64,000 bases of DNA. Source: Pristiophorus japonicus (lineage: Eukaryota). Positions 1 through 64,000 of the stretch are shown piece by piece. The position numbers were made by a program, and so were the translations under genes. Under the pieces are notes generated by a model, which saw only the letters and a list, made by a program, of their open reading frames with translations, was not told the origin of the DNA and made no database searches. Within the stretch, counting starts at the first letter, position 1. The number at the start of each line of letters is the position of its first letter. The DNA lies in contig NW_027251843.1 of the NCBI RefSeq assembly GCF_044704955.1, forward strand, positions 434,001 through 498,000, read 5' to 3'.

Positions 1-2160
1 GAGAGAGCATCCAGACCAGGGGATGAGAGAGCGTCCAGAACATGGGACGAGAGAGCGTCCAGACCAGGGGACGAGAGAGCATCCAGAGCATGGGACGAGA
101 GAGTGTCCAGACCACGGGATGAGAGAGCGTCCAGAGCACGGGAGGAGAGATCGTCCAGACCATGGGAGGAGAGAACATCCAGACCACGGGACGAGAGAGT
201 GTCCAGATCATGGGACGAGAGAGCATCCAGAGCATGGGACGAGAGAGCATCCAGACCAGGGGAGGAGAGAGCATCCAAACCACAGGATGAGAGAGCGTCC
301 AGACCAGGGGACGAGAGAGCATCCAGACCAGGGGACGAGAGAGCGTCCAGAACATGGGATGAGAGAGTGTCCAGAACATGAGACGAGAGAGCAGCCAGAA
401 CATGGGACGAGAGAGCGTCCAGAGCACGGGACGAGAGAGCACCCAGACCAGGGGATGAGAGAGAGTCCAGACCAGGGGACGAGAGAGCATCCAGACCAGG
501 GGACAAGAGAGCGTCCAGACCAGGGGACGAGAGAGCGTCCAGATAAGGGGACGAGAGAGCGTCCAGATCATGGGACGAGAGAGCATCCAGACCATGGGAT
601 GAGAGAGTGTCTAGACAATGGGACGAGAGAGCATCCAGACCATGGGACGAGAGAGCGTCCAGATCATGGGACGATAGAGCGTCCAGATCATGGGATGAGA
701 GAGTGTCCAGACCACGGGATGAGAGAGCGTCCAGAGCACGGGAGGAGAGATCGTCCAGACCATGGGAGGAGAGAACATCCAGACCACGGGACGAGAGAGT
801 GTCCAGATCATGGGACGAGAGAGCATCCAGAGCATGGGACGAGAGAGCATCCAGACCAGGGGAGGAGAGAGCATCCAAACCACAGGATGAGAGAGCGTCC
901 AGACCAGGGGACGAGAGAGCATCCAGACCAGGGGACGAGAGAGCGTCCAGAACATGGGATGAGAGAGTGTCCAGAACATGAGACGAGAGAGCAGCCAGAA
1001 CATGGGATGAGAGAGCGTCCAGAGCACGGGACGAGAGAGCACCCAGACCAGGGGATGAGAGAGAGTCCAGACCAGGGGACGAGAGAGCATCCAGACCAGG
1101 GGACAAGAGAGCGTCCAGACCAGGGGACGAGAGAGAGTCCAGATAAGGGGACGAGAGAGCGTCCAGATCATGGGACGAGAGAGCATCCAGACCAGGGGAT
1201 GAGAGCGCGTCCAGATCATGGGACGAGAGAGCGTCCAGACCAGGGGACGAGAGAGCGTCCAGAGCATGGGATGAGAGAGCATCCAGAGCATGGGACGAGA
1301 GAGTGTCCAGACCACGGGAGGAGAGAGCGTCCAGAGCATGGGAGGAGAGATCGTCCAGACCAGGGGAGGAGAGAGCATCCAGACCACGGGACGAGAGAGT
1401 GTCCAGATCATGGGACGAGAGAGCATCCAGATCATGGGACGAGAGAGCATCCAGAACATGGGATGAGAGAGCGTCCAGACCACGGGACGACAGCGGGTCC
1501 AGACCACGGGACGAGAGAGCATCCAGAGCATGGGATGAGAGAGCGTGCAGACCACGGGACGACAGCGGGTCCAGACCACAGGGCGAGAGAGCGACCAGAC
1601 CATGAGACGAGAGAGTGTCCAGACCAGGGGACGAGAGAGCGTCCAGAGCACGGGACGAGAGATCGTCCAGAGCATGGGAAGAGAGAGCTTCCAGACCATG
1701 GGACAAGAGAATGTCCAGACCAGGGAGGAGTGAGTGTCCAGACCACGGGACGAGAGAGCGTCCAGAGCATGGGATGAGAGAGCGTCCAGACCACGAGACG
1801 AGAGAGCGTCCAGAGCATGGGACGAGAGAGCGTCCAGACCACGGGACGAGAGATCGTCCAGAGCATGGGACGAGAGAGCGTCCAGACCAGGGGAGGAGAG
1901 AGTGTCCAGACCACGGGACGAGAGCGCGTCCAGACCAGGGGAGGAGAGAGCGTCCAGACCAGGGGAGGAGAGAGGTTCCAGATCATGGGACGAGAGAGTG
2001 TCCAGACCATGGGACGAGAGAGTGTCCAAAGCACGGGACGAGAGAGCGTCTAGACCATGGGACGAGAGAGTGTCCAGAGCATGGGACGAGAGAGCGTCCA
2101 GAGCACGGGACGAGAGCGTCCAGAACATGGGACGAGAGAGCGTCCAGAGCACGGAATGAG
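1..2160 (+). repeat. 24-bp purine-rich minisatellite (~90 units, consensus GGGACGAGAGAGCGTCCAGACCAT), open at the window start
   Basis: Direct 24-bp periodicity; explains the GTRERPDH-type ORFs; 600-bp higher-order duplication 97-594 / 697-1194. Confidence 0.97.
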
Positions 2161-3844
2161 GGAGCTTCCAGACCACAGAAGGTCGCCGCAACAGAACGGA
2201 GGAATGTGTCGCCCAACAAGGAAGATGACGGGGTTTGGGGCAAAGGTAAAGAGGCAAACCCGATGAAGGCCAGGAATCAACTCCGCTCAAATAAATTGTG
2301 TGCACCATGTAACCCGTGTGAGCGGTCTTTCGTGGCCAATGATGTACCATTGTATGGGGTTGGAGGTATGTTATAAAAAGCCAAAGTAGCTGGCGAACAC
2401 CAACCGGTCGTATGTGTATCTAACAAAGTATTCGTAGCAAGTGAGATGTTACTGCACAGGGCCTGGTGTGTTCTGCAGCAGGCCAAAGTAGCGGGCGAGC
2501 CCCAAATGATTAAACATGTGTTAAATAAGTTAAACAAAGCAGCAGCCTGTGTTCACTGGGCTAAAGAAACGTACCAAAGATTGTCCTAACATGTGCTCGA
2601 GTCAGACAAACTGCTCATCCCATGAGCTTGGGAGAGCAGAGTCACCATTATCGGTGCATTGTTTCGATAATGTCCAACACTGTCTCTGCACTGTAACATG
2701 ATCCACCACGGGCCAGGCACTGAGAGTGGCGCCCATGTTCTCAGTTGGCCACCGTTGCCCACCCCCGGGGTGGAAACGGCGTAGCTTGCAGACCCACTCG
2801 CCGTCGTGGAAGTGCTAGAAAGCGAGGGGTCAACCGTAATGGCTCCCCAGCTTAGGACCTGGACCAGCCAGGATCCCACGTTACCACCTGTCAAAGGTGA
2901 ACTGCTCGATGGGATGTGGCAATCTATCTGCCAAAAAGACGTTAGACCCATCCCAACGTTGCAAAGCAAGGCAGGGCAGCTACACATAGTCGGTGGTCCG
3001 CGGCCCCCATACTATGGCCCAAAGTCCACGGGGACTACGAGGCCTCCCACCACTACCGAAAGTCTCAAGGTCATTGCGGCCATCCTGGGCCTCAGAGTCA
3101 GCACCCAAATGACTAAACCTAGCACCACGTGTGCCATGGCAGACTCCCTACAGACCGGCTATCCTGGGTGTTACGCAATCACCAGACCGAATCACTCAGA
3201 ACCGAGCCTTCCACTTGCCATCAGCAGAGAACGCAGCACAATTGCACGGCCCCTCCACGCGACATCAGAATAAGTGTTGTAGACCATGTTCAGGGCCCCA
3301 GTTGGGCCGCTAGCAGTGCATTAGCCAAGGGGGGGAATGGAGTGTATGTGATGAAAACAGAGCATTTGATTGTGAAACCAAGTACCGTGCTAACGAGTAA
3401 AGCATTTGGACAAGACCAAACTGCAAACTACAGATAACCAGGAACCACTGTGAAAGGACCTGGTCCCCAGTGACCCACTCACACGATCAACTTCGTTGTC
3501 AATCACGAGGATGAACCCACCACATCAGAACTTTAACCCAGGCGATCGACCTGGGGACACGAGGCACCAGATCACCTCAACTTGCAAATAACTTACACAT
3601 AAGACATTGGGGGGGGGGGGAGAGCGTTGTTATTAATGTATGTAAACCTTACCAAAATGTAAGACTTGCCACCAGGGGGCACACCTGTGGGAGACCTAAG
3701 GGTCATCTGTGCACCCTGGGGCATGCAGGTATAAAAGGTGATTCACCATGCTGCTTCCTCACTCTGGAGTCTGAAATAAAGAGACTAAAGTCACAACAGT
3801 TTGAGCTTGCGATATAGTCCTGTGGATTTATTCTGAACATAACA
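2160..3844 (+). mobile_element. Degenerate Ty3/Gypsy LTR retrotransposon, 3' part (integrase remnant, PPT, 3' LTR 3628-3844)
   Basis: Decayed integrase-like peptides (SLQT-RLSWVL, QGPSW...AKGGNGVYV); G-rich PPT 3609-3624 next to a TGTTAT...ATAACA LTR containing TATAAAA (~3730) and AATAAA (~3775). Confidence 0.8.
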
Positions 3845-3954
3845 ATTAATGCTCAAGTTACTGAAATAGAATTTACAGCACAGAAAATGGCCTCTCCGCA
3901 AAATTGTTTTTTCTCGGTGTTTATGCTCTACACAAGATGCTTCCCATCCCATTC

Positions 3955-4395
3955 AAAGAAAGACTTGGATTTATATAGCGCCTTTCACGACCTCCAGACG
4001 TCTCAATGTTTTACAGCCAATTAAGTAGTTTTGGAGTTTAATCATTGTTGTAACTTGGGAAACGCAGCAGCCAATTTGCGCACAGCAAGCTCCAAGTTAA
4101 TGACCAGATAAACAGTTTTTGTGATGTTGATTGAGGGATAAATAATGGTCAGGACACCAGTGATACCTCCCCTGGTCTTCAAAATTGTGTCTTGTGATTT
4201 TTACATCCACCTGAGAGAACAGACCAGGCTTCAATTTAACATCTCAACCCAAAGATCGCACCTCCGACAGTGCAGCAGTCCCTCAGCATTGTACTGGAGT
4301 GTCACCCTCAATTTATGTGCTCGAGTCCCAGGAGTGGGATTTGAACCCACAACCTATTGAATCAGAGGCAAGTTTGCTACCCAATGAGCCACAGC
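3955..4395 (-). mobile_element. tRNA-derived SINE with Deu-like core (shark DeuSINE type)
   Basis: Minus strand has a tRNA-like head with box B GGTTCAAATCC; homologous to copies at 37198 and 43100. Confidence 0.8.
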
Positions 4396-4419
4396 TTATG
4401 CTATCCAACCCTATTGTAT

Positions 4420-5490
4420 TATCCTTCTATCCCGGTCTCTCTCATGTACTTAACTATCTTTTCCTTAAATGTGCACCTCCAATATTCCATGCTGTAGCAA
4501 GTTCCCCATTCTAACCACTCTCTGACCAAAGATGTCTCGCTCACCACAATTTCATGTTGGATTAATTGACGAACTTCAGAATTGGACTCCCTCACAAGTG
4601 AAATTTTCTTCTCTACGTCTAAACTGTCAAACTCCATCATCATTTCAAAGATGTCTATTGGATCAAGCCCTCAGCCGGCATTTATCGAGAGAAAAGGGCC
4701 CCAGTCCTTCACACTTTCCTGATCGTTATAATCTCTCATTTCTGGTTTTGTCCTTGTGAAATATTTGGACTTCTCTGTTCTTTTCAATTCTATTGCCCTA
4801 GAAATGAATCGCAGTGTTCCATTTACATGTTATGGTCTTGTGAAGCTGTGTTGCTGCTTTCAATGATTTGTGAGTCTGTAAACCTGAAACCCTTTGCCCC
4901 TCTGATCCATTTAGACTCTTATTTTCCAAGGAGTATTTGCGATCTTTATTCTTCCTCCCAAAATACAGCAACTTACATTTTGCTACATTGAAATTAATTT
5001 GACATTGAACACCCATTCTGCAAGTTTATCAATGTCTTCAGAACATTGTTCTATTCTGCCTCTGTATTCATTGTATTTCCAATTTGGATGCGGCTGACAA
5101 TGTTGAATATGTGCTTGTGCTTCCCGAGTCCCTATGGGTTATGTAAATGGTCAACGTCTGTGATCTCAGCGCCGATCCTTGAGCATACCACTGCTCACCA
5201 TCCGCCAGTCGGAGTAAATCCCTCGACCCCCTACTACCAGTTATTGGCTTTTGTAGCCACCTTGCTGTCCATTCTGCTGCTTGTCCCCTAACACCACGTG
5301 CTGGGAGATTATTCCTGACTCTACTCTATCATACCATATCGAAGGCCTTTAGAGAATCAAAGTATATTACATTTACTGCATCACTCTTATCTACTCTTGC
5401 TGAAACTTATTCAAAGAATTCATCAGGTTTGGTCAAGCATGACCTTCCCTTTTGGAACACGTGTTGATGAATCTTTAATATATTTTGTGT
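4420..5490 (-). mobile_element. Old degenerate CR1-like LINE fragment
   Basis: Minus-strand peptide QINFNVAKCKLLYFGRKN typical of the CR1 RT C-terminal region. Confidence 0.7.
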
Positions 5491-5495
5491 TTCTA

Positions 5496-7785
5496 GGGGG
5501 GGACGAAATTCGGTCCCGCACTTTTGGGGACGGTACCAGCCGCGAGGTGGGAATTCCTACGCCAGGCGTGGCAGTCCCGCCCCGCAAGCTATATTGGGCT
5601 TACCGCCACCAAGTGGACTTATTGAAGGCCGCGACTGATAAATGGGTCATTGTTTGGGCTGCCACAGCTCCCCTTTAATTCCCATCCCTGGGTTGCGTCC
5701 TACAGACAGGTATGTGCCCTGCCCCGTGGAGCATCCTACAGACAGGTATGTGCCCCGCCCCGCGGAGCGTCCTGCAGCCAGGTATGTGCCCCGCCCCGCG
5801 AGTGTCCTACAGCCAGGTATGTGCCCCGCCCCGCGGAGCATCCTACAGCCAGGTATGTGCCCCGCCCCGTGGAGCGTCCTACAGCCAGGTATGTGCCCCG
5901 CCCCGCGGAGCGTCCTACAGACAGGTATGTGTCCAGCCCCGCGAGTGTCCTACAGACAGGTATGTGCCCCGCCCCGCGGAGCGTTCTACAGCCAGGTATG
6001 TGCCCCGCCCCGCAGAGCATCCTACAGCCAGGTATGTGCCCCACCCCGCGATTGCCCCACAGCCAGGTATGTGCCCCGCCCCGCGAGTGTCCTACAGACA
6101 GGTATGTGTCCCGCCCCGTGAGTGTCCTACAGCCAGGTATGTGCCCCGCCCCGCGAGTGTCCTACAGCCAGGTGTGTGCCCAGCCTCACGAGTGTCCGAC
6201 AGCCAGGTATGTGCCCCGCCCCGTGAGTGTCCTACAGACAGGTATGTGTCCCGCCCCGTGAGTGTCCTACAGCCAGGTATGTGCCCCGCCCCGCGAGTGT
6301 CCTACAGCCAGGTGTGTGCCCAGCCTCACGAGTGTCCGACAGCCAGGTATGTGCCCCGCCCCGTGAGTGTCCTACAGCCAGGTGTGTGCCCCGCCCCGCG
6401 AGTGTCCTACAGCCAGGTATGTGCCCCGCCCGTGTCCTACAGCCAGGTATGTGCCCCGCCCGTGTCCTACAGACAGGTATGTGCCCCGCCCCGCCCCGCG
6501 AGTGTCCTACAGACAGGTATGTGCCCCGCCCCGCGAGTGTCCTACAGCCAGGTATGTGCCCCGCCCCGCGAGTATCCTACAGCCAGGTGTGTGCCCCGCC
6601 CCGCGAGTGTCCTACAGCCAGGTGTGTGCCCCGCCCCGCGAGTGTCCTACAGCCAGGTGTGTGCCCCGCCCCGCGAGTGTCCTACAGCCAGGTGTGTGCC
6701 CCGCCCCGCGAGTGTCCTACAGCCAGGTGTGTGCCCTGCCCCGCGAGTGTCCTACAGCCAGGTGTGTGCCCCGCCCCGCGAGTGTCCTACAGCCAGGTAT
6801 GTGCCCCGCCCCGCGAGTGTCCTACAGCCAGGTGTGTGCCCTGCCCCGCGAGTGTCCTACAGCCAGGTGTGTGCCCCGCCCCGCGAGTGTCCTACAGCCA
6901 GGTATGTGCCCCGCCCCGCGAGTGTCCTACAGCCAGGTGTGTGCCCTGCCCCGCGAGTGTCCTACAGCCAGGTGTGTGCCCTGCCCCGCAAGTGTCCTAC
7001 AGACAGGTATGTGCCCCGCCCCGCGAGTGCCCCACAGCCAGGTATGTGCCCTGCCCCGCGAGTGTCCTACAGCCAGGTGTGTGCCCAGCCCCATGAGTGT
7101 CCTACAGACAGGTATGTGCCCCGCCCCGTGAGTGTCCCGCCCCGCGAGTGTCCTACAGACAGGTATGTGCCCCGCCCCGCGAGTGTCCTACAGCCAGGTG
7201 TGTGCCCAGCCCCACGAGTGTCCTACAGACAGGTATGTGCCCCGCCCCGCGAGTGTCCTACAGCCAGATGTGTGCCCCGCCCCGCGAGTGTCCCACAGCC
7301 AGGTGTGTGCCCCGCCCCGCGAGTGTCCTACAGCCAGGTATGTGCCCCGCCCCGCGATTGCCCCACAGCCAGGTATGTGCCCCGCCCCGCGATTGCCCCA
7401 CAGCCAGATATGTGCCCCGCCCCGCGATTGCCCCACAGCCAGGTATGTTACCCGCCCCGCGGTTGCCCCAAAGCCAGGTATGTGCCCCACCCCGCGATTG
7501 CCCCACAGCCAGGTATGTGCCCCGAGCCGCTGTTGCTGCCATTGCCCATGGCAGCTTTACCAGGTGCCACCCAATCTTCGCTCTGGGGTGTGGCGTGTCT
7601 GCGCACGTGATGAGATGTGCATGGGCATGGGACAGAACCAGTCGGAGTGTGGCGTGATCAGTTTGCACCGCCACGAAACTCCGGGGAATCTCCTGGGAGT
7701 GGGAAGCGGCGCCGTGCCTGGGACAAAAGCTGTTTACGTCCCGTTGCGCTCACGGGAAGCATAAATGTCCCGAATCTGTCTCCCT
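5496..7785. mobile_element. Harbinger-like non-autonomous element (MITE) carrying a minisatellite
   Basis: Imperfect TIRs GGGGACGAAATTCGG (left) vs reverse complement GGGAGACAGATTCGG (right); GC-rich subterminal sequence. Confidence 0.55.
5695..7525. repeat. 35/36-bp CpG-rich minisatellite (~52 units, GAGTGTCCTACAGCCAGGTATGTGCCCCGCCCCGC)
   Basis: Direct periodicity (e.g. CCTAC at 6541 and 6576). Confidence 0.97.
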
Positions 7786-7972
7786 GAGGGGTCCACTCAC
7801 TTTCACACCTCCAACGGCAGGCTAATTGGTCTAGAGTCCCTTGCACTTGTTCTATCTTCTGTTTTCAATACGGGAATAACTTTAGCAGTCCACAAGTCCT
7901 CTGGCACTTTCCAATGTTTGTCTATGAATTTATAATAGTAACTCTGCTAACTTTTCTCTATAATTGTGAGAG

Positions 7973-9590
7973 TCATCGTAGGCAGTCCCTCAGAATTGAG
8001 GAAGACTTGCTTCGACTCTTAAAATGAGTCCTTAGGTGGCTGAACAGTGCAATACGAGAACCACAAACTCTGTCACAGGTGGGGCAGACAGTCGATGAGG
8101 GAAAGGGGTGGGTGGAACAGGTTCGCCGCACGCTCTTTCCGCTGCCTGCGCTTGGTTTCTGCATGCTCTCGGCGATGAGTCTCGAGATGCTCAGCGTCCT
8201 CCCAGATGCACTTCCTCCACTTCGGGCGGGCTTTGGCCAGGGACTCCCAGTTATCAGTGGTGATGTTGCACTTTTTCATGGAGGTTTTGAGGGTTTCCCT
8301 GTAACGTTTCCTCTGCCCACCTTTGGCTCATTTGCCGTGAAGGAGTTCCGAGTAGAGTCCTTGCTTTGGGATTCTCGTGTCTGGCATGCAAACGATGTGG
8401 CCTGCCCAGCAGAGCTGATCAAGTGTAGTCAGTGCTTCAATGCTGGGGATTTTGGCCTGGTCGAGGACACACATATTGGTGCGTCTGTCCTCCCAGGGGA
8501 TTTGTAGGATCTTGCGGAGGCAAAGTTGGTGGTATTTCTCCAGCGACTTGAGGTGTCTACTGTACATGGTCCATGTCTCTGAGCCATACAGGAGGGCGGG
8601 TATTACTACAGCCCTGTGGATTTTGAGCTTGGTGGCAGTTTTGAGGGCCTAGTCTTCAAACACTCTTTTCCACAGGTGGCCGAAGGCTGCACTGGCGCAC
8701 TGGAGGCAGTGTTGAATCTCGTCGTCAATGTCTGCTCTTGTTGATAAGAGGCTCCCGAGGTATGGGAAATGGTCCACATTGTTCAGTACCGCACCGTGGA
8801 TCTTGATGATTGGGGGTCAGTGATATGCGGCGAGGACAGGCTGGTGGAGGACCTTTGTCTTACGGATGTTTAGCGTAAGGCCCATGCTTTCGTATGCCTC
8901 AGTAAATACGTCGACTATGTCCTGGAGTTCAGCCTCTCTGTGTACACAGATGCAGGCATCGTCCACATACTGTAGCTCGACGACAGAAGGTGGGGTGGTC
9001 TTGGACCCAGCCTGGAGATGGCAAAGGTTGAACAGATTCCCACTGGTTCTGTAGTTTAGTTCCACTCCAGCAGGGAGCTTGTTGACTGTGAGGTGGAGCA
9101 TGGCAAGCGAGGAAGTTTGAGAAGAGGGTTGGGGCGATGATGCAGCCCTGTTTCATCCCGCTCCGGATGTGGATTGGGTCTGTGATGGATCCATTAGTAA
9201 GGATCACGACCTGCATGTCGTCATGTAGCAGGCGGAGGATGGTGATGAACTTTTGGGGGCATCCGAAAAGGAGGAGAACGCTCCATAAACCCTCGAGGTC
9301 GACAGCGTCAAAGGCCTTTGTAAGGTCGAAGAAGGTCATGTGTAAGGGCTGGCGCTGTTCCTTGCATTTTTCCTGCAACTGTCGCGCTGCAAAAATCATA
9401 TCCGTTGTGCCCCTTAGGGGAAGAAATCCCCCCTGCGACTCCGGGAGGAGCTCCTCAGCCATAGGGAGAAGATGGTTGAGGAGGACTCTCGCGACGACTT
9501 TCCCAGTTGCTGATAACGGAAATTCCTCTCTAGTTGCCGCAGTCGGACTTGTTCCCTTTTTTAAAGATGGTCACGATCACTGCATCTCTG
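7973..9590 (-). mobile_element. RTE-clade LINE, 5'-truncated and frameshifted RT
   Basis: LLPESQGGF, FFDLTKAFD, GMKQGCIIAPTLF, ELQYVDDA, LRKILQIPWEDRRTN peptides on the minus strand. Confidence 0.92.
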
Positions 9591-10159
9591 AGATAGTACG
9601 TGTGAATGTGATTCATCTGAACCAGGAGTTTTATCCTCTCCTTATTCCAGTATCAATTATCTCTCCCCCTTCTAACTTAAATATCTTGTATTTGTTTCAT
9701 GAATGAATGCGATGATTATTTGAGAGTTTAGTTGGGACCCTTGCAGATCTCTCTCCTTTCTTCAGGCTCTGAATACTCATGCAGTGGTTCATTCTGCCCC
9801 TCCTGTCCACAACACGTGTGACTTCCTTCTACCTGAGGTCGGAGCTGTGCTCCACATGTCCATTTACACTTCTGCCCATGTCTGTCCGGGGGCCCCGCTG
9901 GTGTAAAGTCCAATAAACCCGAGCTCCCCTCAAACTCACAGCGGACACACAGTTTCCCTCCACCATCCCCCGCAGGTACATTCCCAGGCCCTGTTTGGAA
10001 TTTCATTCACTGGCCATTCCCACTGGGAATCCTCGGGCCCTCGTCGGCTCTGGGCTGGGAATGAAAAGCCTCAGGTTTCAGATCCTGAGCCCAGTGCAGT
10101 GCCCCTGCTGCAAAATACAGATGCTTGGACCTGGGGTCTGAACAGTGGTCTATCCCCAC

Positions 10160-10345
10160 ACTCCAATGGTGCCGCTGTGGGAGCCCGGATGGGTCCTAAC
10201 TATGCTGCCTTTTCCTGCGATACGGGGAATATTCGATGTTCCAATGCTACTTGGGTCGCCTCCTTCACGTATTGTTCAGCAACATTGTGGACTGTAGTGG
10301 CACCACTTCCTTCTTTCACCATCAACTGCAAAATATAATCAAAAT
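10160..10345 (+). mobile_element. Penelope-like element RT remnant (5' piece, interrupted by CR1)
   Basis: GAAVGARMGPNYA resembles the Penelope RT motif GVAMGTRMGPSYA. Confidence 0.6.
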
Positions 10346-10385
10346 ATAACTAACAATCTTGTTTTGCGAGGCCCCTTGGGGAAGA

Positions 10386-12440
10386 GTGATCATAATAAGG
10401 TAGAATTCTTTATTAAGATAGAGAGTGACACAGTTAATTCAGAGACTAAGGTCATGAACTTAAGGAAAGGTGACTTTGATGGTATGAGACGTAAATTGGC
10501 TAGAATAGACTGGCGAATGAAGGATTGATGGTGGATAGGCAATGGCAAACATTTAAAGATCACATGGATGAACTTCAACAATTATACATTCCATAGATAT
10601 GTGAAGAGAAAAAGATTAGTGAAGACAAACATAGGTCCCTTGCAGTCAGAATCAGGTGAATTTATAATGGGGAACAAAGAAATGGCAGACCAGTTGAACA
10701 AATACTTTGGTTCTGTCTTCACGAAGGAAGACACAAATAACCTTTCAGAAATACTAGGGGACAGAGGGTGTAGTGAGAAGGAGGAACTGAAGGAAATCCT
10801 TATTAGGCGGGAAATTGTGTTCGGGAAATTGATGGAATTGAAGGCCAATAAATTCCCAGGGCCTGATAGTCTGCATCCTAGAGCAGTTAAGGAAGTGGCC
10901 CTAGAAATGGTGGAAGCATTGGTGATCATTTTCCAACAGTCTATCGACTCTGGATCAGTTCCTATGGACTGGAGGATGGCTAATGTAAACCTACTTTTTA
11001 AAAAAGGAGGAAGAGAGAAAATGGCTAATTATAGACCGGTTAGCCTGACATCAGTAGTGGGGAAAATGTTGGAATCAATTTTTAAAGATGAAATAGCAGC
11101 GCATTTGGAAAGCAGTGACAGGATCGGTCCAAGTCAGCATGGATTTATGAAAGGGAAATCATGCTTGACAAATCTTCGAGAATTTTTTGAGGATGTAAGT
11201 AGTAGGGTGGACGAGGGAGAACCAGTGGATGTGGTGTATTTGGACTTTCAAAAGGCCTTTGACAAAGTCCCACACAAGAGATTGGTGTGCAAAATTAAAG
11301 CACATGGTATTGGGGGTAATGTACTGACGTGGATGGAGAACTGTTGGCAGACAGGAAGCAGAGAGTCGGGATAAACGGGTCCTTTTCAGAATGGCAGGCA
11401 GGCAGTGACTAGTGGGGTGCCGCAGGGCTCAGTGCTGGGACCCCAGCTATTTACAATATACATCAATGATTTAGATGAAGTAATTGAGTGTAATATCTCC
11501 AAGTTTGCAGATGACATTAAGCTGGCTGGTGGTGTGAGCAGTGAGGAGGATGCTAAGAGTCTGCAGGGTGACTTGGACAGGTTGGGTGAGTGGGCAAATG
11601 CATGGCAGATGAAGTATAATGTGAATAAATGTGAGGATATCCACTTTGGTGGCAAAAACACGAAGGCAGAATATTATCGGAATGGCGGCAGATTAGGAAA
11701 AGGGGAGGTACAACGAGACCTGGTTGTCATGGTACATCAACCATTGAAAGTTGGCATGCAGGTACAGCAGGCGGTGAAGAAGGCAAATGGTATGTTGGCC
11801 TTCATAGCTAGGGGATTTGAGTATAGGAGCAGGGAGGTCTTACTGCAGTTGTACAGGGCCTTGGTGAGGCCTCACCTGAAATATTGTGTTCCGTTTTGGT
11901 CTCCTAAGCTGAGGAAGGACGTTCTTGCTATTGAGGGAGTGCAGCGAAGGTTCATCAGACTGATTCCCGGGATGGCAGGACTGACATATGAGGAGAGACT
12001 GGATCGACTGGGCCTGTATTCACTGGAATTTAGAAGGATGAGAGGGGATCTCATAGAAACATATAAAATTCTGACGGGACTGAACAGGTTAGATGCAGAA
12101 AGAATGTTCCCGATGTTGGGGAAGTCCAGAACTAGGGGACAGAGTCTAAGGATAAGGAGTAAGCCATTTAGGACTGAGATGAGGAGAAACTTATTCACTC
12201 AGAGAATTGTTAACCTGTGGAATTCACTGCCACAGAGAGTTGTGGAAGCCAGTTTGTTGGATATATTCAAGAGGGAGTTAGATATGGCCCTTACGGCTAA
12301 AGGGATCAAAGGGTATGGAAAGAAAGCAGGAAAGGGGTACTGAGGTGAATGAGCAGCCATGATCTTATTGGATGTTGGTGCAGGCTCGAAGGGCCGAATG
12401 GCCTAATCCTGCACCTATTTTCTATGTTTCTATGTTTCTA
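10386..12440 (+). mobile_element. CR1 LINE, young 5'-truncated ORF2 with (TTTCTATG)n tail
   Basis: NYRPVSLTS, YLDFQKAFDKVPH, SGVPQGSVLGP, SKFADD; ORFs 10568-11374 and 11405-12343; CR1 3' UTR and microsatellite tail. Confidence 0.97.
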
Positions 12441-12907
12441 TCCCTGACTCTCTTGACCAGAACCAATAGGATCCAATTGCCCTCACCTTTGACTCAACCA
12501 GACTCCACATTCAACAGATCATCCTCCGTCATTTCCAGCGTGATCCAACCACCAAACACATCCCCTTTCAGGAGCAAAGTGACCTGTCCCTCCATGACAA
12601 GCTGGATCACTCATCTATCACCCCAGCAACCCCCTGCCCTTCCCCACCCCTTCCGATACATAACGCATGAGATGCAACACCTGCCCTTTCACCTCCTTCC
12701 TTCTCATCGTCCAAGGCCCCAAAAATTCCTTCCACGTGAAACAGTCATTTACTTTACCTGTTCCGATTCAGTATAATGTACTTGATGTTCAGGATGCAAT
12801 CTACAGTACATTGGAGTAAACAGATTGTGCGATTACTTTGCTGAACGTATCCATTTAATCTGCAAGCGTTTTCTCTGAGTTTCCGGTTGCTTACCCCTTC
12901 AATTCTC
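12441..12907 (+). mobile_element. Penelope-like element GIY-YIG endonuclease remnant (3' piece)
   Basis: TACATTGGA (YIG)...TTTGCTGAAC (FAE)...CCGGTTGCT...TTCAATTCTCC (PVA..FNSP) matches the Penelope GIY-YIG C-terminus. Confidence 0.6.
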
Positions 12908-13173
12908 CAGGCTGTAATTTGACATTTTATTCAATGTGTTGTACCCCTCAGTGTGTATTGGTCTGTATGTGTTATTAAAGGTGTGCCTTTTACTTCTTTT
13001 TAAACACAATAAAGCCATACCTGCTTCCGACGTTGAAACCAATTGTCTGTCCAAGTCTGTCACAGTCCCTTCATAATTCCAGTGTCTAGAACCAAGGGTG
13101 TGGGAGCGATTCGGAACCGTTCATATAAGGTCAGAAGGGAAAGCTGACCCCCTGCAAACCACCCCTTACATAA

Positions 13174-13191
13174 TGGCGACCCAGATGGGAC
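13174..13191 (+). other. Primer-binding site complementary to tRNA-Arg(CCG)
   Basis: TGGCGACCCAGATGGGAC, 3 nt after the LTR end, is the reverse complement of GTCCCATCTGGGTCG-CCA, the 3' end of vertebrate tRNA-Arg(CCG) as I recall it. Confidence 0.85.
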
Positions 13192-13244
13192 ACTGGTACA
13201 AGGGACGTGATAAGAGAGAGACTGGATTCAGGAAAAGAAGCAAA

Positions 13245-14970
13245 ATGGAAGAGGGGATTTCCTCGTATGTGTTTAAGAAGGTAAATGTGGCTAAGGAGTG
13301 GGTACTCGATCTATTGTATGCTGAGCATCCAGAAGATGCTGCAGCTCAATGCACCGAGAGCAAGGACCATAAAAAGTCAATAGAGAAGGCTATTTGGCTA
13401 ATTTGCCTTCAGCAACAGATCCGGCTTCTAGATGAGGAGAATGAGAATTAAAGGGAGTATTGAGACAGGCAGAAGAGAGGTCCAACGCAAGGGCCACAGT
13501 CGGGGAAAGGCTGTGGACAGAGGTGGGAAAGTTAAAGGAAAGTAGAGAGCTCACTAAAGAAAGGCACAAAACCCAATTGGACCTTTTACAGTGTCAGATT
13601 ATTGAAGCCAAGAATAGCGAACGGGCATTGCGGGAAGAGAATTCCTGCCTCGCCAAGCAAGTTAAAGAGTACGGGCAGAGGGTGAGAGACATTCAGATAG
13701 CCTATAAGGTAGCCAGTACCAGGGAATTTGAGGCAAGAGACCACGGCCCCTGCCAGCAGCAGATCCAAAGCTTGAACCTTGCTCTATCCCGGGCTAAAGG
13801 CATGGTGTGCCTGATAAACCCGGGTTTAGCCCAGGAACACCTGGTTGGGCAAGGAGAAACCCCTCAGTCACCGCCTGCAGCTCCCAGGAACGGCCCGGAG
13901 CAGCAGGGGTGTCAGCCAGAGTGCGGGGCAGGCAAGGATTGCAAACTACCAACACCGGCAGCCCCGAGTTTTAACTCGGCTTGGCAGCAGGGGGAAGAGG
14001 GCAAGCCATAAAAGAAGGGCCAAAACCAGGGCCAATGGACCCGGTCCGGCAGCAGAAGTTTGGCCCGCCTGATGCCAATGGGGCAGCAGGACCCCTAGAA
14101 AGCAACTTCGTAGTCCCCCACGACACCCAAAAACTGAGGGCTATGATAGGCCACCTAAGTAAGCTCACCCAACAGGGGGATCCCTCGGTACACTTCCTGG
14201 AAGTGGAACACACAGGGGATATTAACGGGTGTGATGATTCAGAGCAGGCTAAGTTGTTGCTCTTCTCGCTAGACACCAAGCTGTGAAACACGTACGCTAC
14301 GGTTAAGGAGGAGGTTCTAGAGGCCATGGGTATGAACGACGGGAGTCCTTTCTCCCGAGTGGAGAAAACAGAACAGCTCTATGGGAAGACTCCACAGGCT
14401 TTCGCTGACAGGTTGTGGCCGGTCTACGAAAGGGCCTGTAGTGGGGTTCTTGACCGGGCCCCCCTGACCCCTAACGAGCTGGCTCACTGGCTCCGCAGCC
14501 TGGTGGCAAACAGCTTACCTGGAGTAAAGGCAAAAGCTGAGGTCTGGTTCGATCCAAGAGATCCCAGAACCACCGAGGAGACAGTGGTCAGACAGTTGAC
14601 ACTGGCTTACCGAAACGGTAGAGGGACAGAGGAGCCCTCCTCTAAAGGGAGGGTCCATGAGATTAAACCCAGCCAAGGCAAGAGAGAGTGGCATCAGGAA
14701 GGTGGGAACCCTCCCCACAAAGGGGGCGAGTGTTTTGGGTGTGGGAAAAGTGGGCACTGGAGGAAGGACTGTAGGAACCCATGGAAAGAGACTAAGGGAA
14801 AGGCCACTTCAGCCCCAGCCCGTAAGGCCGGGGCAGGAACACCCGACACATATGAGACACTAGTAGCCACCCTACAGACACTCATAAACAGACAGGGAGC
14901 AGTAGCTATCGCAACCGGTCCAGCAGTCGGTACGGTAAAACCCTCTGCTCCAACCCACCCAGATGCATGA
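13245..14970 (+). pseudogene. gag: gag (coiled-coil N-terminus, capsid-like region, CCHC zinc knuckle), with frameshifts and stops
   Basis: ATG at 13245; ORF pieces 13098-13451, 13460-14011, 13981-14286, 14326-14970; CFGCGKSGHWRKDC knuckle. Confidence 0.88.
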
Positions 14971-17900
14971 CTAGAGCCAGCGCAGCCTGTGTACCTTTGT
15001 TCCCGAGAGTACGATGCCTGGAAGAGACCGTGCGTTACTATGGAAGTGGAGAAAGTGAAAGGGACCTACCTGCTAGATACTGGTGCTTCCAGCACCCTTG
15101 TATATGCAGATAACCCAGCTACCTCACCTTTATCGAACGGGGTCCCGTACAGTCTAGTGGGGTTCACAGGCAATGAGCAAACTGGTTCATTTTCCATCCC
15201 GCTCACCATTTAGTTAGGGACACTCAAAACCAAATGGAAATGTGTCCTGATGGAATGGAAGCAGAAGGGAAAAGGGATCCTGGGGGCTGATTTTATCATT
15301 AGCCACCAGATCCTAGTGGATCTCAGGAACCACTGTCTATGGGGAGCCATAGTGACTGACAGGGAAGGTGAGGTGGCGGTGATCCCAGAAAAAGGGGCCA
15401 AGGGAACATTGTGTACCGTGAAGCCAAAGGAGGGTTATGACTTGGAATTACTGGTCAGTAACACCCCAGTGGAGTAGCAGGCATATGTACGGGCACACCT
15501 TGCAGCATTCGCCACCCAAACATGACTGTGGTAGGGTAACGGGGCTGGAAGTTAGTATAGTAGGGGACCCCATGACCCGACCACAAAAGCAATATAACCT
15601 CCCCAGGGAGGCAGAGGCAGACCTGACAACGGCGCTGGGATCACTGGTAGAGCAAGGGGTGTTAAGACCGATAGCAACCCATGTGAACTCTCCACTGTGG
15701 CCGGTTAAGAAACCGGACAACTCATGGAGGGCCACCGTGGACTATCGAGTACTAAATCAGAATATCCCTGCCTGTGCACCCACTGTAGCAGCCGTAGCGG
15801 ATCTCATAGGGAGTATTCCAGCATCTGCGACCACTTTCACGGTGCTGGATATTTCAAATGGGTTTTGGTCCATTCCTTTAAAACGGGAGGACCAGTACAA
15901 GTTCGCCTTTACCTTTATGGGCCAACAATACACGTGGAACTGTCTTCCCCAAGGCTTCCACAATAGTCCCAGCTTTTTTCACCAATGCATGGCGAACTGT
16001 TTAAAGGGCTTTAGCAGACCCCAGCAGTTGGTGCAGTATTGTAGAATTTACCAATATCTCGCAAAGATTCCAGGTACTTTTCCCCTACAGAGGAGAAGAA
16101 TCCCTTTCTGGGCTTTTAAAATGAGTTTAAAGGGGCAGACGAAGCCTGCGGGGGATAAAAGGGGATGCATTCATGGAGACCCCCACCCGCCCCCGCAGTG
16201 TTTGGACTCATAAGAAAGGGAATTCAAAATGGACCTAAATTACAGAAGCTTGAGATCCCCTAAACATCTATGGGAAGGAGCATATCAATTTTAAGATTCT
16301 ACAACATTTTGGCTGCGAAAAAAGAGTTACCAAATACAGGAGGTGGAGCCAACGTCTGAAGAAAATTTGTTTATAAAGGATCCCAGACAGTCTGGGGGAA
16401 CTATTCACCCCCTAAGAAATAATCGAATTACCCAATCAAGCACAATGGAAATCATGGTCAGAAAAACTGGACAATCCTAAAACAATGCAAAACCAGTGAT
16501 AGCACATTCTCACACCCTAATCGAGTTACTGCTGACAAAGGAGACATTTGAAAATCAATGGACAGAACAGTTCAAACAGAGCCCAAGAGATTTGATGGGA
16601 GATAACAGAGCCTTTTATTGGGACATATCTATCTCCCAGTTTTACAAGGAAAAACTAGCAGAACTCAAAAACTAGCAGAACACAGAAATGAGCAGCACAC
16701 AGGAGAGAAGCAGAAAAACTAGGAGAACACAGGAGAGAAGCAGAACACAGACTGGAACTCGCACAGACTGGAACACAGACACAGACAAGCAGCCTGCTTG
16801 CTCTACAGTGAAGAAATGGAATAGTGAAGGAAACTACCAGAACTTATCAGGAACTGACCGAGCACGAGGCCCACGAAACGGAAGGTTGTCAGCAACCAAA
16901 TTGACAACCACTCTACAATCTACTTCTGAACAAACCAATGGGGGAGAAATTACCAAAAGGGACGAACTAAACTATTCCTAACCAAAGAAAGTGGGTACTT
17001 ACCCCATACATCCAAAACGCAACTTACCGCATCAACGGACGCACCCCAACTGAAGACTACGCAGTCCGAAGTCCTCTCCTCCATCCGGGGTACGGCTTGC
17101 ATCGAAGGCCAAGTGCAGCAAACCCCAAAACCGCGATTCACCGGCAACTGTCGAAAGGGATTGGTGAGCATAGCCCCTGAACCCTCAGAGCTATAACTTA
17201 GTTAGTTAGGGGAATTGGGAGGGGGGAGGCTGGGATAACTTGTGTAAATGTTTCTGCATTCTCCTCTTTACCCCATTTAGAGTTTAAGCTGTATTCTTTT
17301 CCCCACAGGCTGTAATTTGACATTTTATTCAATGTGTTGTACCCCTCAGTGTGTATTGGTCTGTGTGTGTTATTAAAGGTGTGCCTTTTACTTCTTTTTA
17401 AACACAATAAAGCCATACCTGCTACCGACGTTGAAACCGATTGTCTGTCCAAGTCTGTCACAGTCCCTTCATAATTCCAGTGTCTAGAGCCAAGGGTGTG
17501 GGAGCGATTTGAAACCGCTTATATAAGGTCAGAAGGGAAAGCTGACCCCCTGCAAACCACCCCTTACAGTGTGTGGATGATCTGCTCCTGTTCACCAATC
17601 AGGGGGAGGAGCATGGCCCACTGCTGGCTGAGCTGCTGGAGCTGCTAAAAGAAGAAGGGTTTGAAGTAAACCCCAAGAAGGCACAGATCGACCAGAAGGA
17701 AGTCAAATTCCTGGGGCTGACTGTGCGCACTGGGGAAAGGGCCATCGACAAGGCTAGAATGGAGGCAGTACAGGAGTTACCAGCCCCCAACACAGTGACA
17801 GGGGTAAGATTCTTTCTTGGACTCACCGGGTACTGCAGAGACTTCATTGAGGATTATGCAGCCACCGCAGCCCCTCTGCTCAGGCTCCTACACAAGAGTG

Positions 17901-20675
17901 CAGAGTGGGACTGGGATGAGGGTTGCAAGGCAGCATTTAACCAGCTCAAGAAGGACTTGCAGACCGCGCCAGCCTTAGGAGTGATAGATGTAGGAAAGGA
18001 GTTTTTCCTGGAGGTGGCAGCCAGCGGGGACAGTTTGAGCTCAGTGCTGCTTCAAGAGCGGCACAGCCAGCTGAGACCGGTGGTTTACTCCTCCAGGATC
18101 CTCACAGATGTGGAGAAGGGGTACTCCAACTGTGCGAGACATCTCCTAGCCACACATTGGGCAGTGAAAAGATCCTTGATCTTCACGGGAAGGTCTCCTC
18201 TAACACTCCTAATCCACCACACACCTACTCAGATGCTCCTAGATGGGAGGATTAAGGGCGGGACGGTGAGCAGTGCCCGCATTGCTCACTGGACGCTGCT
18301 CCTCTCCCAGATGGACCTCAGAGAAGAAGGCCCCCACGAGCCAAGGCTCTCAGCCAAACTAATCTATCCAGGGAAAGCCCACAGGTGCTCCATAGAAGGG
18401 GTATGGGAGGTGAACATTGGCCTTCGGGCTGGGTTACACCCTACAGGCCGGGACATCGACGTGGAAGGGTCCAGCACGGTATCTGCTGACGAGCGACTCA
18501 CTGGGTGCGGAGTCTACGACCCAAGGACAGGTATTGCACTGGCAATCAAGCTCCCCAGCACCATGAGCGCCCAGCACGCTAAACTGTCCGCCATAATGTA
18601 CGTGGTGATCCACCCCGAGGAATTCCCTACTCCGTACACGATTTGCTCGGACAGTATGGTCACCTGCAATTCATGTACGGAGTACCTGGCTCTCTGGTCC
18701 CGTCGCGGATACACGTCCGCTGATGGGAGACCCCTGGCAATCAAGCCCCTGCTGGAGAAAATCATGACAGCGGTGGGGGAAGAAGGAAAGGTCTACATAC
18801 ATAAGGTGAAGGCCCATTCAAAAACCGAACCCCGTGCAGAGGGAAACCAACAGGCTGACAAACTGGCCAAAGAAGGTGCCCGCACGGGAAAGTTCTGGGA
18901 CTCCTTTGACACCGGCCGCATAGCAGCGGTCAAGAATAAAAACAGGGCAGCAGAGAGTGCAGGGGATAGCCTTGGCCCCGGACTTAAAAACAGTTCAGCT
19001 ACAGGACCCGGTCTGAAAGCTGTCCTGAACGTGCTAGCTAGAGGAGAGAGATTAGAAGGTCCGTACGGAACAGCAGCCATTACCCTTAAGGAAGGCATGC
19101 TGTTTAAAGAGGGACAATGGGTCGTGCCACAGCAGCACCAGAGGGAATTCCTAAAACTGGCCCATGAGGGTCCAGGAGCGGGACACCCCGGGCCTGAGAC
19201 CACCTGGCAACGGGTGGAACAGGCAGGATCGTGGCCGGGACTCAGGGAGGACCTCCGCGAGTTCTGTGCGAACTGCCTGGTGTGTGCTGCGAACAACCCT
19301 GACCCCCAGAAAAGGAAGGTGTCCCTAGGACACATCAGGAGGGTAGAGGGACCATGGCAGTCAATCCAAATTGACTACATCTGCCCTTACCCACTGCCCA
19401 GGGAGGCTACAAATACTGCCTCGTCCTGGTGGACGTGTTCTCAAAATGGGTTGAAGCCTTCCCCTGCCGAACAGCCACCGCACTAGGGACAGTTAAGATT
19501 CTAGTCAGGGAAGTGTTCTCCCGGTGGGGACTCCCACAGTATGTGGAGTCGGACCAGGGGAGCCATTTCACCGGGCAGGTAATGCAGGCAACCCTTAAGG
19601 AGCTCGGCATTGAGGGGAAATGGCACGTTGCCCACAATCCACAGTCATCCGGTATTGTGGAGCGTTTAAACCGCACCATTAAAGAAAGGCTGCGGAAGAA
19701 AATGGGAGACTCACCCCAAAAGTGGGTGGAGGTCTTACCGTTGGTCCTAATGGGGATCCGAGCCCAGCCAGTCAGAGCACGGGGTATTCCCCATACGAGC
19801 TCATGACTGGCCGGATCATGCAGACCCCCACCCATGTCCTAGCCCCGGTGCTCACAGAAGGCCAGCTCAGAGAGGTGTACCAGGACCAGTTTGTCAGGAA
19901 CCTGTTTGAACACCTCAAATAGATTCACTGGCAGGCTGCTAGTAACATGGGCAGACAGCATCAGGGGAACCGATTGCTGCTAGAACCCAGCAAACACCAC
20001 GAATGGGAGATGGGGGACCAGCTCATGGTGAGGAACTGTGCTCGGGTCAGGGTTTTTGAAGCATTATATATGGGGCCATACAGCATTGTGGATAAGGCAA
20101 GCCTGATGGTCTATGCCATAAAGCTGCCCCGCCGTACTAAGTGGTTCCACATCAATCAGTGCAAGCTGTACAACCTAGGATCAGCCAAACACAGATGGCA
20201 GCCGGGAGGGGTGAACCGTCCTCAGGACAGGGACCCTCCGTTGGCCGCCCCTGACAGTGGAGGGCCCACAGGGAATGTGGCAGGCTCAGAAACCGTGCCT
20301 ATAGGGGCGGTGAATTGCAGTACTGGAGGAGCTATCCCACCCATCGTTTGGGATTCGGACGCACCCCCAGTAACCCAAGCCCTGAGAAGGCCCTTCCGTA
20401 CACCACGGCCAAAGATACCGTGGTCACCGGCATCTGAGCCTCAGCGATTCTACCCTTGGAGAAGGGCAGCCCGACAGGAAAGGCCGAATGTCAGAAGTAC
20501 AGAGGATGCTCAGAGTAGGGACCACCAGCCAGCCGCCTCCAGCGGTGAGGGTCTCACAGGAGCAGTAGCAACGAGCTGTCCCAGAGACAAGGGTCTCCAG
20601 CTCACCGGGAGCGGGGAAATCCTAGCATCCAGGCGGCTATCAGGCCGCACAAGGCATGGGCCTGACAGGGACTAA
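14971..20675 (+). pseudogene. pol: pol (protease-RT-tether-RNase H-integrase with GPY/F tail), disrupted by stops, frameshifts and a solo LTR
   Basis: LLDTGAS; LDISNGFWS, LPQGFHNSP, QY|VDD; tether FFLEVAAS..LRPVVYSS; RNase H VEGSS/SAQHAKL/SDS/KVKAH/GNQQADKLAK; integrase H-H-C-C, IQIDY, SDQGSHF, VERLNRTIK; YMGPY. Confidence 0.92.
16040..17568 (+). mobile_element. Solo LTR (1529 bp) of the same family, inserted into the RT gene
   Basis: TGTAGAATT...CCTTACA, homologous to 21229-22664; flanked by GTAT/GTGT (4-bp TSD with one mismatch). Confidence 0.95.
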
Positions 20676-21228
20676 CCAGGCCACCTGGAGACGGGTGGTG
20701 GTTGTATATAGCTCTAATTTTAGTTTAAGGCAGCTGACTGCACCATTTTAAGGTTTAGTTTAGAATTGAGGGTAATGTTGCAGTAATGTTTAGGTGATTA
20801 TTTTGAGTTTGTCTTGTGTGTCAGCCAGCCTGAGAGCAGTTCTCAAGGGCAGGATCCAGACATTACCAGGTGATGGACAAACCTCAGGAGACCAATTGAT
20901 GTTGTTTAATTTTAATCTAGGGTTTTTTCCCTTCTGTAATGTGGTTGTACGTTGCCTATATGCTGGTGAATATAATGTAACTGAAATGAAATGTAACTGT
21001 GCTGAAATGCAATTGTAGTGATTGAACCCCCTCCAAGCTGGGATGGTATAAATGTAAAAAGTTTGTACCTGTAAAGGGAAAAGTGTGCATCTATGGTGAT
21101 GTTGCATAAATGTAATGCATTTTGGATATTAGTTTAGCTAATTTACGGGGAAGGTTATCTCTTAGGAGTCAGGAAATTTGCTCACCTCGAAGAATGATAC
21201 CATAAGTGATATGGTATCACAGGGAGAA

Positions 21229-22664
21229 TGTAGAATTTACCAATATCTCGCAAAGATTCCAGGTACCTTTCCCCTGCAGAGGAGAAGAATCCCTTTCTGG
21301 GCTTTTAAAATGAGTTTAAAGGGGCAGACGAAGCCTGCGGGGGATAAAAGGGGATGCATTCATGGAGACCCCCCCCCCCCCGCCAGTGTTTAGACTCATA
21401 GGAAAGGGAATTCAAAATGGACATAAATTACAGAAGCTTGAGATCCCCTAAACATCTATGGGAAGGAGCATATCAATTTTAAGATTCTACAACATTTTGG
21501 CTGCGAAAAAGAGTTACCAAATACAGGAGGTGGAGCCAACATCTGAAACAAATTTGTGTATTAAGGATCCCAGGCTATTCACCCCCTAAGAGATAATCGG
21601 ATTACCCAATCAAGCACAATGGAAATCATGGTCAGAAAAACTGGACAATCCTAAAACAATGCAAAACCAGTGACAGCACATTCTCACACCCTAATTGAGT
21701 TACTGCTGACAAAGGAGACATTTGAAAATCAATGGACAGAACAGTTTAAACAGAGCCCAAGAGATTTGATGGGAGATAACAGAGCTTTTTTTGGGAATAT
21801 ATCTATCCCCCAGTTTTACAAGGAAAGACTAGCAGAACACAGAAGCTAGCAGAACACAGACTCGAACAAGGAACAGACTGGAACACAGACACAGACACAA
21901 GCAGCTGGAGCTGGGGAGTGAAGAAATGGAGTAGTGAAGGAAATTACAAGAAATCCTCAAGGACCGACCAACCAAAACCTACTCAGCAAAAACCGAAGAA
22001 TCGTCATTTATTTCCACTCTACAATCTACTTCTGAACAGCCAACGGGTGAGAAATTACCTAAAAGGACTAACTGAAACCAAAGAAAGTGGCTACTTATCC
22101 CATACATCCGAAACGCAACTTACCGCATCAACGGACGCACCCCAACTGAAGACTACGCAGTCCGAAGTCCTCACCTCCATCCGGGGTGTGGCTTGCCCAG
22201 AAGGCCAAGTGCAGAGAACCCCGAAACCGTGATTTACCGGCAACTGTCTAAAGGGATTGGTGAGCATCGCCCATGAACCCTCAGAGCTATAGCTTAGTTA
22301 GTTAGGGGAATTGGGAGGGGGGAGGCTGGGATAACTTGTGTAAATATAGCTGCATTCTCCTTTTTACCCCATTTAGAGTTTAAGCTGTATTCTTTTCCCC
22401 ACAGGCTGTAATTTGACATTTTATTCAATGTGTTGTACCCCTCAGTGTGTATTGGTCTGTGTGTGTTATTAAAGGTGTGCCTTTTACTTCTTTTTAAACA
22501 CAATAAAGCCATACCTGCTTCCTACCTTGAAACCGATTGTCTGTCCAAGTCTGACACAGTCCCTTCATAATTCCAATGCCGAGAACCAAGGGTGTGGGAG
22601 CGATTCGGAACCACTCATATAAGGTCAGAAGGGAAAGCTGACCCCCTGAAAACCACCCCTTACA
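21229..22664 (+). mobile_element. 3' LTR (1436 bp) preceded by PPT AGGGAGAA (21221-21228)
   Basis: TG...CA termini; AATAAA at ~22502; last ~260 bp match 12908-13170. Confidence 0.95.
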
Positions 22665-22829
22665 CGGTGAAATATCCGATTACCCTCAATGATACAATTA
22701 ATGAATAAACAGAATAACTGAGCACAGCCCAGAGGCGGGTGCCAGTGTTTCCAGTCGAGGAATGTAATATTTCGCCCCAGACTTCCATCCACTGAATTAC
22801 ACCAGGAATGGCTGGTGATCTGATAATGG

Positions 22830-25780
22830 CTGCCCATGTCCTAACTCACAGCAGATCCCAATACCCCATTACACCTGTGCTCGCTGACCTACATTTGCTC
22901 CCTGTCCAACAATGCCTCAATTTTAATATCAACATCCTTGTTTACAAATTTCTTCATGGCCTCTGTCAGGTCCACCAGCTCTGTGACTTTGTGAGCTCTC
23001 TGTGTTTCTCTGAACCTGGCATCTTACACATCCCCAAATGTTAACTACTCCACCATTGGCAGCCGTGCTTTCGGCTGCCTGTGCCCCAAGCTCTGGGACT
23101 CCCTCCCTAAACCTCCATACCTCTCGAGCTCTCCTCCTCCTTTAAGATGCTCCTTAAAAATTACCTATTTGACCAAGCTTCTTTCCTAAAACCTACTTAA
23201 GGGCCTCGGTGTCAATGTTTCCTGAATTTCCTATTGGATTTATTAATGACTGTCTTAAATCTATTTGGTTAAGTTCTGGTCTCTCCTGCAAGTGGAGACA
23301 TCTTCTCTCCCTTTACCCTATCAAACCTTTTCATATTCTTAAAGGACTCTAACTAATTATCCCTCAGTCTTCTCTTTGCTAAAGAAGAGAACCTCGGGTC
23401 TGTTCAATCCTTCCTGATCTCAGTTCTGGCATCATTCCGGTAAATCCACTTTGCACCTTCTGCAGCGTCTCCATGTCCTTTTTATAAGATGGCCACCAGA
23501 AACGTTTGCAGTATTCCAAGTGTGGTCAAAAGAAGGTTCCATCCAAGTTTAACATAACTTCAATGTTTTACAATTCTATCCCTCTCACCATGAACCCAAG
23601 TGCTTTCTTTGTTTTTATGGCCTGATGAACCTTCATCGCTACATTTAGTGATTTGTGTAACTCTACCTTCACATCCCTCTGTTCCCCACTCCCGTTTAAA
23701 CACTTATCTTCCAAGGAGAATGTCACATCCGTATTATTCCCATTAAAATGTACCACCTCACAGTTCCCTAAATTGAAGTTCATTTGCCAATTACATGCTC
23801 ATCCTGCAAGTTTATTATTGTCTCAGTTTGTTGTCACAGTCCTCCTCAGTGTTAACTATAACCCCCCATTGTGGGGGCATACACAAAGTTTGACATTGTG
23901 CTCCCGATTCCCGAGTGCAAATTGGTTATGTAAATGGTCCCAGCACCAATCCTTGGGGAACACCAGTTTCCACCTTTACCAGCTTCACTGCTTTTGAATG
24001 ATATTGACTTAGAAAGAAACCCTAGTTCATTGTTTGGTTTCAATTGCATTGCTGGCCTGCGATGCAGCTTTTAATGGTTTGTTCACCCGTATCCCAAGTT
24101 CACTTTGCTCTTCTGCCACATTCAGTTTCTTATTTTCAATGGTGTAGGTGATCCTGGAATCATAGAATGGTACAGCACAGAAGGAGGCCATTCGGCCCAT
24201 CTAGCCTGTGTTGGCTGTTTGCTCGAGTCATCCAATTAATCCCATCCTCGGCTCCTTCCCCTGTATTTTATTTACTTCAATTATTTTTGGCAAATTCCCT
24301 TTTGAAAGTTACTATTGAATCTGCTTCCACCGCCCTTTCAGGCAGCACGTTCCAGATCATAACAACTCGCTCTTTAAAAAAAATGTTTCCTCAAGTCTCT
24401 GTTGGTTCTTTTGCCAATCACATTAAATCTGTGTCCTCTGAGAACCGAACCATCTCTCAGTGGGGACAGTTGCTCCTTTATTACTTTATTCAATTTATTT
24501 AGAATCTTGATCACTGCTATCAATCTCCTCTTAACCTTCTCTGCTCTAAGGAGAACGACCCCAGCTTCTCCAGTCTCTCCATGTAACTGAGGTCCCTCAT
24601 CCCTGGAACATTCGAGAAAATCTATTCTGTACACGCTCCAAAGCCTTGCCACGCTCCCTCGAGTGCGGAGCCCAGAACTGAACAGGACCCTAGCTGAAGC
24701 CTAACCAGTGTGTTATAAAATGTTAACATAACTTCCTTGATGTTGTGCTGTATTGCTCTATTAATAAAACCAAGGATCCAGTATGCCCTTTTACTAGCCT
24801 TCTCACCTTGTCCTGCAACCATTAAAGATTAATGTGCATACACGTCTAGGTCTCTCTGTTGCTGCTCTCCCTTTAACATTGTAGCATTTAGTTCATTCTT
24901 CCTGCCAAAATACCTCACTTCACAATTCTCTGTGTGAACTTTAATCAGAGTTAAGGTGATATTGTAAGCGAAGGTTAACGATTTGGACTGGAATGCCATC
25001 GGGTAAGTGTAGGATCAGGTCAGGGACTTCTCTGAAGCTCTCAGGCCCTCCAGCCTGAATACATTTCGTGAGCTTCAAGACCCAGCCACATTTGCTGGGG
25101 ATTTAGGGCCTGTTTAAGGCTCCACTAATATTTGATTCGGTTAATGAAAAACATATAGCAGTTAACAGAGTAAGAGATAACTTTATATGCAGGAATGAGC
25201 GTCAGTTAGAAGGTGTTAAATGATTGTCCTTTTTACCGATGATCAGCCAGGAATTTGGTGAATAGCGGAGCAGGCGCGAAGGGCCGAACGGCCTAATCCT
25301 GCTCCTATTTCATAATATCTAATGTTCACCAGTCTATTCCTCCTGAAGTCTATTACACTGGTCCCCATTGTGTGCTACATTTCCTCGTCTCGTATCATCT
25401 ACAAACGATAAAATGATGCCGTGTACACCCAACTCTAGTTCATATATCAAAAAGAGCAGTACTCCTAATGCCGAGCCCTGGGATAGACAGTAGTATAGCT
25501 GCCTCCAGTCTGAGCAATAACCAGTCACCAATACTCTCTGTTCTCTGTCTCTCAGCCAATGTCATGTCCATGCTGTCCTGTCCCATTAATCCCATGGTTT
25601 AGAATTTCATCAACAAGTCAATAAGTGGCAGCTTGTCAAACGCCTTTCGAAAGTTCTGATACACATCAACCGTGATATTTCTGGATATATCTAGATTCCT
25701 TCCAAAGTGTATCACCTTGCATTCATTATATTAAAGTTCACATTACTGCACAGTCTGCATGTTTCCTAACGTCTATTGTG
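22830..25780. mobile_element. Patchwork of old L2 (+) and CR1 (mostly -) LINE fragments
   Basis: PITPVLADLH (L2); FNLGNCEVVHF, ILGFINRAI, SFVDDT (CR1) peptides. Confidence 0.7.
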
Positions 25781-26062
25781 AGATGTCGTTCAGTGAAATA
25801 GTTCTTCAATATTTGAAGCAAAGCATCAGTTTATTGAGTAAAATACCAATAATAATTAATAAATAAAGGCAGCCATCTACAACTGTGTGAGGTTTTGGAA
25901 CTTTACCAGAAAGTCAGAGGGTTTATTGCTGAGTAAACTCTTGGCTTGTCACTTTGTACTGCTGCTATTCGGTAAAGCTGGTGAAGATATTATTTATTTC
26001 AACTAACACAACCGCGGCCCACTTTACATGAGCCTCACTTTGTTCTTTCCATATATAAATAT

Positions 26063-27150
26063 GCACCCAATACCCTCAGACCCTCCACACCCCACTCAAT
26101 ACCCTCAGACCCTCCACACAATACCCTCAGACCCTCCACACCCCACTCAATACCCTCAGACCCTCCACACCCCACTCAATACCCTCAGACCCTCCACACC
26201 CCACCCAATACCCTCAGACCCTCCACACCCCACTCAATACCCTCAGACCCTCCACACCCCACCCAATACCCTCAGACCCTCCACACCCCACCCAATACCC
26301 TCAGACCCTCCACACCCCACCCAATACCCTCAGACCTTCTCCACCCCACTCAATACCCTCAGACCCTCCACACCCCACTCAATATCCTCAGACCCTCCAC
26401 ACCCCACTCAATACCCTCAGACCCTCCACACCCCACTCAATACCCTCAGACCCTCCACATCCCACTCAATACCCTCAGACCCTCCACACCCCACTCAATA
26501 CCCTCAGACCCTCCACACCCCACTCAATACCCTCAGACCTTCTCCACCCCACTCAATACCCTCAGACCTTCTCCACCCCACCCAATACCCTCAGACCTTC
26601 TCCACCCCACCCAATACCCTCAGACCCTCCACACCCCACCCAATACCCTCAGACCTTCTCCACCCCACCCAATACCCTCAGACCCTCCACACCCCACTCA
26701 ATACCCTCACACCCTTCCCTTCCCACCCAATACCCTCAGACCCTTCCCTTCCCACTCAATACCCTCAGACCCTCCACACCCCACTCAATACCCTCAGACC
26801 TTCTCCACCCCACCCAATACCCTCAGACCCTTCCCTTCCCACCCAATAACCTCAGACCTCCTCACCATACCCAATATCCTCAGACCCCCCCACCCAATAC
26901 CCTCAGACCTTCCCCACCAATACCCTCAGACCCCCTCAGTCCACCCAATATCCTCAGACCTCCCCCACCCCACCCAATACCCTCAGACCCCTCCCACCCA
27001 CCCAATACCCTCAGACGCTCCCCACCCCACCCAATATCCTCAGACCCCTCCCACCCACCCAAAACCCTCAGACCCTCCACCCCACCCAATACCCTCAGAC
27101 CCACCCCCACCCAATACCCTCAGACGCTCCATCCCACAGAATATCCTCAG
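26063..27150. repeat. 29-bp C-rich minisatellite (AATACCCTCAGACCCTCCACACCCCACTC), degenerating to the right
   Basis: Direct periodicity (ATACCC at 26121 and 26150). Confidence 0.95.
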
Positions 27151-27308
27151 GCCTTCCCCACCAATGTTCCCTTTGTGCTTTTGTACTGAGTGGACCAGAA
27201 ACTCCTTTTAGCACAAAATTCTCACTGGTAGGCAATGTTTACAATCAAAATATTTACAACAACTTTTACAAGAACGACAGCAGCAGCAACCACTTAAACA
27301 CACATTTG

Positions 27309-30300
27309 GGACTCAAATTTCCGCAAGATTTGCCCCGTTTTTTTTCAAGTAAGTAGCTTTTTTTGGAGTAACTTAAAAATCACAAATTTCCCCATTTACC
27401 TTGCTCCAGTGTAAGTTAGTTATTTATTTTTTTTTCTCGTTTAGTTTGTTTTCTCCTAAAGGGGGCGTGACAAGCCACTTATGCCTCTTCTGGCCCTCGA
27501 AGCAAATTTGGTCAGCTGAAAGTTACTCCAAACTAACTTAGGCCAGCATATGTGGCCACTTTTGTAGGCACAGATTTAAGAAATCAGCGCAGGTAGCCAG
27601 AGATAGTGGGGGTGCGGGGGGGTGGAGGGGGGGTGGGAGGTGAGTTAGAGGATTCTAAAGCACTAAAAACCTTCACAAAATCAGCACAACATCACTAAAT
27701 ATTCAGCACAACGTCATCAAAAATAAATGAAAGATAAATCAGCTACTGAAAATAGAGCAGTCCTACCTTGCCGACTGCAGAACGCACCAGCTAGGTGGTG
27801 AAGAAGGCAAATGGCATGTTGGCATTCATAGCGAGAGGATTTGAGTATAGGAGCAGGGAGGTCTTACTACAGTTGTACAGGGCCTTGGTGAGGCCACACC
27901 TTTAACATTGTGTATAGTTTTGGTCTCCTAATCTGAGAAAGGACATTCTTGCTATTGAGGGAGTGCAGCAAAGGTTAACCAGACTGATTCCCAGGATGAC
28001 AGGACTGACATATGAAGAAAGACTGGATCGACTAGGATTATATTCAATGGAATTTAGAAGATTGAGAGGGGATCTCATAGAAACATATAAAATTCTGAGG
28101 GGATTGGACAGGTTAGATGCAGGAAGAATGTTCCCGATATTGTGGAAGTCCAGAACCAGGGTCACAGTCTAAAGATAAGGGGTAAGCCATTTAGGACCAA
28201 GATGAGGAGAAACTTCTTCACTCAGAGAGTTGTGAGCATGTGGAATTCCCTACCATAGAAAGCTGTTGAGGCCAGTGCGTTAGTTATATTCAAAAGGGAG
28301 TTAGATGTGGCCCTTATGGCTAAAGGGATCAAGGGGCATGGAGAGAAAGCAGGAATGGGGTACTGAAGTGCATGATCAGCCATGATCATATTGAATGGTG
28401 GTGCAGGCTCGAAGAGCCGAATGGCCTACTCCTGCACCTATTTTCTATGTTTCTATATTTCTATGTTTCTAGCCCTCCCGCCAGGGCTAGGGGGGGCAGG
28501 CAGGCATGATTGTAATGGTGAGGGATTTTTAATTTTTACAGTTGTCCCTAAATATTGCGTGGTCCTAATGGAGCATGATTCAGTTTTAATGCAAAATATC
28601 TTTTATTGGATATTTTACAGTGCACTTCAACGACGACAACAACAACAACAACAAAAAAAGGCTGCACCCAATCCTCACCCACATCTCAGGGAAAGTGCAC
28701 TTCCTCATAGGGTTGGTGATGATGGTGTGGGGGTTGGGAGCCCGGCTTGGGTCTGACCAGTGGCTGGTGCATGGATTGAAGTGGGCGTGGCATTTGAGTA
28801 ACCGGCCTTTGTGCATTTTTGCAGAAACTAGCTCCCTCATGGCATCTGCCATCGTCTGCACACCCTCTGAAATGCCTGCCCTCACTTCCCGTCTCAGTGC
28901 TGATATTTCACCCGACAGTGTCGCTATCTCATCACGGACCCCACTGACGGCCTCCACAAGTGATCTTGTGAGGGCATTAGTCTCCTCAACCAATGCAACA
29001 ACCTGATCAACCTCTGCTGAGGGCTGCATCTCAGGAGAGACTGGTCGGTTTCTCCTTCCCCTCGCCGTGGGTCTGCCTAGTGGCACCCCTCCAGTGTGGG
29101 ACACAGGCTGGGACGGTGGGGGACTGGGTGTCCCAAGATGCATTTCACAGCCGCCACTGGGACCCGCGACCTCGGAAGGTGTGAACCCATGGAATGTTGC
29201 CGAGGAGCTCATGGAGGTTTCTGGCAGTGTGATGCCCTGTGCTATGTCCTGATCCATATCGCGGTCAGCATTCTCCCGTGGACACATTTCCATGGATCCC
29301 TCCTCCCCCCACCCGCCTTGGTCTGGCGTGCACGTTTCTGGATCCTCTGGTGGCTCTTCAGGATGTTGAGGAGTATCTTCTTCTTCTGCAAAATACAACA
29401 GAACAGTCAAATGGTTAACAGCACAGGAGGGGGCAGGATGGGTGGCATGAGTAGTCTGATGCGTAGCAGGCCAGTCAGCAGGTTGTTTTGAAGGGCGACT
29501 ATACATTTTAATGACTCACCCTCACCCTTGCGTGTGGGTCCAGCTTGTACAGAGCTGATTCTTTTTCTGCCGGTGCGAGTCAGCAAGGCAGCAACCCTCT
29601 GTTCCAGGGGTGACAGTAGGTACAGATTTGGCAGCTCTCCTCCTGTTCCAAGTCTTTCCCTTTTGTTGTGGGCCAATTTCTTCTGCAAAGATGAAAATAT
29701 TAATTTTCAGACATGGTGCGCTTCTGATGGGTGGGACACATACAGATGATCACATTTTTAATTGCAATTCAATTTAAAGATAAAGATATTAGTTACACTC
29801 ACGACTTGACCAACGTCCTGCCATTTCTTCTTGCACTGGCTTCCAGATCCTGCTGTATTGACCCCTGCAGAGTATTCATCTGCAACTAAGTTCCATCTTC
29901 TTCTCCTTGGGTGAAGCTTTTGACGGACCACTCTTGCTGATATCCAGCTCCAGCCATTTCTCCTCAACAACAGTCACTGGTTTCTCCACTTCCTCATCGA
30001 GGAAACTCTTTGTTCGTCTTACACGCTCATGCGCCATTCGTGTATTGGACTCACATTCAGTTAATGTTCAAAAATCACACTTGTCACCTTTCTTACACCT
30101 ATCCAGCGCTCCTTTCCACTCCCTCAGCCACACAAAAATCACTATTTAAAGCTTACCTTTATATATGGTCCATTACCAATGATACTGAGGATGCTCTCCC
30201 TTTTATTGGCCGCTTGCCAAGCTTCCGGTTGCACTGCGCATGCGCGCACGTTGAAACGCCCATTGCGCACGTTGAAACGCCCATTGCACATGCGTGCATG

Positions 30301-30583
30301 CTGAACCGCCCATTGCGCATGCGAGTTTGCTCAAACAGACATGTGTCCCCCTGCTGGCACTCCACAAGTTGCTGGATCCAAGCCGCGCCCCCCTGCTGGC
30401 TGCGCTGAGCAAGTGCGGCCGAAGCTCCGCCCCCCTGCAGGCTCTGCAGCACCATGCCGATGGATCCGGATGCCGAGGGAGCGGCCAAATTAACAGGTAC
30501 AGTTTGGGTGCTTTTTTTGCCCCAAAAAGTCAGCATCCCACCCCTAACTACACTGCTTTAGGTGGCTGGGGAAATTTGTGCTC
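27309..30583 (-). mobile_element. Harbinger/PIF DNA transposon derivative with only the Myb/SANT-like gene (ATG ~30036, three exons); CR1 inserted at 27790-28470
   Basis: TIRs GGACTCAAATTTCC / rc GAGCACAAATTTCC; SQCKKKWQD and KKLAHNKRERLGTGG..LSPLEQRVAALL peptides with GT-AG introns; no DDE nuclease seen. Confidence 0.8.
27790..28470 (+). mobile_element. CR1 LINE 3' fragment
   Basis: Close to 11770-12440 including the TTTCTATG tail. Confidence 0.92.
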
Positions 30584-30617
30584 ATAGAGTTATGCCATAT
30601 TGGCACGTGTCCATCTC

Positions 30618-31505
30618 AAAAAATCTGCAAAAGGATATAGACAGACTAAATGAGTGGGCAAAAATTTGGCAGATGGAGTATAATGTTGGAAAGTGTGAGG
30701 TCATGCACTTTGGCAGAAAAAAATCAAAGAGCAAATTATTATTTAAATAGAGAAAAATTGCAAAGTGCTTCACTACAGCGGGACCTGGGGGTACTTGTGC
30801 ATGAAACACGAAAGGATAGTATGCAGGTACAGCAAGTGATCAGGAAGGCCAATGGAATATTGGCCTTTATTGCAAAGGGGATGGAGTATAAAAGCAGGGA
30901 AGTCTTGCTACAATTTTACAGGATATTGGCGAGGCCACACCTGGAATACTGCGTGCAGTTTTGGTTTCCATATTTACGAAAGGATACACTTGCTTTGGAG
31001 GCAGTTCAGAGAAGGTTCACTAGGTTGATTCCGGAGATGAGGGGATTGACTTATGAGGAAAGGTTAAGTAGGTTGGGCCTCTACTCATTGGAATTCAGAA
31101 GAATGAGAGGTGATTTTATCGAAATGTATAAGATTATGAGGGGGTTTGACAAGGTGGATGCAGAAAGGATGTTTCCACTGATAGTGGAGACTAGAACTAG
31201 AGGGCATGATCTTAGAATAAGGGGCCGCCCATTTAAAACTGAGATGAGGAGGAATTTCTTCTCTTAGGGTTGTACATCTGTGGATTTTGCTGCCTCAGAG
31301 AGCTGTGGAAGCTGGGTCATTGAATGGATTTAAGACAGAAATAGACAATTTCTTAAACGATAAGGGAATAAGGGGTTATGGGGAGTGGGCAGGGAAGTGG
31401 TCCTGAGTCCATGATTGGATCAGCCATGATCGTATTGAATAGCGGAGCAGGCTCGAGGGACCATCTGGCCTACTCCTGCTCCTATTTCTTATGTTCTTAT
31501 TTTCT
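30618..31505 (+). mobile_element. CR1 LINE 3' fragment (second subfamily, TTCTTATG tail)
   Basis: WQMEYNVGKCEVMHFG, RPHLEYCVQFW, LYSLEFRRMRGD. Confidence 0.93.
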
Positions 31506-31865
31506 TAAATCTTGTGACAAGATTCGATACAGGTTTAACATAATTTCTCTGCTTTTGAATTCTAATCTGCTAGAAATGAATTTATTGCTTTATTTTCACT
31601 GTTGTGGCCTTATTACCCTCCGTTGCTACTGTTAGTGATTTGTGTACCTCTACCCCTCGATCTCTTTGCATCTCCACATCATTTAGACTTATTTTCCAAG
31701 GGTTGGCAGGTTCCTTATCCCTTCTACCATTTTTCACCACGTCTTACTTATCTATACAGAAAATCGTTTGTTATTTACATGTCCATTTTGCAAGCTTGTT
31801 TACGGTAGAATTAATTAAGAGCTTTTATTTCTTGATGGACAAACTCTATTTAAACAAAATAACTT

Positions 31866-32661
31866 GTCAGAAATGAGTGGGATATAATGGAACTGCATAA
31901 TAATACATTCACACTTCAGAAACGTCACTGAGTTACACGGTTGTGCATCGACAAACAATGGAAAAGCCCAAGATGAGCTGAAAGAGGCATAGCTATTCGA
32001 GCAATTTGTATTAATTATAAAGTGGTCAATGTATGAGCCCCCTCCATCATGTCACTACAGCAACGGCTGCACATACAGCCGGAGCAGGGCCTTTCCTATG
32101 GTGCTGACGTGCTGTACGTCCACATAAGTAATTAGAATATTCATCACAATGCAAACAGACAACCAACAAATATAAAGCCATAGTTCTTTAGTTCATGGTA
32201 TTAAAAAGAATTGAACCAAAACGGGACGCGAATTTCCAACTGCAATCACTTCCATTATTAAACGTGGTCTTCTTGAAACAGCACACCCCCCAGGTAACAT
32301 GTCAGAAATGCAGCACTTATTCACCAGTGCAGAAAAACACATACACACAGTGTGTCACCAAACTAAAAACAAAAAGCAGGAAAAGCAATCATTGAACAGA
32401 AATGTACAGGCATCTTTCTTCCTGGACAGGAGAACCAATCAGACTGACTTGGAAATGTTTATAATATGGTGACATGAAGATGTTCATTTATAAATTTTCC
32501 TTCTAATGTTTTTCTCTCAAACATTCGGCACAATATTCATCCGTGCTTTTACCACGACGTGTTAAATTATTCAGCAAACTTCCCAATTAAACTTCATTGT
32601 ACTCTTAATTTTTATCTATTATTTTAAAGATATATACTAAATCGAAATTGTACATGATCAG
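31866..32661. repeat. Segmental duplicate X1 (direct copy of 46523-47319)
   Basis: About 800 bp of non-TE-looking AT-rich sequence, roughly 95% identical by eye. Confidence 0.95.
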
Positions 32662-35600
32662 TGTGGTGTATGTAGCACACAAATCACTGACTCCACACGG
32701 TCTGGTGTAAGTCTAACTGCTATGACCTTCGTCCTTTATTGTTCAGCTCCAGAGTGCCTCCCAGGTGTGGTGGTCAGCCTTATATGGCCTTTTTTTACAG
32801 GTACTACCAGGGTTTCCTACCGCAGCGCCCACTGTGGTGTGGCATAGTACTTACAATACATTTAAGGTACTGGGACGATACACACATCATTACATAACAT
32901 CACCTTCCCCCCCTCCACCTGGACGCAGGACAACGATACACACATCATTACATAACATCACACTTGTCCAACGGAAGGCAGGTGGGCATAGACAGTGCGT
33001 TAGTATGGTACATATTATCTGGTACATTAACTGGTTATTGACTGGTAGCGGAACCTTGATTTCCTTGTTAGCCGTTATCATTAATTGTACTTCATCCATT
33101 ATTTTATACAAATACAGTGGCCATTCAGCATAAAAAAAGTAATTCTTATTATAAATTCACTATCTCACATTAACATAGCTCATTTTAGACTCGCTCTGTC
33201 AAACAGAAGTCCTTTGTGGGGACTACCTCTTTGTAAAGCCCTTTTAAGACTCCTGGGTGCATTTCCTCTTTAAGGTGCCATCTTTGATGCAGGAGGATTC
33301 AACGAGGCTTCTCCTTGGGCGCCGCCATCTTTGATGCTCTGCAGCTCCGACACGATGCCGCCGCCATCTTCTTCTCCGCCGCTCTGAATGCCCTCCGCCG
33401 TCGCAGCCTCCGCTCCCCTCCGCTGCCACCTGACTTGCCGCCTCTCCTGCGGCCGTCGTGGCCTCTCCAGCGGCCGCACTTGCCGTGTCCCCCACGGCCT
33501 CCGTAGCGGCCTCCCCTGCGGCTGCCATAGCCACCGACCGACGCTACCAGCTCCTCGGCGGGGCCCGCCCAACGGCCTCTTCCTCTGCGGGGCCCTTGCG
33601 AACCGCCGGCCCCTGGATCCCTCAGCACCCCGCCCGCAGCGCCCCGCCGGCTCACCCCCCCCCCTCCACTCGGCCCGTCTGTGCAGGGCTGCTTGCCTGT
33701 GGGGGCTGGGGCTGCAGGGTCTCTGTGTGAGATCCGGGCCTGGGGCTTGCCTGTGGGGATTGAGGCTGCAGGGTCTCTGTGTGAGATCCGGGCCTGGGGC
33801 TTGCCTGTGGGGGCTGGGGCTGCAGGGTCTCTGTGTGAGATCCGGGCCTGGGACTTGCCTGTGGGGATTGAGGCTGCAGGGTCTCTGTGTGAGATCCGGG
33901 CCTGGGGCTTGACAGTGGGGGCTGGGGCTGCAGGATCTATGTGTGAGGTCCGGACCTGGGACTTGCCTGTGGGGGTTGAGGCTGCAGGGTCTCTGTGTGA
34001 GGTCCGGGCCTGGGACTTGCCTGTGGGGATTGAGGCTGCAGGGTCTCTGTGTGAGATCCGGGCCTGGGGCTTGCCTGTGGGGGCTGGGGCTGCAGGGTCT
34101 CTGTGTGAGGTCCGGACCTGGAACTTGCCTGTGGGGGTTGAGGCTGCAGGGTCTCTGTGTGAGGTCTGGGCCTGGGACTTGCCTGTGGGGATTGAGGCTG
34201 CAGGGTCTCTGTGTGAGATCCGGGCCTGGAACTTGCCTGTGGGGATTGAGGCTGCAGGGTCTCTGTGTGAGGTCCGGGCCTGGGACTTGCCTGTGGGGAT
34301 TGAGGCTGCAGGGTCTCTGTGTGAGATCCGGGCCTGGAACTTGCCTGTGGGGGCTGGGGCTGCAGGGTCTCTGTGTGAGATCCGGGCCTGGGACTTGCCT
34401 GTGGGGATTGAGGCTGCAGGGTCTCTGTGTGAGGTCCGGGCCTGGGACTTGCCTGTGGGGATTGAGGCTGCAGGGTCTCTGTGTGAGGTCCGGGCCTGGA
34501 ACTTGCCTGTGGGTGGATTGAGGCTGCAGCTCCAGCTCGGTCGGCGCTGCTCTCTGGGGACCCAGGGCACGGCAGCATCCTGGGGAGCAGCAGCCTGTGG
34601 AGTGATGAAGTCTTCCCAGCTCCCACGGACCATCCCCATCCACCTCCGGCCGAGGAGCGTCGGCCCATCGCCTGCAATGACTCACAAAGGTAAAGCGTGC
34701 GTCTCGTCCCGGTGGGATACCTGCACCATCGCTCTGCCGAGAACAGGTATCAGTTCCCTGGTGTAGGTACGCAGCTTCGCCGTGACCGGGACCAGCTTGG
34801 GTCGTGCAGCTGGGTTAATCCACAGTTTATCAAAAGTTCTCCGACTCATCAACGACGGACCCGAGCCCGTGTCCACTGCCATACTCACTGGGACTCCGTT
34901 GATTTTTACTTCCCTCATCACTGGGGGCGAATCGTCGGTGCACGTATACAGTCCAAGCACCTCATCTTCTTCGACCTGCTCCTCGCTGAACAGTGGATCA
35001 TTCCCCATCTCCTCAGCCACACGGTGAGTCTGATTTCTTTTACACATACGCTGAAGGTGGCCTTTAACGTGGCAGGTATTGCACGTATACTCCACAAACC
35101 TGCACCGGTGAGCCCCATGGCTTCCTCCACAGCGCCAGCATGGTGCTGCTTGATTGGCCCCCCCTCGGCGAACTCTGAGCTCCAGGATGCCGAGGTCCGT
35201 GCTCTCTGCCCTGGGCAGAGCCACGTTCTGCAGTTTTGTCCATGGTGGGCGCTATCCTGTGGACAGTGCCTGCCGGGTTCGAGACTGTGTGGATTATTTG
35301 CTTGGTGCTACAAGTCGAGGTCATATATGCCCAGCTGATGGCGATGGCCTTTGTCAGGGTGACTGTGGGTTCCGTGGCCAGCAGCTTGTGAAGGAGGCCC
35401 TCGTGGCCAATCCCCATAACGAAAACGTCCCACAAAGCCTCATCAAGGTGTGCCCCAAAATCACACGGCGCCGCGAGTCTCCTGAGGTCTGCAGCATATT
35501 TGGTGACATCTTGGCCCTCGGGTCTGCAGTGATGGTAAAATTTGTATCTGGCCATGAGGATGCTCTCCTTCGGTTTCAACTGGTCATGAATGAGTTCAGT

Positions 35601-36099
35601 CAGCTCCTCGTATGACTTGTCCCTGGTGCTCCCCGGTGCCAGCAAATCCCTGACGAGACAGTAAACCTCATCGCCACAACTGGAGAGCAATATCGCCTTA
35701 CGCTTCTCTCTCAGTGCGTATGTGTCCTCCTCAGGTCGTTTGCTGTGAAGTAGTACTCGAGCCTTTCCGTAAAGGCCTCCCAATCATTGCCCACGGTAAA
35801 ATCCTTTAGTGAGTCCAGAGTAGCCATGGTTGCGTGGAGTTCGTCCGCTTCCTTGTCGCCAATGTGGTGTATGTAGCACACAAATCACTGACTCCACACG
35901 GTCTGGTGTAAGTCTAACTGCTGTGACCTTCGTCCTTTATTGTTCAGCTCCAGAGTGCCTCTCAGATGTGGTGGTCAGCCTTATATAGCACCTGTTACAG
36001 GTACTACCAGGGTTTCCCACCGCAGCGCCCTCTGTGGTGTGGCATAGTACTTACAATACATTTAAGGTACTGGGACAATACACACATCATTACATAACA
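32662..36099 (-). mobile_element. Non-autonomous Gypsy LTR element (gag + protease only); LTRs 32662-32899 and 35863-36099
   Basis: ~237-bp LTR pair with TG..CA ends; tRNA-Ser-like PBS TGGCGACAAGGA (~35850-35861, -); CWRCGGSH..C and CNTCHVKGHLQRMC knuckles; VDTGS protease; RT and integrase replaced by GC-rich DNA. Confidence 0.92.
33692..34528. repeat. 54-bp G-rich minisatellite (~15.5 units) inside the LTR element
   Basis: Unit TTGCCTGTGGGGGCTGGGGCTGCAGGGTCTCTGTGTGAGATCCGGGCCTGGGGC. Confidence 0.97.
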
Positions 36100-36194
36100 G
36101 ATTGAGCGATAAATATTGGCCAGGACACCAGAGTGGGAATTAACCCACAAATTCTGAATCAGAAGCGAGTATGCTACCAACTGAGCTACTGTCT

Positions 36195-36655
36195 GATACC
36201 ATTTGGCCCATCGTTTCTGTGCCGGCCGACAAAGAGCTACCCACTCTTTGTTGGCCGGCACTAATCCCACTTTCCAGCTCTGGGTCCATAGCCCTTTGGG
36301 TTACGGCACTTGAAGTGCACATCCAAGTAATTCTTAAATGTGGTGAGGGTTTCTGCCTCGATCACCCTTTCAGGCAGTGAGTTCCAGACCCCCACCACCC
36401 TCTGGGTGAAAAGGATTCCACTCAACTCCTTCTAATCCTTGTGTCAATTACTTTAAATCAATGTCACCTGGTTAGTGACCCCTCCACTGAGGGAAATTGG
36501 TCCTTTCTAACCACTCTATCTAGGCCCCTCATAATTTTATACACCTCAATTAAATCTCCCCTCAGCCTCCTCTGCTCCAAAGAAAACAACCCCAGCCTAT
36601 CCAATCTTTCCTCATGGCTAAAATTTTCCAGTCCAGGCAACATCCTCGTAAATCT
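36195..36655 (-). mobile_element. CR1 LINE 3' fragment
   Basis: RLDRLGLFSLEQRRLRGDLIEVYKIMRG. Confidence 0.85.
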
Positions 36656-37197
36656 TCCTGTGTGCAATTGGTTGAAAAGCATCTTGGGATGTCCTGAGGT
36701 TATGAAAGGCGCTATATAAATTCAAGGTTTTCTTTCATTGAAGTGGGACGGCCCTGATCCTGACCCTCGGCCATTGTCCGCGCACTCTGACCTTCCAGGA
36801 GGTCACGGGATCATTTGGAGCAGTGACTCTGTACACTGAGGCTAATTGTATCCTCACCCTTGACCTCACCCCGGTGCTGGGCAGCAAGCTTTTAAATGCA
36901 ATCTAGAAGCTTCTACACCGACACCCAACATGAAGCCTTGCTGAAGTGTGTTTATACAAGTGTGCCGCATGTTCCCGGATAAACTTCTCCCGATCTGTGT
37001 GTGATCTGAGCTTTCTCACTGCTGAGCCTGTTTCCCCTGTATCCACTCATCTACAGTTCGAGCTTCCTGCCAGTGAACAGCGTCTTAACGGGACACTCAG
37101 TCTTCACCGACTCTTACTGTTAACCATTTCAGTGCTGAATGTGTGCCAACCCTGCACTGCAGATGTTTATACAACAGTCCAATATGATTTTGAGTAT

Positions 37198-37665
37198 CAG
37201 CTGTGGCTTAGTGCGTTGCACTCTTGCCTCTGGGTCAGAAGGTTGTGGGTTCAAATCCCACTCCAGGGCCTTGAGTACAAAAGTCTAGGCTCACACTGCA
37301 ATGCAGTGCTGAGGGAGCGCCGCACTGTTGGAGGTGCCCTCTTTCGGATGAAAAGTTAAACTGAGCCCTGTTTGCCCTCTCAGGTGGATGTAAAAGATCC
37401 CATGCCACTATTTTGAAGAAGAGCAGGGGAGTTCTCCCCGGTGTCCTGGTCAATATTTATCCCTCAATCCAACATGACAAAAGAACAGATTATCAGGTCG
37501 TTATCACATCGCTGTTTGTGGGAGCTTGCTGTGCGCAGATTGGCTGCCGTGTTTCTCACATTACAACAGTGACTACTCTCCAAAAGTACTTCATTGTCTG
37601 TAAAGCACTTTTGAGATGTCCGGTGGTTGTGAAAGGCAAAATATCAATGTCAGACTTTCTTTTTT
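37198..37665 (+). mobile_element. tRNA-derived DeuSINE-type SINE
   Basis: Box B GGTTCAAATCC; Deu-like core AAAGATCCCATGCCACTATTTT...CCCGGTGTCCTGGTCAATATT. Confidence 0.85.
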
Positions 37666-37900
37666 TTATAATCACCTTAACATCAAACGCATTTATATTT
37701 CGATTAAACTTATCAAGAGAGGCAAAGAAGATTATGAATTAGTGTTGCTCACCTCTAATGGTTCATCGCCAGCCAGGAGTTCATTAACCCAGCTTTCCGT
37801 TATCAGATGTGAATTATCCCCACACGGAAACACCCACAGTGACACACACACACACAGACACTAATATACACCTATTAAACATCCTTCTCCTCCCTTTCAG

Positions 37901-38229
37901 GCCGAGGGAAGACACCACCCACACTGACCCTGCTGTCCCCCTCCCCGGAGGAGGTCACGACCAAGGGCACTGCCACCCTTGTGTGCCTCGCCGATCACTT
38001 CTACCCCGATGCAGTGGAGGTGGAGTGGAAGAAGGACGGGGAGACCATTTCGGCCGGGGTCCAGACCAGCGACTACCTGCGAGCTTCGGACAACACCTAC
38101 AGTGTCAGCAGCCTGCTGACCCTCTCTGGCTCCGACTGGGAGTCCAACGCCAGCTTCTCCTGCAGCCTCACCCACGAGAGCCTCTCCTCTCCCCTCAGCA
38201 AGGGCATCAGGAGAGCAGAATGTGCGTAG
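37901..38229 (+). CDS. IGKC: Immunoglobulin light-chain constant-region exon, most like elasmobranch kappa (type III/NS4)
   Basis: Acceptor TCCTTCTCCTCCCTTTCAG|GC (phase 1); reads RGKTPPTLTLLSPSPEEVTTKGTATLVCLADHFYPDAVEVEWKKDG...TYSVSSLLTLSGSDWESNASFSCSLTHESLSSPLSKGIRRAECA*; C1-set Cys/Trp/Cys and penultimate inter-chain Cys. Isotype call rests on recalled similarity to nurse shark NS4. Confidence 0.95.
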
Positions 38230-38659
38230 TGTGTCAGGGACAGTCAGCGGGGGAGACGCAACTTTAAATAGAACAGGGGGTGAGCCGGGAGGGCAAAGGT
38301 CATTGTCAGCACTGCATTTCTACTCTCTTCCTTCTCGGGACTGTGTCAGGGAAAGCATCTGAGGGTCAGGGGGTAAGGCACGTTATTGGGGCAGTGTCGA
38401 GGGAGCTTTACTCTGTATCTAACCTGTGCTGTACCTGCCCTGGGAGGGTTTGATGGGACAGTGTTGACTCGTGCTGCCAAGTAAAACCTCTCGAAGATGC
38501 TGAAGACTGTCAGCAGAGTAAAACTAATGTTAAACTGTGAAGTGCTGCTTCAGTAAGCAGACCCCCTCCCTGCTCACCCTGCTGTTACAATTCAAATTTT
38601 TGTCCCCGTTTAAAGGGACAGGATTCTCACGGTGTGGAGCAAATCCCCACAACTGTTTT

Positions 38660-38787
38660 AATAAAGCTGCATTCTTCCTGTGAATGTCTCCAGCTCGCTC
38701 TCGCTGGGCTGTTTATTCAAGTCTTGTTTCTGTAAATGTGAATCTGTAAAAGGCAATAAACGTGAAGAATATTCAGTCTGTGTCTGG
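38660..38787 (+). terminator. Poly(A) signals of the light-chain transcript (AATAAA 38660-38665 and 38755-38760, GT-rich element ~38774-38787)
   Basis: Canonical hexamers 430-530 nt after the stop codon, with downstream CAGTCTGTGTCTGG. Confidence 0.75.
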
Positions 38788-39357
38788 CGAGTGCTTTGGA
38801 AATGTCCCACCTCCCCCTCAGCTGGATTGGCTGCATTTCAGTAAGTGTCTGTCCTGATTGGCTGGGTGGGCTGTCAATCAATGGCACGTCTGCAGGAGAT
38901 TTGATTCAAAGCCAATTATCAATCATTTTGAAACGATCAGTTTTACCTCGAACCCCTGGAGTGCACAAGATTCAACACAAGAGACTAAAAGCTGCTGGGA
39001 TTAAACCCTCCCAGTCTGAGCATTGGTTCTCACTCAGCACACTGGGGGTGTTGGGGCAGCCCCCGATGGTGGGATCGCACTGTGCACACTGTGCTGACTG
39101 CTGGGGGCAATCTGATGGGCATTTTCTCTCCTTAAGGTGTGGCTCGTGGCAGCAGCACAATACTGTACCGAGTGAGGCCTCAGCTTCGGGAGAGGAGCAG
39201 TCAGTGTATCACCGTGTACATGTCCCTGAGTGTTAGTGTGGCTTACCCAGCACCGCTTGTAGGTGTGTGTGTGTGTGTGAATGTTACCCAGCACTGTCTG
39301 TAGGTGCGTGCATGTGTGTGTGACTGTTACCTAGCACTGTTTGTTGGTGTGTGTTCA

Positions 39358-40765
39358 AAACATAAGAAATAGGAGCAGGAGTAAGCCATTTGACTCCTCG
39401 AGTCTGCTCCGCCATTTAATAAGATCATGGCTGATCTGATCATGGACTCAGATCCAATTTCCCGCCTGCTCCCCATAACCTTTCATTGTCTTATCACTCA
39501 AAAATCTGTCTATCTCTGCCTTTAATATATACAATGACCCAGCCACCACATCTCTCTGGGTCAGAGAATTCCACAGATTTACAACCCTTTGAGAGAAGAA
39601 ATTCCTCCTCATCTCAATTTTAAATGGGTGACCCCTAATTCTTAGACTATGTCCCCTAGTTTTAGTTTTCCTTATGAGTGGAAATATCCTCACTGCATCC
39701 ACCTTGTTGAGCCCCCTGATTATCTTATATGTTTCAATAAGATCACCTCACATTCTTCTGAACTCCCATGTGTATAGCCCTACTTCTCAACCTATCTTCA
39801 TAAGTCAACCTCCTCAACTCTGGAATCAACCTAGTGAACCTTCTCTGAACTGCCTCCAATGCAAATACATCCTTCCTTAAATACGGAGATCAAAACTGTA
39901 CGCAGTACTCTAGGTGTGGCCTCACCAACATCCTGTACAGATGTAACAGGACTTCTCTGCTTTTATACTCCATCCCCCTTGCAATAAAAGCCAACATTCC
40001 ATTGGCCTTCCTGATTACTTGCTGTACCTGCATACTAACTTTTTGTGTTTCCTGTACAAGGACAGACAGGTCCCTCTGTACTGCAGCACTTTGCAATTTT
40101 TTTCCATTTAAAAATTAATTTGTTTTTCTATTCTTTCTGCCAAAGTGGATAACCTCACATTTTCCCGCATTAGACACCATCTGCCAATTTTTTCCTCGCT
40201 CACTTCGCCTGTCTATATCCCTTTGCAGATTTTTTGTATCCTCCTCCCAATTTGCTTTCCCACCCATCTTTGTATCATCAGCAAACTTGACTATGTTACA
40301 CTCGGTCCCTTCATCTAATCATTAATGTAGATTGTAAATAGTTGAGGCCCCAGCACCGATCCTTGCAGTACCCCACAAGTTACTGTTTGCCAATCGGAAA
40401 ATGACCCATTTATCCCGACTCTCTGTTTTCTGTTAGTTAGCCAATCCTCTATCCATGCGAATATATTACCCCGAACCCCATGAACTTTTATCTTGTGCCT
40501 TTTATGTGGCACCTTATCGAATGCCTTCTGGAAATCCAAATACACCACATCCACTGGTTCCCTTTTATCCATCCTGCTCATTACATCCTCAAAGTTTTCC
40601 AGCAAATTTATCAAACATGATTTCCCTTTCATAAAACCGTGCTGACTCTGCTTGATTGAACTATGCTTTTCCAAATGTCCTGCTACTGCTTCCTTAATAA
40701 TGGACTCCAGCATTTTCCCAACGACAGATGTTAGGCTAACTGGTTATAGTTTGCTTTCTGCTTTC
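39358..40765 (-). mobile_element. CR1 LINE, 5'-truncated
   Basis: YLDFQKAFDKVPH, QGSVLGPQLFTIYIND, RPHLEYCVQF; 3' UTR at 39358. Confidence 0.93.
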
Positions 40766-40769
40766 TGTC

Positions 40770-41160
40770 TCACCCTCCACCCCTCCCTTTCCCACAGTAG
40801 GCTCCCCGTCTCGAGCCAGTCGCCCCCTCTCAACACCTCCCTCCCCCCTCTTCCATCCCTTGCCCTCCCTCCCTCCCACATCTCCCCCATTCCTCACTTC
40901 TCCCTTCCCTCCCATCCCTTTCCCTCCACACTCCCTCTCCCATCTCTCCCCATCACCCTCTCCTCTCTCTCCTCCACCACTCCTCCCCTCCCAATCCCTC
41001 CTACCCCCCTCCCCGTCCCTCGCACTCCCTCCCTCCTCCCCCATCCCTCACATCTCTTTCCCCTCCCATCCCTCTCCCTTCCCCCTCCCCCTCCGCTCGC
41101 CCCTCTCCTCCTCCACTCCCCTCACCTCGCTCCTCCTCCACTCCCCTCCCTACTTCCCCC
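40770..41160. repeat. C/T-rich low-complexity polypyrimidine tract
   Basis: Almost exclusively C/T on the + strand over ~390 bp. Confidence 0.9.
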
Positions 41161-41164
41161 TGGC

Positions 41165-42960
41165 TCTAGACTCACTGCATCTACCCTGTCAAGCCCTATC
41201 AGAATTGTGTATGTTTCAGTGCGATCCCCTCTCATTCTTCTAAACTCGAGAGAGTTTAGGCCTTGGACCTTGCGGAACCAAGGCGGGTAGATGGAGTTCA
41301 GATACAGATGGGCCGTGATCTAATTGAATGGGGGAACAGGGTCGAGAGGCTGAATGGCCTCCTCCTGTTCATTGTGTCCAGCAGCAGCTGTGTACCTCTC
41401 CGCAACCTCATCTTGACTTTTATCAGTCGCATCAGAGCCTTGATTCCCTCACCAGGGGGCTGGTGTTTCCAGATCAATGTCCAGCTGATCGATGCCATGA
41501 GTCAGACTCAGTGAGTGCTGTCAGCGGGTGGAAAGGCTGCTCTAACTGCAGCCTTGTTCTAATGCATTTAGGGAGGGGCAACAAGGCAAGGGAATGCACA
41601 ATAAATGGGAGGGTACTGAGAGGGGTGGAGGAATGGAGGGACCTTGGAGTGCATGTCCACAGATCCCTGAAGGTAGCAGGCCAGGTCGATAAGGTGGTTA
41701 AAAAGGCATACGGAATACTAGCCTTTATTAGCCGAGGCATAGAATACAAGAGCAGGGAGGTTATGCTTGAACTGTATGAAACACTAGTTAGGCCACACAC
41801 AGATTACCTTTATGGTCTCTAATAGGCCCCACACATTCTTTAATTATCCTTTTGCTCTTCATGTATTTATAAAACAGCTTTGTGTTTTCCTTGATTTTAC
41901 TTGCCAAAATGTTTTCATGCTCTCTCTTTGCTTTCCTAATTTCCTTTTTAATTGCACCCCTGCACTTTCTATACCCCTCTAAAGTTCCTGCAGTATTGAG
42001 CCCTCGGTATCTGTCATAAGCCTCCCTTTTTTACTTTATCTTACACTGTATTTCCCTTGACATCCAGGGCCTCTAGATTTGTTACTCCCACCCTTTTTCT
42101 TTAAGGGAACAGACTTACTCTGAAACCACAAGATTTCCTCCTTGAATGCCTCCCACTGCTCTGACACTGATTTACCTTCAAGTCGCCGTTTCCAGATGTT
42201 TCCAGTCTATTGGCAATTTTGGACCCAATGTTAGGACAGTTGAAATCCCCTACTATTACTGCCATACAGTTTTTGCACTGTCAGAAATGTGCCTACTTAC
42301 TTCTCTTCTATCTCCCTCTGACTGTTTGGGGGTCTGTAGTACCCTCCCAGCAGTTTGATTCAGGGCATAAGAACATAAGAAATAGGAAGAGGAGTCGGCC
42401 ACACAGCCCCTCGAGCCTGCTCCGCCATTCAATAAGTTCATGGCTGATCTGATCATGGACTCAGCTCCACTTCTTTGCCTGCTCCCCATATCCCCTTATC
42501 CCCTTATCGATTAAGAAACTGTCTATTTCTGTCTTAAATTTATTCAATGTCCCAGCTTCACAGCTCAGGAACCATCGCCCCCACCAGTACTCAGAACAGA
42601 ATACTGGTTGGAGAGCGAGATGGACTCAGGGGACTCCTGCACTACCTGCCTGGACCTCCTCTTCTGTCTGGTGGTCACCCATTCCCTCTCTGCCTGCACA
42701 CTCTTAAGCTGCGGGGTGGCCACCTCTAGAAACGTGCTATCCACGAACTTCTCAGCCTCGCGGATGCACCGCAGTGACTCCAGCCGCCGCTCAATCTCCG
42801 AAACGCGGAGCTCGAGTTGCTGTAGCTGGTGACACTTCCTGCACATGTGGTCGTCCAGGCCATGAGAAGTGTCCAGGACTTCCCACATGGCACAGGATGT
42901 GCATTCCACGGGACAGAACTGCCCTGCCATGCATCTATTTAATAGACTAAGAACTAACTT
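41165..42960. mobile_element. Mixed CR1 fragments, including an ORF1 N-terminus (42565-42930, -)
   Basis: CxxC...CxxC plus leucine-zipper peptide CTSCAMWE...CRKCHQLQQLELRVSEIERRL typical of CR1 ORF1; RT pieces at 41560-41800 (+). Confidence 0.8.
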
Positions 42961-43099
42961 AGTAGAAATAAATTAAAAATAAAATAAAGCAAATAACTGC
43001 CTGGCCTACATCATTCAGGCCATAATTTCTGAATTAATTCACTTGACTCAGGGTGAACACTGTTGTTGGGCCATTAATGGGCCTTAAGTTTTCAGCTCA

Positions 43100-44010
43100 G
43101 TCAGCTGTGGCTCAATGGGCAGCACACTCGCCTCTGAGTCCGAAGGCTGTGGCTTCATAGTCCCACTACAGAGACTAAGCACAGAAATCTAGACTGACAG
43201 TCCCGGTGCAGTATTGAGGGAGTGCCGCACTGTCGGAGGGGCTGTCATTCAGGCGAGAGGTTAAACCAAGGCACCGTCTGCTCTCTCAGGTGGGTGTGAA
43301 CGATCCTATGCCACTATTTTCAAGAGTAGCAGGGGAGTACTCCCCGGTGACCTGGCCAATATTTATACCTCAATCAAAATTATAGAAACAGATTGGGGAC
43401 AAAATTCTCCCGCCGTGCACCTGATATTAGTGACTCGGGGGGAGTATAACAGGGTGTGGCAGTGTTTTTCCCCGTGGGTGGGGGGGCTAACGGTTCCCGC
43501 GGGATTTAGCAGAGATGCAAAATGGATAGCGCTCTGTGAGCCGTGTCTGCGCCCCTTGAGCCGTGTCCGCGCCAGGCCTGCAGGTCACGAACCGGGCCGC
43601 ACTTCACTCGTGGAGTGAAACTTACCGGGAGGTACGCGCCGCCCCGCCCCGCCATTTGTTTTTGCCGACTTACCGCGATGGTGCAGCCCGACACTCGTCC
43701 CCGAGCCCACCCCCAGGGGAAGTGCAGCACGCCACATTGCGCTCCACTTCCTGTCAGGGGCCGTGACCCCAATTTCGCTTCCGGGGCGGGACTTCGGCAT
43801 GGGAAAAGTTACCGCTCCAACCGGGACGATATGCAATTTGGGCCCATTATCTGGTCATATTCACATGTGGGAACTTGCTGTGCACAAACTCTCTGTCATG
43901 TCTCCTCGTGTTACCGCGGTGACTACATTTCAAAAGTACTTCATTGGCTGTAAAGCGCTTTGGGATGTCCTGAGGTGGTGAAAGGCGCTATATAAATGCA
44001 AGTCTTTCTT
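43100..44010 (+). mobile_element. DeuSINE interrupted by a Harbinger-like MITE (43395-43845, ATT target duplication)
   Basis: SINE sequence CAGATT|ATCTGGTC split by GGGGACAAAATT...AATTTGGGCCC with ATT on both sides. Confidence 0.8.
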
Positions 44011-44485
44011 TCCAATTCAGCTCTAAATCTTTGAACCCCAGACCCGCGGACAGTGACGGACAGGTAAAGACCCTGTGGTCCATCCAGCCCGTCCCACACA
44101 ATTGTGATACCTTGTGTATCACAGTATAGACTCTCCACCCCACCCAAAACTACCTGATCTCCTGGGAGAGGCGAAAAACCAGGTAAAAAACCCATTGGGG
44201 GGAAATAAATCTGGGAAACTCCTCTCTGACCCCCACCACCCCCAGGCGATGGAAACTAGTCCAGGAGGTCACTGTGGTCCTGAATTCCCTGCAGTAACTA
44301 CCTTCTGTAAGTGGTGATCTCCGCACCGGCCACAAACAGGTCCTGCTCTTGCTTATGTACAGCTCATGGATTTAAAATTACAAGCTTTCCCCACAGTGTC
44401 AAGTGCTGTAAATACTGTGTTACATTATCAGGGTTATATTCTCACTGTCTGTCATTGTCACAACACTTGCTATATAAATGCAAGT

Positions 44486-45566
44486 TGTTGTTGTGTTCAG
44501 GGACCGCTGTATCTGGCTCAGGCTTCTCATCCATCCCCCCTTCCCTTCCCCCTCCATTGGGGGCCGTGCCTTCAGCTGCCTGGGCCCTAACTCCCTGCTC
44601 CCTAAACCTCTCTGCCACTCCACCCCTCTCCTCTTTTAAGACCTCCCTTCAAACCCAATCTGTGACTGAGGGTTTTGATCACCCTCCCAGCCCCTCCCCC
44701 TTTGGCTCAGCACCACTTTGACCAGATTACGCCTCTGTCAGCTGCCTCAGGATGTTGTTCTAATGTTCCAGTTGCTATAGCAATGCAGGTTGTTGCTGCT
44801 GTACCTGGTGCAGAGCTTCTCTGTGTGGATATACCCCGTGCACCGAGCTCCGCAGTGAGGCTTCCCACAGTGGAATGGCCTGCCGATGCTCGCTGCAGTG
44901 CAGAGTGGCTGCTGACCCGTCAATCGGTCTGAGACACCGCCTCACGAGTGGACGAGGAGATACACGCTGAGATCCACCATCAAATGACACGTGGGCAACT
45001 GGAAATGATTCTGCAAACCTGGCTGGAGGTTTGGTACAAACGGGTTTTACAAACCAATACTATGAGTGACACAGAAATTGTCCAAAAATTTGGTCTTTTC
45101 AGAACCAACATCGCCCCCTTTTGGTTTGAAGACAGCACTGCCAATTTCCCTCACAATTTGACTGAGCTGCAATTTTCAATGTCTCCTTACGTGGCTCGCT
45201 GTCAATCTTTATTCTATAACGCTCCTGTGAAGTGCTCGGGGAGTTTTACTGTGTTAAAGGTGCGGTATAAAAGTTGCTGTTGTTGTTTGTTCTGAGTTAG
45301 CTGTTCCAACTGAGGTCGGGATATGACTCACAGCTCAGACTATGCGACATCCAGTGATGCAATGTTGTATCTTCAAGCCCCACTCCAGGGACCTGAGTGC
45401 AAAATAAAGACATACACTACTGTGCAGTCCTGAGGGAGTGCTGCACTGTCAGAGGGGCAGTACTGAGGGACTGCTGCACTGTCAGAGGGGCAGTACTGAG
45501 GGACTGCTGCACTGTCAGAGGGGCAGTCCTGAGGGAGTGCTGCTCTATCAGAGGGGCAGTACTGAG
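44486..45566. repeat. Segmental duplicate Y1 (inverted copy at 62914-64000)
   Basis: Reverse complement matches the last ~1.08 kb of the window; paired ORF translations (e.g. MSDTEIVQK...) confirm. Confidence 0.96.
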
Positions 45567-46522
45567 TGTTGAGGGTGGTGTGTCTGTCAGTTTGCCTTCC
45601 TGACCCAGAGCGGTTGCGAGTTGCTCCCACTCCCTGTTCTCGAGCCTGGATTTATTAATCAGGGTGTGATAAAGTGCAGCAGACAACCGTTTTGTCCAAA
45701 GAAGTTATGGATTTTATTCAAGAAGAATGAATACACCTTTTATTAAAAACTGATAAAAATTATCATTTTAAATGAGAGAAAACTTATCACTCTAATGGGG
45801 AATCCTTTACTAAAACACAAGAGAATACACAGCAGTACAATACCGCCCACCTCCCAATTCCCCTTTCAAACTAAGTTCGGCTCTGGGGCTTCAGGGACAA
45901 TGCTCACCAACCCTTCCTTGACAGTCGGTAATGGGTCACATTTCGGGGTGCGTTGCAGCTTTAAACCCGCACTGTGGTTTGGAATAGGCGTTCAAGTGCT
46001 GGGGGCACAGTATTATGTGTGCACCCCGGCTCCGGCACCCAGAGAGGTCAGTACCTGTCTTAGCTTGCACCCACTTTATGTCATAGGTGGGAACGCTGTG
46101 AAATGAACATGTGCACCTCCTTGAATGACCCCAGTGTTCTCCACCCTGTATACCGGTGAGGGTCGGGCTGTCCCATCCATGACCGGCATCCTCACTACTA
46201 TTCCCATGATAGTGTGATTGGAACACCCGCAATCCACTGGGACAGGGTAGGCTTCAGAAACTAGACGGAGCTGACACAGGCTTAGCGAATTACTGAGAGG
46301 TGGTGCAAAATGGAAGGAGGGATAAGGACCCAACCGACCCTTGGAAAATAAGTCTAAATGGTGTCGAGGTGCAAAGGGATCTATGAGTACAGATACACAA
46401 ATCACTAAAAGTAGCAACGGAGGATAATAAGGCCATAACAGTACAAATAAAACAATAGAGTTCATTTCTAGCGGATTAGAATTCAAAAGCGGAGAAGTTA
46501 TGTTCAACCTGTATCAAACCAT

Positions 46523-47319
46523 GTCAGAAATGAGTGGGATATAATGGAACTGCATAATAATACACTAGCTCTTCAGAAACGTCACTGAGTTACACGGTTG
46601 TGCATCGACAAACAATGGAAATGCACAAGATGAACTGAAAGAGGCATATCTATTCGAGCAATTTGTATTAATTATAAAGTGGTCAATGTATGAGCCCCCT
46701 CCATCATGTCACTATAGCAACGGCTGCACATACAGCCGGAGCAGGGCCTTTCCTATGGTGCTGACGTGCTGTACATCCACAAAAGTAATTAGAATATTCA
46801 TCACAATGCAAACAGACAACCAACAAATATAAAGCCATAGTTCTTTAGTTCACAATATTAAAAAGAATTGAACCAAAACGGGACGCGAATTTCCAACTGC
46901 AATCAGTTCCATTATTAAACGTGGTCTTCTTGAACCAGCACACTCCCCAGGTAACATGTCAGAAATGCAGCACTTATTCACCAGTGCAGAAAAACACATA
47001 TACACAGTGTGTCACCAAACTAAAAACAAAAAGCAGGAAAAGCGATCATTGAACAGAAATGTTCAGGCATCTTTCTTCCTGGACAGGAGAACCAATCAGA
47101 CTGACTTGGAAATGTTTATAATATGGTGACGTAAAGATGTTCATTTATAAATTTTCCTTCTAATGTTTTTCTCTCAAACATTCGGCACAATATTCATCCG
47201 TGCTTTTACCACGACGTGTTAAATTATTTAGCATACTTCCCAATTAAACTTCATTGTACTCCCAATTTTTAATCTATTATTTTAAAGATATATATCAAAC
47301 CGAAATTGTACATGATCAG
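46523..47319. repeat. Segmental duplicate X2 (direct copy of 31866-32661)
   Basis: Same sequence as X1; continues into unique sequence where X1 meets an LTR. Confidence 0.95.
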
Positions 47320-47494
47320 TTTAGTCTTTCTCAATAAACAAATACTGGTTTCTTCTAAAGTTTCTTCCTGAAATTTTTACACATCATTACACAATTAGTG
47401 TTTCTATTAACATTCCACTAAACGTTTAAGAGTAAATCTATATTTACTTTTTTCCTGGGACTTGTTTGGACTTTAGAACAAAATGGTTCACAAT

Positions 47495-47885
47495 AGCAAA
47501 ATACAGCGGATGCTGGAATCTGAAACTAAAGCAGAAAATGCTGGAACTACTCAGCAGGTCAGCCAGCATCTGTGGAGAGAGAAACAAAGTTAACGTTTTA
47601 GGTCTGTGACCTTTCGTCAGAACTGGAAGAAGTTAGAGATGTGACAGATTTTAACCTGGTGCAGAGGCAGGATTTAACCACTCATGCCTTGCACCATAAC
47701 ACAGACCTTCCCTTTCCTTCCTCCCCTCCCAACTTTCTCTGCCTCTGCACCGGTTTTAAATCTGTTCCATCTCGAACATTTCCCAGTTCTGTTGAAAGGT
47801 GACAGACCTGAAACGTGAACAATGTTTCTTTCTGCACAGTTACTGCCTGACCTGCTGAGTATTTCCAGCATTTTCTGTTTTTATA
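47495..47885. mobile_element. Penelope-derived inverted-repeat element with two decayed minimal hammerhead ribozymes
   Basis: Arms ~47527-47690 and ~47700-47885 are reverse complements; AGTT-CTGANGA-AAGGTC-ACA-GACCT-GAAAC-GTT-AACT-like core in each arm. Confidence 0.75.
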
Positions 47886-48774
47886 TTGTATAAATTTAAA
47901 TGGTTTGTGTGTTTACCTTTTTTTGGTTCTCTTCCTAAACGGCTTATTGATACTTTATAATCAGTCAATAAAAAGTGAGGTGTAACTCCTACAAATCCTT
48001 CACTGCCCTCCCCTCGTCAACAGCACGGGATGCATATTTGTATAAACCTGCACGTTCCAAATCTAATACTGAGAAACTTCAATTTTACACGGTTTAAGCA
48101 ATTCGGAGACACTTTAAAAGCGTTTGGATTTTAAGATCAGGTTGAGAATTGCTTTGATGAGGGGATGATTGATTTTTGTTTGTTTCTTCCGAAATTATCT
48201 TCGAAACTTAGGTGGAAAAGTGTTTCCAACACTCACTTTTTGTGAAACGTTCATGAAAAATCTTACATTGTTTTCCAGTCTCCATGTAGCTTTGGGAGAA
48301 GAAAATGCTCCATGTTTATCTGCGCTGCCTCAATACTGCCGTTAAACATGCACCAAAAAATAATCAAGTAAACGGATCCAATCAGAGCTCAAATAAGAAA
48401 GTGAATAAAGTTGTGAAACTTGCTCGGAGCTTATCTACCCCCAGCCTCGGCGATAAGTTGGGATCAGTTTTGGAGATGTCGGTTCCTCTTTTTCTGCTGC
48501 CGTTCCCTCCGTCTCTCACAAACTCTGAGATACAAATGTGACCACAAGTCATTTCTCGTCTGTCGTAACATAATTTAAAAAACCCTGAGAAACGCTTTCA
48601 AACAGGGGACAACACCCAACAAAATTTAACTTCAAATGAACCAGCCACATCCAAAATCACTTCCCCGTATTTTTTCGGCTTTAAATAATTCTCCGAATTA
48701 GAACAAAAATTCACTGCAGCCAAAAAAATTGTTGACTTTCGCATCCTCCAAGCTGCACCTTCACCGTGTTGTTC

Positions 48775-49530
48775 CGGATGAGCAGAAATGTTCTCCAATT
48801 CAATATTGGGAATACTGAAGCCATTGTTTTCGGTCCCGCCACAAACTCCGTTCCCTTGCCATGAGTCCATCCCTCTCCCCAACTTCTGTCTGAGGTTGAA
48901 CCACACTATTCACAAGCTTGGTGTCATATTTGTCCCTGAAATCAGCTTCCGGCCACACATCCGCAACATAACTAAAACCGTCTATTTCCACCTCCGTAAC
49001 ATCGTCCGTCTCCACCCCTGCCTCAGCTCATCCTCTGCTGAAACCCTCATCCATGCCTTTGTTACCTCTAGACTCGACTATTCCAACGCACTCCTGGCTG
49101 GCCTCCCACATTCTACCCAGCGTAAACTAGAGGTGATCCAAAACTAGGCAGCCCGTGTCCTAACTCGCACCAAGTTCCACTCACCCATCACCCCTGTGCC
49201 CATTGACCCGTGTCCTAACTCGCACCGAGCCCACTCATCCATCACCCCTTGTGCTCGCTGACCGACATTGGCTCCCGGTTAAGCGACGTCTCGATTTCAA
49301 AATTCTCTTCCTTGTTTTCAAATCCCTCCATGGTCTCACCCCTCCCTATCTCTGTATCTCCTCCAGCCCCACAACCCCCGAAGATGCTGCGCTCCTCTAA
49401 TTCTGCCCTCTTGAGCATCCCTGATTGAAATCACTCAACCATTGCTGGCCCTGTCTCCTGTTGCCTGGGCCCCAAGCTCTGGAACTACCTGCCAAAACCT
49501 CTCCACCAATCTACCTGTCTGTTCCTTCAA
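48775..49530 (+). mobile_element. L2-clade LINE 3' fragment
   Basis: YFHLRNIVRL, LIHAFVTSRLDYSNALLAGLP, HWLPVKRRLDFKIL. Confidence 0.9.
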
Positions 49531-49795
49531 TTTGATGTGTTTGCTCTGACATCACACGTGCAGTGGGCGGGGCTCTGACATTACATGAGTGCTGGGCGGG
49601 ACTCTCAAATCACACGCACGGTGGGTGGGGCTCTCAAATCACACACAATGTGGACAGGGCTCTGACATCACACACACTGTGGGCGGCACTAGAACATAAG
49701 TACATAAGAATTACTAGGTTGAATTACTAGGTTGAGAAGGCTATTTGTCCCCTCGAGCCTTTCAATAAGATCATGGTTAGAAACATAGAAACATA

Positions 49796-52700
49796 GGGCT
49801 AGACTTTCCACTTTACATCGCTGGGCTAGTGCCCATATATTGCCCAAAAAGGCCTGCTATTGCCCATTTTGACTCAAAAGTGGAAAGTTGGGCTGTCACA
49901 TCCCAGAGAATTATCCCCCCAAATTTTGGCTCACATCACCGAGGTGATCGCCCGCACATTGCCCAGCCCAACTTCCGGCACATCGCCGGGCTGATCGCTC
50001 ACCGAGGACATTGCTGGAGAATAGTTGTTATTGCCTGGCCTTCCTCACAGAGCTTGGCACTGTGGATGCCATTTTGAACGTCGCAGGAAGCGAGGAGGCT
50101 GCTTAAACAGGGGCTTAGATAGTTTGTGAATTATTTAAGGGCCTTTTAAAGATAGATCCACTCACAATTAGACATGTTATTGTATTTATATTCATAAGTG
50201 ACATTTCATCCTTACTGGATCCGGCCTGGCCATTGTTTTACAACAGTTGCATTCATGTTTTACAAAAATTTACGTTATTAGAAGACAATGCACAACAATT
50301 GTAAAGTGAAATAAAATTGTTTTAATAAAATAATAACTCTTGAATGTTATTTTTAAATTACAAACTCAAAAGCACCCCCCTCTCCCACCCACACCCCAAC
50401 AGTGAAACAACAATGAAAATACCAACAATGAACAATGTGAACAATATGTACAATATAAAACACATTGCACCCCCTCCCTACCTGTGGCCACGTTTCCCCC
50501 AGATCCTGCACCAAGCGTCTCCTTACCTCACCCACACGTTTTGGTCCCCGGGTATTGCTATGAAGCCGGTGTGCAGTGGGCTACGGCAAGACTTCTTGCC
50601 ACGGTGAGGGATGTGGTGTCACGATCACCTGTTGGAGGGCTGTTGGAGGGGAGGACAAAACAGGGAGATGGACTTCCGAGTCAGGAGGAGGTGCATCCTC
50701 CGGACCCGCCTGTGTGCCGGTGCTTGTGGTCACGGGAGCTCGGGCTGCAGTGCTGTGTGCCACCAAGAACGCATGCCGCAATGCATGGGAGGAGGCGGAG
50801 ATTTCATGCATCTCATGGATCAGCTGCTGCATCGCTTCCGCTTGGCGAGCAGACACCCGGGAGAATTCATCCTGAACCCCACAAACACCTGGAGCTGCTC
50901 ACGCTGGATCATGACAGACTCCTCACACATTCGTTGCCAGGCTGTCGATGCAATCGTCCAGGGTAAGCCTTTGCTTAAGCCCCTGACAGCACCAATGTGC
51001 GGCTTGGTGTCGCCAACTCGTTGCCGCTTGTTGCTGCTACCTCTTCAGTGAGAATCATCGTCATGGCCGCAGGTTCACCAGACAGAGGGATGCAAGGGGC
51101 ATCCTCCTCTGTCTCCAAGTATTCCTCCTCCTCGGGCTTGGTGGTCTCCTCCTCTTCACCACCCGTGGTGAGTGACATAGGCAGTGGGGTAGGTGAGTGA
51201 TGTGCAGTGGGGTAGGTGAGTGACACATGCAGTGGGGTAGGTGAGTGATGTGCAGCGGGGTAGGTGAGTGACACATGCCGTGGGGTAGGTGAGTAATGAG
51301 CAGTGGGGTAGATGAGTGACAGATGCAGTGGGGTAGATGAGTGACACATGCAGTGGGGTAGGTGTGACATGCTGTGGGGAAGGTGAGTGACACATTCAGT
51401 GGGGTAGGTGAGTGACACATTCAGTGGGGTAGGTGAGTGACATGCTGTGGGGTAGGTGAGTGACATGCTGTGGGGTAGGTGAGTGACACATTCAGTGGGG
51501 TAGGTGAGTGACGTGCTGTGGGGTAGGTGAGTGACACATGCAGTGGGGTAGGTGAGTGACACATGCAGTGGGGTAGGTGAGGGACACATGCAGTGGGGTA
51601 GGTGAGTGACACATGCAGTGGGGTAGGTGAGGGACACATGCAGTGGGGTAGGTGAGTGACACATGCTGTGGGGTAGGTGAGGGACACATGCAGTGGGGTA
51701 GGTGAGTGACACATGCAGTGGGGTAGGTGAGTGACGTGCTGTGGGGTAGGTGAGTGACACATGCAGTGGGGTAGGTGAGGGACACATGCAGTGGGGTAGG
51801 TGAGTGACACATGCTGTGGGGTAGGTGAGGGACACATGCAGTGGGGTAGGTGAGTGACACATGCAGTGGGGTAGGTGAGTGACGTGCTGTGGGGTAGGTG
51901 AGTGACACATGCAGTGGGGTAGGTGAGTGACACATGCAGTGGGGTAGGTGAGTGATGTGCAGTGGGGTAGGTGAGTGACGTGCTGTGGGGTATGTGAGTG
52001 ACACATGCAGTGGGGTAGGTGAGTGACACATGCAGTGGGGCAGGTGCATGTGAGGGTGTGCCTCCACTGGCGCCTCTGGAGCTGGGAGACCTGCAACACA
52101 CAATTGAGTTTATTGGAACAGAAGGGATTGCTGCACCGCGCTGGCATACATTGGAGGAACAGCACTACTGCAATAAATGTGAGCGAGAGACGTTACATAT
52201 TAATGCATCATATGGTAGTACATATGGTGGTACATCTATGTGGAACTCACTGCGCCAGAGAGTTGTGGTGGTTGGATCTGTCACAGATAGACAGAATGAT
52301 AAGGGAGTGAGGGTTTATGGGGTGTGGACAGAGAAGGAGACCGATGGCCAGATGGCCTGCTCTTATGTTCTTATGTTTTCGACCTCAGAGTAGCACAGAG
52401 GCCGCATGCATAACATGACATCATTTGTCTATTCTATTATAATGAGATGATGTAACATTACTAAAGCCCTGCTTGAAACATTACTCACGTGACACATGGG
52501 AGGGTCCGGCAACACTACGGGTGGTGAACGTGTGACTGTGGGCCCCCACTAGTGCTGTAGCACGTTCCTCAAGGCCAGTAATTGTCTGTATTACAGCAGG
52601 GCCTCGTCCGGTGCACCTCTGCAGCACCCGATTATGAGATATCTTCCTTGTCAAATGTGAAAAGAGCATGGCATAAGTTACTTGACTAGGTTATATCATT

Positions 52701-53811
52701 TATAGACAACAGTTCCCAACGTTATATGCTATTAGGGTGTGTGTCCACAATTGATGCACGGTTATAACAAAGATCGGTGTGTTTAGGAGCGAATGCTTGA
52801 GGCCGACATCACTCTCGAATACAATCTACATTCAACTCGACAATGACAGTAGCTAATGTCCAAAATTGTCCAAGGCCAGACAGTGAGCAAAGGCAGCTCT
52901 CCCCCAGTCCATGCTAGGTCCCTGTGTAAGTGACAGCAGCCAGAGAGACTTAAAATGGGCACAGCTTCATAGCCACGTCCAGTTTTTAGTGGGCATGATA
53001 TATCTCATATATGTTAGAATAACAAGCTTACATTCAATCCAGGAGATTGAAAATTATAATTATAATTATACTTAGAATTTGCATCATTACAATATAAACT
53101 CATACTTACACTTGCTGAAGCACAAGGCTGTTCCAGCACTTGCGGCACTGATCAGATCCCCTGGCTTCGTGGGATGCAGACGGGATGACAGTGGCGGTCT
53201 CACTCCATATCTGACGGTACGCCCGTGGTGCTGGTTTCCCACCACGCTCTGCACCACCCCTCCCCCTCCCCTGGTCACTTGGGCCCACCGGGAGTGGACC
53301 TCTGCGACGAGCACCTCGTTGTCCTCATCCGAAAAGGGTTTGGACCTCTTCTTCCCACTCTCCACATCTCTAACACTTTCATCACTGTCAGGCATATTCG
53401 TTACCTCTCTCTCTATCTCTCTTTTCTCTCTTCTCTCTGTCTCTGGCTTTCTCCTCTCTCTATCTCGCTCTCTCTATCCTCTCTCAATATCTCTTCCCCT
53501 TCTGCGTATGTGTGGATGATCCCCGACCTCTCAAGAAGCGGGAAAACATGTCCACCAAAAAAAAAGCACGCATGCGCAGAAGCCCGTTGCAAGGGAAGCT
53601 TTTGCCTTCACCATCGCTGCACTATCGTTGGGTGATGTCACATCCCTGGGCTCTCGCTTCGCCCATTTCACATCGCTGGGCTATCACTGAGCCAAAAGTC
53701 ACGATCCAAAAAATGGGCGATGGTCCGGCGATCATAAAGGCTGAAACACCACTAAGGCTGGAACATCACCTATTTTTTGGGCCCGAGTGAACAAAGTGGA
53801 AAGTCTAGACC
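49796..53811 (-). mobile_element. Harbinger/PIF derivative with only a Myb/SANT-like gene (~53395-50480, multi-exon)
   Basis: 19-bp TIRs GGGCTAGACTTTCCACTTT / rc GGTCTAGACTTTCCACTTT; KRSKPFSDEDNEVLVAEV..QCRKCWNSL and KISHNR..TGRGP..LEERATALVG exons; no nuclease seen. Confidence 0.88.
51168..52045. repeat. 23/25-bp G-rich minisatellite (GTGAGTGACACATGCAGTGGGGTAG, ~35 units)
   Basis: Direct periodicity. Confidence 0.97.
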
Positions 53812-56792
53812 AATCTCTTCAGCTGTGACTGGCAGTTCATCAATGTATGAAAAATAGAACACTTCTTCCCTATCGGGTGTAACTTGTGATGGGGAAGGCA
53901 ATCTAGACATAGCATCAGCGTTAGTGTGATCAGCTGATCGTCAGAATTCAGTATCATATGTATATGCTGACAAAATCAAAGCCCATCTCTGCATTCAGGA
54001 TGCAGCTAATGTTGGAACTGGGGACTTTGGATGGAGGATTGCTGTCAGGGGCTTATGGTCCATAATGATGGTAAACTTACGACCATACAAGTATTTGTGG
54101 AACTTCTTGACCCCAAACATTAATGCCAAAGCTTCCCTTTTAATTTGCGCATAATTACACTCACTGGCATTGAGAGTGCGTGAAGCAAAAGCAATTGGTC
54201 TCTCCTCCCCACAATGTAGTATATGAGCGATCACTGCCCCAACTCCATATGGAGAAGCATCACATGCTAGCTTGATCTCCTTAGATACGTTATAGTGAAC
54301 TAACATGGTGCTCTCTACCAAGTTGCTTTTACACTCCTTGAATGCTGTATCACTTTATTCTGACCACTTCCAATGGACCTGGTTTTTCAATAGTTCATTC
54401 AGTGGATGTAACACTGTAGCCAAATTTGGTAGGAACTTCCCATAATAGTTCAAAAGACCCAAAAATGATCAAAGTTCAGTGACATTCTTGGGAGTGGGTG
54501 CATTCTTGATTGCATCCAGCTTTCCTTTAGTTGGATATAAACCATCTTGGTCTACTCTGTACCCTAAGTACTCCACGGAGTTTTGAAATAACTCACACTT
54601 GCGAGCAGACACTCATACTCTGTGCTTCTCTAGCCGTTTGATGACTTCATTCAATATGTTATTATGAATTTTCCTATTTGGTTCAAAAATTAGTATGTCA
54701 TCTAAATAACATACTACCCCTTCAATACTTTGCAAAATCTGGTTCATCACCCCTTGGAATATGACACTCCAAATGGTAGCCTATTAAATTGATATAGGCC
54801 TAGTGTTTATTGTCAAACATGACTTGGACTCCTCACCTAGTTCAAGTTGTAAGTAGGCATTTGTAAGATCCAACTTTGAGAAGATCTGACCACCTGTCAG
54901 TGTTGTGAACAAATCTTCTACATTTGGCAATGTATTGGGGATATTACCCTCTAGAACCTATAGAACCTAGTGTACGGTTATTTTATAATCACCACACAAT
55001 CTTACCTTGCCATCGGACTTAGGTACAACAACAATGGTGTAGACCAATTACATCGATCAATCTTACAAATAATGTTCTCAGTCTCTAGTCTTTTGAGTTC
55101 TTGCTCAACTTTCTACTTGAGTGCTTATGGTACGGGACATGGCTTGCAGTAAACCGATCTAGCGTCCTTCTGTACCCTGACACTCGCCTTGAAGCCTTGG
55201 ATCGGACTGCCTGTTTCGCAGAACACCTTCGGATAATTCTTGATAACATCAGCCTTTGATGCAAATCTCGTTTCAACACGAAAACTCTCTCTTCAATCCA
55301 GCTTCAGTGACCCCAACCAATTTCTTCCTAGTAAGGCAGGCTTGTCTCCTGCCACTACTAATAGTTGCAAGCTCTGAATTGATCCTTGTATGTCACCGGG
55401 ACAGTGATAAGACCTACCACAGGAATGTTCTCTCCCAAATAGCCTCGCAGCTCTATCTTGGATTTCTCCAATGGGAAATCACGCAATTTGTCGATGTATA
55501 GCGACTCTGGTACTACACTCACGGATGCCCCAGTGTCGATTTCCATGGGTATCTTGGTTCCTGCAACATCTATGTGGATTATGATACTTTTCGAATTGCT
55601 GTTAGTTAACCTCGTGCTCCTGATAACGTGTAGCTCTAAATCCTCCTCATCCTGTTGTTTTTCTTGCATTCTATGTAATCTTTGGGGATTTCTACTTATA
55701 GCTTTGAAAGCTAGTTTACCCTTCAGTCGGCATGCCTTCGCAAGATGCCCAGTTTTCCTGCAGATGAAACCCTCTGCCTTCACATATGGACAACTTTGAG
55801 CAATATGTTGTCCCAGGCACCGATAGCAAGACTTCAATGCTCTGTTACCATTGGCAGTTTCTGAGACCTTGGGGCCCAACTGCCTTTTACTTTTAACCTG
55901 CAGGCGATTCACCTCGGTTATCCGACGACTGGAAATAGTATCGGGAATATTGGTCAGCCATATTCATTGACGTAGCTGTCTGACAAGCTAAATCAAAAGT
56001 CAAGTTAGGCGTTGTCAATAACTTTCTTCTGAACACATCATTGTTCATCTCACAAACAAAGCGGTCATGCAATGCTCGGTCCTGAAAGTTTCCAACATTA
56101 CAGTGAATAGATAGCCCTTTTAATGCTACATTGTACTCACTGATATTTTCTTCGGTTAACTGATCCCGTAATCCGAAACGATAACTTTCAGCAATTTCCT
56201 TAAGCAGACTGTAGTGCTGAATCTGCTTACGAGTTGTGTCCTTTGGCTTGACAGTCACTGGACATTTTTTTAGGGTTTCATACACCTTGGGCCCTGCTTC
56301 AGTTAAGACAATCGCCCGTTGTTTTTCCAACACCACCCGGTTGTGGTTTTCATCATTGGGGACATCGATGAAATTATTTGCAGTGAAAAACATTTCTAGC
56401 CGCTCCACATATGCTCCGAAACTTTCACGGTCACATTGAAACTCCCCCAAATACCCTATTATTCCCATAGGCGTGGCCATCTGGACTCTGGCAGTTCAAA
56501 TAAGTGTGCTTGTAATATACCTCAGATTTGTAGCTGTTAATCAAAACAGAGAAGCTCTCAAAGTCTCTCTGTCGGTTGGCTGAATCATCCATCAACAAAA
56601 ATTGCAGCTTTTTTTCTGATTATCCCATTCTCATCAACATTATTATATCTTCAGTACAACTCATAAACACACACACAACCTTAAGTAGGCAAACACTCTG
56701 GAATTCTAGTTCGGTGACCAGTTCCCTCTTTATTTTTGCACAGCACTGGCTGCAGTGCCACAGAAGACCACCGGATGGAGCTATATATATTC

Positions 56793-57345
56793 CTCATAGA
56801 CAGTGCCTCGGAATCGCGGAAGACTTGCTTCAACTCTTAAAATGAGTCATTAGGTGGCTGAACAGTCCAATACGAGAGCCACATTAACTGTCACAGGTGG
56901 AACAGATAGTCGTTGAGGGAAGGGGTGGGTGGGATTGGTTTGCCACACGCTATTTCCGTTGTCTGCGCTTGGTTTCTGCATGCTCTCGGCGTTGAGACTC
57001 GAGGTGCTCAGTGCCCTCCCGGATGCACTTATTCCACTTAAGGTGGACTTTGGCCAGGGACTCCCAGGTGTCAGTGGGGATGTCGCACTTTATCAGGGAG
57101 GCTTTGAGCATGTCCTTGTAACGTTTCCATTGCCCACCTTTGGCTTGTTTGCCGTGGAGGAGCAACGAGTGGAGCACTTCCTTTGGGAGTCTCGTGGCGA
57201 GCATGCGAGCTATGTGGCCTGCCCAGCAGAGCTGATCGAGTGAGGTCAGTGCTTCAATACTAGGGATGTTAGCCTGGACAAGTACATGGTCCATGCCTCT
57301 GAGCCATACGGGAGGGCGGGTATTATTACAGCCCTGTAGACCATG
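56793..57345 (-). mobile_element. RTE LINE 3' fragment
   Basis: Homologous to 7973-8620. Confidence 0.9.
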
Positions 57346-57390
57346 ATATATTATACTGATATATTACTCTATTTATTACACAATATTACA

Positions 57391-57607
57391 ATAATATATA
57401 ATAATGGACACAAGTGCCACCTCCTATACTGACTCACCCCACAGTTATATATAATATATAATAATGGACACACAGCCCCACCTCCTGTACTGACTCACCC
57501 CACAGTTATATATAATATATAATAATGGACACAAGTGCCACCTCCTGTACTGACTCACCCCACAGTTATATATAATATATAATAATGGACACACAGCCCC
57601 ACCTCCT
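57391..57607. repeat. 60/61-bp tandem repeat in alternating A/B form, with TGACTCA in each full unit
   Basis: Units start at 57391, 57451 and ~57512; CAAGTGCCAC alternates with CACAGCCCCA. Confidence 0.9.
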
Positions 57608-58709
57608 GATGTCACAACCACTTCCTCATGACATCATTAAACAGTTTCAATCCCCGACTCATGAAAATCCCAATTTGGAGCAATGCTGCTGGAAATGTCT
57701 GTGGGACATTCCCATTTCTATACCTTTTGCCACAAGGACTTTGAGAGTCTGTGGTGTGGAGGGTTGTCTATTAGGAATAACCAGCTGCTCAATCCAACAT
57801 GGCTGCCCAGGGTTGTGAACGTTGCCTTGTCCGTATGGTCTGTATCTCAGGTCTGGGCCTTCACCCCCAACACCCACCTTAAACTGATACACACAACGGG
57901 CAGGACTTATATGGGCACATGACCCCCGCGGGACACATCACCACTGAGGGGTCATGTCCCCTGGCCTCACAATGGAAACCATGGCAACAAAGAAACCGCA
58001 GGGGTGGACCAATCACAGCAAAGTGTTACGACTGTGCATTTGTGCCTGAGAGAGCAACAAGGAGAGAGCTTCAATCTATTTAACCCTTCGATCCCTGGCT
58101 GCCATCTGAAAACTAAGCCCGAGTTGGCAGAGGCGGTGACTACATTATTCCCGCTGTTATTCTGCGCCCTGCTCATTCATCTCAACCCCTGTGTTAATGT
58201 TTCTCTGCTCAATGGTACTGCTCCCCACGGCAAATCCAACCAGAGAGATTTCTCAGCTGGCTGTGAAACATGGAGAAGCAGAGATGGGCATGAACTGTGT
58301 GGGGGCACTAAAGGACCCACTGGCTCCGACCAATAATAAAACAGTCAGTAAGGACACGGTGAAAAGGGGGGATGGGACCAGATGATGGACCTGGGCAAGT
58401 CCGACAAGGAGGCTGTCCTGCCGGCCAGAGCAATGGTGAAATATACTGGACTCAGCCTGCCTGGCATTGTGGAAGGGCAGGCAGCTCCGATCCTTACCGT
58501 CCCAGACTGTCAGCCAATCACCGTGGCTTCATCCTTCGGAGAGCTGTTCAAATCTCCACGGGTTTCACAGCTGCAGCTCACAGACACGCTGGTGAGCAGA
58601 TTGTTGGGGTGTTTGCTCTACACTTGACCAGTTTCTGTGTGTCACGGGACTGGGCAACATTACAATTGGAGCCCATTACTGGTCTCATAAAGTGACGGGC
58701 ACATTGATT

Positions 58710-59412
58710 AGTCTGAGCTTTCGACCACACATCCGCAGCATAACTAAGACCATCTATTTCCATCTCCACAACATCACGTGTCCCCGCACTTGCCTCAGCT
58801 CATCCGCTGCTGAAACCCTCATCCATGCCTTTGTTACCTCTGGATTCAATTATTCCCACACACTCCTGGCTGGTCTCCCACATTCTATCCTATGTAATCT
58901 AGAGGTGATCGAAAACTCGGCTGCCTGAATCCTAACTCGCACCATGTCCCGCTCACCCATCACCCCTGTTCTCGCTGACCTACATTGGCTGCTGGTAAAG
59001 CAACGCCTCGATTTCAAAATTCTCACCCTGATTTTCACACCCCTCCATGGCCTCGCCCCTCCTTATCTCTATAATCTCCTCCAGCCCCACAACCCCTCGA
59101 GATATCTGCGCTCCTCTAATTCGCCCTCCTGAGCATCCCTGATTATAATCGCTCAACCATTGGTGGCCATGCCTTCTGTTGCCTGGACCCCAAGCTCTGG
59201 AACTCCCTCTCTAAACCTCTCCCACCTCGCCACCTCTCTTTCCTCCTTCAAGACACTCCTTAAAACCTACCTCTTTGACCAAGCTTTTGGTCACCTGCGC
59301 TAATTTCTACATATGCAGCTCGGTGTAACATTTGTATCCCATAATACTCCTGTGAAGCGCCTTGAGGTGTTTCACTACGTTAAAGGCGCTATATAAATAC
59401 AAGTTGTTGTTG
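58710..59412 (+). mobile_element. L2-clade LINE 3' end
   Basis: Homologous to 48940-49500; LHWLLVKQRLDFKIL; (GTT)n tail. Confidence 0.9.
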
Positions 59413-59854
59413 TTGTGGGGGAACAAGGAGAACCAGAAGGAGGCGCTGTCGAGCCTCTCCAAGAACATAATCCATTTAAGAGCAGACACTATCCAACTGT
59501 TTGTAGACAAAACCCACGCAAGGATCAAACGGCTCTGCGATGCCGTGCGATAAAGTGCGGGCTGAAGCGCTCAGTGTGCTGGGGAACTTGGCCATGGGGG
59601 GAATCGGAAGGTCCAGGTTTTGCTGTACATGGATGGAAACAGTGAGCAGGTCACCAGGTCCTGTCGTTCAACACTGCGCTCGGTATTCCCACGTATTGGA
59701 TCTGCAAAGGCTTCCTCAGTAACTGAGAATGATCCAGGGGAACCCAATAGGGGCTACATGGACTTCCTCAGTAACTGAGACTGATCCAGGGGAACTAACA
59801 GGGGCTACATGGACTTCCTCAGTAACTGGGAATGATCCAAGGGAATCCAACAAG

Positions 59855-61790
59855 ATCATACCATCATTGTCCCCGGGGAGCGGGGGGAGAGGAGTGGGAG
59901 TGGTGAGGAAAATACCATTATTGCCCCCCGGGGGGGGGGGGAGAGGAGAAGTTGTAGTGAGGACCTTACCATTATCGTCCCTGGGGTGGGGGAGAGAGAG
60001 AGGTTAGAAACATACTATTATTGTCCCGGGGGTGGCGGGGAAAGGGGGAGTGTGCGGAGAGGTGAGGAACATACCACTATTGTCCCGGGTGGTGGGGGGA
60101 GAGGGAGAGGGGCTTGACTTATGAGGAAAGGTTGAGTAGGTTGGTCCACTACTCATTGAAATTCAGAAGAATGAGAGGTGATCTTATAGAAATGTATAAG
60201 ATTATGAGGGGGCTTGACAAGGTGGATGCAGAGAGGATGTTTCCTCTGATGGGGGAGACTAGAACCAGAGGGCATGATCTTAGAATTAGGGGCCGCCCAT
60301 TTAAAACTGAGATGAGGAGAAATTTCTTCTCTCAGAGGGTTGTAAATCTGTGGAATTCACTGCCTCAGAGAGCTGTGGAAGCTGGGACATTGAATAAATT
60401 TTAGACAGAAATAGATAGTTTCTTAACCAATAAGGGTTATGGGGAGCGGGCAGGGAAGTGGACCTGAGTTCATGATCGGATCAGCCATGATTGTATTAAA
60501 TGGTGGAGCAGGCTTGAGGGGCCGTATGGCCTATTCCTGCTCCTATTTCTTATGTTCTCTATTATCCCTTGGCGGGGAGAGGAGAGGGACCGAGGAGGAA
60601 TATACAATTATTTTCCCGGGTGGGGGGAGGAGGTGGAGAGGGTGAAGTGAGGAACATACCATTATTGTCCACAGTGGGGAGGTGAGGTGAAGAATATACC
60701 ATTATTATCCCCAGTGGGGGAGAGGAGAGCGAGTTGAGGAATATACCATTATTGTACCAAGGGGGGAACGAGCGAGCGGAGAGGAGTGGATCATACCATT
60801 ATTGACCCAGTAGGGGAGAGTTGAGGTGAAGAACATACTATTATTGTCCCCGGGGCAGGGGGAGGGGGGTGAGAAGAGAGGGAGAGATGAGGACCATACC
60901 ATAATTGACCCAGTAGTGGAGAGTTGAGGTGAGGAACATACCATTATTGTCCCCGGGTAAGCGGGGGGGGGAGGAGAGGAGAGGGAGAAGTGAGGAACAT
61001 ACCATTATTGTCCGCAGGGAGTGAGAGGAGAGAAACATACTATTATTGTCCCGGGGGGTGAGGAGAGGTGAGGAACATACCATTATTGTCCCCGGGTGGT
61101 GTGGGGAGAGGGAGCGGGGGTTGACTTATGAGGAAAGGTTGAGGAGGTTGGGCCTCTACTCATTGGAATTCAGAAGAATGAGAGGTGATCTTATCGAAAC
61201 GTATAAGATTATGAGGGGACTTGACAAGGTGGATGCAGTGAGGATGTTTCCTCTGATAGTGGAGACTGGAACCAGAGAGCATGATCTTAGAATTAGGGGC
61301 CGCCCATTTAAAACTGAGATGAGGAGAAATTTCTTCTCTCAGAGGGTTGTAAATCTGCGGAATTCACTGCCTCAGAGAGCTGTGGAAGCTGGGTCACTGA
61401 ATAAATTTTAGTCAGAAATAGACAGTTTCGTAACCGATAAGGGTTTATGGAGGGCGGGCAGGGAAGTGGACCTGAGTCCATGATCGGATCAGCCATGATC
61501 GTATTAAATGGCGGAGCAGGCACAAGGGGCCATATGGCCTACTCCTGCTCCGATATCTTATGTTCTCTATTATCCCCCAGCGGGGAGAGGAGAGGGAGCG
61601 GTGAGGAATATACAATTATTTTCCCGGGGGCCGGAGAGGGTGAAGTGAGGAACCTACCATTATTGTCCCCGGAGGGACGAGGAGAGCAGAGGAACATACC
61701 ATTTTTGTGCCTGGGTCGGGGGGGAGGGAGGGAGAGGTGCGGAACATACCATTATTGTCCTCGGCGGGTGGAGTAGAGAGGTGAGGAATT
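59855..61790. repeat. Loose purine-rich repeat (GAGGAACATACCATTATTGTCCC + G/A spacer) containing two copies of one CR1 3' fragment (~60112-60560, ~61119-61568)
   Basis: Recurrent motif; both CR1 pieces share the same 5' truncation point and 3' flank. Confidence 0.88.
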
Positions 61791-62880
61791 GTAGCACCAG
61801 CTTTCTGGCCATTTCTATCAACAATAATTTAAATCCTTAAATCCAAATCCCCAAGAAAGAACTGTCCTGTTTGGCGAGCTTGTGGGGGTGACACTGAGGT
61901 GCATTCATATATAACTGGACATTTCACACTGACAGGCTGGGTGGCAGGGAACCCAGGCCCATTGATGTCATCACCATCTAAAGTGATTCCTGGGACCAAT
62001 ACCCCGAGAGGTAATTCAGAGACACTGTGCCTTCGCATTATTAAAGCACAGTCACGACTCAGTCCCAACCCAAACTGGTCCAAGGCAGGAAATGGCCGGC
62101 CCATTGACTTCCAGGAGATAAGCTGGTTAAGCAAGATCGGTTTGTGATCGAAACCCATTACCTGCTAATGGGGGCCATCAACTCAGGAAACGATAGACAT
62201 CCAGTAATCAGCACCCATTGTCTCTCCAGACGCAAGGCCTGGAGCGGGAAAACAAAATATCATTTTTCACAAAGATTTCAAAGGCTACGGGGGGAGGGGG
62301 CCCAGACAGATCACCGGAGTCAATCCATCGGTCAGTATTGGTGGGAGGAAAGGAGATGGGTTTTGGGGATATAAGGAGCCGCTTTGCAACAAGCTCCAGC
62401 TCAGGAGGAAGAAAGCTCAGGAAAAAGCTCAGGAAAAAAGCTCAGGAAAAATCCCAAGAAAAAGCTCGGAAAAATGCTCAGGAAAAAGCTCAGGAAAAAG
62501 CCCAGGAAAAAGCCCAGGAGCGAGACGTTCAGGAAGAAGCTGCAAGCAAGACAGCGGGCAATCAGGGTGAGCATATTGCCTGCGCCTACACATCCACAAG
62601 ACCACTTAGCTGTGTGAGGGGGTGATTGTAAGTCCCAACCAAACCCAAGGGGTTTAGTGCTGCGGGGGTCCTGTGTTAGTTTATTTCATGGGAGCGCTCT
62701 TTTATTAAGCCGTGGTAACTTAGCACGGCAGGGCTTATTGGACAGGCCAGGATTGTTTTGCACTGTTTATGAGTTAATCTTATTAAACACAATAGAGTTG
62801 AGCCTGAAAAACATGTGTCCGAGTTGGATCTGTCCATATTACCCGTATCGTCCAGAACTAGCAGTAAGAGGTGCATATTA
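61790..62880. mobile_element. Probable solo LTR-like element
   Basis: Begins TGTAGCACC, ends near GGTGCATA; internal 12-bp AGCTCAGGAAAA repeats; no coding similarity recognised. Confidence 0.35.
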
Positions 62881-62913
62881 GGTACGCCCGAGAAAAACAT
62901 CGACAGGTATCCC

Positions 62914-64000
62914 CTCAATACTGCCCCTCTGACAGTGCAGCACTCCCTCAGTCCTGCCCCTCCGGCAGTGCAGCACTCCCTCAGTACTGCCCTTCCGACA
63001 GTGCGGCACTCCCTCAGTACTGCCCCTCTGACAATGCAGCACTCCCTCAGGACTGCACAGTCGTGTATGTCTTTATTTTGCACTCAGGTCCCTGGAGTGG
63101 GGCTTGAACCCACGATACAACATTGCATCACTGGATGCCGCACAGTCTGAGCTGTGAGTCATATCCCGACCTCAGTTGGAACAGCTCACTCAGAACAAAC
63201 AACAACAGCAACTTTTATACAGCACCTTTAACACAGTAAAACTCCCCGAGCGCTTCACAGAAGCGTTATAGAATAAGGATTGACAGCGAGCCACGTAAGG
63301 AGACATTGAAAATTGCAGCTCAGTCAAATTGTGAGGGAAATTGTCAGTGCTGTCTTCATACCAAAAGGGGGCGATGTTGGTTCTGAAAAGACCACATTTT
63401 TGGACAATTTCTGTGTCACTCAATTGATTGGTTTGTAAAACCCGTTTGTACCAAACCTCCAGTCAGGTTTGCAGAATCATTTCCAGTTCCCCACGTGTCA
63501 TTTGATGGTGGATTTCAGCGTGTATCTCCTCGTCCGCTCGTGAGGCGGTGTCTCAGACCGATTGGCGGGTCAGTAGCCACTCCGCACTGCAGTGAGCATC
63601 GGCAGGCCATTCCACTGTGGGAGGCCTCACTGCGGAGCTCGGTGCACGGGGTATATCCACACAGAGACGCTCTGCCGCCAGGTACAGCAGCAACAACCTG
63701 CATTGCTATAGCAACTGGAACATTAGAACAACATCCCGAGGCAGCTGTCAGAGGCGCAATCTGGTCAAAGTGGTGCTGAGCCAAAAGGGGAGGGGCTGGG
63801 AGGGTGATCAAAACCCTCAGTCACAGATTGGGTGTGAAGGGAGGTCTTAAAAGAGGAGAGGGGTGGAGTGGCAGAGAGGTTTAGGGAGCAGGGAGTTAGG
63901 GCCCAGGCAGCTGAAGGCACGGCCCCCAATGGAGGGGGAAGGGAAGGGGGGATGGATAAGAAGCCTGAGCCAGATACAGCGGCCCCTGAACACAACAACA
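62914..64000. repeat. Segmental duplicate Y2 (inverted copy of 44486-45566), open at the window end
   Basis: Reverse complement of Y1. Confidence 0.96.

Follow-up and report, generated by a model that had tools for sequence, protein, structure and literature searches.

The window, a 64,000-nt stretch of the Pristiophorus japonicus genome, holds a decayed LTR element without env, in which a TGA followed by CTAG parts gag from pro-pol. We identified the following features:

12908..13170, + strand: 5' LTR remnant, only the 3' 263 nt being left (95.8% identity with the terminal part of the 3' LTR)
13174..13191, + strand: primer-binding site TGGCGACCCAGATGGGAC
13245..14970, + strand: gag, with an inferred start codon
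14731..14772, + strand: CCHC zinc knuckle, in the frame shared with the stop and the protease
14968..14974, + strand: predicted readthrough site, the gag stop TGA followed by CTAG
14971..15039, + strand: the 23 codons from the stop to the first in-frame ATG
14971..20675, + strand: pro-pol, with a long tail and a terminal TAA at 20673
15040..15042, + strand: first in-frame ATG past the stop, 12 codons ahead of the catalytic Asp
15076, + strand: protease DTG in pro-pol
16040..17568, + strand: solo LTR of the same family, inside the reverse transcriptase (RT) at the YVDD motif
~17987-18310, + strand: degenerate RNase H tether in pro-pol
~18464-18880, + strand: RNase H in pro-pol
~19124-19641, + strand: integrase in pro-pol, with an SH3-like part at ~20064-20171
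21218..21228, + strand: polypurine tract
21229..22664, + strand: 3' LTR of 1,436 nt, TG...CA

Other repeat DNA lies in place of the remainder of the 5' LTR. The primer-binding site at 13174..13191 may be of the tRNA-Arg type; no tRNA gene matching it was found in the 6 loci checked out of 568 pattern matches. Gag comprises a putative N-terminal coiled coil, a capsid region, a single zinc knuckle and a Pro-rich tail, and because only about 550 nt separate the end of pol from the LTR, the family has no env. Both genes are damaged in this copy. The frame of gag changes near 13433-13445 and again near 14008-14014, and a stop follows at 14284; pro-pol has stops (15211, 15475), shifts of frame (near 15520 and near 19385) and the nested LTR, which splits the RT and is flanked by a 4-nt target duplication (GTAT/GTGT). 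Since gag is broken upstream, the junction of this copy is a fossil.

The junction reads CCA (14959) GAT GCA TGA (14968) CTA (14971) GAG CCA GCG CAG CCT GTG (14989) TAC. These codons and the 345 nt that separate the zinc-knuckle Cys (14731) from the protease DTG (15076) in a single frame agree with the original prediction that gag ends at a TGA-CTAG in frame with pol. Pfam places zf-CCHC 5' of the stop and a retroviral aspartyl protease 3' of it, both under the curated cut-offs. Counted over both strands of the 64-kb window, 4 of 2,290 TGA triplets have CTAG behind them; in the internal region of the element it is 1 of 117, and that one is the junction stop itself. The site fits the Beier-Grimm type II context (UGA, then CUA or CGG); the gammaretroviral type III context, UAG-G, differs from the TGA-C found here.

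Affiliation with snakehead retrovirus

The window element is an endogenous retrovirus; among named viruses, snakehead retrovirus (SnRV) comes closest to it. Its pol is of retroviral make-up according to Pfam (protease, RT, tether, second RNase H, integrase), and its RT groups with SnRV, away from gamma, epsilon, ERV-L/S and gypsy, with an identity to SnRV of 44.7% against 33-39% for gamma/epsilon-type rows. The tree was built from one natural copy per row, stops being written as X, and holds no foamy virus or lokiretrovirus rows; in it, the four P. japonicus families that share TGA-CTA-G (A, B, C and E) group with support of 100/100, within a 24-row clade with SnRV and amphibian and coelacanth rows (92/94, just under the star threshold). 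A first guess that the element was a lokiretrovirus gave way to the SnRV-like placement, to which both the RT tree and the RT motif ISNGFW point; in the lokiretrovirus supplement file this motif occurs in SnRV rows only.

As in SnRV-like endogenous retroviruses, gag and pol share a single frame with the stop 3' of the zinc knuckle. The same place is occupied by an in-frame gag-TAG-GGC-pol junction in L121, a 10,688-nt viral contig with the SnRV RT motif. It was the only relative among 28 candidate viral contigs; a further search of viral contigs gave 0 of 1, and metagenomes gave 0 of 97, plus 3 pattern matches without pol homology. The primer-binding site of SnRV is of the arginine-tRNA type, and SnRV-like Gag has a coiled-coil region, for which weak Pfam matches below the cut-off were obtained in families A and B and in L121. 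A complete SnRV-type provirus has env and accessory frames, whereas an env would not fit into the window family; family B does carry an env-like frame, in which PF00523 had no match in the 359 residues scanned. The foamy virus arrangement, with pol in a separate frame with its own start codon and a Gag without CCHC, is not that of the window element, where gag and pol share a frame and the CCHC is present.

Conservation of the stop and its context

The TGA-CTAG stop of the window element is confirmed as inherited. The best 40 DNA matches to the junction all carry TGA, followed by CTAG in 32, CTAA in 7 and CTGG in 1, and together with counts from patterns that left the stop free they rule out a mutation private to this copy, the outcome that the original prediction had named against itself. 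Among 100 matches listed of the 2,023 to a pattern with the stop left free and 16 free positions, a hand count gave 98 with TGA and 84 with TGA-CTAG. A pattern specific to the window family, in which the stop and the next four bases were free, had 394 matches; the 100 listed, also counted by hand, comprise 92 with TGA, 2 with TAA and 6 with sense codons that are single-base neighbours of TGA. The context of these 92 is CTAG in 54, CTAA in 28, CGAG in 6 and a singleton in 4, so that the +4 G is not invariant. Eleven CTAA copies form a single clade, a subfamily that has replicated. TGA-CGAG was considered as a selected second type II context and rejected: the 3 CGAG copies on the 68-copy tree are scattered, and T>G changes at other CTAG sites run at about 12 times the background (18/840 vs 86/49,840 site-copies), which together indicate a mutational hotspot. 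It is important to note that the junction counts exclude 9 of the 38 loci sampled by primer-binding site, which have no protease within 3 kb, several being deleted or interrupted.

Beyond the window family, TGA-CTAG was found at 28 of 30 family B loci (at the other 2 the script halted at closer private stops), and many copies of this family have long open frames on either side of the junction stop. Family C has TGA in 14/14 and CTAG in 11/14, and the two loci of family E have CTAG and CTGG. The stop lies 36 codons ahead of the catalytic Asp in all four families. Their sequences, compared with one copy per family, have diverged widely: the last 110 Gag codons are 25-43% identical, and four-fold sites in pol show 32-54% pairwise identity, with 18/104 the same in all four. 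One codon is kept at 4 of 24 shared Leu positions, and only the junction Leu is CTA; the +4 G is constant in the four although the second codon encodes Glu, Ala, Gly and Ala. Within the 23 codons past the stop, 10 residues are invariant, pN/pS for codons 2-23 is 0.30 (raw, six pairs pooled), and Pfam RVP homology already begins at codon 17, whereas the first ATG comes at codon 24. An in-frame TGA also occurs at the junction of the more distant families D (TGA-ATCG, 13 loci), F (TGA-TGCC, 4 loci) and G, in which 10 of 17 loci lack a readable in-frame junction; as D and F have replicated without CUA, CUAG is not required across the lineage. In this sample of four families, which represents few independent lineages and a single genome, the copy alignment proposed at the outset has borne out conservation of the stop, the frame and the CUA context, both across copies and between diverged families.

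Probable readthrough and competing explanations

Because TGA-CTA-G is kept in copies and in four families, and evolution past the stop is of the coding type, readthrough is the best explanation; the UGA-CUAG of the window family is likely a leaky stop that yields Gag-Pol. Most ribosomes would release Gag at the UGA, and a few percent would place an amino acid there and continue into Gag-Pol. The residue inserted at the UGA would be Trp, Cys or Arg. The main stimulator would be CUA(G), a type II context as in OPRL1, AQP4, MDH1 and the alphaviruses, with 3' structure at most weak. Readthrough at UGA-CUAG has been measured in mammalian cells, and UGA-CUA alone gave 1.5% (PMC4132726). Against this reading, the +4 base, which varies in the window family, matters for OPRL1 readthrough. 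The original claim that the family makes Gag-Pol by UGA-CUAG readthrough is thus favoured, as a reading of sequence, by the conserved stop, frame and context and by coding downstream; its full heptanucleotide does not stand as a fixed signal, given the variable +4 G.

Less probable, though still to be taken seriously, is that readthrough is real and has an RNA structure on the 3' side as its main driver, of the kind seen in MLV or VEEV, while CUAG plays no more than a contributing part. Codons 6 (CCT) and 9 (CTG) past the stop are likewise identical in families A, B, C and E, and among four-fold sites the invariant ones make up 3 of the 6 within the first 25 codons, compared with 18/104 overall. 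Relative to shuffled sequence, the 150 nt past the stop have the better fold in SnRV (z -2.61) and in families C (z -2.43), D (z -1.85) and B (z -1.60). The window family, however, folds no better than its shuffles (z -0.18, 0.01), and RNAalifold on 7 sequences gave a structure that varied with the region supplied, two-sided changes in 2 of 23 pairs and a low covariation term (-0.75). Shuffle folds and RNAalifold support neither a conserved nested 3' structure nor a conserved 3' stem-loop, so the downstream folding suggested with the original prediction yielded no conserved nested fold.

We consider it improbable that the stop is a plain terminator and that Pol is made separately from the AUG 24 codons past it, by reinitiation, by an internal promoter or, in the manner of foamy viruses, from a spliced pol RNA. 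The A, B, C and E representatives all have that ATG, with a G after it and in most cases a purine at -3, the AG ending CTAG might serve as a splice acceptor, and a minor promoter is described at the Tca2 junction (PMC2194720). Nevertheless, coding constraint acts on the 22 codons ahead of the ATG (pN/pS 0.30), which also include protease homology, and SnRV and families D, F and G have no Met at this position. A splice acceptor is further opposed by the lack of a polypyrimidine tract (43-52% pyrimidine), by closer upstream AGs in three of the four families and by the replicated CTAA-GG subfamily, where the AG has moved one base; a plain terminator, moreover, would have no need for UGA-CUA to persist.

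Insertion of selenocysteine through a SECIS element is very improbable: the junction codon is always UGA among the families of this genome, but it sits in a variable linker without a catalytic residue, the SnRV stop is UAG, and no SECIS matched in Rfam across 12900-22700 at E<=1 (2 chance-level matches were to other families). A decay mutation or functionless founder accident, for which the private stops and frameshifts of the window copy might speak, is practically untenable, as stop and context recur across copies (100 matches listed of 2,023) and in four families whose synonymous sites have largely turned over. Each of the few sense variants is a single-base neighbour of TGA, and many family B copies are open on both sides of the stop.

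Comparison with known systems

Should the leaky stop be real, the type II signal would be one that retroviruses use as well, and the annotation of separate gag and pol genes in published lokiretroviruses would be explained; Pol models that start at the Met by the catalytic Asp (P0002-P0004, P0007, P0008) may be truncated. A single genome offers a natural series (UGA-CUAG, UGA-CUAA, UGA-CUGG/CAGG, UGA-AUC and UGA-UGC, plus the UAG-GGC of SnRV) in which context-driven and structure-driven control of Gag-Pol can be compared in short reporters.

The junction represents no new class of mechanism. Readthrough had been called unusual for a retrovirus, a description we do not retain: in this lineage, Gag-Pol is expected to come from readthrough of a gag stop that is in frame (UAG-GGC in SnRV, TGA in XtERV-S), so only the CUAG context is unusual. 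SnRV resembles the window family in its Gag with one CCHC and, on weak Pfam matches, a possible coiled coil, and in its in-frame gag stop, which is also stated in a review (PMC13517186), and this stop precedes the protease Asp by 32 codons, compared with 36. They differ in that SnRV has UAG-GGC (type III) and the window family UGA-CUAG (type II) and no env, and their Gag sequences are barely alignable. Moloney murine leukemia virus (MoMLV) likewise makes Gag-Pol by passing a stop that lies in frame after the zinc knuckle and ahead of the protease, but with UAG-G and an H-type pseudoknot instead of UGA-C and no supported structure. In-frame UGA with presumed readthrough also occurs between gag and pol in other retroviruses of fish and amphibians, namely SSSV (UGAAGA), ZFERV (UGACGA) and RMEV (UGAAGU) (PMC13517186) and XtERV-S; all four belong to other clades, and none of the first three has CUA. 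Epsilonretroviral readthrough is without experimental verification, the signals of unclassified fish retroviruses are unclear, and the CUAG context is absent from this 2026 review of retroviral junctions (PMC13517186). The strategy is therefore known in retroviruses; what is new is the CUAG context, otherwise that of host genes and alphaviruses.

The fungal retrotransposons Tj1 (S. japonicus) and Tca2 (C. albicans) also have gag-UGA-pol in frame. The stop of Tj1 is required for transposition. The Tca2 junction alone did not direct readthrough in yeast (PMC2194720), an observation that counts against our main reading.

Lokiretroviruses, a separate lineage sister to all retroviruses in which 10 of 24 sequences are annotated as a single gag-pol frame (PMC7947760), share with the window element a dual RNase H and a predicted coiled coil ahead of the capsid. 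In the supplement of that study, with frames read by eye, Loki-Ofa, -Cne, -Pyo and -Sau have an in-frame TGA-CTAG and Loki-Bsp has TGA-CTAA. The presence of TGA-CTA(G) in these five published teleost elements, unremarked by their authors, suggests convergence. We lean towards the view that UGA-CUA(G) was independently adopted as a Gag/Gag-Pol switch by two or more deep lineages of retroviruses in aquatic vertebrates, the SnRV-like clade and a clade of teleost lokiretroviruses. UAG plus pseudoknot would there be replaced by a signal that works through context alone, largely free of structure, and that has not been described for retroviruses. OPRK1, OPRL1, AQP4, MAPK10 and MDH1 carry the same UGA-CUAG heptanucleotide as the window family, and alphavirus UGA-CUA is of the same Beier-Grimm type II; in the host-gene and alphavirus signal, as in the window family, the first six bases are steadier than the seventh. 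In contrast to the vertebrate genes, the signal in this family would set the ratio of Gag to Gag-Pol.

The gag-pol junction within its element

The junction reads GAT GCA TGA(14968) CTA GAG CCA GCG CAG CCT GTG(14989), as the original prediction had it, and the distance of 345 nt from the zinc-knuckle Cys (14731) to the protease DTG (15076) puts gag, stop and protease in one frame. Of 2,290 TGA triplets across the window, 4 are directly followed by CTAG; inside the element the figure is 1 of 117. The junction sits within an LTR element of a 5.9 Gb genome, with the following features:

12908-13170, 5' LTR remnant
13174, PBS, which we take to be of the tRNA-Arg type
about 13245-14970, gag
14971-20675, pro-pol, with Pfam domain matches (protease, RT, tether, RNase H, integrase)
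between pro-pol and the 3' LTR, polypurine tract
21229-22664, 3' LTR

Space for an env is absent in this element, and the copy is decayed, with gag frame changes, a stop upstream of the junction and several pol breaks. RT is interrupted precisely at its YVDD motif by a solo LTR belonging to the element's own family (16040-17568). The 5' LTR remnant is 95.8% identical to its own 3' LTR; LTR pairs of other copies of the window family (family A) share 97.1-98.4% (four of the six copies tried). A second version of the whole locus (12900-22700), in which the truncated 5' LTR, the nested LTR and the LINE-type frame upstream are all present, lies on contig C8 (99% identity over the 301 bases compared; L002/L040); we interpret it as a segmental duplicate or an alternative haplotype. 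LTR stretches 17175-17310 and 22260-22406 are intron-like (GT...pyrimidine-tract-CAG), and the 5' LTR remnant starts at the CAG of such a stretch. LINE-type reverse-transcriptase frames, recognised by eye, lie directly 5' of it (10529-12343), and a tandem array of 24-nt period occupies 1-2400.

Inheritance of the stop and selection on its context

The stop is inherited, and the conservation across genomic copies that the original prediction called for is borne out. TGA was present in all 40 best DNA matches (CTAG 32, CTAA 7, CTGG 1); because this set is biased to near copies, the stop was then left free in the search pattern. For the window family, 92 of the 100 matches listed (394 in total) carried TGA, followed by CTAG in 54, CTAA in 28, CGAG in 6 and singletons in 4, the remainder having TAA (2) or single-base sense neighbours (6). 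A pattern for families A, B, C and E jointly (B, C and E being sister families), with 16 positions free, gave 2,023 matches and 0 in the control; among the 100 listed, 98 had TGA and 84 TGA-CTAG (both counts tallied by hand). In a PBS-anchored sample of 38 fetched loci, TGA was found in 29 of the 29 with a protease.

For context selection, a single natural copy of each of these four families was compared. Family B Pol is about 80% identical to that of A, and TGA-CTAG lies 36 codons from the catalytic Asp in B, C and E, the same distance as in A. Between families, identity is 25-43% over the final 110 codons of Gag and, pairwise, 32-54% at four-fold sites within pol codons 1-330, where 18 of 104 such sites agree in all four. 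Shared leucines keep a single codon at 4 of 24 positions, CTA only at the junction, and the +4 G is retained though codon 2 is Glu, Ala, Gly and Ala across the families. Since Gag and four-fold sites diverged while TGA-CTA-G was kept, the stop and its context are under selective constraint at the nucleotide level in these four lineages of one genome. A CTAA subfamily of A has replicated (11 copies in one clade), so the seventh base is not required, which also holds for certain vertebrate genes (PMC4132726). The CGAG variant was rejected as a selected state, since the tree placement of copies and T>G rates mark a mutational hotspot. Relative to the remaining T sites of family A, T>G is about 12 times commoner within CTAG and 5 times within other CTA contexts.

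Probable translation through the stop

In A, B, C and E the first ATG comes 24 codons after the stop, behind the start of protease homology at codon 17; snakehead retrovirus (SnRV) and the more distant families D, F and G have no Met there. Ten of the 23 codons before this ATG give invariant residues, six with synonymous variation, and pN/pS (raw proportions) is 0.30 behind the stop vs 0.17 further on. These codons are reachable only via the stop or by splicing. Splicing would give access to pol, but it is disfavoured on sequence grounds, as CTAG is a poor splice acceptor and the candidate acceptor shifts one base in the CTAA-GG subfamily.

Readthrough at the junction is thus the likely route. 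CUA(G) would weaken termination, so that a near-cognate tRNA would be accepted at UGA in a few percent of cases; the residue inserted at UGA would be Trp, Cys or Arg. We consider it highly probable that termination yields Gag and CUA(G)-driven readthrough Gag-Pol. In HEK-293T reporters, UGA-CUAG readthrough was up to about 31% (OPRL1) or about 3.5% (MDH1), and UGA-CUA alone gave 1.5% (PMC4132726). Folding downstream of the window-family stop, proposed earlier as a check, did no better than shuffles (z -0.18) and covariation was weak, which leaves a 3' structure unsupported in this family; an Rfam search of the element found no SECIS. Because downstream folds in B, C, D and SnRV are somewhat better than shuffles, and codons +6 and +9 are likewise invariant, a helper 3' element may act beside CUA(G).

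Relatives and known gag-pol junctions

The closest database proteins are amphibian and coelacanth Pol, unnamed or automatically named (41-46%), plus one nameless match (71%). The sole IMG/VR relative, a viral contig of 10,688 nt (L121), bears an RT motif that the PMC7947760 supplement shows for SnRV. An RT tree of 47 rows, drawn without foamy and Loki rows, unites the window family and three sister families in one group (100/100), nested in a clade with SnRV and amphibian and coelacanth rows (92/94); D and F fall outside it. Given this grouping and the L121 motif, the element is classed as an SnRV-like ERV (tree support moderate), a type known in coelacanth, zebrafish and elephant shark.

Family B (L051-L080, L119, L120, L206, L207) is a younger sister family (LTR pairs 99.4% and 99.8% identical in the two copies measured). 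Many copies have long open gag and pol frames; an env-like frame gave a weak match to an Ig domain, and the PBS differs in some copies. A 128-codon open frame overlapping pol in another frame (L119:7430-7813, L120:7436-7819) had no Pfam match and is similar to XtERV-S Orf-x2, which overlaps likewise.

In a second lineage, the teleost lokiretroviruses, gag of five sequences ends in an in-frame TGA-CTAG (Loki-Ofa, -Cne, -Pyo, -Sau) or TGA-CTAA (Loki-Bsp), annotated pol coming next (PMC7947760 supplement). These frames were read by eye (16 of 17 motif matches among those listed); ten of the 24 sequences are annotated as a single gag-pol frame, and of the 14 with separate pol the check covered six, the five above and one that lacks the junction. 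A search of the paper's main text gave no match for readthrough (in either spelling), frameshift or stop codon. Lokiretroviruses are sister to all retroviruses (PMC7947760), and the junctions of SnRV, D and F are of other kinds; the simpler reading would thus be that the two lineages took up TGA-CTA(G) independently, and the UGA-CUAG variant was possibly reached more than once.

The original prediction held the strategy to be unusual; it is ordinary for the lineage, since SnRV, SSSV, ZFERV, RMEV, XtERV-S and families D, F and G all have in-frame stops. D, F and G carry UGA in contexts other than CUAG. Among their loci (L137-L154, L168-L183, L189-L202), D has TGA-ATC/ATT, with two zinc knuckles in some copies, F TGA-TGC and G TGA-CTG/CAG. 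To our knowledge, foamy Gag is without CCHC. Gamma- and epsilonretroviruses as a rule read through a gag stop that is in frame with pol; the SnRV junction is UAG-GGC, confirmed in L121, unlike the UGA-CUAG of the window family, whereas SSSV, ZFERV and RMEV share its UGA (PMC13517186). So do XtERV-S, Tca2 (PMC2194720) and Tj1, and readthrough is presumed in OVEX1. The accessible text of the 2026 review (PMC13517186), section 4.1.2 included, gives no CUA(G) context for any retrovirus and assigns UGACUA to alphaviruses and a triatovirus. No earlier report of a retroviral UGA-CUA(G) junction was found in the literature searched, most subscription papers and Repbase notes lying outside it, so its absence from print is not established; further comparison sources were PMC8278194, PMC4600332, PMC12193657, PMC4977317, PMC4422223, PMC2717909 and PMC12440569. 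What is new is the type II context (UGA then CUA or CGG) in its UGA-CUAG form, while the readthrough strategy itself is already known in retroviruses.
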